Assembly: GCA_938008535.1 (NCBI GenBank)
Contig: CALLKF010000164.1
Coordinates: 10,202-74,201 of the forward strand
Length of the DNA stretch: 64,000 nt
Origin: an uncultured Saprospirales bacterium
GTDB lineage: Bacteria; Bacteroidota; Bacteroidia; Chitinophagales; JADIYW01
Direction of reading: 5' to 3'
Position 1 is the stretch's first letter. Every line of letters begins with the position of its first letter. The notes under the pieces were generated by a model. That model had not been told where the DNA came from. It saw only the letters and a program-made list of their open reading frames with translations, and did not search any database. Both the position numbers and the translations under genes were made by a program. This document shows, piece after piece, positions 1 through 64,000 of the stretch.

Positions 1-1424
1 TCCATTTTGCCAAACGCATTTTTGATGTTGTTGTTACCAATTCCTAAACCACCTTTGTTCCATAACCATTTATTCAAATCTAAACCAATTACTTTAAAAA
101 CGTTATTAAACTGATAGTACAATTCAGTGGAACTAACGCTTAAGCCACTTGCATTCATTTCTGGTAAACCAGCGTTTGTACCATCATCAATAGCACAACC
201 ATGCGTATCGCCACTAATCACAATTACATTTTTTATTGCATTATTTTTGATGTAATTTAAAATTTTTGTTCGTTCATAAGCATACGAACCAAAGTAGTCC
301 GAGAAGCTATATGACAAACGAAAACCAGTGCCAGCATATCCGCCAATATTAAATTGCATGCCTTGTATCAGCAATGGTAATTCTACCAACGGTTGAATAT
401 TTTTATTAAAAGGAACACCAGAAATTATAAATTTCCAGGTTGCAGTTGAGTTCTTAAGTGCATTTAAAAACCAATCTAACTGAGGTTGGTTTAACATGGT
501 TTGAGAAGGACTGTTTCCATTAAACGTCCATAAATTTATAGCTGCATTGTATTTTAAATTATTCCATCCACCTGTATTGCAACTGCGTACATCTATCATA
601 AAAAATTCGCAATTGCCAACTTTAAAAGAATGATAATATCCATCGGTATCATTCTGCATCTGGTAGCCAGGAAAGAAATTTTTATATGCTGTTAAGCAAT
701 TGGTACGCATTTGCTGCGTACGTGGATATAAATCGAAATAATTAATTAATTTACCGTTTTCGTATCTTACTTGTAGTGCACCACCTTTAAAATATTTAGA
801 GTTGCCCCAAGTATCATCATCATCAGGCATGTAGGCAATTGGCATTTTCTTCAACATATCTTTGCAAATCGGCTCTTCATTTCTGCGTCGCCAACCAAGT
901 TTTACTGCGCTCCAATCTTCTGGATAATCCATTCCAACATATCGCGGAATTTGATAGGATGGATAAGTAAAATCACCAGTATGAATAAATAAGATTGGTT
1001 TGTACAACGGCATCACGTCAAACACTTTCATATTGGGTGTTTCCTGACAAGAACCAGTTACAAACGTTAAATGTTCTGCTGTACCAACAACAGGAAATGT
1101 TTTGAAATGACCTAATGTGTTTTCTATATTTCCATTAATGCGATAACGAAAATAGTAATCGGTAAAAATTGCTAAGTTTTCTAGAGTAACAATTTTTGAT
1201 GTATCTAAACTAGCATCGGTAGCTGAATTTATTTGTTGAAAAGAAGCAAATGTTGAATCGGTAGAATATTCTAAACTAAAATTAACGGATGAAGATGTAC
1301 GAATATAAATTCGCGCACTATTTTCGGTAACACCACCAATCATTGGTCCGTGCGTAATGTTTTGTGCAGAAACAATTTTTGTTAGCAGCAACAAAAATGT
1401 GCATTTCCATTTTGATATTAGCAT
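1..1424 (-). CDS. PhoD-like metallophosphatase (alkaline phosphatase D family), N-terminal ~474 aa; C-terminus lies beyond the window start
   Basis: Absent from the ORF track because it is open at the window edge. My minus-strand translation from the ATG at 1424 gives MLISKWKCTFLLLLTKIVSAQNITHGPMIGGVTENSARIYIRT (signal peptide plus PhoD_N-like start). Later motifs are FIHTGDFTYP and VISGDTHGCAIDDG (metallophosphatase). No stop occurs down to position 1. Confidence 0.7.
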   Translation of the reverse strand, partial: MLISKWKCTFLLLLTKIVSAQNITHGPMIGGVTENSARIYIRTSSSVNFSLEYSTDSTFASFQQINSATDASLDTSKIVTLENLAIFTDYYFRYRINGNIENTLGHFKTFPVVGTAEHLTFVTGSCQETPNMKVFDVMPLYKPILFIHTGDFTYPSYQIPRYVGMDYPEDWSAVKLGWRRRNEEPICKDMLKKMPIAYMPDDDDTWGNSKYFKGGALQVRYENGKLINYFDLYPRTQQMRTNCLTAYKNFFPGYQMQNDTDGYYHSFKVGNCEFFMIDVRSCNTGGWNNLKYNAAINLWTFNGNSPSQTMLNQPQLDWFLNALKNSTATWKFIISGVPFNKNIQPLVELPLLIQGMQFNIGGYAGTGFRLSYSFSDYFGSYAYERTKILNYIKNNAIKNVIVISGDTHGCAIDDGTNAGLPEMNASGLSVSSTELYYQFNNVFKVIGLDLNKWLWNKGGLGIGNNNIKNAFGKM

Positions 1425-1483
1425 ACGTTAATATACATAATCTTTTTAAAAACAGGAAAATAAGAATTTGTATTTTTAGAGAA

Positions 1484-4400
1484 TTAACGCAATAACGTAA
1501 CTACACCTTTTAAATAAAACGATTCGTTATTATATTTCACACCAGAAACCACATAAATATAACTATCAATTTGACATTCAACACCTTTGTAAGTGCCGTC
1601 CCAACCATTGTCTAAATTATCTGTTTCAAACACCAGCGCGCCCCAACGATCGAAGATTTTTAGGTTGTATGTTTTGATACTTTTATTAATCATGTTCAAA
1701 TTGTCATTGATTCCGTCATTATTAGGCGAAAATGCACTTGGAATAAAAATATCGCAATTCGTAGATATAAAGATGGAATCTCTTTGCAAACAACCACCTT
1801 TGTAAACCTCCACTTTTATTGGAGAAATAGTGCCATTAATGATAATCGAATCTTTGTTTACATCACCTGTGCTCCAGAAAACAGAATCAAATGGCACTTT
1901 AAAACTTAATACTCTTTGCTCACCTGGACACATAATAATACTATCATCACCTAATTTTATTTTCGGTAATGGTTTCACTTCAAAACTATATTTCAAAGAA
2001 TCTGCTCCACAACGGTTGGTTGCAGTTAGCTTTAATGTTTGTGTTCCAGCTACAAAATATGAATAAAATGCAGTGTCTTTTGTTTGCGGATTTAGATTAT
2101 TTAAAGTCCAAACATATTGCGTATTTGTGCCACCAAAAGACAAATTAGCATATTGAGCAGTTTTACCAAAACAAACATCCGTTGGAATTGGATTGATAGC
2201 TAATGATACGGTGTCATCCATGTTGATGGTTTTTCTCAACGTATCAAAACAACCAGCATTTGATTTGGTAATTAAGGTGACGTTTTTAGTTCCAAAAACG
2301 GAATAAGAATGTGTTGGACTTTTAATAATATCAGTTGTATTGTCGCCAAAATTCCATGTATAATTAGTGACATTTCCAAAGTTAATTGTTGATGTATTAT
2401 TAAAAAGGATAGGTCTATTCAAACAAAGAAAATCATTGGTAAAATTCAACGTCATGCGTTGAGCAGCAACATTCACAGTATCAATCGCCACACAACCATC
2501 AATATAAACGAATACTTTTAGAGGATTAAATGTACCATCATTTATTATGTTTGCAGCAGCTGAACCAGTAGACCATCGAATTGAATCGTATAAACTTGGA
2601 TTTACAGTAAAAGTTGTGGATTGATTTTTACATAAAACCGTGTCACGTCCTAGCGATACATTTGGTCTCGGACGAATTACAAATGATTTAGTAATTGAAT
2701 CGGCATAACATCTGTTTTTCACCACTAATTTTACTGGATAAGTTCCAGTTCCTTGAAATGCATAATTTAAATCTTTGGTAGTATGTGTTGTATTTTCGGC
2801 AAACCAAGTATAAGTATTATTTACACCACCAGTAGTTAGATTTTGGAAGTTGATTTGATTTCGCTGACATGTAATTAATTCTGTTGATTTGAAATTAACC
2901 TGCTGAACGGTGTCCATCGGAAGAATTTTAGTGACCGTATCTTTGCAACCAATATCAGAAGTTGCAATTAACTGCACCGAATAATTAGCAAAAGGCGAAA
3001 ATGTATGGGTTGGATTCTGTGTATTCAAATCAGATTGTCCATCTCCATAATTCCAATCATATTGAACCAAAGTACCTGAATTTACAGATGATGTATTAAC
3101 AAACGTAATTGGTTTATTCATACACAAATAGTTATTTGAAAAATTAGGTGTAATGGTTTGTTTTTTAACCAAAACTGTATCTTTTCCAACACAACCATTT
3201 TTAAATACTGAAATATAAATTGGCGATTTTGTTCCATCAACAGAAATATTTGACGTGTTTTCAGCCGTACTCCAACGCAACGAATCAAATACACCAATGG
3301 CTGTAAGCTGTTTTGTTGATTTATTACAAACCGTAACATCAGTTCCTACATTTACAGTTGGATTTAGATTTATTTTTACGGTTGAATTTAAGGTGTCTTT
3401 TCCGCAACGATTGGTAGAAATTAATTGCACTGGAAAAGTACCATTCGTGTTAAATGTTGAAGTCGCAGTATTTCCATTTACTGGTGAACCATTGTTTATA
3501 ATCCATTGAAAAGCCGTTGGGCTTCCACCTGTTGAAGTATTGGTAAAGGTTACTGGTAATTTTTCACATAAATTTATTGGAGATGTTGTGTAACTTAATC
3601 GCACGGTATCATCCATTTTTATTTTCTTTGTGATGGTGTCTTTACAACCAAATGGCGATGTTACAATATGTTGTACATTAAATGAATCGAACCGGTTAAA
3701 TGTATGTGTTGGACTTTTTAGTGTATCAGTATTTCCATCGCCAAAATTCCAAAAATAATTACTAATGGTTCCTGTAGATGCATCAGTGAAAAGCGTATTT
3801 CGTTTATAACACAAATTGGCCGATGTAAAATTGGCGGTTGGCTTAGGATTTACCACAACTGGTTTGGTTATTTTTCCAACGCAACCTTTTGCAGTTGTTG
3901 CAGTGAGTTGTACATTATAAGTACCTGGTGTGGTAAATAATTTTGTTGGATTTTTCACATAAGAAGTATCGCCTGGCGACAAAACCCATTTCCAATTATT
4001 CACATCATTGTAAGGTGAAGTTGTTGAATCTGTAAATTGAATTAATTGATTTTGGCATCTTGGTACATAAGTAAAATTTGGAACCAAACCTGGATAATAA
4101 ATTACTTTTATTCGGCTTGTGTCATTACAAGGCTTTCCTTTATTTACTATTAATGTAGCGTAATAAACACCAGTATCTGGATAAGCAAACGTAGGATTTT
4201 TTAGAATCGATGTATCATCAGTTCTACTTGGCACACCAAAATCCCAAAAATAGGTAACACCTGATTGATTTAATTCATTGTCAAAACGAACTACCGCACC
4301 TTGACAATTACTAAAAGTAGTATCATTCACTTTAATTGCAGAACTATTTGTGTTATCAGTAATTACTAATGGTGCCGCAGATGGAATAGTGCAATTCTCA

Positions 4401-5302
4401 ACATTAAACTGAAAATCACGAATGCTTTTATTAATAACTACACCACCTCTAATTTCTTCGACACAAATTCCAACTACAAACAAACCAAGCGTTCTTGGAA
4501 TTGCAGTTAACATTCCTGAAGTTGGATTAATGTATAAGATTGAATTTAATCCTAATGGCTTTTGCGATTCATAAAATCCACCGTATATAACACTATCAAA
4601 TGGTGGTGATGTCGCTTGATAATAAGCACATCCAGGTTGGCTTTGTTGACATACTGTTGGATTGTCTGAATCTAATCCTTGTAATGGTGCACATAAGCTA
4701 TATCGTAACTGATCGCCATTAGCATCTGTCGCAGACATATCGAAGTCCAATTTCGAATTGTTACATAAAAACAATGGTGGTTGATTAATAAAAATTGGTG
4801 AAGAATTACAAGTAATATTTGGTGGAATTGTAATTTGATATGTACTACCTTGATTACTCAAAAGATTTAATACTGCATCATTCCGACAACAACGCTGATA
4901 TACTAAAATATAACCCGATGTACTTGCTGGCAATGTTAGAATTTTAGTATATACTCCTTTTTGTATTCTTACATCTCTTGGTGGATTTGAAATACATGAA
5001 TTGGTGTTAGTTGGTAAAATTGTGCTTGCTGGTGAATATATTGGAAATGGATTTGTTTCACCATTGTTTAAATTTACTTTAGCAAATGTTGTCGCATTAA
5101 AGACTGTCACCATTGCAGGGTCATCTAGTTGAGCTTGGCCATAGTAATCGTCTCTAAATATAGTTAATGTAATCTCATATTGATTTCCACCTAAACATTT
5201 ATACGACATTTCACCACCAACTAAATGCGTCGCTTTGCTACTATAACTTAATGCTAAAGCAATAAACAGGAACAATATTTTATAAATTGATTTTTTCACC
5301 AT
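1484..5302 (-). CDS. Large secreted PKD-repeat surface protein with T9SS type-B (gliding-motility-associated, CHU_C-like) C-terminal sorting domain
   Basis: 1272-aa ORF with a signal peptide and an N-terminal HLVGGEMSYKC domain. It has many PKD-type repeats (WNFGDG...PTHTF). The C-terminus IPSAFSPNNDGINDNL...FDRWGALVFE...WDGTYKG is typical of the type-B T9SS sorting domain. Confidence 0.85.
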   Translation of the reverse strand: MVKKSIYKILFLFIALALSYSSKATHLVGGEMSYKCLGGNQYEITLTIFRDDYYGQAQLDDPAMVTVFNATTFAKVNLNNGETNPFPIYSPASTILPTNTNSCISNPPRDVRIQKGVYTKILTLPASTSGYILVYQRCCRNDAVLNLLSNQGSTYQITIPPNITCNSSPIFINQPPLFLCNNSKLDFDMSATDANGDQLRYSLCAPLQGLDSDNPTVCQQSQPGCAYYQATSPPFDSVIYGGFYESQKPLGLNSILYINPTSGMLTAIPRTLGLFVVGICVEEIRGGVVINKSIRDFQFNVENCTIPSAAPLVITDNTNSSAIKVNDTTFSNCQGAVVRFDNELNQSGVTYFWDFGVPSRTDDTSILKNPTFAYPDTGVYYATLIVNKGKPCNDTSRIKVIYYPGLVPNFTYVPRCQNQLIQFTDSTTSPYNDVNNWKWVLSPGDTSYVKNPTKLFTTPGTYNVQLTATTAKGCVGKITKPVVVNPKPTANFTSANLCYKRNTLFTDASTGTISNYFWNFGDGNTDTLKSPTHTFNRFDSFNVQHIVTSPFGCKDTITKKIKMDDTVRLSYTTSPINLCEKLPVTFTNTSTGGSPTAFQWIINNGSPVNGNTATSTFNTNGTFPVQLISTNRCGKDTLNSTVKINLNPTVNVGTDVTVCNKSTKQLTAIGVFDSLRWSTAENTSNISVDGTKSPIYISVFKNGCVGKDTVLVKKQTITPNFSNNYLCMNKPITFVNTSSVNSGTLVQYDWNYGDGQSDLNTQNPTHTFSPFANYSVQLIATSDIGCKDTVTKILPMDTVQQVNFKSTELITCQRNQINFQNLTTGGVNNTYTWFAENTTHTTKDLNYAFQGTGTYPVKLVVKNRCYADSITKSFVIRPRPNVSLGRDTVLCKNQSTTFTVNPSLYDSIRWSTGSAAANIINDGTFNPLKVFVYIDGCVAIDTVNVAAQRMTLNFTNDFLCLNRPILFNNTSTINFGNVTNYTWNFGDNTTDIIKSPTHSYSVFGTKNVTLITKSNAGCFDTLRKTINMDDTVSLAINPIPTDVCFGKTAQYANLSFGGTNTQYVWTLNNLNPQTKDTAFYSYFVAGTQTLKLTATNRCGADSLKYSFEVKPLPKIKLGDDSIIMCPGEQRVLSFKVPFDSVFWSTGDVNKDSIIINGTISPIKVEVYKGGCLQRDSIFISTNCDIFIPSAFSPNNDGINDNLNMINKSIKTYNLKIFDRWGALVFETDNLDNGWDGTYKGVECQIDSYIYVVSGVKYNNESFYLKGVVTLLR
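1754..3835 (-). repeat. Three tandem ~230-aa super-repeats (PKD - PKD - Cys-containing WST module) inside the adhesin gene
   Basis: Protein residues ~490-719, 720-952 and 953-1183 align with each other. Shared landmarks are NFT..LC....F.N.S, W.FGD, PTH.F, GC.DT, MD.TV, NRC and RWSTG/FWSTG. Confidence 0.75.
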
Positions 5303-5451
5303 TCAAAAATAGCAAAAATTATGCTAACTATTGTTTCTTAAGTATTTATCAGTAAAAAAGTTCATATTTATAACTCTTTCGTAACAAAAATCTTTCAACA
5401 TAAGACTTATGACTTAAGACTTTTTCTTATCTTCGTCAAACTTTTCCCAAA

Positions 5452-8268
5452 ATGCCAAGAGATTTTTCGATTAAATCCGTACTTATTATAGGTAGCGGAC
5501 CCATTATTATAGGACAAGCGTGCGAATTCGACTACTCAGGTTCTCAAGCATCACGCTCACTCAGAGAAGAAGGTATAGAAATCTCACTCATCAATTCCAA
5601 TCCAGCTACCATTATGACAGACAGCGTTACTGCTGATCATGTGTATTTAAAACCATTAACCATACAATCTTTAGAAGAAATTTTACAAGAACGCCAAATT
5701 GATGCAGTATTGCCAACAATGGGTGGCCAAACAGCGCTCAATCTATGCAAAGAAGCAGCTGAAATTGGCCTTTGGGAAAAATATAATGTTCGCATTATTG
5801 GTGTGGATTTGCAAGTAATTGAAACCACAGAAAACCGCGAAGCATTTCGTAAGTTTTGCGTTGATTTAGGTTTAGGTGTCGCGCCATCTTATGTTGCCAA
5901 TTCTATATTAGAAGGAAAAGAAGCGGCACAAAAAATTGGTTTTCCTTTAGTAATTCGTCCTTCCTATACGCTTGGTGGTTCTGGTGGTGGTTTTTGCCAC
6001 AAAGCAGAAGAATTTGAAGTTGCACTTTCTCGTGGCTTACAAGCATCACCAACACATGAAGTTTTAGTAGAAAAAGCAGTTTTAGGTTGGAAAGAATTTG
6101 AACTCGAATTGTTGCGTGATAATAATGATAACGTAGTAATTATTTGTACGGTTGAAAACCTCGATCCAATGGGTGTGCATACAGGTGACTCTATCACCGT
6201 TGCGCCAGCTATGACTTTATCTGATACAGCGTACCAAGAAATGCGCAACCAAGCACAATTAATGATGCGTGCTTTATGCAATTTTGCAGGTGGTTGCAAT
6301 GTGCAGTTTGCGCTCAATCCAGAAACCGAAGAATTAATTGTAATTGAAATAAATCCGCGTGTGTCACGTTCATCTGCGTTGGCATCAAAAGCAACTGGTT
6401 ATCCAATTGCTAAAATTGCTTCGAAATTGGCGATTGGTTATAATTTAGATGAATTACAAAATCAAATTACCAAAACAACATCAGCATTTTTTGAACCAGC
6501 TTTAGATTATGTCATCGTAAAAATTCCACGTTGGAATTTCGATAAATTTTATGGCTGTGATGATAAACTCGGATTGCAAATGAAATCGGTTGGTGAAGTA
6601 ATGGGTATTGGCCGAAATTTTGCCGAAGCTCTGCAAAAAGCATGTCAATCACTTGAAAATAATAAAATTGGTTTAGGTGCTGACGGAAAAGGTTTATCAA
6701 AAACACAAGAAATATTAGACAGTTTAGAGCATCCAAGTTGGGATCGTATCTTTAAAATAAAAGATGCGATGGCGCTTGGCGTGCCTGTTCATAGCATCCA
6801 AAAATTAACGAGAATAGATAATTGGTTTTTATTGCAAATACAAGACTTAGTAAAACTGGAAAAAGAAATCCAAAAATATTCGTTGCACAATATTTCAAAA
6901 GAATTATTATTGAAAGCAAAAGTAAAAGGATATTCTGATGCGCAATTGGCTTATTTATTAGGACGAATTGAAGAAGAACAAGTGTATCAAAAACGATTAG
7001 AATTCAACATCAAAAGATGTTATAAAATGGTAGATACTTGTGCTGCAGAATTTGAAGCGAAAACACCTTATTATTACTCAACATTTGATACCGAAAATGA
7101 AAGCATCGTTTCTGATAAAAAGAAAGTAATTGTTTTAGGTTCTGGACCCAATCGTATTGGACAAGGTATTGAGTTTGATTATTGCTGCGTGCATGGTTTA
7201 CTGGCAATTAAAGAAGTTGGCTACGAAGCCATCATGTTGAATTGTAATCCTGAGACGGTTTCTACTGATTTTGATATTGCGAATAAATTGTATTTCGAAC
7301 CAGTTTTTTGGGAACATTTGCAAGAACTCATCGATCATGAAAAACCAATTGGTGTGATCGTGCAATTAGGTGGTCAGACTGCTTTAAAATTATCTAAAAA
7401 ATTACACGAAAAAGGCATTCCAATCATTGGTACTTCGTATGACAATATGGACATCGCTGAAGATCGCGGTCGCTTCTCTGATTTGCTAAAAGAATTGGAT
7501 ATTCCCTATCCAGATTATGGCACAGCAACCAGCGCAGAAGAAGCATTAGAAGTAGCAAAAGTGGTTGGCTATCCTGTTTTGGTGCGACCAAGTTATGTGT
7601 TAGGTGGACAAAAAATGCGTATTGTTATTAATGATGAAGAATGCGAAATGGCTGTGTTGGATATTATGAAGCATATTCCAGAAAACACAATTTTAATTGA
7701 CCATTTTTTGGATCGCGCAAAAGAAGCAGAAATTGATGCTATTTACGATGGCGAAACCGTGCAAATTATGGGTGTGATGGAACACATCGAGCCAGCTGGT
7801 ATTCATAGTGGTGACAGCAACAGCGTGTTGCCACCGTACAGCTTAGGTGCCATCATTATTGAAACAATGAAACACTACACCGAAAAACTATGTAAAGCAT
7901 TAGAAATTCGTGGTTTAATAAATATTCAGTTTGCCATAAAAGGCGACAAAGTGTATGTGATAGAAGCCAATCCGCGCGCATCGAGAACTACGCCGTTTAT
8001 TTGCAAAGCATACCAAATTCCTTATTTGAATGTGGCAACCAAAGTAATGCTTGGAACACACAAAATAAAAGATTTTACGTTTAAAGAAAACCTGACCGGT
8101 TATGCCATTAAAGAACCTGTTTTCTCTTTCGATAAATTTCCAGGTGTGAATAAAGTGCTGGGTCCTGAAATGAAATCAACTGGTGAAGCGATCTATTTTA
8201 TTAAAGATTTATTCGATCCTTACTTCAGACAATTGTACAAGGATAAGAGTATGTTCTTGAACAGATAG
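5452..8268 (+). CDS. carB: Carbamoyl-phosphate synthase large subunit (short form, no C-terminal allosteric/MGS-like domain)
   Basis: 938-aa ORF with two ATP-grasp halves (IIGSGPIIIGQACEFDYSG and VLGSGPNRIGQGIEFDYC). It contains IEINPRVSRSSALASKATGYPIA and IEANPRASRTTPFICKA. Confidence 0.95.
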   Translation: MPRDFSIKSVLIIGSGPIIIGQACEFDYSGSQASRSLREEGIEISLINSNPATIMTDSVTADHVYLKPLTIQSLEEILQERQIDAVLPTMGGQTALNLCKEAAEIGLWEKYNVRIIGVDLQVIETTENREAFRKFCVDLGLGVAPSYVANSILEGKEAAQKIGFPLVIRPSYTLGGSGGGFCHKAEEFEVALSRGLQASPTHEVLVEKAVLGWKEFELELLRDNNDNVVIICTVENLDPMGVHTGDSITVAPAMTLSDTAYQEMRNQAQLMMRALCNFAGGCNVQFALNPETEELIVIEINPRVSRSSALASKATGYPIAKIASKLAIGYNLDELQNQITKTTSAFFEPALDYVIVKIPRWNFDKFYGCDDKLGLQMKSVGEVMGIGRNFAEALQKACQSLENNKIGLGADGKGLSKTQEILDSLEHPSWDRIFKIKDAMALGVPVHSIQKLTRIDNWFLLQIQDLVKLEKEIQKYSLHNISKELLLKAKVKGYSDAQLAYLLGRIEEEQVYQKRLEFNIKRCYKMVDTCAAEFEAKTPYYYSTFDTENESIVSDKKKVIVLGSGPNRIGQGIEFDYCCVHGLLAIKEVGYEAIMLNCNPETVSTDFDIANKLYFEPVFWEHLQELIDHEKPIGVIVQLGGQTALKLSKKLHEKGIPIIGTSYDNMDIAEDRGRFSDLLKELDIPYPDYGTATSAEEALEVAKVVGYPVLVRPSYVLGGQKMRIVINDEECEMAVLDIMKHIPENTILIDHFLDRAKEAEIDAIYDGETVQIMGVMEHIEPAGIHSGDSNSVLPPYSLGAIIIETMKHYTEKLCKALEIRGLINIQFAIKGDKVYVIEANPRASRTTPFICKAYQIPYLNVATKVMLGTHKIKDFTFKENLTGYAIKEPVFSFDKFPGVNKVLGPEMKSTGEAIYFIKDLFDPYFRQLYKDKSMFLNR

Positions 8269-8347
8269 GATTTATTAATTGGAACTTTTTAACTACAGCA
8301 TTTGTTCATACAGAATGATTTATTCTAAAAAAATTTAGTATTCCTTT

Positions 8348-8902
8348 TTACACCTTATCCGTAAAAAACGCATCACCTTTTTCTTTTGAAAATTTATCTT
8401 GGTTATAGTCTTGCGATTTGTTTTTGGGAATCGATAAACTTTTCCATTCCTTGGTACTCAGCATTTTTGCTAAAAAAATTAGTTGTCCAACATGATATGG
8501 ATAATGTGCTAATTGTCGATTGATGGCTTCTAAAACCGTGTGACCTTCATTTCTGATATAGATAGTTTTTTCTAAATCCGTTTCTGTCAAACTATTCATT
8601 GCACCGAACAAACAATTCCAACCTTTATTCCAAAATACTAGTAAATCCTGACGATTTGTAATGTTTGCTTCAAATTCTGCGTCTCGGTTGCGCCAGTCTT
8701 TTTCACCATCAGTTGTTAAAAAATCAGTCCAGCGCGACAACATATTTCCTGCTATATGCTGCACAATAATTGCAATAGAATTAGAATCTTCACTTGGCTG
8801 AAAAAAAAAATTTTCATCAGCAACTTGCGCCATCGCATCATCGCCTAATTTTTTATAATAGGCAAATAATTTTTTGGTTGATGCTAAATATGTCTTTTCC
8901 AT
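8348..8902 (-). CDS. DinB-superfamily protein (DUF1572-like)
   Basis: 184-aa ORF. SNSIAIIVQHIAGNMLSRWTDFLTTDGEKDWRNRDAEFE matches my memory of the DUF1572/DinB-like family. Confidence 0.55.
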   Translation of the reverse strand: MEKTYLASTKKLFAYYKKLGDDAMAQVADENFFFQPSEDSNSIAIIVQHIAGNMLSRWTDFLTTDGEKDWRNRDAEFEANITNRQDLLVFWNKGWNCLFGAMNSLTETDLEKTIYIRNEGHTVLEAINRQLAHYPYHVGQLIFLAKMLSTKEWKSLSIPKNKSQDYNQDKFSKEKGDAFFTDKV

Positions 8903-8914
8903 AATTTAAATTAA

Positions 8915-8948
8915 ATAAAAAAGCGCACTCTAATATTAAGTGCGCTTT
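8915..8948 (-). terminator. Rho-independent terminator after the cyclophilin gene
   Basis: Stem AAGCGCACT (8921-8929) pairs with AGTGCGCTT (8939-8947). On the minus strand it is followed by a T-run. Confidence 0.6.
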
Positions 8949-8968
8949 AAAATTAAGTTTATTTTTAC

Positions 8969-9751
8969 CTATTTATTCTCTAAAATTTTCACTGTCATTT
9001 TAATGTCTTCATTTGGTCGGTCGCTGCCATCGCGTGGTTGCGAAACAATTTGATCAATAATTTCCAAACCAGAAACTACTTCGCCAAAAACCGTATAAGC
9101 CATATCTAACATTGGTGTGCCACCTTGTTCCATATAAATTTTCTTTTGTTCATCTGTATAGGAATTTCCAGTTCTAGAAGCCAACATTTGTATTTCTGCT
9201 TCTGTATATTTTTTTCCAGCGACAATATAAAACTGTGTACTTGACGATGCTTTTTGCGGATTTCCATCGCGCGCTGCAGCCAAGGCACCTTTTTTGTGGA
9301 TCAGATTTTTGCTTAATTCAGCAGGCACTTTATACGGCAAGCCACCCATTCCTAAGCGTTGTCCAGCCGCAGCATTTTTAGAATCTGGATCACCACCTTG
9401 AATCATAAATTCAGGAATGATGCGATGAAAAAGTGTTCCATCTAAAACGCCATCTTTAATAATTTTAATAAAGTTTGCTTTGTGCAATGGCGTCTCATCG
9501 TATAATTTTAATTTGATGTCGCCGAATTTTGTAGTAATCACTACGTACGTTGTTGTATCCATTGGTTGTTTATTTTTTTCCTTTTCTACTGCTTCAGCTA
9601 TTGCTTTTGCAGCATCATCTACTGCTTGCGTTGCAGCTTGTTGTTCTGTTTTCTTTTTTGATTTTTTACAACATTTCTTTTTCGCATAAATGTTATTATA
9701 ACTTGCTGTTAGCAATACAAAACAAGTAACAAAAAGTATCAGTTTTTTCAT
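8969..9751 (-). CDS. Secreted cyclophilin-type peptidyl-prolyl cis-trans isomerase
   Basis: 260-aa ORF with a signal peptide and a Lys-rich linker. The cyclophilin core reads FHRIIPEFMIQGGDP...STQFYIV...AYTVFGEVVSGLEIIDQI. Confidence 0.9.
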   Translation of the reverse strand: MKKLILFVTCFVLLTASYNNIYAKKKCCKKSKKKTEQQAATQAVDDAAKAIAEAVEKEKNKQPMDTTTYVVITTKFGDIKLKLYDETPLHKANFIKIIKDGVLDGTLFHRIIPEFMIQGGDPDSKNAAAGQRLGMGGLPYKVPAELSKNLIHKKGALAAARDGNPQKASSSTQFYIVAGKKYTEAEIQMLASRTGNSYTDEQKKIYMEQGGTPMLDMAYTVFGEVVSGLEIIDQIVSQPRDGSDRPNEDIKMTVKILENK

Positions 9752-9770
9752 GTGTCTATTTTTTGGTTTG

Positions 9771-10130
9771 CTAAAATAATTGTTCTTTTTGAAAATAAAG
9801 AATAATCATTTTTTTTAGTAACTTTTCTTGTTCCACTAAACTCAATTTTGGTTTTTCGCGATTGTATTCAAAATGTGGCCAGCCATCTTCATCATAATCC
9901 AGAAAAATATAATAATTGGCTTGACTTAACAATGTACAAACGCCAACATGAATTAAATCTTGTTTTTGTTCTTTGGTAAACTTTACTTGATGTTTTCCCA
10001 ACTCACGATGTCCAACTAAAAAAATAATGGTTTGTACATCGGGTTTTTTGTCAAATTTATTTTCTAAAGACGAAAGTACATTTTGCCAATGTTGTTCGTT
10101 ATATTCAATATCTATCACTGCATTTTCCAT
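9771..10130 (-). CDS. Hypothetical protein
   Basis: 119-aa ORF packed between neighbouring genes on the same strand. I recognise no motif. Confidence 0.45.
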   Translation of the reverse strand: MENAVIDIEYNEQHWQNVLSSLENKFDKKPDVQTIIFLVGHRELGKHQVKFTKEQKQDLIHVGVCTLLSQANYYIFLDYDEDGWPHFEYNREKPKLSLVEQEKLLKKMIILYFQKEQLF

Positions 10131-10182
10131 GGTGCGAATATAATTTTTACTTACGACTTATTACTTATCACTTACAACTAAT

Positions 10183-10941
10183 TTATCTATCTTTCCAAAA
10201 AGGATAACGCTGTTTGTGTTTTTCTAATTCATCTTTCGATAATGTAACAATTTCTATACCGTTTGTGTTTTCTAACAAAGAAAGTTGATTTCCTGCAAAA
10301 TCAAACACAGCACTGCAACCATCGTGTTCATGGTTGTAAAAATCATTTCCAATTCTATTTACACCAATCGTATAGCATTGATTTTCGATAGCACGTGCCT
10401 GCAATAAAATTTTCCAATGATGACTACGTTTCTTCGGCCAGTTGGCAACGTACAATTGAATATCTACATCGTCATTGTTCGCGCACCAAGCTGGAAAACG
10501 AATATCGTAACAAATAAATGGTTGGATTTTCCAACCTTTGTAATCAATTACTATTTTTTCATTTCCTTTGGTAAGATATTTATCTTCACCAACCAAACTA
10601 AATAAATGATGTTTATTGTAATGATGGATATTTTCATTCGGCTCAACAAATAAGAAACGATTAAAATATTGATTATTTTCTTTGAAAAGAATGCTACCAC
10701 AAATTGCACAGTTTTTTTCTTTTGCAAGATATTTCATCCAAGCAACAGTTTCGCCATTTATATCTTCTGCCAATGGAGTTTCATCAACACAAAATGCCGT
10801 GCTAAACATTTCTGGCAACACAATAATATCTGTTTTCTTTTCAATAGATGAAATGAGATTTTCTAATTTAGAAAGATTTGCCTTTTTATCTTTCCAGATT
10901 AAATCAGTTTGAACAAGTGCTATAGAAATTTCGTTTCGCAT
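10183..10941 (-). CDS. Carbon-nitrogen hydrolase (nitrilase superfamily, omega-amidase/YafV-like)
   Basis: 252-aa ORF. The Glu-Lys-Cys triad contexts are VLPEMFSTAF, YNKHHLF and FICYDIRFP. Confidence 0.8.
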   Translation of the reverse strand: MRNEISIALVQTDLIWKDKKANLSKLENLISSIEKKTDIIVLPEMFSTAFCVDETPLAEDINGETVAWMKYLAKEKNCAICGSILFKENNQYFNRFLFVEPNENIHHYNKHHLFSLVGEDKYLTKGNEKIVIDYKGWKIQPFICYDIRFPAWCANNDDVDIQLYVANWPKKRSHHWKILLQARAIENQCYTIGVNRIGNDFYNHEHDGCSAVFDFAGNQLSLLENTNGIEIVTLSKDELEKHKQRYPFWKDR

Positions 10942-10944
10942 TTC

Positions 10945-11391
10945 TTATTTTGATACTATATTTTCCAAATGATGCGTCAAATGTTGCACATAATCTTCTG
11001 CTATAAATAAAGTAGTGTTTTTAATAGCTGGATTAATATCAAAACTCATCAAAGCCTCATATTTGTCTGCTGGCATTTTTTCTAAGATAGCAATAATCTG
11101 TTTGTTTAGTAAATACCAAAGTTCAACTACATCTTTTTTTTCGCTGTTTTGATAATCATTCATTGCCACCCAATTATCTGGATGGTATCTGACATGAACA
11201 TTCTCTTCATACTGAACTCTAATAAATCGCTGTATATTATTTTGTGCAGAATCTATCAAATGTCCAAGTTCTTCTTGCTTACTCCATTTATTTAGTGCAG
11301 GTTTTTTTGAAAAATTTTCATCATTGGTTTCTTTTAATAATGCATAATATTTAGTAATAGCTGTTTCTAATTCTTGAATTATTTTTTTCAT
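10945..11391 (-). CDS. DinB-family protein
   Basis: 148-aa ORF of helical-bundle type with HLIDSAQNN...HHLENI His motifs. The assignment is by pattern only. Confidence 0.5.
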   Translation of the reverse strand: MKKIIQELETAITKYYALLKETNDENFSKKPALNKWSKQEELGHLIDSAQNNIQRFIRVQYEENVHVRYHPDNWVAMNDYQNSEKKDVVELWYLLNKQIIAILEKMPADKYEALMSFDINPAIKNTTLFIAEDYVQHLTHHLENIVSK

Positions 11392-11430
11392 CAGTTTATT
11401 TTATAATTTCCAATGCATGCATTGTAATAA

Positions 11431-13497
<2,067 letters not shown>

Positions 13498-13624
13498 GTT
13501 TTTACAATTACTATTTCTGATTCCAAAGCCATAGGAAAACAGACAGAATATCTAATTTATTCAATCTTAAAAACTGTTAACCAATTCCAATAACTTCTAA
13601 CTTATTGTTATCTTTACCAATAAG

Positions 13625-15643
13625 ATGAATTTTGTTTTCCCATTCTTTCTGTTTGCACTTTTTGCGTTGGCGATTCCAATTATTATTCATCTTTTTTATT
13701 TCAGAAAATACAAAAAAGTTTATTTCTCAGATATTCGTTTCTTGAAACAAGTTCAAGAAGAAAAATCAACTATTGATAAATTGAAGAAACGCTTGATTTT
13801 AGCAACACGATTATTGGCGTTGTTATTCTTAATTTTGGCATTCGCGCAACCATTCATCGGTTCTAATAAAAATAAACTCAATCAAGGCAATGCTGCAGTT
13901 TGCGTTTACATTGATAATTCTTATTCGATGGGTTTGAAAAAAAGTGGCGAAGCTGGCTTGTCTATTGCAAAAACAAAAGCGAAAGAAATTGCAAACGCAT
14001 TTAATACTGGTGATAAATTTTCGTTATTGACAAATGATTTGGAAGGCACGCATCAGCGTTGGATGCAAAAACAAGATTTTTTAGATGCGATTGAAAAAAT
14101 AGAATTGTCACCAAATATTAAAACAATTGACGAGATTTCTAAAAAAGAAGCAACACTTTTTCAATCGTTAAATGTTAAAAATAAATTAGGATTCTTTATT
14201 TCGGATTTCCAAAAAAACATGCTCACTAAAAGCGAAGACACCACATTTATAGCTCATTTTTTAAATATACAAAGTGAAGCAAAAAAAAATTTATTTGTAG
14301 ATTCTTGTTGGTTCGAACAACCTTTATTTACTATGAATACCAATAATAAACTATTGGTTAGAGTAAAAAATGCAGGTAATACCATTGCTGAAAAAATTCG
14401 TGTTTCTGTTAAAATAAATGGCATTGTAAAAGCAATTGATGATATAACTATTGAACCGGAAAATTCTGTTATCGATTCATTCAATATTACATCAACGCAA
14501 GCTGGTTGGCAAAAAGCAGAAATCACTTTTAACGATTATCCAATTACATTTGATGATCATTTTTATTTTGCTTATAAAGTTGCACAAACCGAAGAAATAT
14601 TATCGATTGATGATACCGAAACACCCAATAATATTGCATCCATTTTTACAAATGATGCACATTTTAGTTTTGATAAAATCAATAAAGGCCAACTCGATTA
14701 TTCATCTTTTAAGAATTATTCGCTCATTATTTTAAATCAATTAACAGAAATAAGTTTAGGAATTGCATCGTCATTAAAAGAATATATTGATAATGGCGGA
14801 AACGTATATATTATTCCAAGTGTGAATGCAGATGTCAATTCTTATAACTCTTTTTTATCCAATAATAATGCTGGAAGTTTTGGTGCGCTGCAAGTAAAAT
14901 ATGGTGAAGTCACCAAAATAAATTTACAAGAAGAATTATTTAAATCGGTGTTTAATAATGTTCCCAAAAATGTGGAAACGCCAAAAATAAAAAAACTATA
15001 TCCAATTTTATCAAATACAAATAATAACGAACGCGAAATTTTATCAACGAATATTGGTTCGCCATTGGTTGCCAAATTTGATGCTGGAAATGGTTTTGTG
15101 TATGTGCAAGCGGTACCGTTAAGTGCTGATTTTTCTGACATTCAAGCTAATGCTATTTTTGTTCCGATGGTGTATAACAGTGCAGTTTATAAAAAAAATA
15201 AACAAGCATTATATTACACCATTGGAAAAGATAATTTGATAGAATTGAAAAACTCAAACACGAACGGTGAAAGTGTGTATAAATTATCGAATGGCAAAAA
15301 TGAATTTATTCCTGAAAATCGTTCGGTTGGAAACAGTGTGTTGTTGCGTGTAAATAATACATTGGAAAGCGATGGACATTACACTATAAACTCAAATAAC
15401 ACGGAACTCGGCATCGCAGCATTTAATTTTGACAGAACCGAATCTAACTTAAAATTTGCATCAAATGACGAAATCGCAACCACATTTAACAAAAAAAATC
15501 AATTGATTCTAGACAATACAAAAGCAAATTTATCAGCAGCAATAAAACAAATAAAAGATGGCGTTTTACTTTGGAAAATTTGCGTAATTTTGTCCTTATT
15601 GTTTTTGTTGATTGAAATACTGTTGATACGATTTTGGAAATAA
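13625..15643 (+). CDS. BatA-domain (aerotolerance-operon N-terminal domain) membrane protein
   Basis: 672-aa ORF. The N-terminus MNFVFPFFLFALFALAIPIIIHLFYFRKYKKVYFSDIRFL is typical of the double-TM BatA N-terminal domain. A C-terminal TM segment is also present. Confidence 0.7.
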   Translation: MNFVFPFFLFALFALAIPIIIHLFYFRKYKKVYFSDIRFLKQVQEEKSTIDKLKKRLILATRLLALLFLILAFAQPFIGSNKNKLNQGNAAVCVYIDNSYSMGLKKSGEAGLSIAKTKAKEIANAFNTGDKFSLLTNDLEGTHQRWMQKQDFLDAIEKIELSPNIKTIDEISKKEATLFQSLNVKNKLGFFISDFQKNMLTKSEDTTFIAHFLNIQSEAKKNLFVDSCWFEQPLFTMNTNNKLLVRVKNAGNTIAEKIRVSVKINGIVKAIDDITIEPENSVIDSFNITSTQAGWQKAEITFNDYPITFDDHFYFAYKVAQTEEILSIDDTETPNNIASIFTNDAHFSFDKINKGQLDYSSFKNYSLIILNQLTEISLGIASSLKEYIDNGGNVYIIPSVNADVNSYNSFLSNNNAGSFGALQVKYGEVTKINLQEELFKSVFNNVPKNVETPKIKKLYPILSNTNNNEREILSTNIGSPLVAKFDAGNGFVYVQAVPLSADFSDIQANAIFVPMVYNSAVYKKNKQALYYTIGKDNLIELKNSNTNGESVYKLSNGKNEFIPENRSVGNSVLLRVNNTLESDGHYTINSNNTELGIAAFNFDRTESNLKFASNDEIATTFNKKNQLILDNTKANLSAAIKQIKDGVLLWKICVILSLLFLLIEILLIRFWK

Positions 15644-15652
15644 AATATAACC

Positions 15653-16906
15653 ATGAAATACCTTATTAAAAATTCTACTCTTTTAAATCCTGATTCTGAA
15701 TTGATGAATGGTCAAAAGATAGACTGGTTGATTGAAGATGGTATCATGACATCTGTAACTGAAAACTCATCATTAGCTGATGCAGAAATTTTTGATGCGG
15801 CAAATTGCTACTTAGCTGCTGGTTTTTGCGATCTATCTGTCAACATAAATGATCCAGGTTTTGAATATCGTGAAGATATTGAATCTGTCTCTAAGGCAGC
15901 AATTGCTGGTGGTTTCACTACAATTTGCGCGGTTGCCAACAATCATCCAATTACGCAAACCAAAGCGCAAGTAGAATACGTTCTCAATAATGCAAAAAAT
16001 ACTGTGATAACTATTTTACCAATTGGTGCAGTTACTGAAAATTTTGACGGCAAAACACCAACCGAAATGTATGATATGCATCATGCTGGTGCTATTGCTT
16101 TTTCAGATGTGCCGCACAGTATAAAAGACAGCGGTGTTTTGTTGCGTGCATTGCAATATGTGCAACCGTTTGATGGCTTGATTATTGCATTGCCATTTGA
16201 TAAAACATTGGTTGGCGATGGACAAGTAAATGAAAGCGAAGTTTCTGTAAAAATGGGTGTGAAAGGCATCACTAATTTATCTGAATTTTCAGTTGTACAA
16301 CGTGATATTGAATTACTAAAATACGCTGGAGGAAAATTGCATATTGTTGGAATTTCCACAAAAGAAAGTGTAGATTTAATTAGAAAAGCGAAAGCAGAAA
16401 AATTAAACATTACTTGTTCGGTTTTTGTGCATCATTTAATTAGCAATGAAAATGATGTGAAAAATTTTGATTCAAACTATAAAGTATTTCCACCATTGAG
16501 AACGCTGGAAGACCAACAATCATTGATAGATGCTCTGAAAGATGGAACAATAGATTGTATTTCCACTCAACATACACCATTAAATATCGACGAAAAAAAT
16601 GTGGAATTTGAAATTGCTGATTTCGGAATGATTGGTTTGCAAACTGCGTTTGGTTTATTAAATAAAAAATTAGAAAACGAAATTTCTAAAGAAAAACTAA
16701 TCGAATTATTATCAAACAATCCGAGAAAAATAATCAATCAATCAAATCAAAGTTCTGAGTTTATCATTTTGAATTTTGACGAAGAATATATTTACACAGA
16801 AAAAGACAATCTTTCCAAATCAAAAAATTCTCCATACTTTAACCAATCATTAAAAGGAAAAGTGAAAGCCGTTTTTGCAAAAGGAAAATTAATTATAAAC
16901 AACTAA
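15653..16906 (+). CDS. Dihydroorotase-like amidohydrolase-fold protein with degenerate active site (probably non-catalytic)
   Basis: 417-aa ORF collinear with class I DHOase (GFTT, HIVGISTKESV, PPLR, DGTIDCI). The HxH motif reads CDLSVNINDPG and the catalytic-Asp motif reads STQHTP. Confidence 0.75.
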   Translation: MKYLIKNSTLLNPDSELMNGQKIDWLIEDGIMTSVTENSSLADAEIFDAANCYLAAGFCDLSVNINDPGFEYREDIESVSKAAIAGGFTTICAVANNHPITQTKAQVEYVLNNAKNTVITILPIGAVTENFDGKTPTEMYDMHHAGAIAFSDVPHSIKDSGVLLRALQYVQPFDGLIIALPFDKTLVGDGQVNESEVSVKMGVKGITNLSEFSVVQRDIELLKYAGGKLHIVGISTKESVDLIRKAKAEKLNITCSVFVHHLISNENDVKNFDSNYKVFPPLRTLEDQQSLIDALKDGTIDCISTQHTPLNIDEKNVEFEIADFGMIGLQTAFGLLNKKLENEISKEKLIELLSNNPRKIINQSNQSSEFIILNFDEEYIYTEKDNLSKSKNSPYFNQSLKGKVKAVFAKGKLIINN

Positions 16907-17341
16907 ATGAGCAACGAACAACCAACAGAAACAAATCCGCGTGGTGCATTAAGTGGCATTTTAATTACATTAATAGCAGCACTTGTATCTACCTTGTTTT
17001 TTGCATCTTTTTTCACCTTAGCATACATCAAACACATGCCTTACGGCAGACCGCAAGCTATGATTTTACAGGTAACAGCCATCGCATTTGCGGTAGTGCT
17101 TACTCTCTATTTATCTAGAAAAGTACAAGGCGACAAATTGAGTTACATGCAAGGTTTTTTAGGTGGCTGGATGACGAGTTTAGTATTAGCGTTGTTCGTT
17201 TCATCTTTCTACTCTATTTTTTCATCTATCACCAAAACACCAACGATGCCAACTGGTGGATTCGCTATGATTGTGATGTTATATAGCGCAATCGGCATGT
17301 TATTTTCGCTAGTATCAGCAATTATCTTTAAAAAAGATTAA
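16907..17341 (+). CDS. Small integral membrane protein (DUF4199-like)
   Basis: 144-aa ORF with four predicted TM helices. Its start codon directly follows the upstream stop. Confidence 0.5.
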   Translation: MSNEQPTETNPRGALSGILITLIAALVSTLFFASFFTLAYIKHMPYGRPQAMILQVTAIAFAVVLTLYLSRKVQGDKLSYMQGFLGGWMTSLVLALFVSSFYSIFSSITKTPTMPTGGFAMIVMLYSAIGMLFSLVSAIIFKKD

Positions 17342-17400
17342 TTTCTTTTTTCTCAGAATAAATAAAGTTATTTTTGCAGTCGTAAATCGTATATCACAAA

Positions 17401-18342
17401 TTGAACATCAGTATAGTCATACCACTATTTAACGAAGAAGAATCGTTGCCAGAATTATTTACTTGGATTGAAAAAGTGATGACGGAAAATAATTTTACAT
17501 ATGAAGTCATTGCAGTTGATGATGGCAGCAAAGACACTTCGTGGAAAGTGATTAAAGATTTTTCGCAGAAAAATCCAAATATAAAAGGCATACATTTTCA
17601 ACGCAACTATGGAAAATCTGCAGCGTTGCAAGTTGGTTTCGAAACAGTACAAGGCGATGTAGTGATTACCATGGATGCTGATTTGCAAGATTCGCCAGAT
17701 GAAATTCCTGATTTATATAAAATGATTTCAGTTGATGGCTTTGATTTGGTTTCTGGCTGGAAGAAAAAACGCTACGATCCACTTTCAAAAACTATTCCAA
17801 CCAAGTTATTTAATTTTGCAACTCGCAAAGTTTCTGACATAAACAATCTGCATGATTTTAATTGTGGTTTGAAAGCTTATAAAAAAGAAGTGGTAAAAAA
17901 TATTGAAGTGTATGGTGAAATGCATCGTTATATTCCTGTAATTGCAAAATGGAGTGGCTACGATAAAATCACTGAAAAAGCAGTGCAACATCAGGAACGA
18001 AAATACGGAAAAACAAAATTTGGATTAGAGCGATTTGTAAATGGTTTTTTAGATTTAATGAGCATCACTTTTGTCGGAAGATTTGGCAAAAGACCTATGC
18101 ATTTATTTGGTACACTCGGTATCCTTTCCTTTTTATTAGGCGTTTTTATTCTCATTTATTTAACGATTACAAAAACAGTTTTTGGCGTTGTAGGTATGAC
18201 AAACAGACCTATTTTTTACCTTGGAATTCTAACCATTATTGTTGGTGCTCAACTTTTTGTAGCTGGCTTTTTAGGCGAACTCATCGCAAGAAATGGTGCT
18301 GACAGAAACCATTATAATATTGGCGAAAAGGTCGGATTTTAA
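17401..18342 (+). CDS. Family 2 glycosyltransferase (polyprenol-phosphate sugar transferase type)
   Basis: 313-aa ORF with a TTG start. Motifs are SIVIPLFNEEESL, VDDGSKD and MDADLQDSP, with two C-terminal TM helices. A TATTTTTG -7 box lies about 20 nt upstream. Confidence 0.85.
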   Translation: MNISIVIPLFNEEESLPELFTWIEKVMTENNFTYEVIAVDDGSKDTSWKVIKDFSQKNPNIKGIHFQRNYGKSAALQVGFETVQGDVVITMDADLQDSPDEIPDLYKMISVDGFDLVSGWKKKRYDPLSKTIPTKLFNFATRKVSDINNLHDFNCGLKAYKKEVVKNIEVYGEMHRYIPVIAKWSGYDKITEKAVQHQERKYGKTKFGLERFVNGFLDLMSITFVGRFGKRPMHLFGTLGILSFLLGVFILIYLTITKTVFGVVGMTNRPIFYLGILTIIVGAQLFVAGFLGELIARNGADRNHYNIGEKVGF

Positions 18343-18469
18343 GTTAATTATTATCTTTATAAACTATAACCTATACTGCATATCATTTTGATTTGTTTAG
18401 TTTAATCACTAATTTAACAGTGCGTTTCTCAAATGTAGCAATTCATAGAAATTGAATTAAAATAATAAA

Positions 18470-19246
18470 ATGTATAATTTAACACAAGAATACGACAAAT
18501 ACACCAAAGAAGATTTTTTAGTATGGAAGTTATTGTATCAGCGACAAAGTGTGTTACTCCAAAACATGGCGTCGAAGGAGTTTATTCACGGAATGGAAGA
18601 AATGCATTTTAATGCAGATAAAATTCCAGATTTTAATCACGTAAATAAAGTATTGGCAAATACTACAGGCTGGCAAATTGAAGTAGTACCTGGTTTAATT
18701 CCAGATAAAGATTTTTTTGAATTGTTAGCTAATAAAAAGTTTCCATCTTCTACTTGGTTGCGTAAATTAGAGAACTTAGATTATTTAGAAGAACCTGATA
18801 TGTTTCATGATTGTTTTGCGCACATGCCATTATTAAGCGAACAATTTTTTGTAGATTATTTGCAAGAGATTTCCAAAATAGCATTAAAACATATTGATGA
18901 TGCATTAGCTATAGAATTGATTGGTCGAGTGTATTGGTTTACAGTAGAATTTGGTTTGATACAACAGGAAAATGGCATGCGTATTTATGGAGCAGGCATT
19001 TTATCTTCAAGTGGTGAAAGTATTTTTAGTGTTGGTGATAAATCCAATCGATTGCCGTTTAATGTGAAGGACATGATGGAAAAGCATTACTATAAAGATC
19101 ATTTCCAGGACAGATATTATGTGATTAATAGTTACAAAGAATTATTTGATGCGATTCCGGAAATTGAAAGTTTATTAGAACACGCATTAAAATCAATACC
19201 ACACGAAAAAAATATTTATGCAACACCATTGGATATAAATTTGTAG
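18470..19246 (+). CDS. phhA: Phenylalanine 4-hydroxylase (aromatic amino acid hydroxylase)
   Basis: 258-aa ORF. The iron-ligand context is EPDMFHDCFAHMPLL, followed by YWFTVEFGL and GAGILSSSGE. Confidence 0.85.
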   Translation: MYNLTQEYDKYTKEDFLVWKLLYQRQSVLLQNMASKEFIHGMEEMHFNADKIPDFNHVNKVLANTTGWQIEVVPGLIPDKDFFELLANKKFPSSTWLRKLENLDYLEEPDMFHDCFAHMPLLSEQFFVDYLQEISKIALKHIDDALAIELIGRVYWFTVEFGLIQQENGMRIYGAGILSSSGESIFSVGDKSNRLPFNVKDMMEKHYYKDHFQDRYYVINSYKELFDAIPEIESLLEHALKSIPHEKNIYATPLDINL

Positions 19247-19255
19247 AAATAGCAT

Positions 19256-19346
19256 CACAGAGAACTCTAAGAACACACAAAGTTTTACAGAGTTTTTTAT
19301 AAAAACGCTGTTATCTCTGTGATTTTCTCTGAGTAACTCAGTGATA
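19256..19346. repeat. Intergenic repeat copy 1 (CACAGAG / CTCTGTG / CTCAGTG word family)
   Basis: Starts with CACAGAGAA, contains TTTTATAAAAACGCTGT and ends in CTCTGTGATTTTCTCTGAGTAACTCAGTGATA. It includes the internal palindrome CTGAGT-A-ACTCAG. Confidence 0.6.
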
Positions 19347-19363
19347 CCAAAAAGATACAGTAA

Positions 19364-19519
19364 ATGAAAAAGCAAACACTCAAACAAATAAAATCAAGTG
19401 TAAGAAAGAAGCAAATTAAAGATGGTTTTTTTGATGGAAGATTTGCACCTAAAACACAACCTAATAAAAAGAAAGTGCAGAATAAAAGACAATGTCGGTT
19501 AAAAATTTCACTTGAATAA
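19364..19519 (+). CDS. Candidate small basic protein (51 aa), below the ORF-track cutoff
   Basis: My translation is MKKQTLKQIKSSVRKKQIKDGFFDGRFAPKTQPNKKKVQNKRQCRLKISLE. It is the only open frame in a 395-nt gap and is bracketed by the two repeat copies. Confidence 0.35.
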   Translation: MKKQTLKQIKSSVRKKQIKDGFFDGRFAPKTQPNKKKVQNKRQCRLKISLE

Positions 19520-19550
19520 AAAATAATATCATAGCATGCTCGAAGGAAAA

Positions 19551-19624
19551 CACAGAGAAAATAAATAATTTTATAAAAATAAAAACGCTGTGGCCTCAGT
19601 GAAAACTCAGAGTTTTCTGTGATA
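19551..19624. repeat. Intergenic repeat copy 2 (same family and orientation as 19256-19346)
   Basis: Reads CACAGAGAAA...TTTTATAAAAATAAAAACGCTGTGGCCTCAGTGAAAACTCAGAGTTTTCTGTGATA. It shares the start, the AAAACGCTGT core and the CTCAG/CTGTGAT tail with copy 1. Confidence 0.6.
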
Positions 19625-19641
19625 AAAAAATAAAACGAAAA

Positions 19642-20505
19642 ATGAAAACAATCATACCCAAAGAAACAGGTTTAAAAGAAATATCTAATTTTTTTACATC
19701 GGCAATTGTACCGCGACCAGTTGCCTTTGTGAGTACGATAGATGAAAACGGAACACCGAATTTGAGTCCGTTTTCTTTCTTTAATATTTTTAGTTCCAAT
19801 CCACCAATTCTTATTTTTTCACCAGCAAAAAGTGCATTAACTGGCAAACAAAAAGATACTTACTATAATGTAAAAACCAATGCAGAATGCGTGATTCACA
19901 TAGCAAACTATGCTATGGTAGAACAATTATCAGTAACCAGCGGTGCTTATCCATCTGGTGTAAATGAGTTTATAAAAGGTGGTTTTACGGAAGAAAAATC
20001 TACTTTAGTAAAACCACCACGTATAAAAGAAGCGCCTATTGCATTTGAGTGCAAAGTGAATCAAATTATAGAATTAGGTGACACAGGTGGTTCTGGAAAT
20101 TTAGTGATTTGCAAAATTGTACTGATTCACGTAGATGAAAATTTATTAGATGCTAACGGAAATGTGATTGCAGAAAAACTAGATCCTATTGCACGTTTAG
20201 GTTATAACAATTATGTGCGATTCACGAAAGACGATATTTTTGAAACGCCAAAACCATTGAAAGCCTTTGGCGTTGGCGTTGATGCCATTCCACAATGGAT
20301 AAGAGAGGAAAAAATTTTAGATGGAAATGAATTAGGAAAATTAGCCAGCATTGCAGAAATTCCAAACAAAGAAGAAATTAAAGACGATAGCGAATTAGTA
20401 GAATTAATTTCCGATTATAAAGATCAAAGCATCAACGAGCTCAAAAGATTATTGAGTGAAAATAAAATTAAAGAAGCTTGGTTGGTGTTGTTGAATGTGA
20501 AGTGA
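19642..20505 (+). CDS. Flavin reductase-like FMN-binding domain protein
   Basis: 287-aa ORF. VPRPVAFVSTIDENGTPNLSPFSFFN is typical of the flavin reductase family. Confidence 0.7.
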   Translation: MKTIIPKETGLKEISNFFTSAIVPRPVAFVSTIDENGTPNLSPFSFFNIFSSNPPILIFSPAKSALTGKQKDTYYNVKTNAECVIHIANYAMVEQLSVTSGAYPSGVNEFIKGGFTEEKSTLVKPPRIKEAPIAFECKVNQIIELGDTGGSGNLVICKIVLIHVDENLLDANGNVIAEKLDPIARLGYNNYVRFTKDDIFETPKPLKAFGVGVDAIPQWIREEKILDGNELGKLASIAEIPNKEEIKDDSELVELISDYKDQSINELKRLLSENKIKEAWLVLLNVK

Positions 20506-20538
20506 AAATATTTCAATTTTTTATTTTAACTTTAATAC

Positions 20539-20766
20539 ATGGAACAATTAGTAATAGATATTGAATCTAATGATGATGCACAATTAATAAAAGAACTGCT
20601 TAAACGATTTAAAAAAGTAGAAGTGAAAAGTTTTGCTTCTGATATTAATGAAAAAGAAATGCAGTTTAGAATACAACAAGGTATTAAAGATGCAGATTTT
20701 GGAAATGTGAAAGATTGGAATACAGTAAAGACAGAATTGGCAACTAAAATTGTACAATATAAATAA
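20539..20766 (+). CDS. Putative antitoxin (ParD-like) of a type II toxin-antitoxin pair
   Basis: 75-aa ORF whose stop abuts the toxin start (TAAATG). It is small and acidic. Confidence 0.5.
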   Translation: MEQLVIDIESNDDAQLIKELLKRFKKVEVKSFASDINEKEMQFRIQQGIKDADFGNVKDWNTVKTELATKIVQYK

Positions 20767-21078
20767 ATGTTTAAAATTATAGTTACTGAAAATACGGAAC
20801 AATCATTAAATGAAATTATTGATTTCTATTTTACAGAACACACCATAGACAGAACACAAAAAGTATTAGATAGTATAGATGAAGCATTTATAAAAATTGC
20901 GAAATCACCTTTTCATTTTCCAATATGTTTTGATGTCAGAGCACCACAGGAAAATATTCGACAATTTATTTTACACGATACTTTTAAAATTATCTATAGA
21001 ATTCAACCTGATAGAATTGAGATAATTGAAATTTTTCATGGAAGAAGAAATCCTGAAATTATAAAAGAAGTTGATTAA
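20767..21078 (+). CDS. ParE/RelE-family type II toxin
   Basis: 103-aa ORF. The C-terminal IEIIEIFHGRRNP signature resembles ParE-like plasmid-stabilisation toxins. Confidence 0.7.
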   Translation: MFKIIVTENTEQSLNEIIDFYFTEHTIDRTQKVLDSIDEAFIKIAKSPFHFPICFDVRAPQENIRQFILHDTFKIIYRIQPDRIEIIEIFHGRRNPEIIKEVD

Positions 21079-21079
21079 G

Positions 21080-21460
21080 TTATTTCATCACTACATACAT
21101 TTGCCACGCGCCAAATCCAACACACCAGATATTGATAAATGCATTTAGGATGCCATCGATAATGCCAACATTATACATTCCATTTAAAATGTTGAAACTA
21201 AAATCACACAAACCTAAAAACAGCATCGCACCAGCAGCCACTAAGGTGTAATCTTTCCATTTAATATTGTTTCTATTGAAGTAAGCTATCAATAAAACAA
21301 TACATAAAAAACTATCAGGCAACGGAAAGCTATGTTCGAACTTACTATAATAGCTTGGATAATTTGGATTCTCAAAACCAAAAGTAAAAAACGCTGTCCA
21401 GAATAAAATTAATCCAATAGCAGTTAACAGTTGTAGAGTATAGGTTGTTTTGAATTGCAT
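21080..21460 (-). CDS. Small 4-TM membrane protein, last gene of the reductase operon
   Basis: 126-aa hydrophobic ORF. Its start abuts the stop of the upstream SDR gene (21461). Confidence 0.5.
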   Translation of the reverse strand: MQFKTTYTLQLLTAIGLILFWTAFFTFGFENPNYPSYYSKFEHSFPLPDSFLCIVLLIAYFNRNNIKWKDYTLVAAGAMLFLGLCDFSFNILNGMYNVGIIDGILNAFINIWCVGFGAWQMYVVMK

Positions 21461-22276
21461 TTATTTTTGCTGTACTTTTTTAATACTCAAGTTCATAATA
21501 AAATCTACTAAACCAGGAAAAAACCGTTTTAAAATTAATGACATTTTTCCATCAAATCCTGGAATTATCATTTTTTTATTTTTTTGAATGCCTTTTAAAA
21601 CAGCATTTGCAACAAATTCTGGTTGTAATAATTTGGCATTTCCTGCAATTGCTTTTGTTTCTGCTGGCTTCGTTATATTTTCTGCTTCTAGTCCAGGTGT
21701 ATCTGTATCTGGTGGACATAAAACAGATACGGAAATGTTATAACGTTTTAGCTCTTGACGAAGTGCGTCAGAAAAACCAATGATACCAAATTTTGTCATA
21801 CAATAATCGGTATAACCGAAAACACCAATAAAACCTGCTACAGACGATGTATTCATAATATAACCACCTTTCTGTTTCATGTGAGGCAATATATTATAAA
21901 CGGAATTCCAGGTAGAATATAAATTCGTTTTAATTAACTTATCAAAACTTTCAAACGTAATATTTTCAAAATAATCTGGTTGTGCAATACCAACGCAATT
22001 GATTAAAATATCAGGAATGCCATTTTCTAAAATTGCTTTTTCAAAAACCGTTTTAACATCATTATTATCTGAAGTATCAACGCTGTAATAATATACTTTC
22101 TGCGATTGATTTTTTTGAACAGATTTTATTTCATCGACTGCACTTTCTAGTTTATTTATGGTTCTGGCAAAAATAACTACATTGCTACCTTCTATAGCCA
22201 ATGCTTTGGCAACTGCTAAGCCAATACCAGTAGAACCACCAGTAATAAATGCTGTTTTGTTTTGATAAAAACTCAT
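21461..22276 (-). CDS. Short-chain dehydrogenase resembling 3-dehydrosphinganine (3-ketodihydrosphingosine) reductase
   Basis: 271-aa ORF. Motifs are [12 protein letters not shown] and YCMTKFG (YxxxK). The tail [23 protein letters not shown] closely parallels the [14 protein letters not shown].ET segment I recall from eukaryotic KDSR. Confidence 0.7.
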   Translation of the reverse strand: [271 protein letters not shown]

Positions 22277-22277
22277 G

Positions 22278-23309
22278 CTATTTTTGTTTAAGCTTAGTAA
22301 AATCGAGGGTTTTCATCCATTCCATCGTTTTTGCAAAACCTTCTTTATACGTAACCTTTGGAGTCCAATCTAACTCTCTTTTTGCTTTATCAATGGAAAA
22401 TCGCAAGCGTGAACCTAAATTTTTTACAGTGTATGTTGTGAGCAATGGTCTATCTTTTTGATTAACTAATTTCCCAAAAAATTCCATAACTACAGCAACA
22501 CTATATGCCAACCAATATGGAATTCTCATTTTCACTTCTTTTGCGTTTATTGATTTTGCCAAGCTATTGGTAAATTCTTCCAATGTTGTATGTTCTCCAT
22601 CGTGTATCAGGTAGCCGTTACCAATAGCACGTATATCTTCAGCAATTAACATCAATAAATCAACTAAGTTTTCAATGTAGGTTGGCCAAACAATCGCATT
22701 TTTGCGCATAAAAACCATTTCTTTTTTCAGAACTGCATCTGCTAAATGTGGCACAAATGTTTTGTCGCCAGGTCCGAAAATCCAGCATGGATACACCATA
22801 GTTACTGGTAAGTTTTTTTCTTTATAATATTTCCAGGCAATTTCTTCAGCTATTAATTTTGTATCAGGATAAGGTTCATTCCATGGTGTAAGTGGAAAAG
22901 TTTCATCCATCACTACATCTTCACGCAATCCAAAAACATCATTTGTACTTATTTTCACAAACCTTGATACGTTGGCTTCGCTTGCTGCGCGACAAACATT
23001 TTCGGTTCCATTTATCATCACCTGTTCAAATATCTCACGCTTGCCCCAATCTGAAACAAAAGCAGCACAATGAAAAACAATGTCAATATCATCTGTTAGT
23101 CCTTTTTTTACTTCTTCGTAATTTCTAATATCACCATAAATAATTTCGACATTTTTGTTTTGCAAATTTTTAATTTCAGGATCGTTAGGTAATACAAATG
23201 CTCGTACAACATTTTCTTTTTGCAGATTCGCATTTACTAAATGTGTACCCAAAAATCCTGTTGCTCCAGTAATAAAAACTTTTGTCGGCATATTTTCTAT
23301 ATTTAGCAA
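22278..23309 (-). CDS. NAD-dependent epimerase/dehydratase (3-beta-hydroxysteroid dehydrogenase-like extended SDR)
   Basis: 343-aa ORF with VFITGATGFLGTHL and the YPDTKLIAE catalytic YxxxK motif. Confidence 0.75.
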   Translation of the reverse strand: MLNIENMPTKVFITGATGFLGTHLVNANLQKENVVRAFVLPNDPEIKNLQNKNVEIIYGDIRNYEEVKKGLTDDIDIVFHCAAFVSDWGKREIFEQVMINGTENVCRAASEANVSRFVKISTNDVFGLREDVVMDETFPLTPWNEPYPDTKLIAEEIAWKYYKEKNLPVTMVYPCWIFGPGDKTFVPHLADAVLKKEMVFMRKNAIVWPTYIENLVDLLMLIAEDIRAIGNGYLIHDGEHTTLEEFTNSLAKSINAKEVKMRIPYWLAYSVAVVMEFFGKLVNQKDRPLLTTYTVKNLGSRLRFSIDKAKRELDWTPKVTYKEGFAKTMEWMKTLDFTKLKQK

Positions 23310-23372
23310 AAAAGAGTATGCTGTTTAAAACCAAGTAAATATAAAAAAACAAAAAAATTAGTTAATACAATT

Positions 23373-23792
23373 TTATTTTGTTTTTTTCATCTCTTCCAAC
23401 ATTTGTATAATCTTATCTAGTTTTTCCGTTTCAATTAAATTAAGTTGTTTCTGTAAAGCTTCGATTTCTAATTTTGCATCTAGGTTTGTTTGGTAATCAG
23501 CTTGTGCTTGTGCTCTGTCTCTATCGCTTTGTCGGTTCTGAGCCATCATAATTATTGGTGCAGCATAAGCAGCTTGTGTAGAAAATAATAAATTCAGCAA
23601 GATAAATGGATATGGATCCCATTTTTGAATAAATCCTAAAACATTCAAACCCATCCAAATTATTACAAAAACTGTTTGTATAATTATAAATCGCCATGAA
23701 CCCATGCCAGTTGCTACGGAATCTGCAAGACGTTGACCAAATGAAGACACTTCAATGTGTTCTTCGTGCCAGTTTTTATTTTTTTTTGCCAT
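23373..23792 (-). CDS. DUF1003 membrane protein
   Basis: The ORF-track entry (to 23846) overlaps the upstream gene. The internal start MAKKNKNWHEEH at 23792 sits just after the upstream stop at 23795. The core WDPYPFILLNLLFSTQAAYAAPIIMMAQNRQ is typical of DUF1003. Confidence 0.7.
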   Translation of the reverse strand: MAKKNKNWHEEHIEVSSFGQRLADSVATGMGSWRFIIIQTVFVIIWMGLNVLGFIQKWDPYPFILLNLLFSTQAAYAAPIIMMAQNRQSDRDRAQAQADYQTNLDAKLEIEALQKQLNLIETEKLDKIIQMLEEMKKTK

Positions 23793-23794
23793 TT

Positions 23795-24778
23795 TTATTT
23801 TATTAATTGTTGTAATTCTTTTGTGGTTACTGTAAGTAAACCGCAAGGTGCTAATCTTTTAGTAAGCTCTCTCCAATTTTGATCTTTTGCATAAATTTTT
23901 TGTAACAAAACTGCAGCTTCGCTAACTCTTTTATTATTTGCTAATGTTATAGCTGTCCAATATTGCATTTCCAAATTAGAAGGAAGCAATTTCATTGCTG
24001 ATTTATATGCTTCCATAGCAGCTTTAAAGTCATTTTTTTCAGCAAACAAATCACCTTGATTCATGAATTCATACGCTCTGAATGTTTTTAATAATCGTTC
24101 CAGTTCTTTAATCGGTTCTTTATGGTCATCCACACGCAAATCTATTAAACGGTCTTCCCATGAATTGCCATTGCTACGCGGACGAACTACTATTAATGAT
24201 GCAGATTGTTTGCCACGAATATCACCACCAGCTTTTTGCGCAGCTTTCATTACTTCTATTATTCTTTCAGCCAAAGGTTTTCCAGCATTTTCCAGCCAAG
24301 ACTTTTCCATTGCAGGTACAACTTTATCAGTCAGCATCATATTTGCTTGCACAGAAAAATTTTGTCCGTTTTTATGATCTGCAAATTGAATACATTTTTG
24401 TCCGGTATGTGTTACTACATTTCCAAATGTATCAATAATTGCAACTTGTCGAACCTCTTTTCCAGCATCATCTGCTAATAAAATATTCAATGCTTCCTGA
24501 GGCGTTTTTCCTTGTTTTAATAATTCTAAACCACGAACACCAAACGAAACATTTACAAACGATTGTGTAGCTACAGCACCAACACCAGCTTGTGCCCATG
24601 AAACAACAGTACCAACGCTAAACCAATGCGATTGAACGCCAACTGCAATTTCGCCAGTTTTTTCATCGCGTGCAACAATTGAAAATGTATGTGCAAATGG
24701 TTCTTTACTGAATAATTGTCTAGACATGATATTGTTAATTAGACAAAACGATATAAAAATAAACAACAGACGTTTCAT
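23795..24778 (-). CDS. Secreted DUF1028 (Ntn-hydrolase fold) protein with C-terminal TPR-like region
   Basis: 327-aa ORF with a signal peptide. TFSIVARDEKTGEIAVGVQSHWFSVG is the DUF1028 N-terminal signature. Confidence 0.6.
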   Translation of the reverse strand: MKRLLFIFISFCLINNIMSRQLFSKEPFAHTFSIVARDEKTGEIAVGVQSHWFSVGTVVSWAQAGVGAVATQSFVNVSFGVRGLELLKQGKTPQEALNILLADDAGKEVRQVAIIDTFGNVVTHTGQKCIQFADHKNGQNFSVQANMMLTDKVVPAMEKSWLENAGKPLAERIIEVMKAAQKAGGDIRGKQSASLIVVRPRSNGNSWEDRLIDLRVDDHKEPIKELERLLKTFRAYEFMNQGDLFAEKNDFKAAMEAYKSAMKLLPSNLEMQYWTAITLANNKRVSEAAVLLQKIYAKDQNWRELTKRLAPCGLLTVTTKELQQLIK

Positions 24779-24813
24779 AAAGTCAGATTTTTATTAAAGA
24801 TAGGCAGATTCTG

Positions 24814-25317
24814 TTATATCTTTCCTCTTAAACCTAACTCTATCAATTCCATTTTTTGTGGTTTGCCATTTTCTATTTCAAACCGTAAAATAGTTTTCAT
24901 TTTATGAAAGCCATGCACACCTGCAGCACCTGGATTGATATGCAGTAAATTAAATTTCTCATCACGCATAATTTTTAAAATATGCGAATGACCACAAACT
25001 AAAATATTTGGCTTTTCCTGTTTAATAATTTCGCGCACACGCTGATTATATACGCCAACTGCGCCTGCGATATGTGTAATAAATATTTTACAATTTTCTA
25101 CTTCAAAAATTAAATCTTCCGGAAATTCTGAACGCAATTCGTGTCCGTCAATATTGCCATAAACAGCGCGTAATGGTTTGAAATTTTTTAATTGATCCGT
25201 AACTGTATTTATACCAATATCACCAGCATGCCAGATCTCATCAACATCCTTAAAATAGTCAAACACTTGTTTGTCTAAATAACTGTGTGTGTCAGAAATG
25301 ATGCCTATTCGTGTCAT
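24814..25317 (-). CDS. YfcE/MJ0936-family metallophosphoesterase
   Basis: 167-aa ORF with the motifs ISDTH, HAGDIG, GNIDG and CGHSH. Confidence 0.8.
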   Translation of the reverse strand: MTRIGIISDTHSYLDKQVFDYFKDVDEIWHAGDIGINTVTDQLKNFKPLRAVYGNIDGHELRSEFPEDLIFEVENCKIFITHIAGAVGVYNQRVREIIKQEKPNILVCGHSHILKIMRDEKFNLLHINPGAAGVHGFHKMKTILRFEIENGKPQKMELIELGLRGKI

Positions 25318-26510
25318 TAATTTTTTATCAATTTAGAATAGAAAAAGATTGCTGTAGCACAAAATAAAATAACGATGCACCAAAGCATATTAAAGCCAAA
25401 ATGTTGTGCCACAGCGGAACCTAAGAACGAACCAGAACTCTGTGCAATTGCCCATGTCATTGTCCAAATGCCAGCATATTGACCGCGATTGGTTTCGTCG
25501 GCTCTTGTCATCCAAAAAGAAACTAAAACAGAAAACGCGAAAATTTCGCTCAGTGTAATAAATGTCATGCTTATAAAAGCAACTAAGAAATTTACTTTAA
25601 AAATAACCAAAATTGCATACGCGATAATATGCAATGAAACACCAAAAATAACGGCTTTGCGTTTGCTACAGTTTCTTTCTAAATAATACACCAAAGACAT
25701 TTCAATCAATACAATTAAAATTCCGTTCCACATCATCAATATACCAATTGATCGCTCTGATAGCAACACTTCATTTTTAAAATAGGTGGTAAGATTAGAT
25801 AGCATTTGAAAAAAACTCATGATATAGAGCAATGAAACCAGCACAAATGAAATGAAAACTTTGTCTTTGTGTGCTGACACTTTTACTAGTACATTTTCAA
25901 GTTTATTTACTGCATCTTTTACTATGACAGGTGGCAACAATAAATAAATTAACAGCGCAGCAATCATGTTAGTGATGCCGTCAATCCAAAATAAATATTG
26001 GTAAGAATAGCTTGCTATTAAACCACCTAAACCGCCACCGACAGCCCAGCCTAAATTGAATGATAAACGCATTAATGAAAATGAACGCATGCGGTTTTCT
26101 TCCGTGCTGTATTTTGCCATAGCTGCTGAATTTGCAGGTCGAAAGGCTTCGTTGATCGATCCTAAAATAAAAACACAGATTGAAATAGAATAATAAGTGC
26201 GCAGTTGTCCAAGAACAATAAAAATGCAGCCACCTAAAATTAGTGTTGCTAATTGAACTTTATAAAAACCAATTTTGTCTGTAAGTTTTCCGCCAAGCAA
26301 ACTTCCGAAAATGGCACCGATTCCAAAAAATGCGATCACGCTGCCAGCTTGCGTTAATGTGCAGCCAATTTGTGATGTTAAGTAGATCATTAAAAATGCA
26401 CCAACCATTGTGCCGCATCGGTTCACTAAATTTACAAAAGCAAGCAGCCAGATTTCTTTGGACAAACCTTTGTACGTATTAATATAATATTTGGCAGCAT
26501 TTTCAATCAT
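25317..26510 (-). CDS. MFS transporter
   Basis: 397-aa ORF with about 12 hydrophobic segments and GGKLTDKIG between TM2 and TM3. Confidence 0.75.
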   Translation of the reverse strand: MIENAAKYYINTYKGLSKEIWLLAFVNLVNRCGTMVGAFLMIYLTSQIGCTLTQAGSVIAFFGIGAIFGSLLGGKLTDKIGFYKVQLATLILGGCIFIVLGQLRTYYSISICVFILGSINEAFRPANSAAMAKYSTEENRMRSFSLMRLSFNLGWAVGGGLGGLIASYSYQYLFWIDGITNMIAALLIYLLLPPVIVKDAVNKLENVLVKVSAHKDKVFISFVLVSLLYIMSFFQMLSNLTTYFKNEVLLSERSIGILMMWNGILIVLIEMSLVYYLERNCSKRKAVIFGVSLHIIAYAILVIFKVNFLVAFISMTFITLSEIFAFSVLVSFWMTRADETNRGQYAGIWTMTWAIAQSSGSFLGSAVAQHFGFNMLWCIVILFCATAIFFYSKLIKN

Positions 26511-26553
26511 GTGTTTGTAAAAATAGATAATAGCAAACTAAAAAGAGATGGAA

Positions 26554-27480
26554 TTATTTTATGGCTTCATCAATAAAGCTGATGATCGCTTTAATTTCTT
26601 TTGGCTGAAACCATGTGTAATCTTTGTTTTTATTAAAAAAAGTAAGTTGACGTTTGGCGTATTGACGTGTATGCAGTTTGATCAATTCAACGGCTTCATT
26701 CAAAGTTGTTTTGTCATCTATAAAATCAAATAATTCCTTGTAGCCAACAGTTTGCAGCGCATTGTGAGCTCTGTAGTTATAAACTGATTTTGCTTCTTCC
26801 AGAAAGCCTTGACGCATCATTTCATCAACGCGTGTATTGATATTGTGATGCAATTGGTCTTTAGATAAATTTATACCGATTTTTATTGGCGTAAAATTTC
26901 GATGGACATCATTTTTTCTTTTGAAATAAGAAAATTTTTGCTGTGTGCCAATGCAAACTTCCAGCGCACGAATTACTCGTTGCGGATTTTGTATATCTAT
27001 CGAATGATACGTTTCTTCGTCTAATTCTTTTAGTTTTTGTTGTAATGGTTCGATGCCAAAATCCTTATAATTTTGATTTAATTCTTCACGTATTTTTTCA
27101 TCAATTGTTGGAATTTCATCGAAACCATTTAATATTGCATTGATATAAAAACCGGTGCCACCACAAAGTACGAGTACGTTTTTTGTTTTAAATAAATCAT
27201 CTAATAACGCAATCACTTCTCGCTCATATTCACCTGCTGAGAAATATTCGTCAATGCTTTTGTTTGCAATAAAATGATGTTTGACTTCATTTAATTCGTC
27301 AACACTTGGCCGCGCAACACCAATATTTAATTCTTTAAAGATTTGTCGTGAATCTGCAGAAATAATTTCCGTATCAAAATGTTTTGCAATTTGAATAGCA
27401 ACAGAAGTTTTACCAACGGCTGTTGGTCCTGCGATGATGATTAGAAATTTAGGATTTGAGATTTCTGATTTGAGATTCAT
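26554..27480 (-). CDS. miaA: tRNA dimethylallyltransferase
   Basis: 308-aa ORF with the P-loop AGPTAVGKTS, then SADSRQIF and GGTGFY. Confidence 0.9.
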   Translation of the reverse strand: MNLKSEISNPKFLIIIAGPTAVGKTSVAIQIAKHFDTEIISADSRQIFKELNIGVARPSVDELNEVKHHFIANKSIDEYFSAGEYEREVIALLDDLFKTKNVLVLCGGTGFYINAILNGFDEIPTIDEKIREELNQNYKDFGIEPLQQKLKELDEETYHSIDIQNPQRVIRALEVCIGTQQKFSYFKRKNDVHRNFTPIKIGINLSKDQLHHNINTRVDEMMRQGFLEEAKSVYNYRAHNALQTVGYKELFDFIDDKTTLNEAVELIKLHTRQYAKRQLTFFNKNKDYTWFQPKEIKAIISFIDEAIK

Positions 27481-27488
27481 TTTATTTG

Positions 27489-28907
27489 CTATTTATCAAT
27501 CGTCAAATTCAATTCTTTGCCTTTTTGTATCATCAGCTCAAATGCTTCGTCGTAATCATTTTTTATCACACCATCTAAAATGGAATCTTTAATAAAATCT
27601 TTAATCGTTCCGACTTCGCGTGATGGTTTAATATTAAACGTTTGCATAATAATTTCGCCGGTAATTGGTGGCTGCCAGTTGCGAATATGATCGCGTGCTT
27701 CAACTTCTTTTATTTTCTGTTGCACTAACACTAAATTGGCTTTGTAGCGCTTTACTTTTGTTTCATTTTTAGAAGTGATATCAGCATCGCACAACATCAA
27801 CAAACTTTCCAGGTCATCGCCTGCATCAAACAAAATACGACGAATAGCTGAATCGGTAATGTTTTCTTTAGTTAATGAAATTGGACGCAAATGCAACATC
27901 ACCATTTTTTGCACGAATCGCATTTTTTCGTCTAACGGCAATTTAAATCGTGCAAAAATTTTCGGTGTCCATTTGGCACCAACTACTTCGTGTCCGTGAA
28001 ACGTCCAGCCGTGACCTTCTTCAAACCGTTGCGTTGCAGGTTTTGCTATGTCATGTAAAATTGCAGACCAGCGCAGCCAGAGATCATTCGTGTTTTGTGA
28101 TAAATTGTCAAGTACTTGTAACGTGTGATAAAAATTATCTTTGTGACCTAAATTATCTTTGATTGAAACACCATGCAGTTTCACCATTTCAGGAAAAAAC
28201 TGGTGCAGTAACTTTGTATCGAACAATAATTTGAAACCAGCAGAAGGTGTTTTTGATAAGATGATTTTATTCAATTCATCCGTTATTCTTTCTTGCGAAA
28301 TTATTTTTAATCTATCAGCCAATGGCTCAATATGCTGATACGTATTTTCTTCAATAGTAAAATTTAATTGTGCTGCAAAACGCACTGCACGCATCATACG
28401 CAACGGATCATCGTCGAATGTAATTTTAGGATCTAATGGTGTGCGAATGATACCATTTTTCAAATCTTCTAAACCATTGAACGCATCAATAACTTCACCA
28501 AATTTATTTTTTGATAAATGAATAGCTAACGCGTTAATAGTAAAATCTCGTCTTGAAATATCATCTTCCAAAGTGCCATCTTCTACAATTGGTTTGCGTG
28601 AATCACGTTGATAGGATTCTTTACGCGCGCCAACAAATTCCAGTTCTATATCGTGTAGTTTTATTTGTGCTGTTCCAAAGTTTTTGAAGTAAGCAACATA
28701 CGGTTTTGGCTGGATTTTTTCTGCAATTTTTTTCGCTAATTCAATGCCTGAGCCAACACAAACGATATCTATATCTTTACAATCACGATTTAAAATTTTG
28801 TCACGCACGAAACCACCAACAGCATACGCATCGATGTTTAATTCATCGGCACTTTGCGCTACAAGTTGCAGTAATTCATTTTCTCTTTCTGTAAAATTCA
28901 AAGTCAT
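27489..28907 (-). CDS. CCA-adding tRNA nucleotidyltransferase / poly(A) polymerase family protein with HD domain
   Basis: 472-aa ORF. Motifs are GGFVRDKILNRDCKDIDIV, RRDFTINA and the HD region LHDIAKP. Confidence 0.8.
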   Translation of the reverse strand: MTLNFTERENELLQLVAQSADELNIDAYAVGGFVRDKILNRDCKDIDIVCVGSGIELAKKIAEKIQPKPYVAYFKNFGTAQIKLHDIELEFVGARKESYQRDSRKPIVEDGTLEDDISRRDFTINALAIHLSKNKFGEVIDAFNGLEDLKNGIIRTPLDPKITFDDDPLRMMRAVRFAAQLNFTIEENTYQHIEPLADRLKIISQERITDELNKIILSKTPSAGFKLLFDTKLLHQFFPEMVKLHGVSIKDNLGHKDNFYHTLQVLDNLSQNTNDLWLRWSAILHDIAKPATQRFEEGHGWTFHGHEVVGAKWTPKIFARFKLPLDEKMRFVQKMVMLHLRPISLTKENITDSAIRRILFDAGDDLESLLMLCDADITSKNETKVKRYKANLVLVQQKIKEVEARDHIRNWQPPITGEIIMQTFNIKPSREVGTIKDFIKDSILDGVIKNDYDEAFELMIQKGKELNLTIDK

Positions 28908-28961
28908 TTGAACGCAAAGATAAGATTAGTAATGAGTAGAAAGTAGTAAGTAGAAAGAAAG

Positions 28962-29531
28962 TTATCGCAAATATTCGATTGAATTGTCTGTGTTTATTCT
29001 TATGAGTTTAGATGGTTGTTTGTAAGTAGATGTATCATGTCTTCTTTCTACAATAAAATCCACTTTATCTTTTATTTCAGATGAAATTTGTCCAAATTCT
29101 AATGGCGTTTTTTCACCGGAAATATTGGCTGATGTGCTGATGATTGGCTTGCCAAATTCACGAATTAATTGCTGACAGAATTTGTGTTTTACTAAACGTA
29201 TAGCAACCGTATTGTCTTCGTTAATTACATTTTTTGCCAAGCCTAAAGGATTTGGATAAATGATAGTTGTAGGAACTTTTAAAGAAAAAATCAGCGACTC
29301 AATTTCATTGGTTATGTTTACATGCTTTTCTAATGTTTCGATGGAATCTACTAAAACAATCAAACTTTTTTCTTTTGGTCGTTGTTTGATTTCAAAAATT
29401 TTATCGACAGCATCTGCGTTGCTTGCATCGCACCCAAGACCCCAAATGGTATCAGTTGGATACAATAAAATATTGCCTTCTATCAAGTGGTTGATACAGC
29501 GAATTAAATGACTGTCTAATTTAACTTTCAT
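28962..29531 (-). CDS. L-threonylcarbamoyladenylate synthase (YrdC/TsaC-type)
   Basis: 189-aa ORF with YPTDTIWGLGCDA and SANISGE motifs. Confidence 0.8.
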   Translation of the reverse strand: MKVKLDSHLIRCINHLIEGNILLYPTDTIWGLGCDASNADAVDKIFEIKQRPKEKSLIVLVDSIETLEKHVNITNEIESLIFSLKVPTTIIYPNPLGLAKNVINEDNTVAIRLVKHKFCQQLIREFGKPIISTSANISGEKTPLEFGQISSEIKDKVDFIVERRHDTSTYKQPSKLIRINTDNSIEYLR

Positions 29532-29548
29532 AGAAAATACAAAACCAT

Positions 29549-30664
29549 TTACGCAAGACTTTTATAAACACGCATCATTTTTTCCGTCATTTTTTCCGGA
29601 TTGAATTTTTGAACTTGATGAATTGATTTTTGTTTGATCTCGGCTGCTAATTCTAAATTGTAATAAATAAAATTGATGGCTGCCGAAATTTCTTCCACAT
29701 TCATCGGATCAACAAAGATGCAAGCATCACCGCCAACTTCAGGCATAGATGAAATGTTGCTGGTGATGACCGGTTTGCCGCAGCGCAAAGCTTCCAAAAT
29801 GGGCAACCCAAATCCTTCGTACAAACTCGGATACACTAAGCCTTGCGACATATGATAAATGATCGGCAATTCGTACCAAGGCAAATCTTTCAGAAAAAAA
29901 ACACGACCTTCCAAGCCATTTTCATAGATAAAATTTTCTGAATTCTGATAATCGTCACCACCATTTGAAATCGCAACCAAATGCTTGTCGGAATTTTCCG
30001 GTAATGTCATCGCTTTTAAGATGTTGATGAAATTTTTTCGCTTATTCAACGCACCAACAAACAATACAAAATCGCGCGGCAAGCCATATCGCGCAAAATA
30101 TTCATCCTTTAAAACATAATTACATTCGTACTCATATTCTTTATTCCATGTTGGATAAACCACATGAATTTTTTCTTCAGGAACTTTAAATAATTCCATC
30201 AAGTCTTGCTTTGTTTGCTCACTAACTGCAATAATGGCATCAGCAATATGACATGCTTTTTTTGTTTTATACGCATACATTTGACGGTCAATAAATGGAA
30301 ATGTTTTTGGTAATTTTTGAAAGATAACGTCATGAATCGTTACCACTTTTTTCATTGGTTGTGGTAAGTCAGGCACTTCAGCACTCAAGCCATGATAGAT
30401 ATTAATTCCATGTTTAAAGATATCTTCTTCAACGCCTTTAAACCGCCAAAGATCAGCACTGAACGCGTCAGAAATTACAGTTCGGTCAACGTATTCTTTG
30501 TATTTGTACGGACTGTCTTCAAAATATTTTTGATGAACAAAAATCTTGTATTCTTCATTTGGGAAAAACTGTAATAATCGATTAAACAGTGTTCGCGAAT
30601 AATTTCCTAAACCTGTTTTATTATCGTATAAACGTTTTCCGTCGAAACCTATAGTTAATGGCAT
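29549..30664 (-). CDS. Family 4 (GT-B) glycosyltransferase
   Basis: 371-aa ORF. PSLYEGFGLPILEALRCGKPVITS is the GT4 EX7E region. Confidence 0.8.
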   Translation of the reverse strand: MPLTIGFDGKRLYDNKTGLGNYSRTLFNRLLQFFPNEEYKIFVHQKYFEDSPYKYKEYVDRTVISDAFSADLWRFKGVEEDIFKHGINIYHGLSAEVPDLPQPMKKVVTIHDVIFQKLPKTFPFIDRQMYAYKTKKACHIADAIIAVSEQTKQDLMELFKVPEEKIHVVYPTWNKEYEYECNYVLKDEYFARYGLPRDFVLFVGALNKRKNFINILKAMTLPENSDKHLVAISNGGDDYQNSENFIYENGLEGRVFFLKDLPWYELPIIYHMSQGLVYPSLYEGFGLPILEALRCGKPVITSNISSMPEVGGDACIFVDPMNVEEISAAINFIYYNLELAAEIKQKSIHQVQKFNPEKMTEKMMRVYKSLA

Positions 30665-30688
30665 TGTTCTTACTACTTTATTTTCATA

Positions 30689-31504
30689 CTATACAGACAA
30701 ATCAAAATCTCTCAATGCATCATTTAAAGAAGTCTTGGTATCGGTGCTTTCTTTTCTTTTTCCGATAATTAATGCGCATGGCACCTGGTAAATTCCTGCA
30801 GGAAATTGTTTTGGAATGGTTCCTGGAATGACTACACTTCTTGCAGGCACCACTCCACGATATTCTTTTGGCTCGCTACCTGAAACATCAATGATTTTTG
30901 TGGACATAGTTAAAACTACGTTTGCACCTAATACAGCTTCTTGTTCTACTCGAACACCTTCTACAACAATGCATCTTGAGCCAATAAAACAATCATCTTC
31001 TATAATAACAGGTGCAGCTTGCACTGGTTCAAGAACGCCGCCAATACCAACGCCACCACTTAGATGAACATTTTTGCCAATCTGCGCACAACTGCCAACT
31101 GTTGCCCAAGTATCTACCATTGTTCCGCTATCAACATATGCACCAATATTTACATAAGATGGCATCATAATAACACCTTTAGCTAAAAATGCACCGCGAC
31201 GAGCAATTGCGTGTGGAACCACACGAACACCTAATGCAGCATAATTTCTTTTCAATGGAATTTTGTCGTGAAATTCAAATGGGCCAACTTCAATTGTTTC
31301 CATTTTTTGTGTTGGAAAATAAAGAATCACCGCTTTTTTGATCCAGTCGTTAACATGCCAGTCGTTATTTATTTTTTCAGCTACACGCAATTTCCCTAAG
31401 TCTAATTGCGTTATTACTTCGTTGATAGCATCTAAAGTGGCAGCATCTTGTAATAAAGTTCTGTCATTCCACGCTTTTTCTATAATTTGTTTAATATCGT
31501 CCAT
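30689..31504 (-). CDS. dapD: 2,3,4,5-tetrahydropyridine-2,6-dicarboxylate N-succinyltransferase
   Basis: Contains left-handed beta-helix hexapeptide repeats. I chose the start at MDDIKQIIEKAW (31504) rather than the track start at 31528. Confidence 0.85.
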   Translation of the reverse strand: MDDIKQIIEKAWNDRTLLQDAATLDAINEVITQLDLGKLRVAEKINNDWHVNDWIKKAVILYFPTQKMETIEVGPFEFHDKIPLKRNYAALGVRVVPHAIARRGAFLAKGVIMMPSYVNIGAYVDSGTMVDTWATVGSCAQIGKNVHLSGGVGIGGVLEPVQAAPVIIEDDCFIGSRCIVVEGVRVEQEAVLGANVVLTMSTKIIDVSGSEPKEYRGVVPARSVVIPGTIPKQFPAGIYQVPCALIIGKRKESTDTKTSLNDALRDFDLSV

Positions 31505-31546
31505 AAAAATTCCGAAATTTGTCGTCAAAATTAAATATTTAAAGTT

Positions 31547-32200
31547 ATGAAACTGATTAAAAATAAATTAAATGTGTACTTAAAGCTGTTGATACTATTT
31601 TTTGTGTTCATAAGTATCACATCTTGTAATAATAAAAAGAAAGTAGAAGTAAAAAATAAAGAAGGAATTGTGGTGGAAAGTTATTTTGTTGACAAAAAAA
31701 ATCCGTCTGAAAAAATAGGTGTTTATAATAGATATTATGATGATGGAAAAATTGTAGAAGTAGCCAATTATAAAAATGGAAAATTAAATGGTGTACGAAC
31801 GCTTTATCATCCAAATGGAAATAAAATGCAAGAAGAAAATTATATAGATGATAAATTAGAAGGAAAAGTGACTTCTTATTTTGAAGATGGATCGCTGCAA
31901 CAGGAAGCTGTTTATAAAGATAATTCAGGAAATGGTGTTTGGAAAAATTACTTTAAAGATCAAAAAAATGTAGTGAAAGAAGAGGTTACAATTGTGGAAA
32001 ATAAAATAAACGGTGCTTTTAAAGAATTTTATCCAAATGGAAAATTACATGCGACAGGCAAAAAAATAGAAGTAAATGAAGGACCAGACGCATTTGATAC
32101 ATATGATGGAAAAGTAGAAGTGTATGATTCTACTGGAACGCTGGAAAAAATACTTACCTTTGAAAACGGCAAACAAATTGCAAAAGAGGAAAAAAAATAA
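31547..32200 (+). CDS. Lipoprotein with MORN-variant (YwqK-like) repeats
   Basis: 217-aa ORF with the lipobox ISITSC. It carries repeated YxxGKL.G....Y..NG units. Confidence 0.6.
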   Translation: MKLIKNKLNVYLKLLILFFVFISITSCNNKKKVEVKNKEGIVVESYFVDKKNPSEKIGVYNRYYDDGKIVEVANYKNGKLNGVRTLYHPNGNKMQEENYIDDKLEGKVTSYFEDGSLQQEAVYKDNSGNGVWKNYFKDQKNVVKEEVTIVENKINGAFKEFYPNGKLHATGKKIEVNEGPDAFDTYDGKVEVYDSTGTLEKILTFENGKQIAKEEKK

Positions 32201-32201
32201 A

Positions 32202-32582
32202 ATGCGAAAATCAATCAAACTTATACTTGCAACACTTTTGTTTGTTGCATGTAATTCTACAACTAAAAATTTAGGTAATAGTTTTGTACCAAAAAATCCA
32301 GTTTCAGTGCATACTGTAATTGAAAGATTAAAAACAGAAACTGCTTTTTCAGATGTGCAAATTGAAGGAAAAATTGTAAAAAGCTGCACCAGTGAAGGTT
32401 GTTGGTTTACCATAAAAGACGATTCTACAGGAAATGAAGTGCTATTTGATGTAAAAGATAAAAAATTTAGAGTACCTACAAATAGTCCTGAGAAACAAGT
32501 AGTTGTTTTGGCAGATGCACAAAATGACAGTACTTCTGAACAAAAATTTATATTATCTGTTAAAGGTCTGATGTTTAAATAA
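32202..32582 (+). CDS. Small lipoprotein (DUF4920-like)
   Basis: The track ORF begins at 32124, inside the upstream gene. The ATG at 32202 gives MRKSIKLILATLLFVACN (lipobox). It also contains a CTSEGCWF motif. Confidence 0.55.
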   Translation: MRKSIKLILATLLFVACNSTTKNLGNSFVPKNPVSVHTVIERLKTETAFSDVQIEGKIVKSCTSEGCWFTIKDDSTGNEVLFDVKDKKFRVPTNSPEKQVVVLADAQNDSTSEQKFILSVKGLMFK

Positions 32583-32613
32583 GCGTTAATAGAGCAAAAA
32601 ATAAAATAAATTC

Positions 32614-32643
32614 TTGTCTATTCACTAAAATAAATTATCTTTG
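32614..32643 (+). promoter_or_regulatory. Bacteroidota-type promoter for tRNA-Lys
   Basis: TTG (32614-32616), a 19-nt spacer, then TATCTTTG (32636-32643). This matches the TTG/TAnnTTTG consensus and lies ~25 nt upstream of the tRNA. Confidence 0.6.
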
Positions 32644-32667
32644 CACTCGCTTTTGTAAAAAAGCAAT

Positions 32668-32740
32668 GATTCCGTAGCTCAGCTGGTAGAGCAATACACT
32701 TTTAATGTATGGGTCCTGGGTTCGAATCCCAGCGGGATCA
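32668..32740 (+). tRNA. tRNA-Lys (anticodon UUU)
   Basis: Sequence is GATTCCGTAGCTCAGCTGGTAGAGCAATACACTTTTAATGTATGGGTCCTGGGTTCGAATCCCAGCGGGATCA. It forms a cloverleaf with a 7-bp acceptor, anticodon loop CTTTTAA and T loop GGTTCGAATCC. No CCA is encoded. Confidence 0.95.
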
Positions 32741-32756
32741 CAGGTGCCAAACCCAA

Positions 32757-32790
32757 ACGCTTGCATATCAGAGGATTGCAGGCGTTTTTT
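32757..32790 (+). terminator. Rho-independent terminator after tRNA-Lys
   Basis: ACGCTTGCA (32757-32765) pairs with TGCAGGCGT (32777-32785, one G-U pair). A T6 run follows. Confidence 0.7.
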
Positions 32791-32810
32791 ATTTTAGTTT
32801 AGTCTAAAAT

Positions 32811-32848
32811 AAAAAAAACTGTTTAGGATTCTCTAAACAGTTTTTTAT
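32811..32848. terminator. Bidirectional hairpin terminator (A-run / stem / T-run)
   Basis: AAAACTGTTTAG pairs with CTAAACAGTTTT around a 6-nt loop. It is flanked by A8 and T6 and lies ~55 nt past the stop of the minus-strand gene at 32902. Confidence 0.6.
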
Positions 32849-32901
32849 TTAATTATGTACCTCTATTTTAAGACAACATAATCTAAATTACAATTTCATT
32901 T

Positions 32902-33285
32902 TTAAAATGGTAAATCATCATCAATTTGCGTCGCTGGTACATCTTCTACTTTTGGTGCAGGTGCTGATTGTTGGTAGCTATTAGCAGATGAATCGTTGTT
33001 ATTGCTTGGAGTTGAATTATTGACATTGTTAATTCTCCATGCTTTTACATCAGTATACCATCTTTCGTTGTATTCTCTGCTTTCAATATCAAATTCAACA
33101 GAAATATCATTTCCAACTATAAAATTATTATTAGTTACAAGGTCGCCCCACATGCTCACGCATACTTTTTTGGGATATTTACCACTATTAATTTCAATCA
33201 CCACTTCTTGCTTCTTCCATGGTCCATTTTTACCTTCACCAGTTTGCAAAGGATTTACTTTAAAAATTTTTCCGCTTAATTCCAT
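32902..33285 (-). CDS. DUF3127-like OB-fold protein with SSB-type acidic C-terminal tip
   Basis: Start chosen at MELSGKIFKV (33285). It contains GEGKNGPWKKQEVVIE...YPKKVCVSMWGD. The low-complexity tail ends in IDDDLPF. Confidence 0.6.
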   Translation of the reverse strand: MELSGKIFKVNPLQTGEGKNGPWKKQEVVIEINSGKYPKKVCVSMWGDLVTNNNFIVGNDISVEFDIESREYNERWYTDVKAWRINNVNNSTPSNNNDSSANSYQQSAPAPKVEDVPATQIDDDLPF

Positions 33286-33437
33286 TATAATATTTTTTAC
33301 AAAGATAAACGTTGGTCCACACAAATAAAAATAGCTTTTATAAACTTATTCTAATTTACTTAATCGTATGTTAATATTTCTTTTGAATTTTGGTCTTCAA
33401 ATTGATGTTCTTTTCAAAAAATGAGTAATTTTAAAGA

Positions 33438-34085
33438 ATGGATACTTCAATATTAAAGTTTGTTTCAGCAAATGGATTGCAACTTTTCAGCGATCATAAA
33501 ATAATTTTAAGCTTGGTAATGGGTTTAGGTTTAAGTGCTTGTTGCGGATTTAGGGTTTTTGTGCCATTACTAGCAGCAAGTATTGCCACAAAAATGGGTG
33601 TTTTACATTTAGGTGATGGTTTTCAATGGATGAGTTCAACAACTGCATTAGTTTGCTTTGGCGCTGCCACAATTTTTGAAATTGCTGGTTATTATATTCC
33701 ATTTGTAGATAATATTTTAGATACTGTTACTACACCAGCATCTGTAATTGCTGGCACTTTACTAACTGCATCTGCTATTATTCCAGATTTAGATCCGATG
33801 TTAAAATGGGGTTTGGGTATCATTGTTGGTGGTGGTAGCGCAGGCATTATTCAAGCAGGAACTGCATTAACTCGTGCCACTTCAACTGCTACTACTGCTG
33901 GTGTTGCCAACCCAGTTGTGGCTACTATAGAACATATTTTGGCAATTACTGGTAGTATCTTTAGTATTGTTATTCCATTTATTATCGCTGGAATTGTGTG
34001 TATTCTAATTTTATTAGCATTGTTTTTTGTGATTCGATATTTCAAAAAACATATTCCAACAACTGAAGCATTGACTACATCATAA
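33438..34085 (+). CDS. DUF4126-like integral membrane protein
   Basis: 215-aa ORF that is Gly/Ala-rich with multiple TM segments and contains CCGFRVFVPLLAASIA. Confidence 0.55.
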   Translation: MDTSILKFVSANGLQLFSDHKIILSLVMGLGLSACCGFRVFVPLLAASIATKMGVLHLGDGFQWMSSTTALVCFGAATIFEIAGYYIPFVDNILDTVTTPASVIAGTLLTASAIIPDLDPMLKWGLGIIVGGGSAGIIQAGTALTRATSTATTAGVANPVVATIEHILAITGSIFSIVIPFIIAGIVCILILLALFFVIRYFKKHIPTTEALTTS

Positions 34086-34107
34086 ATAAAAGTATGGTAT
34101 ATAATCC

Positions 34108-34138
34108 AAAAGCGATAGAGTTTTCTATCGCTTTTTTG
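34108..34138 (+). terminator. Rho-independent terminator
   Basis: AGCGATAGA (34111-34119) pairs with TCTATCGCT (34124-34132) around a GTTT loop. A T-run follows. Confidence 0.7.
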
Positions 34139-34175
34139 TTTTCAGAAACTTGTATCTTTGATTTTTATACATTGA

Positions 34176-35207
34176 ATGAACGCATCAACACAAAATACTG
34201 TCAACTTCATTTCTAAACTTACACTAAAAAGAGTTTGGAATATGGGATTGGTTTATCTTTCATTTTATCTTACAAAACTCCTAAAAAAACCGATTCAACT
34301 CGGAATGCCGTTTTCTATTTCGTTCGAGCCAACAACTTCGTGCAATTTGCGGTGTCCGGAATGTCCAAGTGGTTTGCGTTCGTTTACGCGCGAAACAGGT
34401 ATGCTGGAACAAGATTTCTTCCAAAAAACGATAGATGAAATTGCTGATAAATTAATTTACCTAACTTTTTATTTTCAAGGTGAACCCTATTTACATAAGA
34501 ATTTTTTGGATATGGTTTCTTATGCGAGAAAAAAGAAAATCTATACATCTACCTCTACAAACGCTCACTATTTGACAGATGCGATGTCGAAAAAAACAAT
34601 AGAATCTGGTTTAGATAGATTGATTATTTCAATTGACGGCACAACACAAGAAACGTATCAAAGTTATCGTGTTGGTGGACAATTATCAAAAGTAATTGAA
34701 GGTGCAAAAAACATTGTGAAATGGAAAAAAGAACTGAACGCAAAAACTCCATATATCATTTTTCAATTTTTAGTAGTAAAGCCAAATGAACATCAAATTG
34801 ATGACTTAAAATTATTGGCGAAAGAAATTGGCGTTGATGAAGTCATCTTAAAAACTGCTCAAGTGTATGATTATAAATATGGCAACGAATTAATTCCTGA
34901 AAACGAACAATATTCTCGTTATAAAAAAAACAATGATGGTACTTATTCTATTAAAAATAGTTTAGAAAATAATTGCTGGAAATTGTGGCATAGTTGTGTA
35001 ATTACTTGGGATGGCAAGGTGGTTCCGTGTTGTTTTGATAAAGATGCGCAATATCAATTAGGCGATTTGCAAACACATTCGTTTTCTACTATTTGGAACA
35101 ATGATTTGTATAAAGATTTCAGAGTAAAATTAGTAAAAGGTCGAAAAGAAATTGATATCTGCACCAATTGCAGCGAAGGTTGCGAAGTGAACTTAAGCGC
35201 TGATTAA
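34176..35207 (+). CDS. Radical SAM enzyme with C-terminal SPASM-type auxiliary cluster domain
   Basis: 343-aa ORF. CNLRCPEC is the CX3CX2C motif. The C-terminal Cys-rich region reads CWKLWHSCVITWDGKVVPCCFD...CTNCSEGC. The true start may lie downstream. Confidence 0.8.
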   Translation: MNASTQNTVNFISKLTLKRVWNMGLVYLSFYLTKLLKKPIQLGMPFSISFEPTTSCNLRCPECPSGLRSFTRETGMLEQDFFQKTIDEIADKLIYLTFYFQGEPYLHKNFLDMVSYARKKKIYTSTSTNAHYLTDAMSKKTIESGLDRLIISIDGTTQETYQSYRVGGQLSKVIEGAKNIVKWKKELNAKTPYIIFQFLVVKPNEHQIDDLKLLAKEIGVDEVILKTAQVYDYKYGNELIPENEQYSRYKKNNDGTYSIKNSLENNCWKLWHSCVITWDGKVVPCCFDKDAQYQLGDLQTHSFSTIWNNDLYKDFRVKLVKGRKEIDICTNCSEGCEVNLSAD

Positions 35208-35248
35208 TCAAGTTTTTACGCTGAATCAATTTCAGAACTTTTACTCAA

Positions 35249-36463
35249 CTAACTAACAATCATATTCCTTACTTCGCCGAAACCAATTTGTTTGTCGCCA
35301 TTTTTGCAAACTGCACTTAGTATAGCTGTGTCTCCATCTTGTAAAAAGGTTCGTTGTTCATCACCAATATTTATTGGTTCTTTGCCGTTCCAGGTTAATT
35401 CTAACAAACTACCAAAACTTGATTTTTCTTTACCTGAAATGGTGCCTGTTCCTAATAAATCACCTACTCGCAAATTACAGCCATTAACGGTGTGATGCGC
35501 TACTTGTTGTTCCATTGTCCAATATAAATATTTTGAATTGGTAACAGCTACAGTTGCTTTATTTTGTTTAGCAGTTTCAATTTCAAATGAAATTTCTATA
35601 TCAAAATTTAATCTTTTTTCTTCTTGCAAATATGGCAATACTTGTTGTGATTGTGTTGGTGCATCGGTAGTGAATTGTTTTAATGCTTCCATGGTTACAA
35701 TCCAAGGTGAAATAGCCGTGGCAAAGTTTTTACCTAAGAATGGACCTAATGGTTGATATTCCCAACGTTGTATATCACGTGCTGAAAAATCGTTTAATAA
35801 CACACAACCAAATACATGTTCAAGCGCATTTTTGATATCGATTGGTTCGCCTAAATTATTAGATTTTCCAATAATAAAGCCTAATTCTATTTCTATATCC
35901 AACGATTTTGATTCGCTGAAAATAACGTCTTCTCCTTTTAGAATTTGTCCGTTTGGTCTATTAATATTTTGCTTAGTGGTGATAATAGAAGAACTTCTTC
36001 CGTGGTATGCAATTGGCATGTGTTTCCAGTTGGGCAATAATGGATCCATGGTTGGACGAAACATTTTCCCAACATTAGATGCATGTTCTTCTGATGAATA
36101 AAAATCTGTGTAATCGCCAATATTTAAAGGTACATACATAATGGCTTCACTTTGTTGAAATAAGAATTGCGCATGATTTTTTGTAAAAAAATCGGATTCT
36201 TCATTAATCAATTCTTGAATTATTTTTCTAACATACATCCAAACATCTTTCCCAAGTGCAATAAAATCATTTAATGAAGATTGATTGAAAACATTGGAGT
36301 GAATTTTATTTTCAAAGAAACTTAATTCATACAATACTGATAAGTCTATAATTTGATTGCCAATAGCAATGCCTGCGCGTTTATGCTTTGTCGGTGTTGA
36401 AAAAATTCCATACGGTAAATTATGTATTGAAAAATGTGAGTCTGAGTCGATTTGAATATTCAT
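35249..36463 (-). CDS. fahA: Fumarylacetoacetase
   Basis: 404-aa ORF with DFYSSEEHA, GFIIG, NDFSARDIQRWEYQPLGPFLGKNF and GDLLGTGTISG motifs. Confidence 0.9.
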   Translation of the reverse strand: MNIQIDSDSHFSIHNLPYGIFSTPTKHKRAGIAIGNQIIDLSVLYELSFFENKIHSNVFNQSSLNDFIALGKDVWMYVRKIIQELINEESDFFTKNHAQFLFQQSEAIMYVPLNIGDYTDFYSSEEHASNVGKMFRPTMDPLLPNWKHMPIAYHGRSSSIITTKQNINRPNGQILKGEDVIFSESKSLDIEIELGFIIGKSNNLGEPIDIKNALEHVFGCVLLNDFSARDIQRWEYQPLGPFLGKNFATAISPWIVTMEALKQFTTDAPTQSQQVLPYLQEEKRLNFDIEISFEIETAKQNKATVAVTNSKYLYWTMEQQVAHHTVNGCNLRVGDLLGTGTISGKEKSSFGSLLELTWNGKEPINIGDEQRTFLQDGDTAILSAVCKNGDKQIGFGEVRNMIVS

Positions 36464-36504
36464 ATTGTTTATTTTTTTGCAAAAAAGATTAAGTATGCAA
36501 GTTT

Positions 36505-36927
36505 TTACTTGCTTAAGTTTTCTTTAATTTTTTTAGTGATTCGTTCGATGTGGTGAATGTCTTTTTCAGTTAGACTGTTCCATCCTTTTTTCCTGAATTC
36601 GACAACAACTGGTAAAAGTTTCTGAATTAGTAGTTTTCCTTTTTTACTCAATGATATATTGAATTTCCGTCTGTCTTCTTTACATTCTTCACGAGTAATC
36701 AAATCTTTCTTTACTAGTAATTCGATGATGCGTGTTATAGTCGGTGCATCTTTAGCGCAATTTTCACATAAATCGACCTGATTTTGTGTGCTATGTTGAT
36801 GCAACTCCAACAACACAACCCATTGGTCAACAGTGATATCTACATCGTGTTCGTTAAACTTGCGTTGCAAAGCCAGCTTTATTTTTTTGGCTGTTGATTC
36901 TAAGGTAAATCCGTAATTAAAGTCCAT
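36505..36927 (-). CDS. MarR-family transcriptional regulator
   Basis: Winged-HTH region reads VDQWVVLLEL...APTITRIIELLVKKDLITRE. I prefer the ATG at 36927 (MDFNYG) over the track's TTG at 36963, which lies inside a hairpin. Confidence 0.8.
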   Translation of the reverse strand: MDFNYGFTLESTAKKIKLALQRKFNEHDVDITVDQWVVLLELHQHSTQNQVDLCENCAKDAPTITRIIELLVKKDLITREECKEDRRKFNISLSKKGKLLIQKLLPVVVEFRKKGWNSLTEKDIHHIERITKKIKENLSK

Positions 36928-36951
36928 ATTAGTCGTAAGTTGTAAGTCCTG

Positions 36952-36988
36952 AGTTGTGAGCAAATCTTAAGACTTTCTGCTCACAACT
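36952..36988. other. 11-bp perfect hairpin between hppD stop and marR start
   Basis: AGTTGTGAGCA (36952-36962) pairs with TGCTCACAACT (36978-36988) around a 15-nt loop. No T-run follows on the minus strand. It is flanked by inverted copies of the AGTCGTAAGT word. Confidence 0.6.
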
Positions 36989-36993
36989 TACGA

Positions 36994-38154
36994 CTATAAA
37001 GTTCCTCTTTTTTCTTGTTCTCTTTCAATAGATTCAAATAATGCTTTGAAATTTCCTGCTCCAAAACCTTTCGCACCCATTCTTTGTATGATTTCAAAAA
37101 ACAAGGTTGGTCGGTCTTCCACAGGTTTGGTGAAAATCTGCAATAGATAACCATCTTCATCAGCATCTACTAGTATAGCCAGCTTTTCTAACACAGCAAT
37201 ATCTTCTTTCATAATGCTCATATGTTCGCCTAAGCGCGCTGGAATTTCTTCGTAATAGGCATGTGGTGGTGCGCTTAAAAACTCAACACCACGTGCACGC
37301 AATTGTGTTACCGTTGAAATAATATCATCGGTAGCGACTGCAATGTGTTGCACGCCTGAACCTTCATAAAAATCTAGATATTCCTCAATTTGTGATTTCT
37401 TTTTACCTTCTGCTGGCTCATTAATTGGAAATTTAATTCTACCATTTCCATTGCTCATTACTTTACTCATCAGTGCAGAATATTCGGTATGAATTTGTTT
37501 ATCATCAAACGATAAAAAGTTTACAAAACCCATTACATCTTCGTACCATTTTACCCAAATATTCATTTCATTCCAGCCAACATTGCCTACCATGTGGTCA
37601 ATAAATTTTAATCCAACAGACGTTGGATTATAATCAGATTTCCAAGGTTGATAGCCAGGTAAAAATGTACCAGTATAATTTTTGCGTTCTACAAAAATAT
37701 GCACGGTATCGCTATACGTATAAATTCCAGAACGCACTACTTCACCAAACTCATCTTTTTCTAAGGTTGGCTGCATGAACGGTTTAGCACCACGCTTGGT
37801 GGTTTCTTCAAATGATTTGGCAGCATCATCTACCCAAAGTGCTATGACTTTTACACCATCACCGTGTTTGGCTAAATGTGTATTTAATGGTGAATCTGAA
37901 GTTAATGGTGTGGTAAGTACTAGTCTAATTTTATCTTGTTTCAGCACATAAGATGCTTTGTCGCGAACACCAGTTTCCAAACCTGCGTATGCTAAGGATT
38001 GAAAGCCGAATGCTGTTTTATAAAAATGTGCAGCTTGCTTTGCATTTCCTACATAAAACTCGACATAATCGGTTCCTAATAACGGTAAAAAATCTTGTGC
38101 ACCATCGAAGATTTTTTCGAGTCCGTATTCTACATTTTTAATTTCTGTTGACAT
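36994..38154 (-). CDS. hppD: 4-hydroxyphenylpyruvate dioxygenase
   Basis: 386-aa ORF with two VOC/glyoxalase-fold halves. It contains GVQHIA and the C-terminal FFEIIQR...GFGAGNFKALFESIE. Confidence 0.9.
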   Translation of the reverse strand: MSTEIKNVEYGLEKIFDGAQDFLPLLGTDYVEFYVGNAKQAAHFYKTAFGFQSLAYAGLETGVRDKASYVLKQDKIRLVLTTPLTSDSPLNTHLAKHGDGVKVIALWVDDAAKSFEETTKRGAKPFMQPTLEKDEFGEVVRSGIYTYSDTVHIFVERKNYTGTFLPGYQPWKSDYNPTSVGLKFIDHMVGNVGWNEMNIWVKWYEDVMGFVNFLSFDDKQIHTEYSALMSKVMSNGNGRIKFPINEPAEGKKKSQIEEYLDFYEGSGVQHIAVATDDIISTVTQLRARGVEFLSAPPHAYYEEIPARLGEHMSIMKEDIAVLEKLAILVDADEDGYLLQIFTKPVEDRPTLFFEIIQRMGAKGFGAGNFKALFESIEREQEKRGTL

Positions 38155-38191
38155 ATATTTTAATTTGATAATTAGCTAATTTTGAAATGAT

Positions 38192-38737
38192 TTAAACATT
38201 TCCATAAATATTTTTTATTTTATCATTTTCTACTTCAATAATAAATTCATGTTCAACATCTGATTCAAATTGGTATGATACCTTATATGAATTGCTATCA
38301 ATTTCAATCTCTTGTGGAATATAAATACATGCAAGATTATACTTGTTTAATATCTTTTTAATTTTTAAAGGATTTGGAAATAATTCTTCAAAATCATTCT
38401 TAGATAATTTATTGCTATTATAATTAGCTCCTTCTATATAATAAGGGTATGCTTTTTTGTAGTCATTATACAAAGCAATCTTAATAGTATCATTTAATTT
38501 TGAAACTATATATAGTGTATTTTTCAGTTTTTCTTTTTGCTTTTCTGTTGGTTTTATTTGAATAGAATCTAAGTCATAAAAAACAGAAATTGAATCATTT
38601 TTGAAATAGATTTGTTCAACAAAAAAATTTCTTTTTTTAATATTTTTATTATTGCTATTTGAAGTAAATGAACAAGCAACTATTGATATAAGTATCAAAA
38701 CTAAGAAAGAATATTTTATTTTAATTTTCATTATCAA
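38192..38737 (-). CDS. Hypothetical lipoprotein inserted between hppD and hmgA
   Basis: 181-aa ORF with the lipobox-like segment LILISIVACSF. It is very Lys/Asn/Ile-rich and I recognise no domain. Confidence 0.45.
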   Translation of the reverse strand: MIMKIKIKYSFLVLILISIVACSFTSNSNNKNIKKRNFFVEQIYFKNDSISVFYDLDSIQIKPTEKQKEKLKNTLYIVSKLNDTIKIALYNDYKKAYPYYIEGANYNSNKLSKNDFEELFPNPLKIKKILNKYNLACIYIPQEIEIDSNSYKVSYQFESDVEHEFIIEVENDKIKNIYGNV

Positions 38738-38762
38738 ATTCGCTAATTACCAAATTATCTCA

Positions 38763-39920
38763 TTACTCAACCCAGCTTTTATAATATTTTCCATCGTCAA
38801 TTTTCATCGCTTCTTCTGTTACCATTAATGGTCTAAAAGTATCTATCATTACGGCTAATTCCTGTGTTTCTTTTTGTCCGATGCTGCGTTCCATAGCACC
38901 AGGTGCCGGTCCGTGCGGAATACCTTTTGGATGCAGTGTTATATGGCCTTGTTCGATATTGTTTCTGCTCATAAAATCACCATCCACATAATACAATAAT
39001 TCATCACTATCTATATTACTATGGTTATAAGGCGCTGGTATTGCCTGCGGATGATAATCATACAACCTTGGTACAAATGAGCAAACCACTAATGCGTTGG
39101 TTTCAAATGTTTGATGTACTGGTGGTGGTTGATGCACACGACCTGTTATTGGCTCAAAATTATGAATGCTAAATCCAAACGGAAAATTATAGCCATCCCA
39201 ACCAACTACATCAAACGGATGCGTTGCATACACGAACTCGTGCAGCACGTTTTGTTTTTTTATTTTGATAATAAAATCGCCTTTCTCATCGTGTGTTTCT
39301 AATTGAGTTGGCAACTTTAAATCGCGTTCGCAAAATGGTGCATGTTCTAATAATTGACCAGATGAACTTTTATATCGTTTAGGTGTGTGAATAGGCGCAA
39401 AAGATTCCATAAATAATAATCGGTTATCTTCTGTGTTAAATTCTATTTGATAAATCATACCACGCGGAATGATGAGATAATCGCCGTACTCAAATGGAAT
39501 ATTTCCCATAAATGTGCGCAAAGTTCCAGTGCCTCTGTGAATGAAAATCATTTCATCTGCATCAGCATTTTTATAGAAATAAGTAGTTAAAGATTTGCGT
39601 GGTGCAGCCAACCCTATAGTACAATCGTTGTTTACAAAAAGTGTTTTTCTGCTGTCTAAAAAATCATTTTCTGTCAGAATATTAAATCCTTTTAACAGCA
39701 ATGATTTTATATTTTTCTCAACAGCAATCCTTGGCGTAACATCTTTAGAAGATAAGATTTCTTTTACCTGTGTTGGTCGATGTATATGATACAACAGCGA
39801 CGAATGGCTATGAAAACCTTCGGTGCCGAACAATTGTTCGTAGTGGTGTTTGCCATTTTCTGACTGAAAAACAACATGTCGTTTTTGAGGGAATTTTCCG
39901 ATTTTGTGATAGATTGGCAT
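38763..39920 (-). CDS. hmgA: Homogentisate 1,2-dioxygenase
   Basis: 385-aa ORF with a cupin core. It contains LYHIHRP, DEMIFIHRGTG and the HSNIDSDELLYY...ITLHPKGIPHGP His/Glu ligand region. Confidence 0.9.
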   Translation of the reverse strand: MPIYHKIGKFPQKRHVVFQSENGKHHYEQLFGTEGFHSHSSLLYHIHRPTQVKEILSSKDVTPRIAVEKNIKSLLLKGFNILTENDFLDSRKTLFVNNDCTIGLAAPRKSLTTYFYKNADADEMIFIHRGTGTLRTFMGNIPFEYGDYLIIPRGMIYQIEFNTEDNRLLFMESFAPIHTPKRYKSSSGQLLEHAPFCERDLKLPTQLETHDEKGDFIIKIKKQNVLHEFVYATHPFDVVGWDGYNFPFGFSIHNFEPITGRVHQPPPVHQTFETNALVVCSFVPRLYDYHPQAIPAPYNHSNIDSDELLYYVDGDFMSRNNIEQGHITLHPKGIPHGPAPGAMERSIGQKETQELAVMIDTFRPLMVTEEAMKIDDGKYYKSWVE

Positions 39921-40023
39921 ATTTTTAATTTAATAATTGAAATAATATAGCAATGTAACAATGCTTAAAGGTTATAATATTTCTGCATCTCATTATTACA
40001 TTTTAAATTACTTCATTGTTACG

Positions 40024-41253
40024 TTAACTTAGTTCTTCAATAGCAATTTGCAATGCATTTCTTGAAATAAATCGGTTGTTACTATCTTTTTGATGTACTT
40101 TTTCTAATGCTTTATAAATCACTTTCGATACATCTTGAAAAATAGCGTCATCTGTAATTTTTACATTTTTTCCCATTAAAAAAGCAAACACACGAGCCAT
40201 ACCGCAATTTGCAATAAAATCTGGTATCACGGCTAAATTCTCATCTGCTTTATTTAAAATTTTTCCATAAAAAATTTCAGGATCATTGAATGAAACATTG
40301 GCTCCAGAAGAAATTACTTCAACGCCAGCTTTAATCAGTTCATCTAAGTTGTTTTCATTTACAAAACGTGAACCTGCACATGGAACAAAAATATCAGCTT
40401 TCGTTTTCCAGAACTCGGTTTGTGCTTGCTCAAACGGAATTAAATTTGGATGTGTGAGTTTGTTATTTTTTCTATTTAGAAAGAGCTTTTTGACTTGTTC
40501 AAAATCCAAACCATCATCATCAATCAGAGCGCCTGTGATATCAATAATTGCTGTAATCTTCGCGCCTTGTTGTGCTAAAAAATAGGCTGCTGCAGCACCA
40601 ACATTTCCGAAACCTTGTATGGTTGCTTTTTTGCCAATTAAGTTCTCCTTTTTATACAATTGATAATAATGTTTCACCGATTCAGCAACTCCATATCCAG
40701 TAATCATATCAGCTACTAGATAACCTTCTTTTTTAGATGGCGTATAATCTTCATCTTCAATTAATTTAGAAACACCAACACGCAGTTGTCCTATTTTATT
40801 GATTTTATCTCGTTCTTTTGGATGATAATGACCATTCACAATGCCTTCTTGCGGATGCCAAATGCCATATTCTTCTGTAATAGGAATTACTTCATGGATT
40901 TCATCTACATTCATGTCACCACCGGTTCCGTAATAACTCTTTAAGATTGGAGCTACTGCTTTAAACCAGCGTTCTAATACTTCTTTTTTTCTTGGATCAT
41001 TTGGGTCGAAATTGATACCTGATTTTGCACCACCAATATCTGGTCCTGAAACAGAAAACTTAATTTCCATGGTTTTTGCGAGAGAAACAACTTCGTGTTT
41101 GGTTAAACCTTTGCGCATGCGTGTGCCACCACCAGCTGCACCACCACGCAATGAATTAATAACTAACCAACCTTGAGCATCGGTTTTAGAATCGTTCCAT
41201 TCAAAGACGATTTCTGGATTTTTTTCTTCAAATGGTTTTATAAAATCAGACAT
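40024..41253 (-). CDS. Glu/Leu/Phe/Val-family amino acid dehydrogenase
   Basis: 409-aa ORF with GGAAGGGTRMR, GGAKSGI (catalytic Lys) and GFGNVG (NAD fold). Confidence 0.85.
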   Translation of the reverse strand: MSDFIKPFEEKNPEIVFEWNDSKTDAQGWLVINSLRGGAAGGGTRMRKGLTKHEVVSLAKTMEIKFSVSGPDIGGAKSGINFDPNDPRKKEVLERWFKAVAPILKSYYGTGGDMNVDEIHEVIPITEEYGIWHPQEGIVNGHYHPKERDKINKIGQLRVGVSKLIEDEDYTPSKKEGYLVADMITGYGVAESVKHYYQLYKKENLIGKKATIQGFGNVGAAAAYFLAQQGAKITAIIDITGALIDDDGLDFEQVKKLFLNRKNNKLTHPNLIPFEQAQTEFWKTKADIFVPCAGSRFVNENNLDELIKAGVEVISSGANVSFNDPEIFYGKILNKADENLAVIPDFIANCGMARVFAFLMGKNVKITDDAIFQDVSKVIYKALEKVHQKDSNNRFISRNALQIAIEELS

Positions 41254-41307
41254 AAAGGATTGAACTTTGAGAAATTAGAATTGAGCTTTATAAAATAAAG
41301 ATACAAT

Positions 41308-41337
41308 ATTAGTTGTTATGGCAACTAATTTTTTTTG
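41308..41337 (+). terminator. Orphan terminator-like hairpin plus T8 in a divergent promoter region
   Basis: ATTAGTTG (41308-41315) pairs with CAACTAAT (41322-41329) around a 6-nt loop, followed by T8. No plus-strand gene lies upstream. The next ATG is ~90 nt downstream at 41428. Confidence 0.4.
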
Positions 41338-41427
41338 GATTATTTTTTTCAATTTAATATTTTATCGCACTACGAATATCATGAAACAAAACGTCAAAAA
41401 ACAAAATAAAAAATCGATATTTGCAAT

Positions 41428-42006
41428 ATGTTTAAATGGATATTCTTACAGTTATTTAAGTTAAAAGGTTGGAAATTGAACACCAATACTATTTACAATT
41501 ACAAGCAATCAGTTGTAATAGCAGCACCGCACACTTCCAATTGGGATGGCGTATTAATGGTTGCCGCTTTTGACATCATGAAACTGCCAATCAAATTTAC
41601 GTTAAAAAAAGAATGGTTTCGTTTTCCATTTGGAAAAATTGCCCGAGCAATGGGTGGCATTGCAATCGACAGAACACCGAAAAAAGCTGGTGAGGCAAGA
41701 CCAAGTATGACGGAAGCAATTGCCAATCTTTTTAAAGAAAATGAAATTTTGCATATTGCATTTACACCAGAAGGAACACGCTCGTTAAGAACGGAATGGA
41801 AAATGGGTTTTTATCATGCTGCAAAAATGGCAAATGTGCCTATTTTATTAGGTTATTTAGATTATAAAGATAAAATTGCTGGTATCGGAAAAGTGATTAT
41901 TCCATCCGATAATATGGAGCAGGATTTGCGAGAAATTATGGCATTTTATAAAGATATTTCTGGCTGTCATCCTGAAAAATTTAGTGTTGATTTAAGGTAC
42001 ATTTAA
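41428..42006 (+). CDS. Small lysophospholipid/1-acylglycerol-3-phosphate acyltransferase-family protein (paralog 1)
   Basis: 192-aa ORF with HX4D motif APHTSNWDG and FTPEGTRS. Confidence 0.75.
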   Translation: MFKWIFLQLFKLKGWKLNTNTIYNYKQSVVIAAPHTSNWDGVLMVAAFDIMKLPIKFTLKKEWFRFPFGKIARAMGGIAIDRTPKKAGEARPSMTEAIANLFKENEILHIAFTPEGTRSLRTEWKMGFYHAAKMANVPILLGYLDYKDKIAGIGKVIIPSDNMEQDLREIMAFYKDISGCHPEKFSVDLRYI

Positions 42007-42079
42007 GAGTAACAAGTTATAAGTAGTAAGGAAAAAAGTTAGTTATTTTACTTTTACCTTTGCGCTTTAATTATAAGAT

Positions 42080-42664
42080 ATGCTTAAAATAATTTCTCGA
42101 TTAATTTTATTGGTTAAAGGTTGGACGTATAATGTAGATGCGCTAAAAACTTTAGATAAATGTGTGTTGATTGTTGCACCACACACTTCGGCTTGGGACA
42201 TGGCAATAGGTAAAGCCATATTTGTATTGGCAAAAGTTCCTGCAAAAATTGCCATAAAGAAAGAAGCATTTTTTTGGCCTTTGAATTGGGTTTTGCGCTA
42301 CTTAGGCGGATTTCCGATTGACAGAACACCTAAAGACGGCACCAAACAGCGATTAAGTTTAACAGATGCTTTGGTATATTCTGTAAAAAAAGAGAAAAAA
42401 ATATGTTTAGTAATTACACCTGAAGGTTCGCGTGGAAAACGCAAGCAATGGAAAACAGGTTTTTATCATATAGCAGTAAAAGCGCAAGTACCGATTGCTT
42501 TAGGTTATTTGGATTTTGACGTGAAAGAAGGAATCGTTGACAAAATTTTTTACCCAACTGGTGATATGGATAAAGATATGCGTGAAATAATGGATTATTA
42601 CAAAGATAAAACGCATTTAGGAAAATATCCGAACCGTTGTGTAACAGATGAGCGTTGGTCTTGA
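42080..42664 (+). CDS. Small acyltransferase-family protein (paralog 2)
   Basis: 194-aa ORF with APHTSAWDM and ITPEGSRG. It is collinear with the upstream paralog along its whole length. Confidence 0.75.
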   Translation: MLKIISRLILLVKGWTYNVDALKTLDKCVLIVAPHTSAWDMAIGKAIFVLAKVPAKIAIKKEAFFWPLNWVLRYLGGFPIDRTPKDGTKQRLSLTDALVYSVKKEKKICLVITPEGSRGKRKQWKTGFYHIAVKAQVPIALGYLDFDVKEGIVDKIFYPTGDMDKDMREIMDYYKDKTHLGKYPNRCVTDERWS

Positions 42665-42666
42665 GT

Positions 42667-43263
42667 TTAAAACAATGTCACTATTTCTGGTTTCAATAAT
42701 TGGAAAGTATGTCGATGATATATACAACTACCAAATTCTTTTACAGCATTTCTGTGTGCAATAGTTGGATAACCTTTGTTTTTTTGCCAATTATAATCTG
42801 GAAATTCGTCATGCATTTTTTCCATGAGTTCATCACGATAAGTTTTTGCTAAAATAGAAGCTGACGCAATTTCTATATAAGTAGAATCACCTTTTATAAT
42901 AGTTTGATGTGCTATATTTTTATAAGGTTTAAAACGATTTCCATCTATCAATAATAATGTAGGTTGCTTTTTTAATTGATCTATAGCTTGATGCATCGCT
43001 AAATACGTTGCTTGTAAAATATTGACTTCATCAATTTTATGATTATCGATAATTCCAACACCAAAAGCAATGGCGTTTTCTTCAATAATGGGTCGTAATT
43101 CATTGCGTTGTTTTTCGGTTAATTGCTTGGAATCGTTTAAAAAATCGTGTTTAAATTTTTTAGGTAAGATAACTGCGGCTGCTACCACAGGACCAGCAAT
43201 GCAACCGCGACCAGCTTCATCTACGCCACAAATAATTTTAGTTGATGGAAAATGTTGTAACAC
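42667..43263 (-). CDS. rnhB: Ribonuclease HII
   Basis: 198-aa ORF with GVDEAGRGCIAGPVVAAAV and DSKQLT motifs. Confidence 0.9.
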   Translation of the reverse strand: MLQHFPSTKIICGVDEAGRGCIAGPVVAAAVILPKKFKHDFLNDSKQLTEKQRNELRPIIEENAIAFGVGIIDNHKIDEVNILQATYLAMHQAIDQLKKQPTLLLIDGNRFKPYKNIAHQTIIKGDSTYIEIASASILAKTYRDELMEKMHDEFPDYNWQKNKGYPTIAHRNAVKEFGSCIYHRHTFQLLKPEIVTLF

Positions 43264-43360
43264 TTCTTTGAATTTTCACTACGCAAGTTAAATAGTTTAT
43301 GAGAATTTTAATCAAAAAATCTTTCTATCTTGATTCGATAAATCATTCATTAATAAAAAT

Positions 43361-43813
43361 ATGCGCATCATACTTCAACGAGTTACAAGCTGCTCTGTAA
43401 CTATCGATCAAAAACTAAAAAGCCAAATCGGAAACGGCTTATTAGTTCTTTTAGGAATAGAAGAAAACGATACTGAAACGGACATCGAATGGTTAGTAAA
43501 AAAAATTGTTCAGATGCGTATTTTTTCAGATGAAGTCGGTAAAATGAATTTGTCTGTTAAAGATATAGATGGTGATATTTTAATAGTTTCACAATTTACT
43601 TTGTTCGCTTCTACTAAAAAAGGAAATCGACCTAGTTTTACGCGCTCTGCAAAACCAGAAATAGCGATTCCTCTCTATGAAAAATTTATTATCGAAACAG
43701 AAAAAAAATTCGGTAAAAAAATACAAACTGGAACATTTGGAGCCGATATGAAAGTGCAAATTTTAAATGACGGACCTGTTACCATCATAATCGACAGCAA
43801 ACAAGCCGAATAG
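43361..43813 (+). CDS. dtd: D-aminoacyl-tRNA deacylase
   Basis: 150-aa ORF reading MRIILQRV...SQFTL...KGNRPSF...NDGPVT. Confidence 0.9.
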   Translation: MRIILQRVTSCSVTIDQKLKSQIGNGLLVLLGIEENDTETDIEWLVKKIVQMRIFSDEVGKMNLSVKDIDGDILIVSQFTLFASTKKGNRPSFTRSAKPEIAIPLYEKFIIETEKKFGKKIQTGTFGADMKVQILNDGPVTIIIDSKQAE

Positions 43814-44112
43814 TCAAATTGTATTTTTTTTCATTCCGACAAGCACAATTTTCATTTTTTTTTCACGTTCTGTACACATCCTTGTTGAAATTTTGTTTTT
43901 GTGTTGGTATTGATGTTAATCAATTAAAAATCAACGCATAATTGATTATTCACATATCCAATAAACAGCGTGTGGAAAAGTTAAAATAGGGTTTTTAAAA
44001 TGATTGAAGTAGCTTTAAAGAGTCGAAAGGCATAAAAACACAAAAAACACCTTTTATATAAAAAATATTAAATCGTTTTAAACTTTTTAATTAAAAAAGA
44101 AAAAACACTAGC

Positions 44113-45087
44113 ATGGAAATGACAAATGTGACAGAAAAGATTTTACAACAAGCAGACAATAGATTTGTGCTATTTCCTATTAAATATGATGCAATTTGGG
44201 CAATGTATAAAAAACACTTGGCTGCACATTGGGTAACCGAAGAAGTGGATTTGAGCCAAGATCAAATTGACTGGGACAAGTTAACCGATAACGAACGATT
44301 TTTTGTAAAAAACGTGTTGGCATTTTTCGCTGCTAGTGATGGTATTGTAAATGAAAATTTAGTAGTAAATTTTATGCAAGACGTTACCATTCCAGAAGTG
44401 CGTTGTTTCTATGGATTTCAGGTAGCTATCGAAAATATTCATTCAGAAATGTATTCATTGTTGATTGATACCTTTATTAAAGACAATGACGAGAAAGATA
44501 AAATGTTCAATGCAATCGACACCTTAGATTGTGTGAAGAAAAAAGCAACCTGGGCTTTAAAATGGATTGATACAGCACCATCGTTTGCACACCGATTAGT
44601 GGCTTTTGCAGCAGTTGAAGGCATTTTCTTCAGTGGTAGCTTTTGCTCAATCTATTGGTTAACGGATAGAGGCATGATGAAAGGTTTAGGCAAATCAAAC
44701 GAATTCATCAGCCGAGACGAAGGTATGCACTGTGATTTCGCTTGTCTTCTTTATTCTATGCTTGAAAATAAATTGAGCAAAGAAGAAGTATATCAAATTA
44801 TTTGTGATGCTGTTGAGTGCGAAAAAATATTTGTAAAAGAATCATTACCTGTTTCATTAATTGGAATGAATGCAGATTTAATGTGTAACTATATAGAATT
44901 TGTTGCCGACAGATTATTACTTTCATTAGGTTATCCTAAAGTGTACAACGCTACCAATCCGTTTCCGTTTATGGACAAAATTTCCCAACAAGGCAAAACA
45001 AATTTCTTTGAAGAAAGACCAACCGAATACGTAAAAGCTGGTGTAGAATCTGGTGAAAAAGTATTCTCTCTTTCTGAAGACTTTTAA
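44113..45087 (+). CDS. nrdB: Class Ia ribonucleotide reductase beta subunit
   Basis: 324-aa ORF. It has the di-iron/tyrosyl context [23 protein letters not shown] and [10 protein letters not shown]. Confidence 0.9.
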
Positions 45088-45173
45088 GTAAAATATACCA
45101 TGATTTTCAAGTGACTTTAATCACTTGAATCAAAGAAGTTTCTTTTTTTGAAAAAATATAAAACAATTAAACT

Positions 45174-47687
45174 ATGTACGTTTTAAAACGCGATGGTCGC
45201 AAAGAACCTGTCCATTTTGACAAAATCACTGCACGCATCAACAAGCTTTCTTTCGCTTTAAATTCTACGTTTGTGCAACCACATCGCGTGGCACAAAGCG
45301 TTATTCAAGGTTTGTATGATGGCGTAACGACAACTGAATTAGATGAGTTGGCTGCACGTACTAGTGCCAACATGACCGTTGTGCATCCAGATTATGCAGT
45401 TTTGGCTGCTCGCATCGCGGTATCTAACTTGCATAAAAACACCAAGAAAAATTTCTCTCGAATCATCGAAGAATTATATCATTTCATCGATCCGAAAACA
45501 GATAAAAATGCTTCTTTAATTGCTGAAGATGTGTTTGAAATCATCATGGCAAACAGAGACCGTTTAGATTCTGCTATTGTACATCACCGAGATTATAATT
45601 ATGATTATTTTGGTTTTAAAACATTAGAACGTTCTTATCTTTTAAAATTAAACGGAAAAGTAGTTGAGCGACCTCAACATATGCTGATGCGCGTAGCAGT
45701 TGGTATTCATAAAAATGATATTGACGCAGCTATTGAGACATACGATTTGATGTCTGAAAAATGGTTCACGCATGCAACGCCAACATTATTTAATGCAGGC
45801 ACACCAAAACCGCAATTGTCATCTTGCTTTTTATTAACGATGAAAGATGATAGTATCAGTGGTATTTATGAAACATTGACGCAATGCGCAAAAATTTCGC
45901 AATCAGCTGGTGGAATTGGTTTAAGCACACACAACATCAGAGCAAAAGGTAGTTATATAAAAGGTACTAACGGCGAAAGCAACGGCTTGGTACCGATGTT
46001 GCAAGTATTCAACTCAACCGCAAGATACGTAGATCAAGGTGGTGGCAAACGCAAAGGTGCATTTGCTATTTATTTAGAACCATGGCACGCTGACGTATTT
46101 GAATTTTTAGAATTACGCAGACCGCACGGAAAAGAAGAAATGAAAGCGCGTGATTTATTTTTCGCACTTTGGATTCCAGATTTATTCATGAAACGTGTTC
46201 GTGAAAACGGTATGTGGTCATTGATGTGTCCTAGCGAATGTCCAGGTTTATGTGATACGTACGGTGATGAATTCGAAGCATTATATTTAAAATATGAGGC
46301 AGAAGGAAAAGCACGCAGACAAGTAAAAGCACAAGAATTGTGGTTCCATGTATTGGATAGCCAAATTGAAACAGGAACACCATATATGTTGTACAAAGAT
46401 CATGTCAACAGAAAATCAAATCAGAAAAATTTAGGCGTTATTCGTTCATCGAATTTATGTACTGAAATTATGGAATATACTTCACCAGATGAAGTTGCGG
46501 TATGTAATTTGGCATCAATCAATTTGAGTAGATTTATCGACGTTGAAAATAAAACATTCGATTTCCAAAAACTATATGATATCACGTACATCGTTACCAA
46601 AAATTTAAATAAAGTAATTGATGTCAACTACTATCCAGTAGAAGAAGCACGTAGAAGCAATATGCGTCATCGTCCGGTTGGACTAGGTGTACAAGGTTTA
46701 GCTGATGCATTTTTGATGTTGCGTCATCCGTTTGAAAGCGAAGAAGCACGCATCTTAAACAAAAATATTTTTGAAACAATTTATTTCGCTGCATTAAGTG
46801 CTTCTAAAGATTTAGCAAAAGTAGACGGTGCATACGAAACCTTCAAAGGATCACCGATCAGCAACGGCGTTTTCCAATTTGATATGTGGAACGTTACACC
46901 AACTGACCGATGGAACTGGAATGCATTACGTGAAGAAATCATGGAACACGGTGTGCGTAATAGTTTATTAGTTGCACCAATGCCTACTGCTTCCACTTCT
47001 CAAATTTTAGGAAATAATGAATGCTTCGAGCCATATACATCTAACATTTATACACGTCGTGTGTTGAGTGGTCAATTTATGGTGGTGAACAAACATCTTT
47101 TAAAAGATTTGATTGAATTAGGTTTATGGAGCGATGAAATGAAAAACGCGATTGTTGCCAACAATGGTTCTATTCAAGCAATCGAAGGTATTCCGTATGA
47201 TGTAAAAGAATTATACAAAACAGCTTGGGAAATCAAACAAAAATCGATTATTGAGATGGCAGCAGATCGTGGCGCATTTATCGATCAAAGCCAAAGTTTG
47301 AATATTTTCATGGAAAGTCCTAATTATCAAAAATTAAATTCGGCTCACTTCTACGCTTGGGACAAAGGTTTGAAAACGGGTATGTATTACTTGCGTTCTC
47401 GTCCATCTGTTGATCCAATTAAATTTACAGTTGATGTAGAAAAAGCTAAACAAACCAATGCAACTGCAAAAGTAAGCACGATTGATATTGATAAGATTGC
47501 TGCACCTATTTATGAAGGCGTTGCAACTGCACAACAAGAAATTTTTGCAGTGGCAGAACCACAGATTGCAGAAAAATCTGTTGAAGAACGCGCTGCAGAA
47601 TTTGGTATGACGGTAGAAGAGTTTTTAGCAGCATCAAAAGTTTGCTCTACAGAAAATCCTGGTGAATGCGAAATGTGCGGTTCGTAA
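45174..47687 (+). CDS. nrdA: Class Ia ribonucleotide reductase alpha subunit
   Basis: 837-aa ORF with an N-terminal ATP-cone ([16 protein letters not shown]). The active-site contexts are SSCFL and SNLCTEI. The tail ends in the Cys pair CEMCGS. Confidence 0.95.
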
Positions 47688-47715
47688 TTAAAAATTAACT
47701 AGCTATTTTTTATAT

Positions 47716-47747
47716 AGTTCCGAACTTTTAGTTCGGAATTTTTTTAT
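47716..47747 (+). terminator. Rho-independent terminator after nrdA
   Basis: TTCCGAAC (47718-47725) pairs with GTTCGGAA (47731-47738) around a 5-nt loop. A T-run follows. Confidence 0.75.
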
Positions 47748-47790
47748 TTATGAAATAGTTGCTATATTTACTCTATAATTCTAGTAGAGT

Positions 47791-48348
47791 ATGCAATTCT
47801 TACAACAACCTTTTGCTTGGTATATCGCAGGTCCATTAATAGCAATGAATCTATTTTTATTGCTTTATTTTGGACAACGATTTGGCTTGTCCACATCCAT
47901 GAAAACAACATGTGCTGCGCTTGGTGCAGGAAAAAACGTTCCGTTTTTCAAGTATGATTGGAAGAAAGAATCCTGGTTATTAGTTTATGTTTTAGGTTCT
48001 GTTATTGGTGGTTTTATTGCGTTTCATTTTTTAAATGCAGGCGCGCCAGTAATCGTTTCAGAAAAAACTACTGTAGCATTACAACATTTGAATATCGTAG
48101 CGAACCAATCGTTTGAACCAGCGGAAATTTTTTCAATACAAAATTTATTTACCTTGAAAGGAATTTTCATTTTAATACTTGGTGGATTTTTAATTGGTTT
48201 CGGTACACGTTGGGCAAATGGTTGCACGTCTGGGCACGCCATTTCTGGTTTAAGCGATTTCCAATTGCCATCATTAGTTGCAGTCATTGGCTTTTTTATT
48301 GGTGGTTTGGTGATGACACATCTTTTAATTCCAATTTTATTCAGATAA
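47791..48348 (+). CDS. YeeE/YedE-family sulfur-compound transporter component (half-size)
   Basis: 185-aa membrane ORF with the conserved NGCTSGHAISG motif. Confidence 0.75.
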   Translation: MQFLQQPFAWYIAGPLIAMNLFLLLYFGQRFGLSTSMKTTCAALGAGKNVPFFKYDWKKESWLLVYVLGSVIGGFIAFHFLNAGAPVIVSEKTTVALQHLNIVANQSFEPAEIFSIQNLFTLKGIFILILGGFLIGFGTRWANGCTSGHAISGLSDFQLPSLVAVIGFFIGGLVMTHLLIPILFR

Positions 48349-48401
48349 AAAAACCAATTGAATTCAAAAAATCATTTCAATCAATTTAATCATACAAATC
48401 A

Positions 48402-48818
48402 ATGCTAAAAAATATAAAATTCTTACTACTAGGTGTTTTCTTTGGAATTGTAATGGCAAAAGCACAAGTCATTTCGTGGTTTCGCATTTATGAAATGTTT
48501 CGCTTCGAAGCATTTCACATGTACGGCATCATTGGAAGCGCAGTTGTGCTTGGTGTTATCATTGTTCAATTTATAAAACGAAGCAATTTAAAATCGATTG
48601 ATGGTACTATAATCACTATCGAATCGAAACCAAAAACGTATAAAGCAAGCATATTTGGAGGCATTTTATTTGGATTGGGTTGGGCCTTGGTTGGTGCTTG
48701 TCCAGGACCAATTTACGTTTTAATTGGTGCTGGTTTTTATGGTTTTATAATTGTGTTGCTAAGTGCGCTTTTCGGTACGTTTTGCTATGGTTTGGTGAAA
48801 GAAAAATTGCCACATTAG
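48402..48818 (+). CDS. YeeE/YedE-like membrane protein (second half-size component)
   Basis: 138-aa membrane ORF with a GACPGP motif. It is adjacent to the first half. Confidence 0.65.
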   Translation: MLKNIKFLLLGVFFGIVMAKAQVISWFRIYEMFRFEAFHMYGIIGSAVVLGVIIVQFIKRSNLKSIDGTIITIESKPKTYKASIFGGILFGLGWALVGACPGPIYVLIGAGFYGFIIVLLSALFGTFCYGLVKEKLPH

Positions 48819-48886
48819 TTTAGGAACTTTTCTTTTTAAAGAATTGTTCAATATATTTTCTAATTTCGTTTTCTAAAATTAAAATC

Positions 48887-49195
48887 ATGTATCAGGATTT
48901 AACACCAAAAGAATTTTTACAAGCATTTGAATCTACCGAAAATAAAATATTAGTAGATGTGCGTACGCCTTTAGAAATTGAAGACGCGAGCATCGATGGA
49001 CATATCGCTATCAATTTTCAATCAGCAGATTTTCCTGCAAAAATCTTAGAACTAGATAAAGACAAAACTCTTTTTATTTATTGCAGAAGCGGCAATCGCA
49101 GCGGACAAGCATGTAAATTCTTAGCATCAAAAGGTTACGATAAATTGGTAAACCTAAAAGGTGGTATGCTAGCATGGGCCGAAACGGATTTTTAG
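48887..49195 (+). CDS. Single-domain rhodanese sulfurtransferase
   Basis: 102-aa ORF with the active-site loop CRSGNRS. Confidence 0.85.
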   Translation: MYQDLTPKEFLQAFESTENKILVDVRTPLEIEDASIDGHIAINFQSADFPAKILELDKDKTLFIYCRSGNRSGQACKFLASKGYDKLVNLKGGMLAWAETDF

Positions 49196-49216
49196 TAACC
49201 GCTCAATATATTTTGA

Positions 49217-49678
49217 ATGCTTAGTTATGAAAAAGCAACCGCAAATGATGGCGAACAACTAACACAAATTGCGTATAGTTCTAAACGTTATTGGAACTAT
49301 TCAAATGCGCAAATGTTGCTTTGGAAAGATGATTTGACCATCGATTCCAATTATATTTTAGGTAACCTTGTTTACAAAGTTTTTAATCAAAAAACATGCA
49401 TTGGATTTTATGCGTTGAAATTTGATGATAATGAAAACTGTTATGAGATTGATCATCTTTGGTTGATGCCTGAAAATATAAACAAAGGATTTGGTGCAAT
49501 TATTTTTAAAAATATTATTGCGCAACTTTCAGAACTTAAACAAAAAAGGTGCACGCTAATTGCGGAACCTAACGCTATTGGATTTTATAAAAAGATGAAT
49601 GGCAAAATAATAAGAAGTTTTGAAAGTAAAATTCCGGGAAGAATGCTGGATGTGTATGAGTTTAAAACAAATCAATAA
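49217..49678 (+). CDS. GNAT-family N-acetyltransferase
   Basis: 153-aa ORF with the acetyl-CoA-binding segment NINKGFGAIIFKNI. Confidence 0.65.
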   Translation: MLSYEKATANDGEQLTQIAYSSKRYWNYSNAQMLLWKDDLTIDSNYILGNLVYKVFNQKTCIGFYALKFDDNENCYEIDHLWLMPENINKGFGAIIFKNIIAQLSELKQKRCTLIAEPNAIGFYKKMNGKIIRSFESKIPGRMLDVYEFKTNQ

Positions 49679-50265
49679 TGAACGTTCTCTTTTTTAATTC
49701 ACAGCAAGAATTACGCAAGTGGTTTCAGAAAAATCATTTAATAGAACAAGAAGCATGGATAGGTTTTTATAATAAAAAATCAACCAAACAGTCAATTACT
49801 TGGACACAATTAGTAGATGAAGAATTATGTTTTGGTTGGATAGATGGTATTCGCAAAAAAATAGATGACGAAAGTTACTGCAATCGAATTACACCACGAA
49901 GAAAACGAAGCAACTGGAGCGATGTAAACATTAAACGAATTGAAGCTTTAATAGCATTGGATTTGGTGACGGAACAAGGCAAACATGTTTTTCACACGCG
50001 CGATTTAACCAAACAAAAATCTGCTTCTTTTGAGCAAGAGAAAATAGAATTTTCACAAGAACATATAAAGCAATTTAAAACCCAAAAAACCGCTTGGAAA
50101 TTTTTTGAAATGCAAACCAATACTTATAAAAGGCAAGCCACTTGGCATGTAATTAGTGCAAAACAAGAAATAACACAGCAAAAACGATTGGAAATATTGA
50201 TAAACGACAGTGAAACAGGCGTTCATATCAAACATTTGCGCAGAAACAAGCCAGAAAAGAATTAG
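49678..50265 (+). CDS. YdeI/OmpD-associated family protein
   Basis: 195-aa ORF containing ELCFGWIDGIRKKIDDESYCNRITPRRKRSNWS, typical of the family. Confidence 0.65.
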   Translation: MNVLFFNSQQELRKWFQKNHLIEQEAWIGFYNKKSTKQSITWTQLVDEELCFGWIDGIRKKIDDESYCNRITPRRKRSNWSDVNIKRIEALIALDLVTEQGKHVFHTRDLTKQKSASFEQEKIEFSQEHIKQFKTQKTAWKFFEMQTNTYKRQATWHVISAKQEITQQKRLEILINDSETGVHIKHLRRNKPEKN

Positions 50266-50373
50266 AAAATTTTCATTTATCAGCTAATTTATAAGCTCAA
50301 AATTATCAATTATTCAACAAATATTAAAATTTATTGAATAATCTGTAATTTTTAATCAATTTTATTGAATTAT

Positions 50374-50404
50374 TTGCACATAAAGACGTGTTTTATTATC
50401 TTTG
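50374..50404 (+). promoter_or_regulatory. Bacteroidota-type promoter driving the tRNA-like RNA
   Basis: TTG (50374-50376), a 20-nt spacer, then TATCTTTG (50397-50404). The -7 octamer is identical to the one upstream of tRNA-Lys. Confidence 0.6.
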
Positions 50405-50476
50405 TTGTATCAAAGTAAGTTCTTTTAATAAGTAGTAAAATTCTTACGACTTATTATTCACGACTTACGACTATAT

Positions 50477-50631
50477 TGTAAGGTGATGAAACTGGCAGCC
50501 ATGCCCTCTTGTCTCGAGGGTGAGGATCACGAAATAAAGTTAGAGTAGAGCACTTCAATGTGCAGGGGTTGACCACCAACTTTTGCTCTTTTCCTAATCG
50601 CCTTTTGGAGGTTCGACTCCTTCTCTTACAG
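50477..50631 (+). ncRNA. 155-nt tRNA-like RNA of unknown function (acceptor, class-II-type D arm, anticodon-like hairpin, ~86-nt extra domain, canonical T arm)
   Basis: Hand fold. The acceptor is TGTAAGG (50477-83) paired with TCTTACA (50624-30). The D arm is ATG-AAACTGGCAGC-CAT (50486-502). The anticodon-like hairpin is CCCTC-TTGTCTC-GAGGG (50504-20). The T arm is GGAGG-TTCGACT-CCTTC (50607-23) and the discriminator is G. A promoter lies upstream and a terminator downstream. Confidence 0.6.
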
Positions 50632-50635
50632 CAAC

Positions 50636-50668
50636 AAAATCCGAATCAGAAATGGTTCGGATTTTTTT
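50636..50668 (+). terminator. Rho-independent terminator of the tRNA-like RNA
   Basis: AATCCGAA (50638-45) pairs with TTCGGATT (50656-63) around a 10-nt loop. A T7 run follows. Confidence 0.7.
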
Positions 50669-50888
50669 ATTTTAATGATTTTCATAAATCTTAAATATAC
50701 ACAACTCATATTGCATTAGATTCGTCCTTATATCGCTTTTAGCAAAATTTCCTTTTCTGCTTTTATCAGTGTAATACTTGCTACAGTTTAGATAAACTTT
50801 CTTTGTGACGAAAGCTTGATGTTCCATTTTGGAATATCAAAGTTTTAATTTTTATTTGGGAAATGATTTTCATTTCTCTTATTGCTTT

Positions 50889-52670
50889 CTAACTATACAA
50901 CGCTTCCAATCCTAATTTTGTAATTCTGGATCTTATTGCACCAGTTGTTCTGCCAAACTGTTTTGCCAACTCTTTTATTTCTAAACCTTCACAGCATAAA
51001 TTTTCTAATTGTTTATCGAGTTCAGCTGTCCAAGGTTTATAAGCATCTTTATATTTATTTCTTTTTTCTTCTACAGAATAAGATTTCACTTTGTCAAATT
51101 CTTTGCTAACAACTTTTGTTTTTGTAATAAATGTATTTGCTGGTTTCTTTTCTTCTTCAACAGCAACTTTCAAAACATGTATCATTGAAGAAACAGGAAA
51201 CATCTTTGGCATTAAGGTTTCTGGAATAAAGATGTTATTTTTTGTTCTTGTTACAGCAACATACAGCATATTTATTTCTTCATTTATTTTTGTCGCACTG
51301 GTTTCTAATCCTTTTTTATCTAGTTTTAATTTCTCTAGTTTTTCTTCTGTTATAAAATCACCAACCAACTGAATAGTATCATATTCCATTCCTTTGCAGC
51401 GATGAACGGTAGAAAAAATCATCTCAGCTTTTTCTTTTTCATCCACATGTTTTTCTTTAATCGCTTTAATTATTTCTGGAATTTTGTTGCCATATTCTTT
51501 TATAATTTTAACCATAATAGCAAGCTGCACATCTTCTGTTTTCTCAATATAATCTACTAACTCACTCATATCATTCATTGCTTTTATGAGTTTATCTTTA
51601 ATCAAAAAATGCTTTGCGTTATATAGATTCAGCACATCGTATAATGATGCACCTTCATCTGCATACGTATAAGAATTTATATTGCCTTCAAAATAAATGG
51701 ATTTCACTTCTTTCTTCTTTGTTACATATTCAATGGCTTTGAGTAATAAACCAAGATTAGTTCGCGCAATTACTGCTTTTGTATTAGTCTCATTGCAAGT
51801 GCCTTTGCCAATTATTTGTATTGGTTGATGTTCGCCAATATGTACTTTGTATTTTAAAACAGACATCGCAAGGTTTGCAATATCATTACTAAATCTAAAA
51901 CTAGTAGAAAGATAATACGTTTTAAAATCGGCTTTTTCAAGCGAGTTCACTGCATAACGCCAACCATAAATTTGCTGATGCGTGTCGCCGACAATCACTT
52001 TTATGGCATTTTGTTTTAAGAAAATATCCAACATCGCAGCCGAACCATCTTGTCCTTCATCAAATAAAATATAATCATACTGAAGAATTGGATTGGAAAG
52101 TTGAAATTTTTTCAAATAAAAATCATGCGTTATTTCAATCTCTTCATTATCCATCATTTCCAAAAAAACACTTGCCTGTTTCTTAATGTAATTATAGACA
52201 GACGAAACAAATACTTTAGTCTTTGGTTCGGAAATAGTATCCAAATAATTTAAATCTTCAATTTTTTGTTTATCGCTATTAAAGAAATATGCGATGAACT
52301 TATTTATATGGTTTGCAATTACATATTCTGTATGTTTTTCGCCATTACCTTTTAAATTTAAAAGGTCTGCAATTTCGTTTGTTTTATAACCGTTGGCATT
52401 TATTGTATAATTAGATTTAAAAACAATATGCTTGTAAGCAAGTGAATGAGCCGTTTCAACCTGCACATTATGAAGTCCTTTTGCCGCAAATTTTTTAGCA
52501 GCTTCTATTTTCACTGTTTTATTAAAAGCAAGATATAATATTTTACTTTTTGCAGGTCTTGTTTTCGCATATTCAATTACAGTGGTCGTTTTTCCAGAAC
52601 CAGCAACAGCATTTATTTTTATATTTCCAGTCGAATTTATGATGTCGTGTTGCTCTTTGGTTAATTCCAT
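50889..52670 (-). CDS. Superfamily 1 UvrD/Rep-like DNA helicase with C-terminal helix-turn-helix domain
   Basis: 593-aa ORF. Helicase motifs are Walker A AVAGSGKTT, motif II LFDEGQD, GDTHQQIYGWR, STVHRCKGMEYD and LYVAVTRTKNNIF. The last ~55 aa (WTAELDKQLENLCCEGLEIKELAKQFGRTTGAIRSRITKLGL) look like a sigma-70 region 4 / Myb-type HTH. Confidence 0.8.
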   Translation of the reverse strand: MELTKEQHDIINSTGNIKINAVAGSGKTTTVIEYAKTRPAKSKILYLAFNKTVKIEAAKKFAAKGLHNVQVETAHSLAYKHIVFKSNYTINANGYKTNEIADLLNLKGNGEKHTEYVIANHINKFIAYFFNSDKQKIEDLNYLDTISEPKTKVFVSSVYNYIKKQASVFLEMMDNEEIEITHDFYLKKFQLSNPILQYDYILFDEGQDGSAAMLDIFLKQNAIKVIVGDTHQQIYGWRYAVNSLEKADFKTYYLSTSFRFSNDIANLAMSVLKYKVHIGEHQPIQIIGKGTCNETNTKAVIARTNLGLLLKAIEYVTKKKEVKSIYFEGNINSYTYADEGASLYDVLNLYNAKHFLIKDKLIKAMNDMSELVDYIEKTEDVQLAIMVKIIKEYGNKIPEIIKAIKEKHVDEKEKAEMIFSTVHRCKGMEYDTIQLVGDFITEEKLEKLKLDKKGLETSATKINEEINMLYVAVTRTKNNIFIPETLMPKMFPVSSMIHVLKVAVEEEKKPANTFITKTKVVSKEFDKVKSYSVEEKRNKYKDAYKPWTAELDKQLENLCCEGLEIKELAKQFGRTTGAIRSRITKLGLEALYS

Positions 52671-52943
52671 TTTTTAAATGTTTAATTAAATAGTTTCAGA
52701 TGTAAGAAAAATAAAAAAACAGCATTTGTGTAAATAAATTTATGCGTGCATTTTCTCTCTTTTACTATTGAGATACACAAACCACACAAATTCCATAAAT
52801 TTTTCTAAAAAAAATTAAAATTTAATATTGATAATAGATTTTATATTCTATTCCAAAAATAAATTCCATCATTTCCTTGCAAATTATCTTATGCTAATTT
52901 ATGTTTGGCAAAATGCATCTACATTTAATTAAAATAAAAAAAC

Positions 52944-53807
52944 ATGGTAGCAACTGCATCAAAATTAAAAGTGCGCAACGTTCAATTCAATTTCGATAAA
53001 GTACAGAAACACTGGATTCTTAATAGTGCCATTGCCACGCACTTTGTAAATAGCATGCATGTGGTTTTTCCTGAAGGCGAAAAGTTTTTTGTGCGTAGCG
53101 TGCGTAAATTTGCAAAAGATATTAAAGACGAAAATCTGAAAAAAGAAATAACTAGTTTCTGCGGACAAGAAGGTGTGCATGCGCGCGAGCACCAACGTTT
53201 TTGGCAAGTAATGGAAGAACAAAATCTGCAACCCAATTGGTTTGCGAACTTCTTGAAAACAACTGCTTTTTCCGGAAAATACAGCTATGAAAATATCAGC
53301 ACTTCGTTACTAAATAAAATACAACCTCGTTTAGGCGACAAGTTCGGACTATCAGTAACTACTGCATTGGAGCACTATACAGCCATTTTGGCAAATGCAT
53401 TATTTCACGAACCAATTGCCAATAACGATCATATTGCGCCGCAAATGTTGGAGTTGCTACATTGGCATGCTTCAGAAGAAATTAAACATAAAGCAGTTTG
53501 TTTTGATGTATTAAAAGAAGTAGATGATAGTTATATTTTGCGCATTTCTGGAATGGGTTTGGCGACCATTTTACTTTGGAATTATTTGGCAATCGGACAA
53601 ATTTATTTTATTGCAAAAGACAAAGATAAGAGCATTATTAAAATGCCTATTGAAAGTTACATGCTGCTAAAAACGATTGTTTTTGGTGAAATTGGAAAAG
53701 GATTATCCAAAAATTTATTGAGTTATTTTAAAAAAGATTTTCATCCAAATGATATCGACGATCGTTATTTAATTGATAATTTCTTTAAGGATAAAAGCTA
53801 TGCCTAA
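52944..53807 (+). CDS. Predicted metal-dependent hydrolase (PF10118-like)
   Basis: 287-aa ORF. GQEGVHAREH and HWHASEEIKHKAVCFDV are His/Glu-rich motifs. A C-terminal hydrophobic segment is present. Confidence 0.55.
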   Translation: MVATASKLKVRNVQFNFDKVQKHWILNSAIATHFVNSMHVVFPEGEKFFVRSVRKFAKDIKDENLKKEITSFCGQEGVHAREHQRFWQVMEEQNLQPNWFANFLKTTAFSGKYSYENISTSLLNKIQPRLGDKFGLSVTTALEHYTAILANALFHEPIANNDHIAPQMLELLHWHASEEIKHKAVCFDVLKEVDDSYILRISGMGLATILLWNYLAIGQIYFIAKDKDKSIIKMPIESYMLLKTIVFGEIGKGLSKNLLSYFKKDFHPNDIDDRYLIDNFFKDKSYA

Positions 53808-53873
53808 TCCTGGTTTAGTAAATAAATCAAAACACTATTTGCAAATTGGAATAGTATTTGATATATTTATTCT

Positions 53874-54260
53874 ATGAAAAAGTTATTTTACTTTATTCTT
53901 GCGAGTGTATTGCTTTCAGCATGCACACAAGTTCCAATAGGCAATGGAAACAATAATCCATCGAACGGACAACGTATAAAAGCAAAAGTGATTCGTATTA
54001 CTTGCGCTACAACAGTTGTTCAAATCTTGGATAGTAATTTCTATAGTTTAGGTGAAACATGGACTGTAAACGGAACATCAACCACATACGAACATGTTGC
54101 CGTGGTTTCTAACAAATGCGAATTTCCAGCGAATTTAACAGAAGGAAGTGAATTTTACTTTAAACAAATCAACGAAGCAGACGCCAATAACGATTGTGCA
54201 GTTTGTATGATGTATGATTTTCCACCTAGCAAAGGTATATTTCTGAAAGTTGTTCAATAA
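53874..54260 (+). CDS. Hypothetical lipoprotein
   Basis: 128-aa ORF with the lipobox LLSAC. I recognise no domain. Confidence 0.45.
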   Translation: MKKLFYFILASVLLSACTQVPIGNGNNNPSNGQRIKAKVIRITCATTVVQILDSNFYSLGETWTVNGTSTTYEHVAVVSNKCEFPANLTEGSEFYFKQINEADANNDCAVCMMYDFPPSKGIFLKVVQ

Positions 54261-54275
54261 TTTAAAGCTTCTACT

Positions 54276-54629
54276 ATGCACCAAAAAAAAATTGTTGTTT
54301 CCATTTTAATAATTGTATCTGTTTTTGCGTTACAATCATTTAATGTAAAAAAAGATAAAGTACGCAATTTACAAGTTTTACCTAAAGATATTTCTGATGA
54401 TGATTTAGATAAAATAATGGACACCTATTGTGAATCACTAAATGTAAAATGCAATTTCTGTCACGTGAAAGGTGACATGGCTTCTGATGAAAAAGAAGAC
54501 AAAAAAATTACGCGTAAAATGATGGTGATGGCCAACGAAATCAACGAAAAATATTTTGGAAAAGATTCAGGAACTGTTGGTTGTATGACTTGTCACAACG
54601 GCAAGAAAAATCCATCAGACATGAAGTAA
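54276..54629 (+). CDS. Small secreted dihaem c-type cytochrome (reaction-centre cytochrome c subunit-like family)
   Basis: 117-aa ORF with a signal peptide and two CXXCH motifs (CNFCH, CMTCH). Confidence 0.7.
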   Translation: MHQKKIVVSILIIVSVFALQSFNVKKDKVRNLQVLPKDISDDDLDKIMDTYCESLNVKCNFCHVKGDMASDEKEDKKITRKMMVMANEINEKYFGKDSGTVGCMTCHNGKKNPSDMK

Positions 54630-54641
54630 ATACATAAAAAG

Positions 54642-54672
54642 AGAAGCCATCATAATAATTAAGATGGCTTCT
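54642..54672. terminator. Bidirectional hairpin between convergent genes
   Basis: AGAAGCCATC pairs with GATGGCTTCT around an 11-nt loop. A-rich sequence lies upstream and T-rich sequence downstream. Confidence 0.65.
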
Positions 54673-54702
54673 TATTTTATATATGCGAAATACCAATAAA
54701 GT

Positions 54703-56520
54703 CTACCAGTTTACCGATTTCAAATCATTTAGAATTTTCGCTTCTTCAATAGAAATATTACCATCCAAATTAGCTACTTTTTCCATCTGAGCAATAATTT
54801 TTTCTTTCTTCTTAGGATTTTCAGGCATGCGAATCACAAGCTCTTTCTGTTTTGCCATATCTAATAAACCTTGTAATTTATCAGTGCTGTAATTCCATTT
54901 TTTGGCGATTGAATTGGCGTAATCCATTTCTTCTTTTGCAAAAACACCATCTGCTGCAATCGTTACCATCATGTTGTTAAATGCATAATCGCGCACATCA
55001 TACAATTCATCCAAATCATCTAGTTTTTTATTGTTTGCTAAAGTTGGTGCATCTGTTTTTTTCCAGGTTTCATACTCAGCAGCAGTCATCCATTCCGAAA
55101 TAATCCATTCAAATTCGGTACTATTTAATTGTGCAGTGCAATATGTACATTTGGTGTCAACCGTATCTTTTATTGGCGCACCGCAATTTGGACAACTGTG
55201 TGCATACAGCGAACCTTTAGGCATTTGTGCATTTATATTTCTACTTAAAATAAGAACTTCATTTTGAGAAGTAATCACATTTTCGAATGTTGGTTTGTCA
55301 GGATTTGCTATAAAGATGCGTTGCTGTGAACGTTTCAATGCCAATACAATATTGTCTTTATTATCTTTTTGAAAATAATCAAACGAAGTAACATGATTTA
55401 GATACAAACGGAAAAATAAATAGTTTGGTTCGGTTTTGATTTTACTTTCAATTTTTGCATACAAATTATCAGCAACAAAACGACGTGCTGTTTCTGGTTT
55501 TTTAAGCATAAATGCAGTCATCATTTGCATGTAACCATTGCTGGCTTTATCTTCTAAATTTTGTAACGAAAAGTCGTTTTTGTTTTTAATTTGCGATAAA
55601 ATTCGTTGCGCAAATTTTCCTTGTTTTTCAAATTTAGAATTAGAATTTAAGTAATCATCTGCTTGTGTAATTTCTGCTAAAACCCAATCGTAATCACCTA
55701 AATAAGTAATCGTAGAACAGTAAGGACAACGAGCCGTTTCGCCACCGTTTGCAGGTAATTGGCCTCCACAATTTGGACAATTATTGCTGTGATAAATGTC
55801 TTTTTCTTTAACACCAGATTTTTTAATAAACGACCAATATTCAGTTAAACTACTAGGTCCACCATCGTTGAGTTGCGTATATTTTCCGCTTTCAAAACCA
55901 TCATACATCGTGTATTGAATGCCAACATGCAAAATATCAAACACACCATCCGTTTCTACATCATCAATAAAAACGTTATGAATATTGATGTCAGAAATTT
56001 CGTTCGTTTGATCAATTTGCTTCATCATTAAAAACTGCGTATTAAAACGCTGATACATACCATCTGAAATCCACTTTCGCACAGAAGATAAATCTTGTAA
56101 CATCCAGGCATTTTGAATTTCTTTAAACGAAGTGCGTACTTTTTCTTTAAATAAACTGACGTTAAAATCAGTATTTTTTGAGACGAAACTTTGAGGTAAC
56201 GTTATATCTTTTTTTGATGCACTATAACTTGAAGTTGGAATGCTGTTTAAACCACTTGACGCTTGAGATGTTTTATAGAAATAATAAATCGCTGCAGCAA
56301 TAATTACCAAAACTATTACATTTATAGGAAATGGTAAACGCCAAATAATTTCAAATAAAATACGAATAATCCAAAATATAATTTCACCACCACCGCTTCC
56401 ACCGCCATCACCACCACCGCTTGAGCCACCACCACCACCGCCTGCAGCAGCAAAAATGTAAACTGTAAGTAGCGAAAATAAAAGAAAAGAAAAAAGTTTT
56501 TTCAAGTGTTGGTTTTTCAT
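54703..56520 (-). CDS. Membrane protein with Gly-rich N-terminal segment, two Tim44-like domains each carrying a Zn ribbon, and a C-terminal TerB-like domain
   Basis: 605-aa ORF. It begins with a signal/TM segment followed by GGGGGGSSGGGDGGGSGGG and a TM helix. Two internally similar modules end in CPNCGG..(x14)..CPYC and CPNCGA..(x10)..CTYC, followed by W(V/I)..E. The tail reads MMVTIAADGVFAKEEMDY...LDGNISIEEAKIL. Confidence 0.55.
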   Translation of the reverse strand: MKNQHLKKLFSFLLFSLLTVYIFAAAGGGGGGSSGGGDGGGSGGGEIIFWIIRILFEIIWRLPFPINVIVLVIIAAAIYYFYKTSQASSGLNSIPTSSYSASKKDITLPQSFVSKNTDFNVSLFKEKVRTSFKEIQNAWMLQDLSSVRKWISDGMYQRFNTQFLMMKQIDQTNEISDINIHNVFIDDVETDGVFDILHVGIQYTMYDGFESGKYTQLNDGGPSSLTEYWSFIKKSGVKEKDIYHSNNCPNCGGQLPANGGETARCPYCSTITYLGDYDWVLAEITQADDYLNSNSKFEKQGKFAQRILSQIKNKNDFSLQNLEDKASNGYMQMMTAFMLKKPETARRFVADNLYAKIESKIKTEPNYLFFRLYLNHVTSFDYFQKDNKDNIVLALKRSQQRIFIANPDKPTFENVITSQNEVLILSRNINAQMPKGSLYAHSCPNCGAPIKDTVDTKCTYCTAQLNSTEFEWIISEWMTAAEYETWKKTDAPTLANNKKLDDLDELYDVRDYAFNNMMVTIAADGVFAKEEMDYANSIAKKWNYSTDKLQGLLDMAKQKELVIRMPENPKKKEKIIAQMEKVANLDGNISIEEAKILNDLKSVNW

Positions 56521-56615
56521 CAGCTGGTTTTGTTGTATAAATATAAAAAATTAAAAATTAGTTCCATTGTTAAAAAACAGAAAATGGTTTAATAAATATC
56601 TAATAACTTTGCGCT

Positions 56616-57317
56616 ATGCAAAATGGCAAACTTTATTTAATTCCAATTGTGTTAGCAGAAAATGCAATACACACGATTCCAGCTTTCACTAAAGAAATTA
56701 TTGAGAATACAAATTTTTATATCGTAGAAAATTTAAAAACGGCAAGACGATTTATTAAATCTATTTATAAAGAAAAAAATATTGACGAATGTACTTTCTT
56801 AGAATTAGACAAACACAGTAATTACAAGTTTGATGAAAATTTTCTGAATGAAGTTTTTAATGGAAATAACATTGGTTTGATGAGTGAAGCAGGTACACCT
56901 TGCATTGCAGATCCAGGAAATAAGGTTGTTGAAGTGGCACATGAATTGGAAATTGAAGTGGTGCCGTTATCTGGACCAAGTTCTATTTTATTGGCGTTGA
57001 TGGCAAGCGGTTTCAACGGACAGCAGTTTACATTTAATGGTTATTTGCCAATTGAAGCGAGAGAGCGAAAAGATAAAATGCTACAAATGGAAAGTTATGC
57101 TAAAAAGTATAGCACACAAATTTTTATGGATACACCTTATCGAAATCAACGATTATTAGAAGATTTGATTCTGACCTTGAAATTTGATACGATGTTGTGT
57201 ATTGCATGCAATATCACGGCAAAAGATGAAATTATAAAAACGTTGCCGATGGCTGAATGGAAAAAAAGAAAGATCGATTTGAATAAAAAACCAGCAATCT
57301 TTATTTTAGGAAAATAA
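56616..57317 (+). CDS. SAM-dependent methyltransferase of the tetrapyrrole-methylase fold (RsmI/YraL-like)
   Basis: 233-aa ORF with GKLYLIPIVLAE, GLMSEAGTPCIADPG and PLSGPSSILLALMASG motifs. Confidence 0.7.
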   Translation: MQNGKLYLIPIVLAENAIHTIPAFTKEIIENTNFYIVENLKTARRFIKSIYKEKNIDECTFLELDKHSNYKFDENFLNEVFNGNNIGLMSEAGTPCIADPGNKVVEVAHELEIEVVPLSGPSSILLALMASGFNGQQFTFNGYLPIEARERKDKMLQMESYAKKYSTQIFMDTPYRNQRLLEDLILTLKFDTMLCIACNITAKDEIIKTLPMAEWKKRKIDLNKKPAIFILGK

Positions 57318-57318
57318 A

Positions 57319-57645
57319 TTATAAACTAAAGCTTTCGCCGCAGCTGCAAGTTCTTGAAGCGTTTGGATTGTTGAAGTAAAAACCTTTTCCGTTCAAACCT
57401 TCTGAAAAATCTAATTCGGTACCTAATAAATATAAAATACTTTTTGGATCAACAACTAACTTGATACCTTTGTCTTCAAATACTTCGTCATTTTTAGTTA
57501 ATTCAGTATCAAATTTCATATCGTAACTTAAACCACTGCAACCACCACTGGTTACAGAAACACGCACGAAATGGTCTGGTGAAAGATGATCATCTTTCCA
57601 TATTTTTTCAACGCGCTCTTTTGCTTTCTCTGAGATGAATATCAT
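57319..57645 (-). CDS. IscA/HesB-family iron-sulfur cluster insertion protein
   Basis: 108-aa ORF with GGCSGLSY and the C-terminal CSCGESF. Confidence 0.85.
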   Translation of the reverse strand: MIFISEKAKERVEKIWKDDHLSPDHFVRVSVTSGGCSGLSYDMKFDTELTKNDEVFEDKGIKLVVDPKSILYLLGTELDFSEGLNGKGFYFNNPNASRTCSCGESFSL

Positions 57646-57730
57646 GGTTTAGTATTGAGTATTTAGTAATTCGTACAACGATTCGATATAATCGATAACA
57701 AAAATATTAAATGGAAAGTTCATTTTCGCA

Positions 57731-59002
57731 TTACGAAATCGTTTCAAACTTTGTGTACGGCACCAACGCTTTCGGAATTTTGATACCATTTTCAGTTTGA
57801 TGATTTTCCAGTAAACTGGCAACAATTCGTGGTAACGCCAACGCGCTGCCATTTAATGTATGCGCCAGTGCTTTTTTATTTTCAGCATCTTTAATACGTA
57901 ATTTTAAGCGGTTTGCCTGGAAAGTTTCAAAGTTAGAAACAGAACTTACTTCTAACCAACGCTCTTGCGCCGCAGAATATACTTCAAAATCATAGGTTAA
58001 CGCAGATGTAAAAGACATATCGCCACCACACAAACGCAAAATTCGGTAAGGCAATTCCAACGCTTGCAACAAACCTTCTACATGTTTTAACATTTCTTCT
58101 AAAGCAGTATAAGAATTTTCCGGCTTTTCGATGCGCACAATTTCCACTTTATCAAACTGGTGCAAACGATTCAAGCCACGCACATCTTTGCCGTAGCTAC
58201 CAGCTTCACGACGAAAACATGGTGTGTAGCCAGTATTTTTTATCGGCAAATTTCTTTCATCTAAAATTTCATCTCTGTAAATATTAGTAATAGGAACTTC
58301 TGCAGTTGGAATTAAATATAAATTGTCAGTTGCATCATGATACATTTGACCATCTTTATCAGGCAAATTTCCAGTTGCGAAAGCTGAATCTTCATTTACC
58401 ATATGTGGCACTTGCACTTCTACATAGCCAGCTTCAATTGCTTTATCTAAGAAGAAAGAAATTAACGCGCGTTGCAACGCAGCACCTTTGCCTTTATAAA
58501 CTGGAAAACCAGCACCTGTAATTTTATTGCCTAATTCAAAATCTATTAAATCGTATTTTTTTGCCAAATCCCAATGTGGAACAGCTTTTTCATGTAGTTT
58601 CGGAAATTCTGTTACTGAAAAAACAACTTCATTTTCTTCTGGTGAAATGCCTTTTGGAACAGATGAATGTGGGAAATTTGGAAGCGTTACTAATTTTTCA
58701 AAAATTTGAGATTCGAGATTTGAAATTTGAGATTCTAATTTATCAGCTTCTTCTTTAATCGTTGCAATATTATTTTTAGCAAATTCAGCTTCTTCTTTTT
58801 TGCCATCTTTCATTAGCATTCCAATTTCCTTTGAAATAGAATTTCTTTGTGCTAAAAAATCATCTAATTTTGATTTGATTGATTTACGTTCATCATCTAA
58901 TGCAATAATTTCATCTACAAACTGAATATCTTTAAAACGCTTGTGTGCTAAACGTTCTTTTGCAAATGCTGTGTCTTTTCTAAGCTGGTCAATAGTTAAC
59001 AT
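57731..59002 (-). CDS. serS: Seryl-tRNA synthetase
   Basis: Start chosen at MLTIDQLRKD (59002); the track extends to 59068. It has an N-terminal coiled coil and class II motifs (FRREAGS, GSALALPR). Confidence 0.9.
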   Translation of the reverse strand: MLTIDQLRKDTAFAKERLAHKRFKDIQFVDEIIALDDERKSIKSKLDDFLAQRNSISKEIGMLMKDGKKEEAEFAKNNIATIKEEADKLESQISNLESQIFEKLVTLPNFPHSSVPKGISPEENEVVFSVTEFPKLHEKAVPHWDLAKKYDLIDFELGNKITGAGFPVYKGKGAALQRALISFFLDKAIEAGYVEVQVPHMVNEDSAFATGNLPDKDGQMYHDATDNLYLIPTAEVPITNIYRDEILDERNLPIKNTGYTPCFRREAGSYGKDVRGLNRLHQFDKVEIVRIEKPENSYTALEEMLKHVEGLLQALELPYRILRLCGGDMSFTSALTYDFEVYSAAQERWLEVSSVSNFETFQANRLKLRIKDAENKKALAHTLNGSALALPRIVASLLENHQTENGIKIPKALVPYTKFETIS

Positions 59003-59233
59003 AAATAGTGAATTGTGCAACAAATATAGATAATTAGCAAAAAATGTAGCTAAATACAGCGTTAGCAATAGATTACTTTTTAAAAAAAATGTAAAAAACT
59101 ATTGGATTTCTGAAAATAATCGTTTATTTGCATTATCAACCAATATTTCCACGCGTTGTATTGTGTTTCAACAAACAAATTTTGTATCCATTCATTTAAT
59201 AGTTTCCAATTCTCAACTTAAATAGTTCGACGT

Positions 59234-60958
59234 ATGTACGATATTTCCATCTTAACTGATATGTTATTGCCTGAATTGAAAGAAGCAGCTGAAAAGTTGT
59301 TAATTCCAAAAGCAAAAATAGCAAAATCTAAGAAACCTGAATTAATAGATCTTATTTTAAAAATGCAAGAAATGAATGAAACTGATGTGGTAGAAACCAC
59401 AAACGAAACTATTGTAAATATTGCAGATAACGAGGCAATTATAACAAACGAAACAATAGCAAAAACAGAAATAGTAGCTGAAAACAATACAACTGCTGAA
59501 ATAAAAAAAGAGCGTATTCGTATTCCACGTAAAACTGTTGAAAAAGTGGTTCCAATCAAAAAAGAAAATCCATTTTCTGATAGAAATGCCATGAATGCTG
59601 AGTTTGCAAAAGAAAACATGCATGCAAAACCAACTCCAAAAGAGTTTGTAAAACCTAAAAAAGAAGACCAACCAACTTTTATTGCTGAAGAAAACAACAA
59701 CAACGATAATCATAATACCAGCAACCACAACCAAGAATATAACAATAACAACCAAGTAAATCAACAAAACCAACAAGAGTCTGAGAATAATAACTTTCCA
59801 GTACAAGAAGAAAGAGAAAAAAAACCAGAATTTAATGTTGATTTAGATGGTGTTATTTTAGGTGAAGGTGTTTTGGAAATTATTCCAGAAGGTTATGGGT
59901 TTTTACGTTCATCAGACTATAATTACCTATCATCACCAGATGATGTGTATGTTTCTCCGTCGCAAATTAAATTAATTGGACTAAAAACTGGTGATACAAT
60001 CGTTGGTGCAATTCGTCCACCAAAAGAAGGCGAAAAATATTTCGCTTTGTTGCGTGTAGAATCTATCAACGGAAAAACACCGCAAGAAATCAGAGACAGA
60101 ATTCCATTTGATTATTTAACACCTTTATTTCCACAGGAAAAATTAGATCTATTTCAAGATGCGACTAACTATTCAACGCGTGTTGTGGATTTATTTACGC
60201 CAATTGGAAAAGGTCAACGTGGTATGATTGTGGCGCAACCGAAAACTGGTAAAACCATGTTGTTAAAAGATATTGCTAATTCTATCGCAAAAAATCATCC
60301 TGAAGTATATTTAATTATTTTGCTGATTGATGAAAGACCAGAAGAAGTAACAGATATGCAACGCAGTGTAAATGCTGAAGTAGTAGCTTCTACGTTTGAT
60401 GAACCTGCAGACCGACACGTGAAAGTGGCAAGTATTGTATTGCAAAAAGCAAAACGTTTGGTAGAATGTGGCCACGATGTAGTAATTTTATTAGATTCAA
60501 TTACTCGTTTAGCGCGTGCATATAACACGGTTGCACCATCGTCAGGTAAAGTATTATCAGGTGGTGTGGAAGCAAACGCATTACACAAACCAAAACAATT
60601 TTTTGGCGCAGCGCGTAATATCGAAAATGGTGGTTCATTAACCATTATTGCAACTGCATTAACTGATACAGGTTCAAAAATGGACGAAGTAATTTTCGAA
60701 GAATTTAAAGGAACTGGAAATATGGAATTGCAGTTAGATAGAAAATTATCAAACAAACGTATTTTTCCGGCAATTGATGTGGTTTCGTCTTCAACCAGAC
60801 GCGATGATTTGTTGTTAGATAAAGAAACCTTACATAAAATGTGGGTTTTACGCAACCATTTAGCGGATATGAATGCTGAAGAATCGATGAAATTCTTATT
60901 GCAACAAATGAAAGGAACACGCAACAACGAAGAGTTTTTGTTGACGATGAATAGATAA
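59234..60958 (+). CDS. rho: Transcription termination factor Rho with ~160-aa N-terminal insertion
   Basis: 574-aa ORF with the CSD-like segment [14 protein letters not shown], the P-loop AQPKTGKT and [10 protein letters not shown]. An Asn/Gln/Glu-rich insert spans aa ~46-204. Confidence 0.95.
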
Positions 60959-61173
60959 TAATTGTAGAATTAGAGAATTTTAGACTTGTGAAATAGTTGA
61001 AAATCACTGATTTTTACTTTTCTTAAAGGTTAAATTATTGATTTTCTGCTAAAAAAAAGCATTTTCAAATTATTTCATTTTCAAATTAGCTAATTAAATA
61101 CTATCTTTGCAGTCCGAATTTTAGGAATTCATTCTATAATTCAACCATTCATAATTCAAATAATTGAAATAAA

Positions 61174-61329
61174 ATGAAAAGAACGTTTCAGCCATCGGTA
61201 AGAAAAAGAAAGAACAAACACGGTTTCCGTGAACGTATGGCAACAAAAGGTGGTCGTGCAGTTTTGAACGCACGTAGAGCTAAAGGCAGAAAAAAATTAT
61301 CTATTTCTGACGAAAGAAGAGGCAAATAA
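61174..61329 (+). CDS. rpmH: 50S ribosomal protein L34 (below the ORF-track cutoff)
   Basis: My translation is [51 protein letters not shown] (51 aa). A TATCTTTG -7 box lies at 61102-61109. Confidence 0.9.
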
Positions 61330-61349
61330 TCACTGAACAAGGTAGTCAT

Positions 61350-61727
61350 ATACGATTTACGTTCAGCAAAGATGAACGACTAAAAAGTAGAAAATTAATT
61401 GACGAACTTTTTAGCGACAAAACTTTTGTACAAAACTCAACTGTAAGAATTTACTATAAATCAATAGAATTGAATTGCGCCTTTCCGGCGCAATTTGCAT
61501 TTGCCATTTCCAAGAAAATATTTCCTTTAGCAAAAGACAGAAACCGCATCAAACGACTGATGCGCGAAAGTGTGCGTTTGCAAAAGCCAGTTTTTTATCA
61601 ATTATTACAAGAAAAAAACAAACAACTTATTTTGTTACTTAGTTATCATTCAAAAAAAATGAGTGATTTTAAAGAAATAGATGAAAGCGTAACAAAGTTT
61701 TTAAACAAAGTTTTAAATGAACTATAA
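61350..61727 (+). CDS. rnpA: Ribonuclease P protein component; 5' end uncertain (no canonical start codon for the conserved N-terminus)
   Basis: The frame is open from 61311. Translation reads [21 protein letters not shown]...[27 protein letters not shown]. The track starts at TTG 61470 and loses the conserved N-terminal part. ATA at 61350 sits where Met1 is expected. Confidence 0.75.
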
Positions 61728-61752
61728 TGACATTTACAATGTTAAAATTACA

Positions 61753-61986
61753 ATGAATTTACTCAAACAAATACTCATCTTTCCATTTATAGTTTTAATA
61801 AAAGCATATAAAGCAGTGCTTTCACCGCATTTGGGTGCCAATAAATGTCGTTACCAACCTTCGTGTTCTACTTATGCAATCGAAGCGTTACAAAAACATG
61901 GCTTGTTTAAAGGTGGATATTTAGCTGCAAAACGTATTTTATCATGTCATCCTTATGGTGGTTCTGGATATGATCCTGTTCCTTAA
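61753..61986 (+). CDS. yidD: Membrane protein insertion efficiency factor YidD
   Basis: Start chosen at [12 protein letters not shown] (61753). It contains [19 protein letters not shown]...RILSCHP. Confidence 0.85.
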
Positions 61987-62035
61987 TTATTTTTAACCAT
62001 TGTAGTAAACTAATTTTAGTAGTTTTATTGTTTAG

Positions 62036-64000
<1,965 letters not shown>

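What the first reader, a model, noticed from the sequence alone, without database searches (positions are those of the whole stretch)
50309..50668. Stand-alone 155-nt tRNA-like RNA gene with a class-II D arm, a perfect T arm and an ~86-nt extra domain
No protein-coding frame explains this locus, yet it has complete expression signals.
- Promoter: TTG (50374-76), 20 nt, then TATCTTTG (50397-404). The -7 octamer is the same as the one in front of tRNA-Lys at 32636-43.
- Terminator: a hairpin followed by T7 at 50636-68.

Between them, 50477-50631 folds by hand as a cloverleaf-like RNA:
- a 7-bp acceptor TGTAAGG/TCTTACA, followed by U8 G9;
- a 3-bp D stem ATG/CAT with the 11-nt loop AAACTGGCAGC, which is class II tRNA geometry with the GG present;
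- a 5-bp stem CCCTC/GAGGG with the 7-nt loop UUGUCUC;
- about 86 nt (50521-50606) that can form its own long irregular hairpin (50540-43/50594-97, 50547-52/50584-89, apical 50565-71/50577-83);
- a textbook T arm GGAGG-TTCGACT-CCTTC and discriminator G, with no encoded CCA.

At 155 nt it is much longer than class II tRNAs or tRNA-Sec (roughly 85-100 nt) and much shorter than tmRNA. The anticodon-position loop would present GUC with U (not a purine) at position 37, on a class II body, which fits no canonical isoacceptor.

The ~65-nt leader carries a dispersed 31-nt repeat (50443-73). Just upstream of the promoter, TTATTGAAT occurs twice in direct orientation (50331-39 and 50362-70). A 9-bp inverted repeat ATTATTCAA/TTGAATAAT lies at 50309-17/50334-42, which may be an operator.

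This could be a new tRNA-derived structured RNA acting as a scaffold, decoy or primer, or an extremely aberrant tRNA.
Basis: partly seen in the sequence, partly recalled or inferred. Interest (0 to 1): 0.8.

Follow-up and report, generated by a model that had tools for sequence, protein, structure and literature searches.

The report
Conserved giant-armed tRNA-like RNA gene
This is a real, independently transcribed gene for an oversized tRNA-shaped RNA from an uncatalogued family that is widespread in Bacteroidota and their phages, and its gene neighbours and sequence features suggest it works in asparagine metabolism rather than ordinary decoding.

Summary
Window 50477-50631 (+) encodes a 155-nt RNA with a tRNA cloverleaf and an ~83-nt structured variable arm. 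It lies between a Bacteroidota-type promoter and an intrinsic terminator.

ARAGORN and Rfam 15 do not detect it. I collected 83 distinct homologues of 117-191 nt from Saprospirales and Chitinophagales MAGs, from cultured Pedobacter and Rhodocytophaga, from metagenomes and from phage contigs. All helices covary: 94.6% of cells are paired and 0 of 500 shuffles match.

Invariant features are U1-A72, G2-C71, G73 and C74, a class-II D arm, and the loop YUGUCUM (anticodon GUC followed by U37). CCA is encoded in 30 of 93 genes.

Three associations bear on function.
- Shorter relatives, mostly annotated as tRNA-Asn(GUU), lie directly downstream of a stand-alone AsnRS-like catalytic core in 25 of 80 phage loci and in cyanophages P-SSM2, P-SSM5 and P-SSM7.
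- In 51 host loci an AsnC-type regulator is divergently adjacent.
- According to the literature, Pedobacter lacks asnA and asnB but keeps GatCAB alongside AsnRS and GlnRS.

Best model (inferred, not shown): a non-decoding carrier is charged with Asp by AspRS through GUC and G73, then amidated by GatCAB through U1-A72.

The family is new. Its function is untested.

The parts
50373..50404 (+). Bacteroidota-type promoter: -33 TTTG (50373-76) and -7 TATCTTTG (50397-404), 20-nt spacer
   Evidence: Read directly. TTGCA and TA..TTTG are invariant in 7 syntenic homologues (A1). The word AATATTTGCA is enriched upstream of family members (25/58 upstream vs 2/81 downstream). The same -7 octamer precedes tRNA-Lys.
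50405..50476 (+). Poorly conserved 5' leader, presumably removed by RNase P. It contains one copy (50443-73) of a dispersed ACTTAYGACT-type repeat.
   Evidence: The leader diverges and has a ~29-nt indel between window/L001 and L002-L006, while the RNA body stays ~95% identical. Other copies of the repeat.
50477..50631 (+). Mature 155-nt tRNA-like RNA (U1 to discriminator G73)
   Evidence: CM R1 self-score 138 bits. There are 83 distinct homologues of 117-191 nt. The structure is supported by covariation.
50477..50483 (+). Acceptor stem 5' strand (pairs with 50624-50630). U1-A72 and G2-C71 are invariant.
   Evidence: 99.7% paired, 3 pairs with compensatory changes. U1-A72, G2-C71 and G73 in 83/83 sequences.
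50486..50502 (+). Class-II-type D arm: 3-bp stem (50486-88/50500-02) and 11-nt loop with G18 G19
   Evidence: 100% paired, with R10:Y25 covariation A-U/G-C. The closest ordinary tRNAs by R1 score are tRNA-Leu, tRNA-Tyr and tRNA-Ser.
50504..50520 (+). Anticodon-like arm: 5-bp stem and 7-nt loop UUGUCUC (50509-15; U33 G34 U35 C36 U37 C38)
   Evidence: 98.7% paired, 3 covarying pairs. The loop is YUGUCUM in all 83 sequences. The same loop occurs in copies found without constraining it: syntenic L001-6, hits from the 3' pattern, protein-first hits and tandem paralogues.
50522..50604 (+). Structured variable arm. Va 50522-25/50601-04; bulge AUCA; Vb 50530-32/50598-600; conserved internal loop AAUAAA(G) opposite (C)CUAA; Vc 50542-45/50586-89; apical hairpins 50550-63 and 50564-85 (GGGGUUGACCAC motif).
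   Evidence: Va is 100% paired with 2 covarying pairs. Vb and Vc are 81-83% paired in a MAFFT alignment, and every pair shows compensatory changes. The distal part is dispensable: 99-124-nt members keep only Va, the bulge, Vb and the loop.
50607..50623 (+). T arm GGAGG-UUCGACU-CCUUC
   Evidence: 99.6% paired, 3 covarying pairs. G53-C61 and the loop UUCRANU are conserved.
50624..50632 (+). Acceptor 3' strand, discriminator G73 (50631) and encoded C74 (50632)
   Evidence: G73 in 83/83 sequences. The next base is C in 93/93 distinct genes, full CCA is encoded in 30/93, and C-N-A in 75/93.
50636..50668 (+). Intrinsic terminator (13-bp stem, then a T run)
   Evidence: The stem covaries among the syntenic homologues. 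A run of at least 5 T lies within 90 nt downstream in 79/102 family genes.

Best explanation
Shown: 50477-50631 is a functional, independently transcribed gene for a non-canonical, class-II-shaped tRNA-like RNA. It belongs to an uncatalogued family found in Bacteroidota chromosomes (Saprospirales, Chitinophagales, Pedobacter, Rhodocytophaga and many metagenomic lineages) and in phages.

Inferred from its anatomy: it is matured like a tRNA, with the 5' leader removed by RNase P and the 3' end completed to CCA, and it folds into an L shape from which a long structured arm projects.

Inferred mechanism: it is a dedicated, essentially non-decoding aminoacyl carrier for tRNA-dependent asparagine formation.
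- The housekeeping AspRS would charge it with Asp, because it carries the bacterial tRNA-Asp identity nucleotides G34 U35 C36, G73, G2-C71 and mostly C38.
- GatCAB would then amidate Asp to Asn, because it carries the U1-A72 pair that marks tRNA-Asn for the amidotransferase, and it has no U after G18G19 in its D loop, where tRNA-Asp carries the U20a antideterminant.
- U37 and the large variable arm would keep the Asn-charged GUC species out of normal decoding.
- Transcription would respond to asparagine through an AsnC-type regulator, which is adjacent in many lineages but not in this window.
- In phages, a stand-alone AsnRS-like catalytic core encoded immediately upstream of relatives of this RNA would produce or process the same Asn-charged species directly.
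For: Gene and family:
- The body is conserved and the leader is not.
- All helices covary.
- Promoter and terminator are conserved.
- The family is absent from Rfam and missed by ARAGORN.

tRNA-like maturation and acceptor end:
- In L029 the RNA sits inside a 17-tRNA phage array, 5 nt after tRNA-Asn.
- C74 is encoded in 93/93 genes and CCA in 30/93.
- G18G19 and the T loop UUCRANU are conserved.

Link to asparagine:
- (a) Relatives score 50-109 bits with model R1. They lie on the same strand, 10-250 nt downstream of a ~290-aa class-IIb aaRS core, in 21 of 80 viral loci, plus 4 more by ARAGORN. The same arrangement holds in L030 and L155-159 and in cyanophages P-SSM2/5/7, where the RNA is annotated tRNA-Asn.
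- The enzyme profile is closest to AsnRS (1e-9), ahead of archaeal AsnA-like proteins (4e-5) and AspRS. Motifs 1-3 are intact.
- (b) An AsnC-type regulator (NF008384, 157-177 bits, against <=78 bits for other Lrp-family models) is divergently adjacent in 51 host loci. These span regulators only 45% identical to each other and five acceptor-stem variants, and the genes beyond the pair vary.
- The pairing was confirmed protein-first in Rhodocytophaga rosea and in Pedobacter genomes.
- (c) Identity elements are invariant: U1-A72, G2-C71, G73 and G34U35C36 in 83/83 sequences, and C38 in 75/83. Their roles for AspRS and for the amidotransferase are as reviewed in PMC9976931.
- (d) Table S1 of PMC4206432 lists Pedobacter heparinus with no asnA and no asnB but with gatCAB, asnS, glnS and one aspS. 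Chitinophaga, Niastella and Haliscomenobacter also keep gatCAB alongside asnS and glnS. Bacteroides, Flavobacterium, Gramella and Cellulophaga lack gatCAB. Prochlorococcus lacks asnS.
Against: - No charging, amidation or expression data exist. Every functional step is inference.
- In this window and in L001-L006 the AsnC-type gene is not adjacent, and no gatCAB or aspS linkage was seen.
- Asn made on a GUC-loop carrier cannot enter translation directly, so a release step is needed and none is identified.
- The published explanation for such genomes is a non-discriminating AspRS acting on ordinary tRNA-Asn (PMC4206432), which needs no extra RNA.
- The phage enzyme looks like an Asn-activating synthetase. 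Direct Asn charging of a GUC-loop RNA fits a 'product is Asn-RNA' model better than a 'make free Asn' model.
- No enzyme homologue was found in 0.98 Mb of host flanks.
- I did not show RNA presence together with gatCAB presence in the same genomes. The correlation is at the level of genus or order.
- 2-3 tandem paralogues with different arms are not obviously needed for a simple scaffold.
- My metagenome search pattern fixed UGUCU, so loop invariance rests on the smaller unbiased subsets.
Confidence: 0.4

Rival explanations
1. Orthogonal pair or aminoacyl donor. The RNA is charged with Asn (or a related amino acid) through acceptor-stem recognition by an anticodon-blind AsnRS-like core. That core is phage-encoded, or an unlinked host enzyme does the job. 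The aminoacyl-RNA itself is the useful product: a donor for a non-ribosomal transfer, or a signal.
For: - The enzyme-RNA gene pair recurs in phages, including with GUC-loop, V-arm-motif RNAs (L030, L155-159, L235).
- The enzyme has no anticodon-binding domain.
- Acceptor and D-arm sequences are nearly the same from cyanophage to Bacteroidota.
- C74/CCA is conserved.
- The conserved V-arm core suggests a dedicated partner.
Against: - No enzyme homologue was found next to any of 127 host loci (0.98 Mb).
- No transferase is consistently linked.
- This model does not explain why the AspRS identity set and U1-A72 are invariant, nor the link to an AsnC-type regulator, except loosely through asparagine.
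Confidence: 0.22
2. It is a decoding tRNA: either an unusual tRNA-Asp isoacceptor reading GAY, or a deliberate recoding or mistranslating class-II tRNA.
For: - The cloverleaf is complete, with U33, a 7-nt loop, a GUC triplet and a canonical elbow.
- It sits in a phage tRNA array.
- GUU-loop relatives are called tRNA-Asn by ARAGORN and by genome annotators.
Against: - U37 is invariant, whereas tRNAs almost always have a purine there (my own knowledge).
- The variable arm is 40-110 nt with conserved internal motifs.
- The L029 array already has a normal tRNA-Asp(GUC).
- Control by an AsnC-type regulator and tandem paralogues are not expected for an Asp isoacceptor.
- The Rfam tRNA model does not match even at E<=10.
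Confidence: 0.13
3. Regulatory mimic or sensor. It is a tRNA-Asp/Asn look-alike that titrates or reports on AspRS, AsnRS, GatCAB, TGT or the stringent-response machinery according to asparagine status, without acting as a carrier.
For: - AsnC-type adjacency.
- The UGU motif and the invariant loop would be recognised by anticodon-loop-binding enzymes.
- tRNA mimics with regulatory roles are known, for example the thrS operator and YrlA (PMC9976931; PMC4201824, listed).
Against: - Strict conservation of G73, C74 and often CCA, and of the acceptor stem, points to an acceptor-end function.
- The phage pairing with a catalytically intact aaRS core is hard to explain by titration alone.
Confidence: 0.1
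4. Not a functional RNA gene: a decayed tRNA pseudogene, an integration-site remnant, a cis-regulatory leader of a neighbouring gene, or a chance fold.
For: - The single-sequence folding energy is not unusual (z = -0.49).
- A dispersed repeat lies in the leader.
Against: - The RNA is conserved at about 93-95% across genomes whose flanking YdeI protein is 65-75% identical.
- Compensatory changes occur in every helix.
- It has its own promoter and terminator.
- The downstream gene is convergent and not syntenic.
- More than 130 CM hits were found in unrelated contexts.
Confidence: 0.01

Closest known systems
Class II tRNAs (bacterial tRNA-Leu, tRNA-Ser, tRNA-Tyr; Rfam RF00005)
   Same: - 7-bp acceptor stem and 5-bp T stem, U8, 3-bp D stem with a long loop carrying G18G19, 5-bp anticodon stem with a 7-nt loop, and a helical variable arm between the anticodon and T arms.
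- Ordinary tRNA-Leu, tRNA-Tyr and tRNA-Ser are the best non-family hits of model R1.
   Different: - The variable arm is 40-110 nt, with a bulge, an internal loop and often a three-way junction, against about 13-20 nt.
- G73 with U1-A72, a GUC triplet on a class II body, and U37.
- Not detected by RF00005 or ARAGORN.
Phage 'tRNA-Asn(GUU)' genes paired with a truncated AsnRS-like 'tRNA ligase' (Prochlorococcus phages P-SSM2, P-SSM5, P-SSM7; T4-GC194)
   Same: - Homologous by CM score (78 bits for P-SSM2; 50-109 bits in 21 viral loci).
- Nearly the same acceptor and D arm (UGUGAGGUGAYGAAAUUGG...CCUCACAG).
- U37 in most members, and a class-II shape.
   Different: - The phage RNAs are 74-111 nt with a short variable arm, mostly carry GUU, and are enzyme-linked.
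- The window RNA is chromosomal, 155 nt, carries GUC plus the conserved V-arm core, and has no enzyme nearby.
- In the papers I searched, the pair is only listed, not analysed.
tRNA-Asn and tRNA-Asp in the indirect (ND-AspRS + GatCAB transamidosome) pathway
   Same: - It combines the Asp anticodon and discriminator determinants (G34 U35 C36, G73, G2-C71) with the tRNA-Asn-type U1-A72 pair that licenses amidation (PMC9976931).
- It occurs in lineages that keep GatCAB (PMC4206432).
   Different: - The canonical substrates are ordinary class I decoding tRNAs with A37 derivatives.
- No natural chimera of this kind, and no non-decoding carrier, is described in the papers I could search.
- Charging and amidation were not tested here.
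Non-proteinogenic tRNA-Gly of Staphylococcus (cell-wall synthesis) and tRNA-Glu in haem synthesis
   Same: They are precedents for aminoacyl-tRNAs used outside translation (my own knowledge). In the tRNA-Gly case the body is altered so that EF-Tu is disfavoured.
   Different: - Those are normal-sized tRNAs with cognate anticodons.
- No large structured arm and no dedicated regulator.
- This is an analogy only.
tmRNA and bacterial Y RNA (YrlA)
   Same: They are tRNA-like modules (acceptor/T arm, elbow) fused to an extra domain. tmRNA also occurs in phage tRNA arrays (for example L252).
   Different: - tmRNA: there is no G3:U70, no tag reading frame and no pseudoknots; this RNA has an anticodon-like arm; ARAGORN is negative.
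- YrlA: its ends lie in the Ro-binding stem, not the acceptor stem; there is no rsr neighbour and no Rfam hit.
allo-tRNAs and nematode nev-tRNAs (class-II bodies with non-cognate anticodons)
   Same: A long-variable-arm body carrying an anticodon of a class I amino acid (PMC5389517, listed; nev-tRNAs from my own knowledge).
   Different: - allo-tRNAs have 8/4 or 9/3 acceptor/T stem lengths and varied anticodons.
- Here the lengths are 7/5, the loop is a single invariant YUGUCUM, U37 is present, and the arm is far larger.

Membership tests
tRNA (RF00005 / ARAGORN definition) | Cloverleaf with 7-bp acceptor stem, D arm, anticodon arm, T arm and the conserved elbow nucleotides | tested here: met
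   Covariation counts on 45 sequences. G18G19 and UUCRANU are conserved.
tRNA (RF00005 / ARAGORN definition) | Recognised by the curated model or detector (length about 70-95 nt) | tested here: not met
   No RF00005 hit at gathering score or at E<=10. ARAGORN finds only tRNA-Lys in the window. Short phage relatives are called tRNA-Asn.
tRNA (RF00005 / ARAGORN definition) | Purine at position 37, 3' of the anticodon | tested here: not met
   U37 in 83/83 host sequences and in most phage relatives.
tRNA (RF00005 / ARAGORN definition) | 3'-CCA acceptor end, aminoacylation, and use on the ribosome | not testable with these tools
   Only indirect evidence: C74 encoded in 93/93 genes and CCA in 30/93.
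Phage AsnRS-like-linked atypical tRNA family (P-SSM2 'tRNA-Asn' type) | Sequence and structure homology to the enzyme-linked RNAs | tested here: met
   A model built only from host-type sequences scores the enzyme-linked RNAs at 50-109 bits.
Phage AsnRS-like-linked atypical tRNA family (P-SSM2 'tRNA-Asn' type) | Location immediately downstream of the truncated class-IIb aaRS gene | tested here: not met
   No homologue of the enzyme in the window or in 0.98 Mb of host loci.
GatCAB (amidotransferase) substrate class (tRNA-Asn-like) | U1-A72 first base pair, and absence of the tRNA-Asp antideterminants G1-C72 and U20a | tested here: met
   U1-A72 in 83/83 sequences. The D loop after G18G19 reads CAGC/CAGAC with no U. 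The rule is taken from PMC9976931.
GatCAB (amidotransferase) substrate class (tRNA-Asn-like) | Actually aspartylated and then amidated | not testable with these tools
   Needs biochemistry.
tmRNA | G3:U70 alanine identity pair, tag reading frame with resume codon, pseudoknots | tested here: not met
   Position 3:70 is U-A. No conserved reading frame: the candidate frame is broken in L006. ARAGORN tmRNA mode is negative.
tRNA-Sec | 8/5 (bacterial) acceptor/T stem lengths, 6-bp D stem, UCA anticodon | tested here: not met
   7/5 stem lengths, 3-bp D stem and a GUC loop.
YrlA / bacterial Y RNA | 5' and 3' ends form the Ro-binding stem; the gene lies next to rsr; matches the Rfam model | tested here: not met
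   The ends form the acceptor stem. No rsr among recurrent neighbours. No Rfam hit.

The most novel reading that the evidence does not exclude
Bacteroidota use a dedicated, non-decoding tRNA chimera as the platform on which asparagine is made. It has an Asp anticodon for AspRS, the tRNA-Asn-type U1-A72 pair for GatCAB, and a large structured arm with U37 to exclude it from translation. It is under AsnC-type control and often present as tandem paralogues. This would explain 'orphan' GatCAB in genomes that have both AsnRS and GlnRS, and would explain asparagine prototrophy without AsnA or AsnB. Phages carry their own versions together with a minimal, anticodon-blind AsnRS-like enzyme, forming a previously unrecognised natural orthogonal synthetase-tRNA pair.
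Probability: 0.3. Interest if true: 0.92.

Novelty: new variant of a known kind. Interest (0 to 1): 0.85.

Why it matters
- It adds a widespread, easily missed RNA gene family to Bacteroidota and phage genomes. Standard tRNA and Rfam annotation skips it.
- It gives a concrete, testable candidate for a published puzzle: why many Bacteroidota keep GatCAB alongside AsnRS and GlnRS, and how genera such as Pedobacter, which lack AsnA and AsnB, make asparagine.
- A tRNA dedicated to metabolism rather than decoding, with its own amino-acid-responsive regulator, would be a new use of the tRNA fold.
- The phage pairing of an anticodon-blind minimal AsnRS-like core with a structurally distinctive tRNA is a natural orthogonal pair. 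That is of interest for genetic-code engineering and for understanding how phages rewire host translation or metabolism, for example in Prochlorococcus, which lacks AsnRS.

Tried and rejected
- Rfam at gathering score on the whole window, and at E<=10 on the locus and on the 99-nt phage variant: only chance-level hits.
- ARAGORN, including tmRNA mode: nothing at the locus.
- Single-sequence MFE: not informative.
- RNAalifold on 4 sequences proposed that AAGGUGAU pairs with AUCGCCUU instead of forming the acceptor stem. On 45 sequences this pairing is no better than shuffles (78.6% vs 79.1%), so I rejected it.
- Exact look-up of the window's YdeI protein: not on record.
- blastn of the RNA against 50,697 phage records: no match.
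- A looser 3' pattern (GCTAA...GGTTCGANTCC) in viral contigs returned only ordinary tRNA-Ser genes.
- All-vs-all clustering of neighbouring proteins found no universal neighbour. Only lineage-level ones emerged, and one of these turned out to be the AsnC-type regulator.
- The enzyme is not adjacent to the RNA in L151-154, L160-161, L163-164, L168-172 and other loci, so the pairing is frequent but not obligatory.
- A tag-peptide frame in the arm (GAA AUA AAG ... UAG) is not conserved; it is read through in L006.
- Pairing of the ACCAC loop with GUGRU of the D region was rejected, because R10 covaries with Y25 instead.
- The similarity of GGAUCAC to the 16S 3' end is limited to this sublineage.
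- Six literature searches found no description of the family.
Full report
**1. The observation**

- Promoter: -33 TTTG at 50373-76, and 20 nt later the -7 box TATCTTTG at 50397-404. The identical octamer precedes tRNA-Lys at 32636-43.
- A 7-bp acceptor helix (50477-83 with 50624-30), then U8 G9.
- A 3-bp D stem with an 11-nt loop that contains GG.
- A 5-bp stem with the loop UUGUCUC (50509-15).
- A long insert, then the T arm GGAGG-UUCGACU-CCUUC (50607-23) and discriminator G (50631).
- A 13-bp terminator hairpin with a T run (50636-68).

No ORF explains the locus. ARAGORN finds only tRNA-Lys in the 64 kb. Rfam 15 has no match at gathering thresholds or at E<=10. On its own the fold is statistically unremarkable (z = -0.49), so the case rests on comparative data.

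**2. Conservation and structure**

A genome scan with the upstream YdeI/OmdA protein returned six MAG loci (Saprospirales, Chitinophagales; YdeI 94-65% identical). All of them carry the RNA just downstream.
- The RNA body is about 93-100% identical among them.
- The leader between promoter and 5' end diverges and carries an indel.
- The -33 and -7 boxes are invariant, and the terminator stem covaries.
- Only the upstream genes (RNR, rhodanese, YdeI) are syntenic. The downstream helicase is not.

Pattern scans of viral and metagenomic contigs then showed a large family. It contains 83 distinct full-length sequences of 117-191 nt.

On a 45-sequence alignment the cloverleaf plus three helices of the extra arm is 94.6% paired. 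22 of 34 pairs show changes on both sides, no shuffle out of 500 reaches the observed values, and structures slid by 1-3 columns give 48-58% pairing. Per-helix pairing:

| Helix | Paired |
|---|---|
| Acceptor | 99.7% |
| D | 100% |
| Anticodon-like | 98.7% |
| Va | 100% |
| T | 99.6% |

An alternative pairing suggested by RNAalifold on four sequences is no better than shuffles.

The arm has a conserved core: a 4-bp helix, a 4-nt bulge (AUNA), a 3-bp covarying helix, and an internal loop (G/A)AN-AAA opposite CUAA. From memory, this loop resembles a UAA/GAN-type loop. The distal part is variable and often contains a GGGUUGACCAC hairpin. The distal part is dispensable: members of 99-124 nt lack it.

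**3. Invariant nucleotides**

- U1-A72, G2-C71 and G73 occur in 83/83 sequences.
- The loop is UUGUCUC (51 sequences), CUGUCUC (24) or CUGUCUA (8). This means G34 U35 C36, always followed by U37, with C38 in 75/83.
- My metagenome pattern fixed UGUCU. However, the same loop is present in copies recovered without that constraint: the syntenic loci, hits from the 3' pattern, protein-first hits and tandem paralogues found by the covariance model.
- The base after G73 is C in 93/93 distinct genes, and a full CCA is encoded in 30/93.
- tRNA-Lys in the window also lacks an encoded CCA, so its absence here is normal for this genome.

**4. Phage relatives and an enzyme partner**

- In one 69-kb viral contig the RNA sits inside a 17-tRNA array, 5 nt after tRNA-Asn. 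That array also contains a normal tRNA-Asp(GUC) (L029).
- In a 170-kb viral contig a 99-nt version lies about 30 nt downstream of a 294-aa protein that consists only of a class-IIb aaRS catalytic core (PF00152).
- The same pair recurs in L155-159.
- A profile of this protein family (A4; motifs 1, 2 and 3 intact) is closest to AsnRS (1e-9), then to the archaeal AsnA-like paralogue (4e-5) and to AspRS.
- Its QTNQMWLE segment has Leu and Glu where AspRS has Lys-Gln. From memory, that is the AsnRS pattern.
- The family is abundant in viral contigs (at least 550 stretches). Of the best 80 loci, 21 have a model R1 hit of 50-109 bits on the same strand 10-250 nt downstream, and ARAGORN adds four more.
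- Most of these RNAs have a GUU loop, usually again with U37, and a short variable arm. They are called tRNA-Asn.
- In Prochlorococcus phages P-SSM2, P-SSM5 and P-SSM7 the annotated 'tRNA ligase' is followed within about 9 nt by an 85-88-nt 'tRNA-Asn' that scores 78 bits with my host-derived model.
- The published genome papers only list these genes.
- GUC-loop RNAs with the V-arm core pair with enzymes from different sub-clades (L030, L155-159, L235). The GUC and arm features therefore track the Bacteroidota host context rather than the enzyme lineage.
- No enzyme homologue occurs in 0.98 Mb flanking the host genes.

**5. A regulator partner in hosts**

Neighbour clustering showed no universal neighbour. 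The largest cluster, however, is a ~160-aa regulator that is divergently oriented.
- It is by far best matched by the AsnC model NF008384 (157-177 bits; other Lrp-family models score <=78).
- It is adjacent and divergent in 51 loci. These cover proteins as little as 45% identical to each other, five acceptor-stem variants and RNA lengths of 122-191 nt, with 108-416 nt between its start codon and the RNA 5' end. The genes beyond the pair differ from locus to locus.
- Starting from the protein, which is unbiased with respect to the RNA, the RNA is found opposite the AsnC-type gene in Rhodocytophaga rosea CP048222.1 (136 bits), in Pedobacter genomes CP043329.1 and WKJI01000002.1, and in two metagenome contigs (100 bits).
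- Source names identify the abundant soil lineage as Pedobacter, Pelobium and Daejeonella.
- Three other Cytophagales have a different small element at that position.
- Many genomes carry 2-3 tandem paralogues.
- In this window and its close relatives the regulator is not adjacent.

**6. Mechanism**

Shown: a conserved, independently transcribed, tRNA-shaped RNA with a conserved acceptor end.

Inferred from established identity rules (review PMC9976931):
- G34 U35 C36, G73 and G2-C71 are the bacterial tRNA-Asp determinants.
- U1-A72 is the determinant that lets the amidotransferase act on Asp-tRNA-Asn.
- G1-C72 and U20a protect tRNA-Asp from amidation.

This RNA combines the Asp anticodon with U1-A72 and has no U after G18G19. 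AsnC is the asparagine-responsive activator of asnA in E. coli (my own knowledge; JGI names these proteins 'regulator for asnA, asnC and gidA').

Table S1 of Alperstein et al. 2014 (PMC4206432) lists the following.

| Genus or species | asnA/asnB | gatCAB | asnS | glnS |
|---|---|---|---|---|
| Pedobacter heparinus | none | yes | yes | yes |
| Solitalea, Salinibacter, Polaribacter MED152 | none | yes | yes | yes |
| Chitinophaga, Niastella, Haliscomenobacter, Runella, Spirosoma | asnB only | yes | yes | yes |
| Bacteroides | asnA and asnB | no | yes | yes |
| Flavobacterium, Gramella, Cellulophaga | asnB only | no | yes | yes |
| Prochlorococcus MIT 9312 | asnB only | yes | no | no |

P. heparinus has a single aspS.

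Putting these together, the most economical model is a dedicated carrier. AspRS charges it, GatCAB converts Asp to Asn, and U37 and the arm keep it off the ribosome. In phages the minimal AsnRS-like core makes or handles the Asn-charged species directly. For cyanophages this would supply a direct Asn route in a host without AsnRS.

I give this model about 0.4. Its weak points are:
- no release step for Asn is identified;
- the published alternative is a non-discriminating AspRS acting on ordinary tRNA-Asn;
- an Asn-type enzyme is paired with GUC-loop RNAs;
- there is no same-genome correlation;
- nothing is linked to the RNA in this particular window.

**7. Rivals**

- An orthogonal aaRS-tRNA pair whose aminoacyl-RNA is itself the product (0.22).
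- A genuine but odd decoding tRNA (0.13).
- A regulatory mimic (0.10).
- A non-functional remnant (0.01, refuted).

tmRNA, tRNA-Sec and YrlA membership each fail defining features (see the membership table).

**8. Novelty and verdict**

The family is not in Rfam 15, and I did not find it described in six full-text searches. Only its short phage relatives are annotated, as tRNA-Asn. It is a new variant of the tRNA-like kind, with unusually informative genomic associations. The gene and family are near certain. The function is a well-motivated hypothesis that can be tested directly in cultured Pedobacter or Rhodocytophaga.

Noticed in passing
window 5392-5422, 10150-10180, 36940-36996, 42024 (-), 50443-50473: A dispersed short repeat built from ACTTAYGACT-like units. 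At 36940-36996 two copies form a long inverted repeat. The copy in the RNA leader is shared with L001 and L045 but is absent from L002-L006. It looks like a REP/MITE-like element.
   Followed up: partly
L031-L130, e.g. L036:2373-2480 + 2505-2647; L115:694-846, 939-1057, 1146-1298; L122; L130:4568-5114; L116:6360-6741: Many genomes carry 2-3 tandem paralogues of the RNA. They differ in acceptor positions 4-5 and in their variable arms, and all have the YUGUCUC loop. The Pedobacter lineage has a 108-nt copy followed by a 142-nt copy.
   Followed up: partly
L257 ~2700-2870, L258 ~2740-2900, L259 ~2700-2900 (minus strand, upstream of the AsnC-like gene): In Flammeovirga pectinis, Sediminitomix flava and Hugenholtzia roseola the AsnC-type gene faces a different small conserved element. 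It is a stem with a T-arm-like hairpin, then GCAUGUGUUUAUUUUAUGUGUUGUUUAUUGGUUAAGG and a terminator. It could be a remote relative or a replacement of the RNA.
   Followed up: no
L162 (NC_006883.2, Prochlorococcus phage P-SSM2): The record places tRNA-Asn PSSM2_199 at 164094-164179, inside CDS PSSM2_205. ARAGORN and model R1 find the tRNA-like gene at locus 3807-3894, which is about 162082-162169 in the record, between PSSM2_198 and PSSM2_200. The annotated coordinates look shifted.
   Followed up: partly
L001:5870-7648: The UvrD-like helicase that lies downstream of the RNA in the window matches L001 in three tblastn pieces in different frames. This suggests frameshifts or assembly errors in that MAG. 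About 880 nt of extra DNA separates it from the RNA there.
   Followed up: no
L029:361-939 (-): An HTH + HNH homing-endonuclease-like ORF interrupts the 17-tRNA phage array that carries the RNA.
   Followed up: no
250-450 nt upstream of family members (e.g. window 50366-50378): The word (A)ATATTTGCA, an extended -33 region, is strongly enriched upstream of these genes (25/58 upstream vs 2/81 downstream regions). This suggests a strong promoter type, or one that is specifically recognised.
   Followed up: partly
L153:4684-5865, L155/L158 neighbours: In phage contigs the AsnRS-like gene lies near adenylosuccinate synthetase (another aspartate-using enzyme), a Dam-type methylase, GIY-YIG homing endonucleases and, in L155 and L158, a PAS/HATPase sensor kinase with a response regulator.
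   Followed up: no
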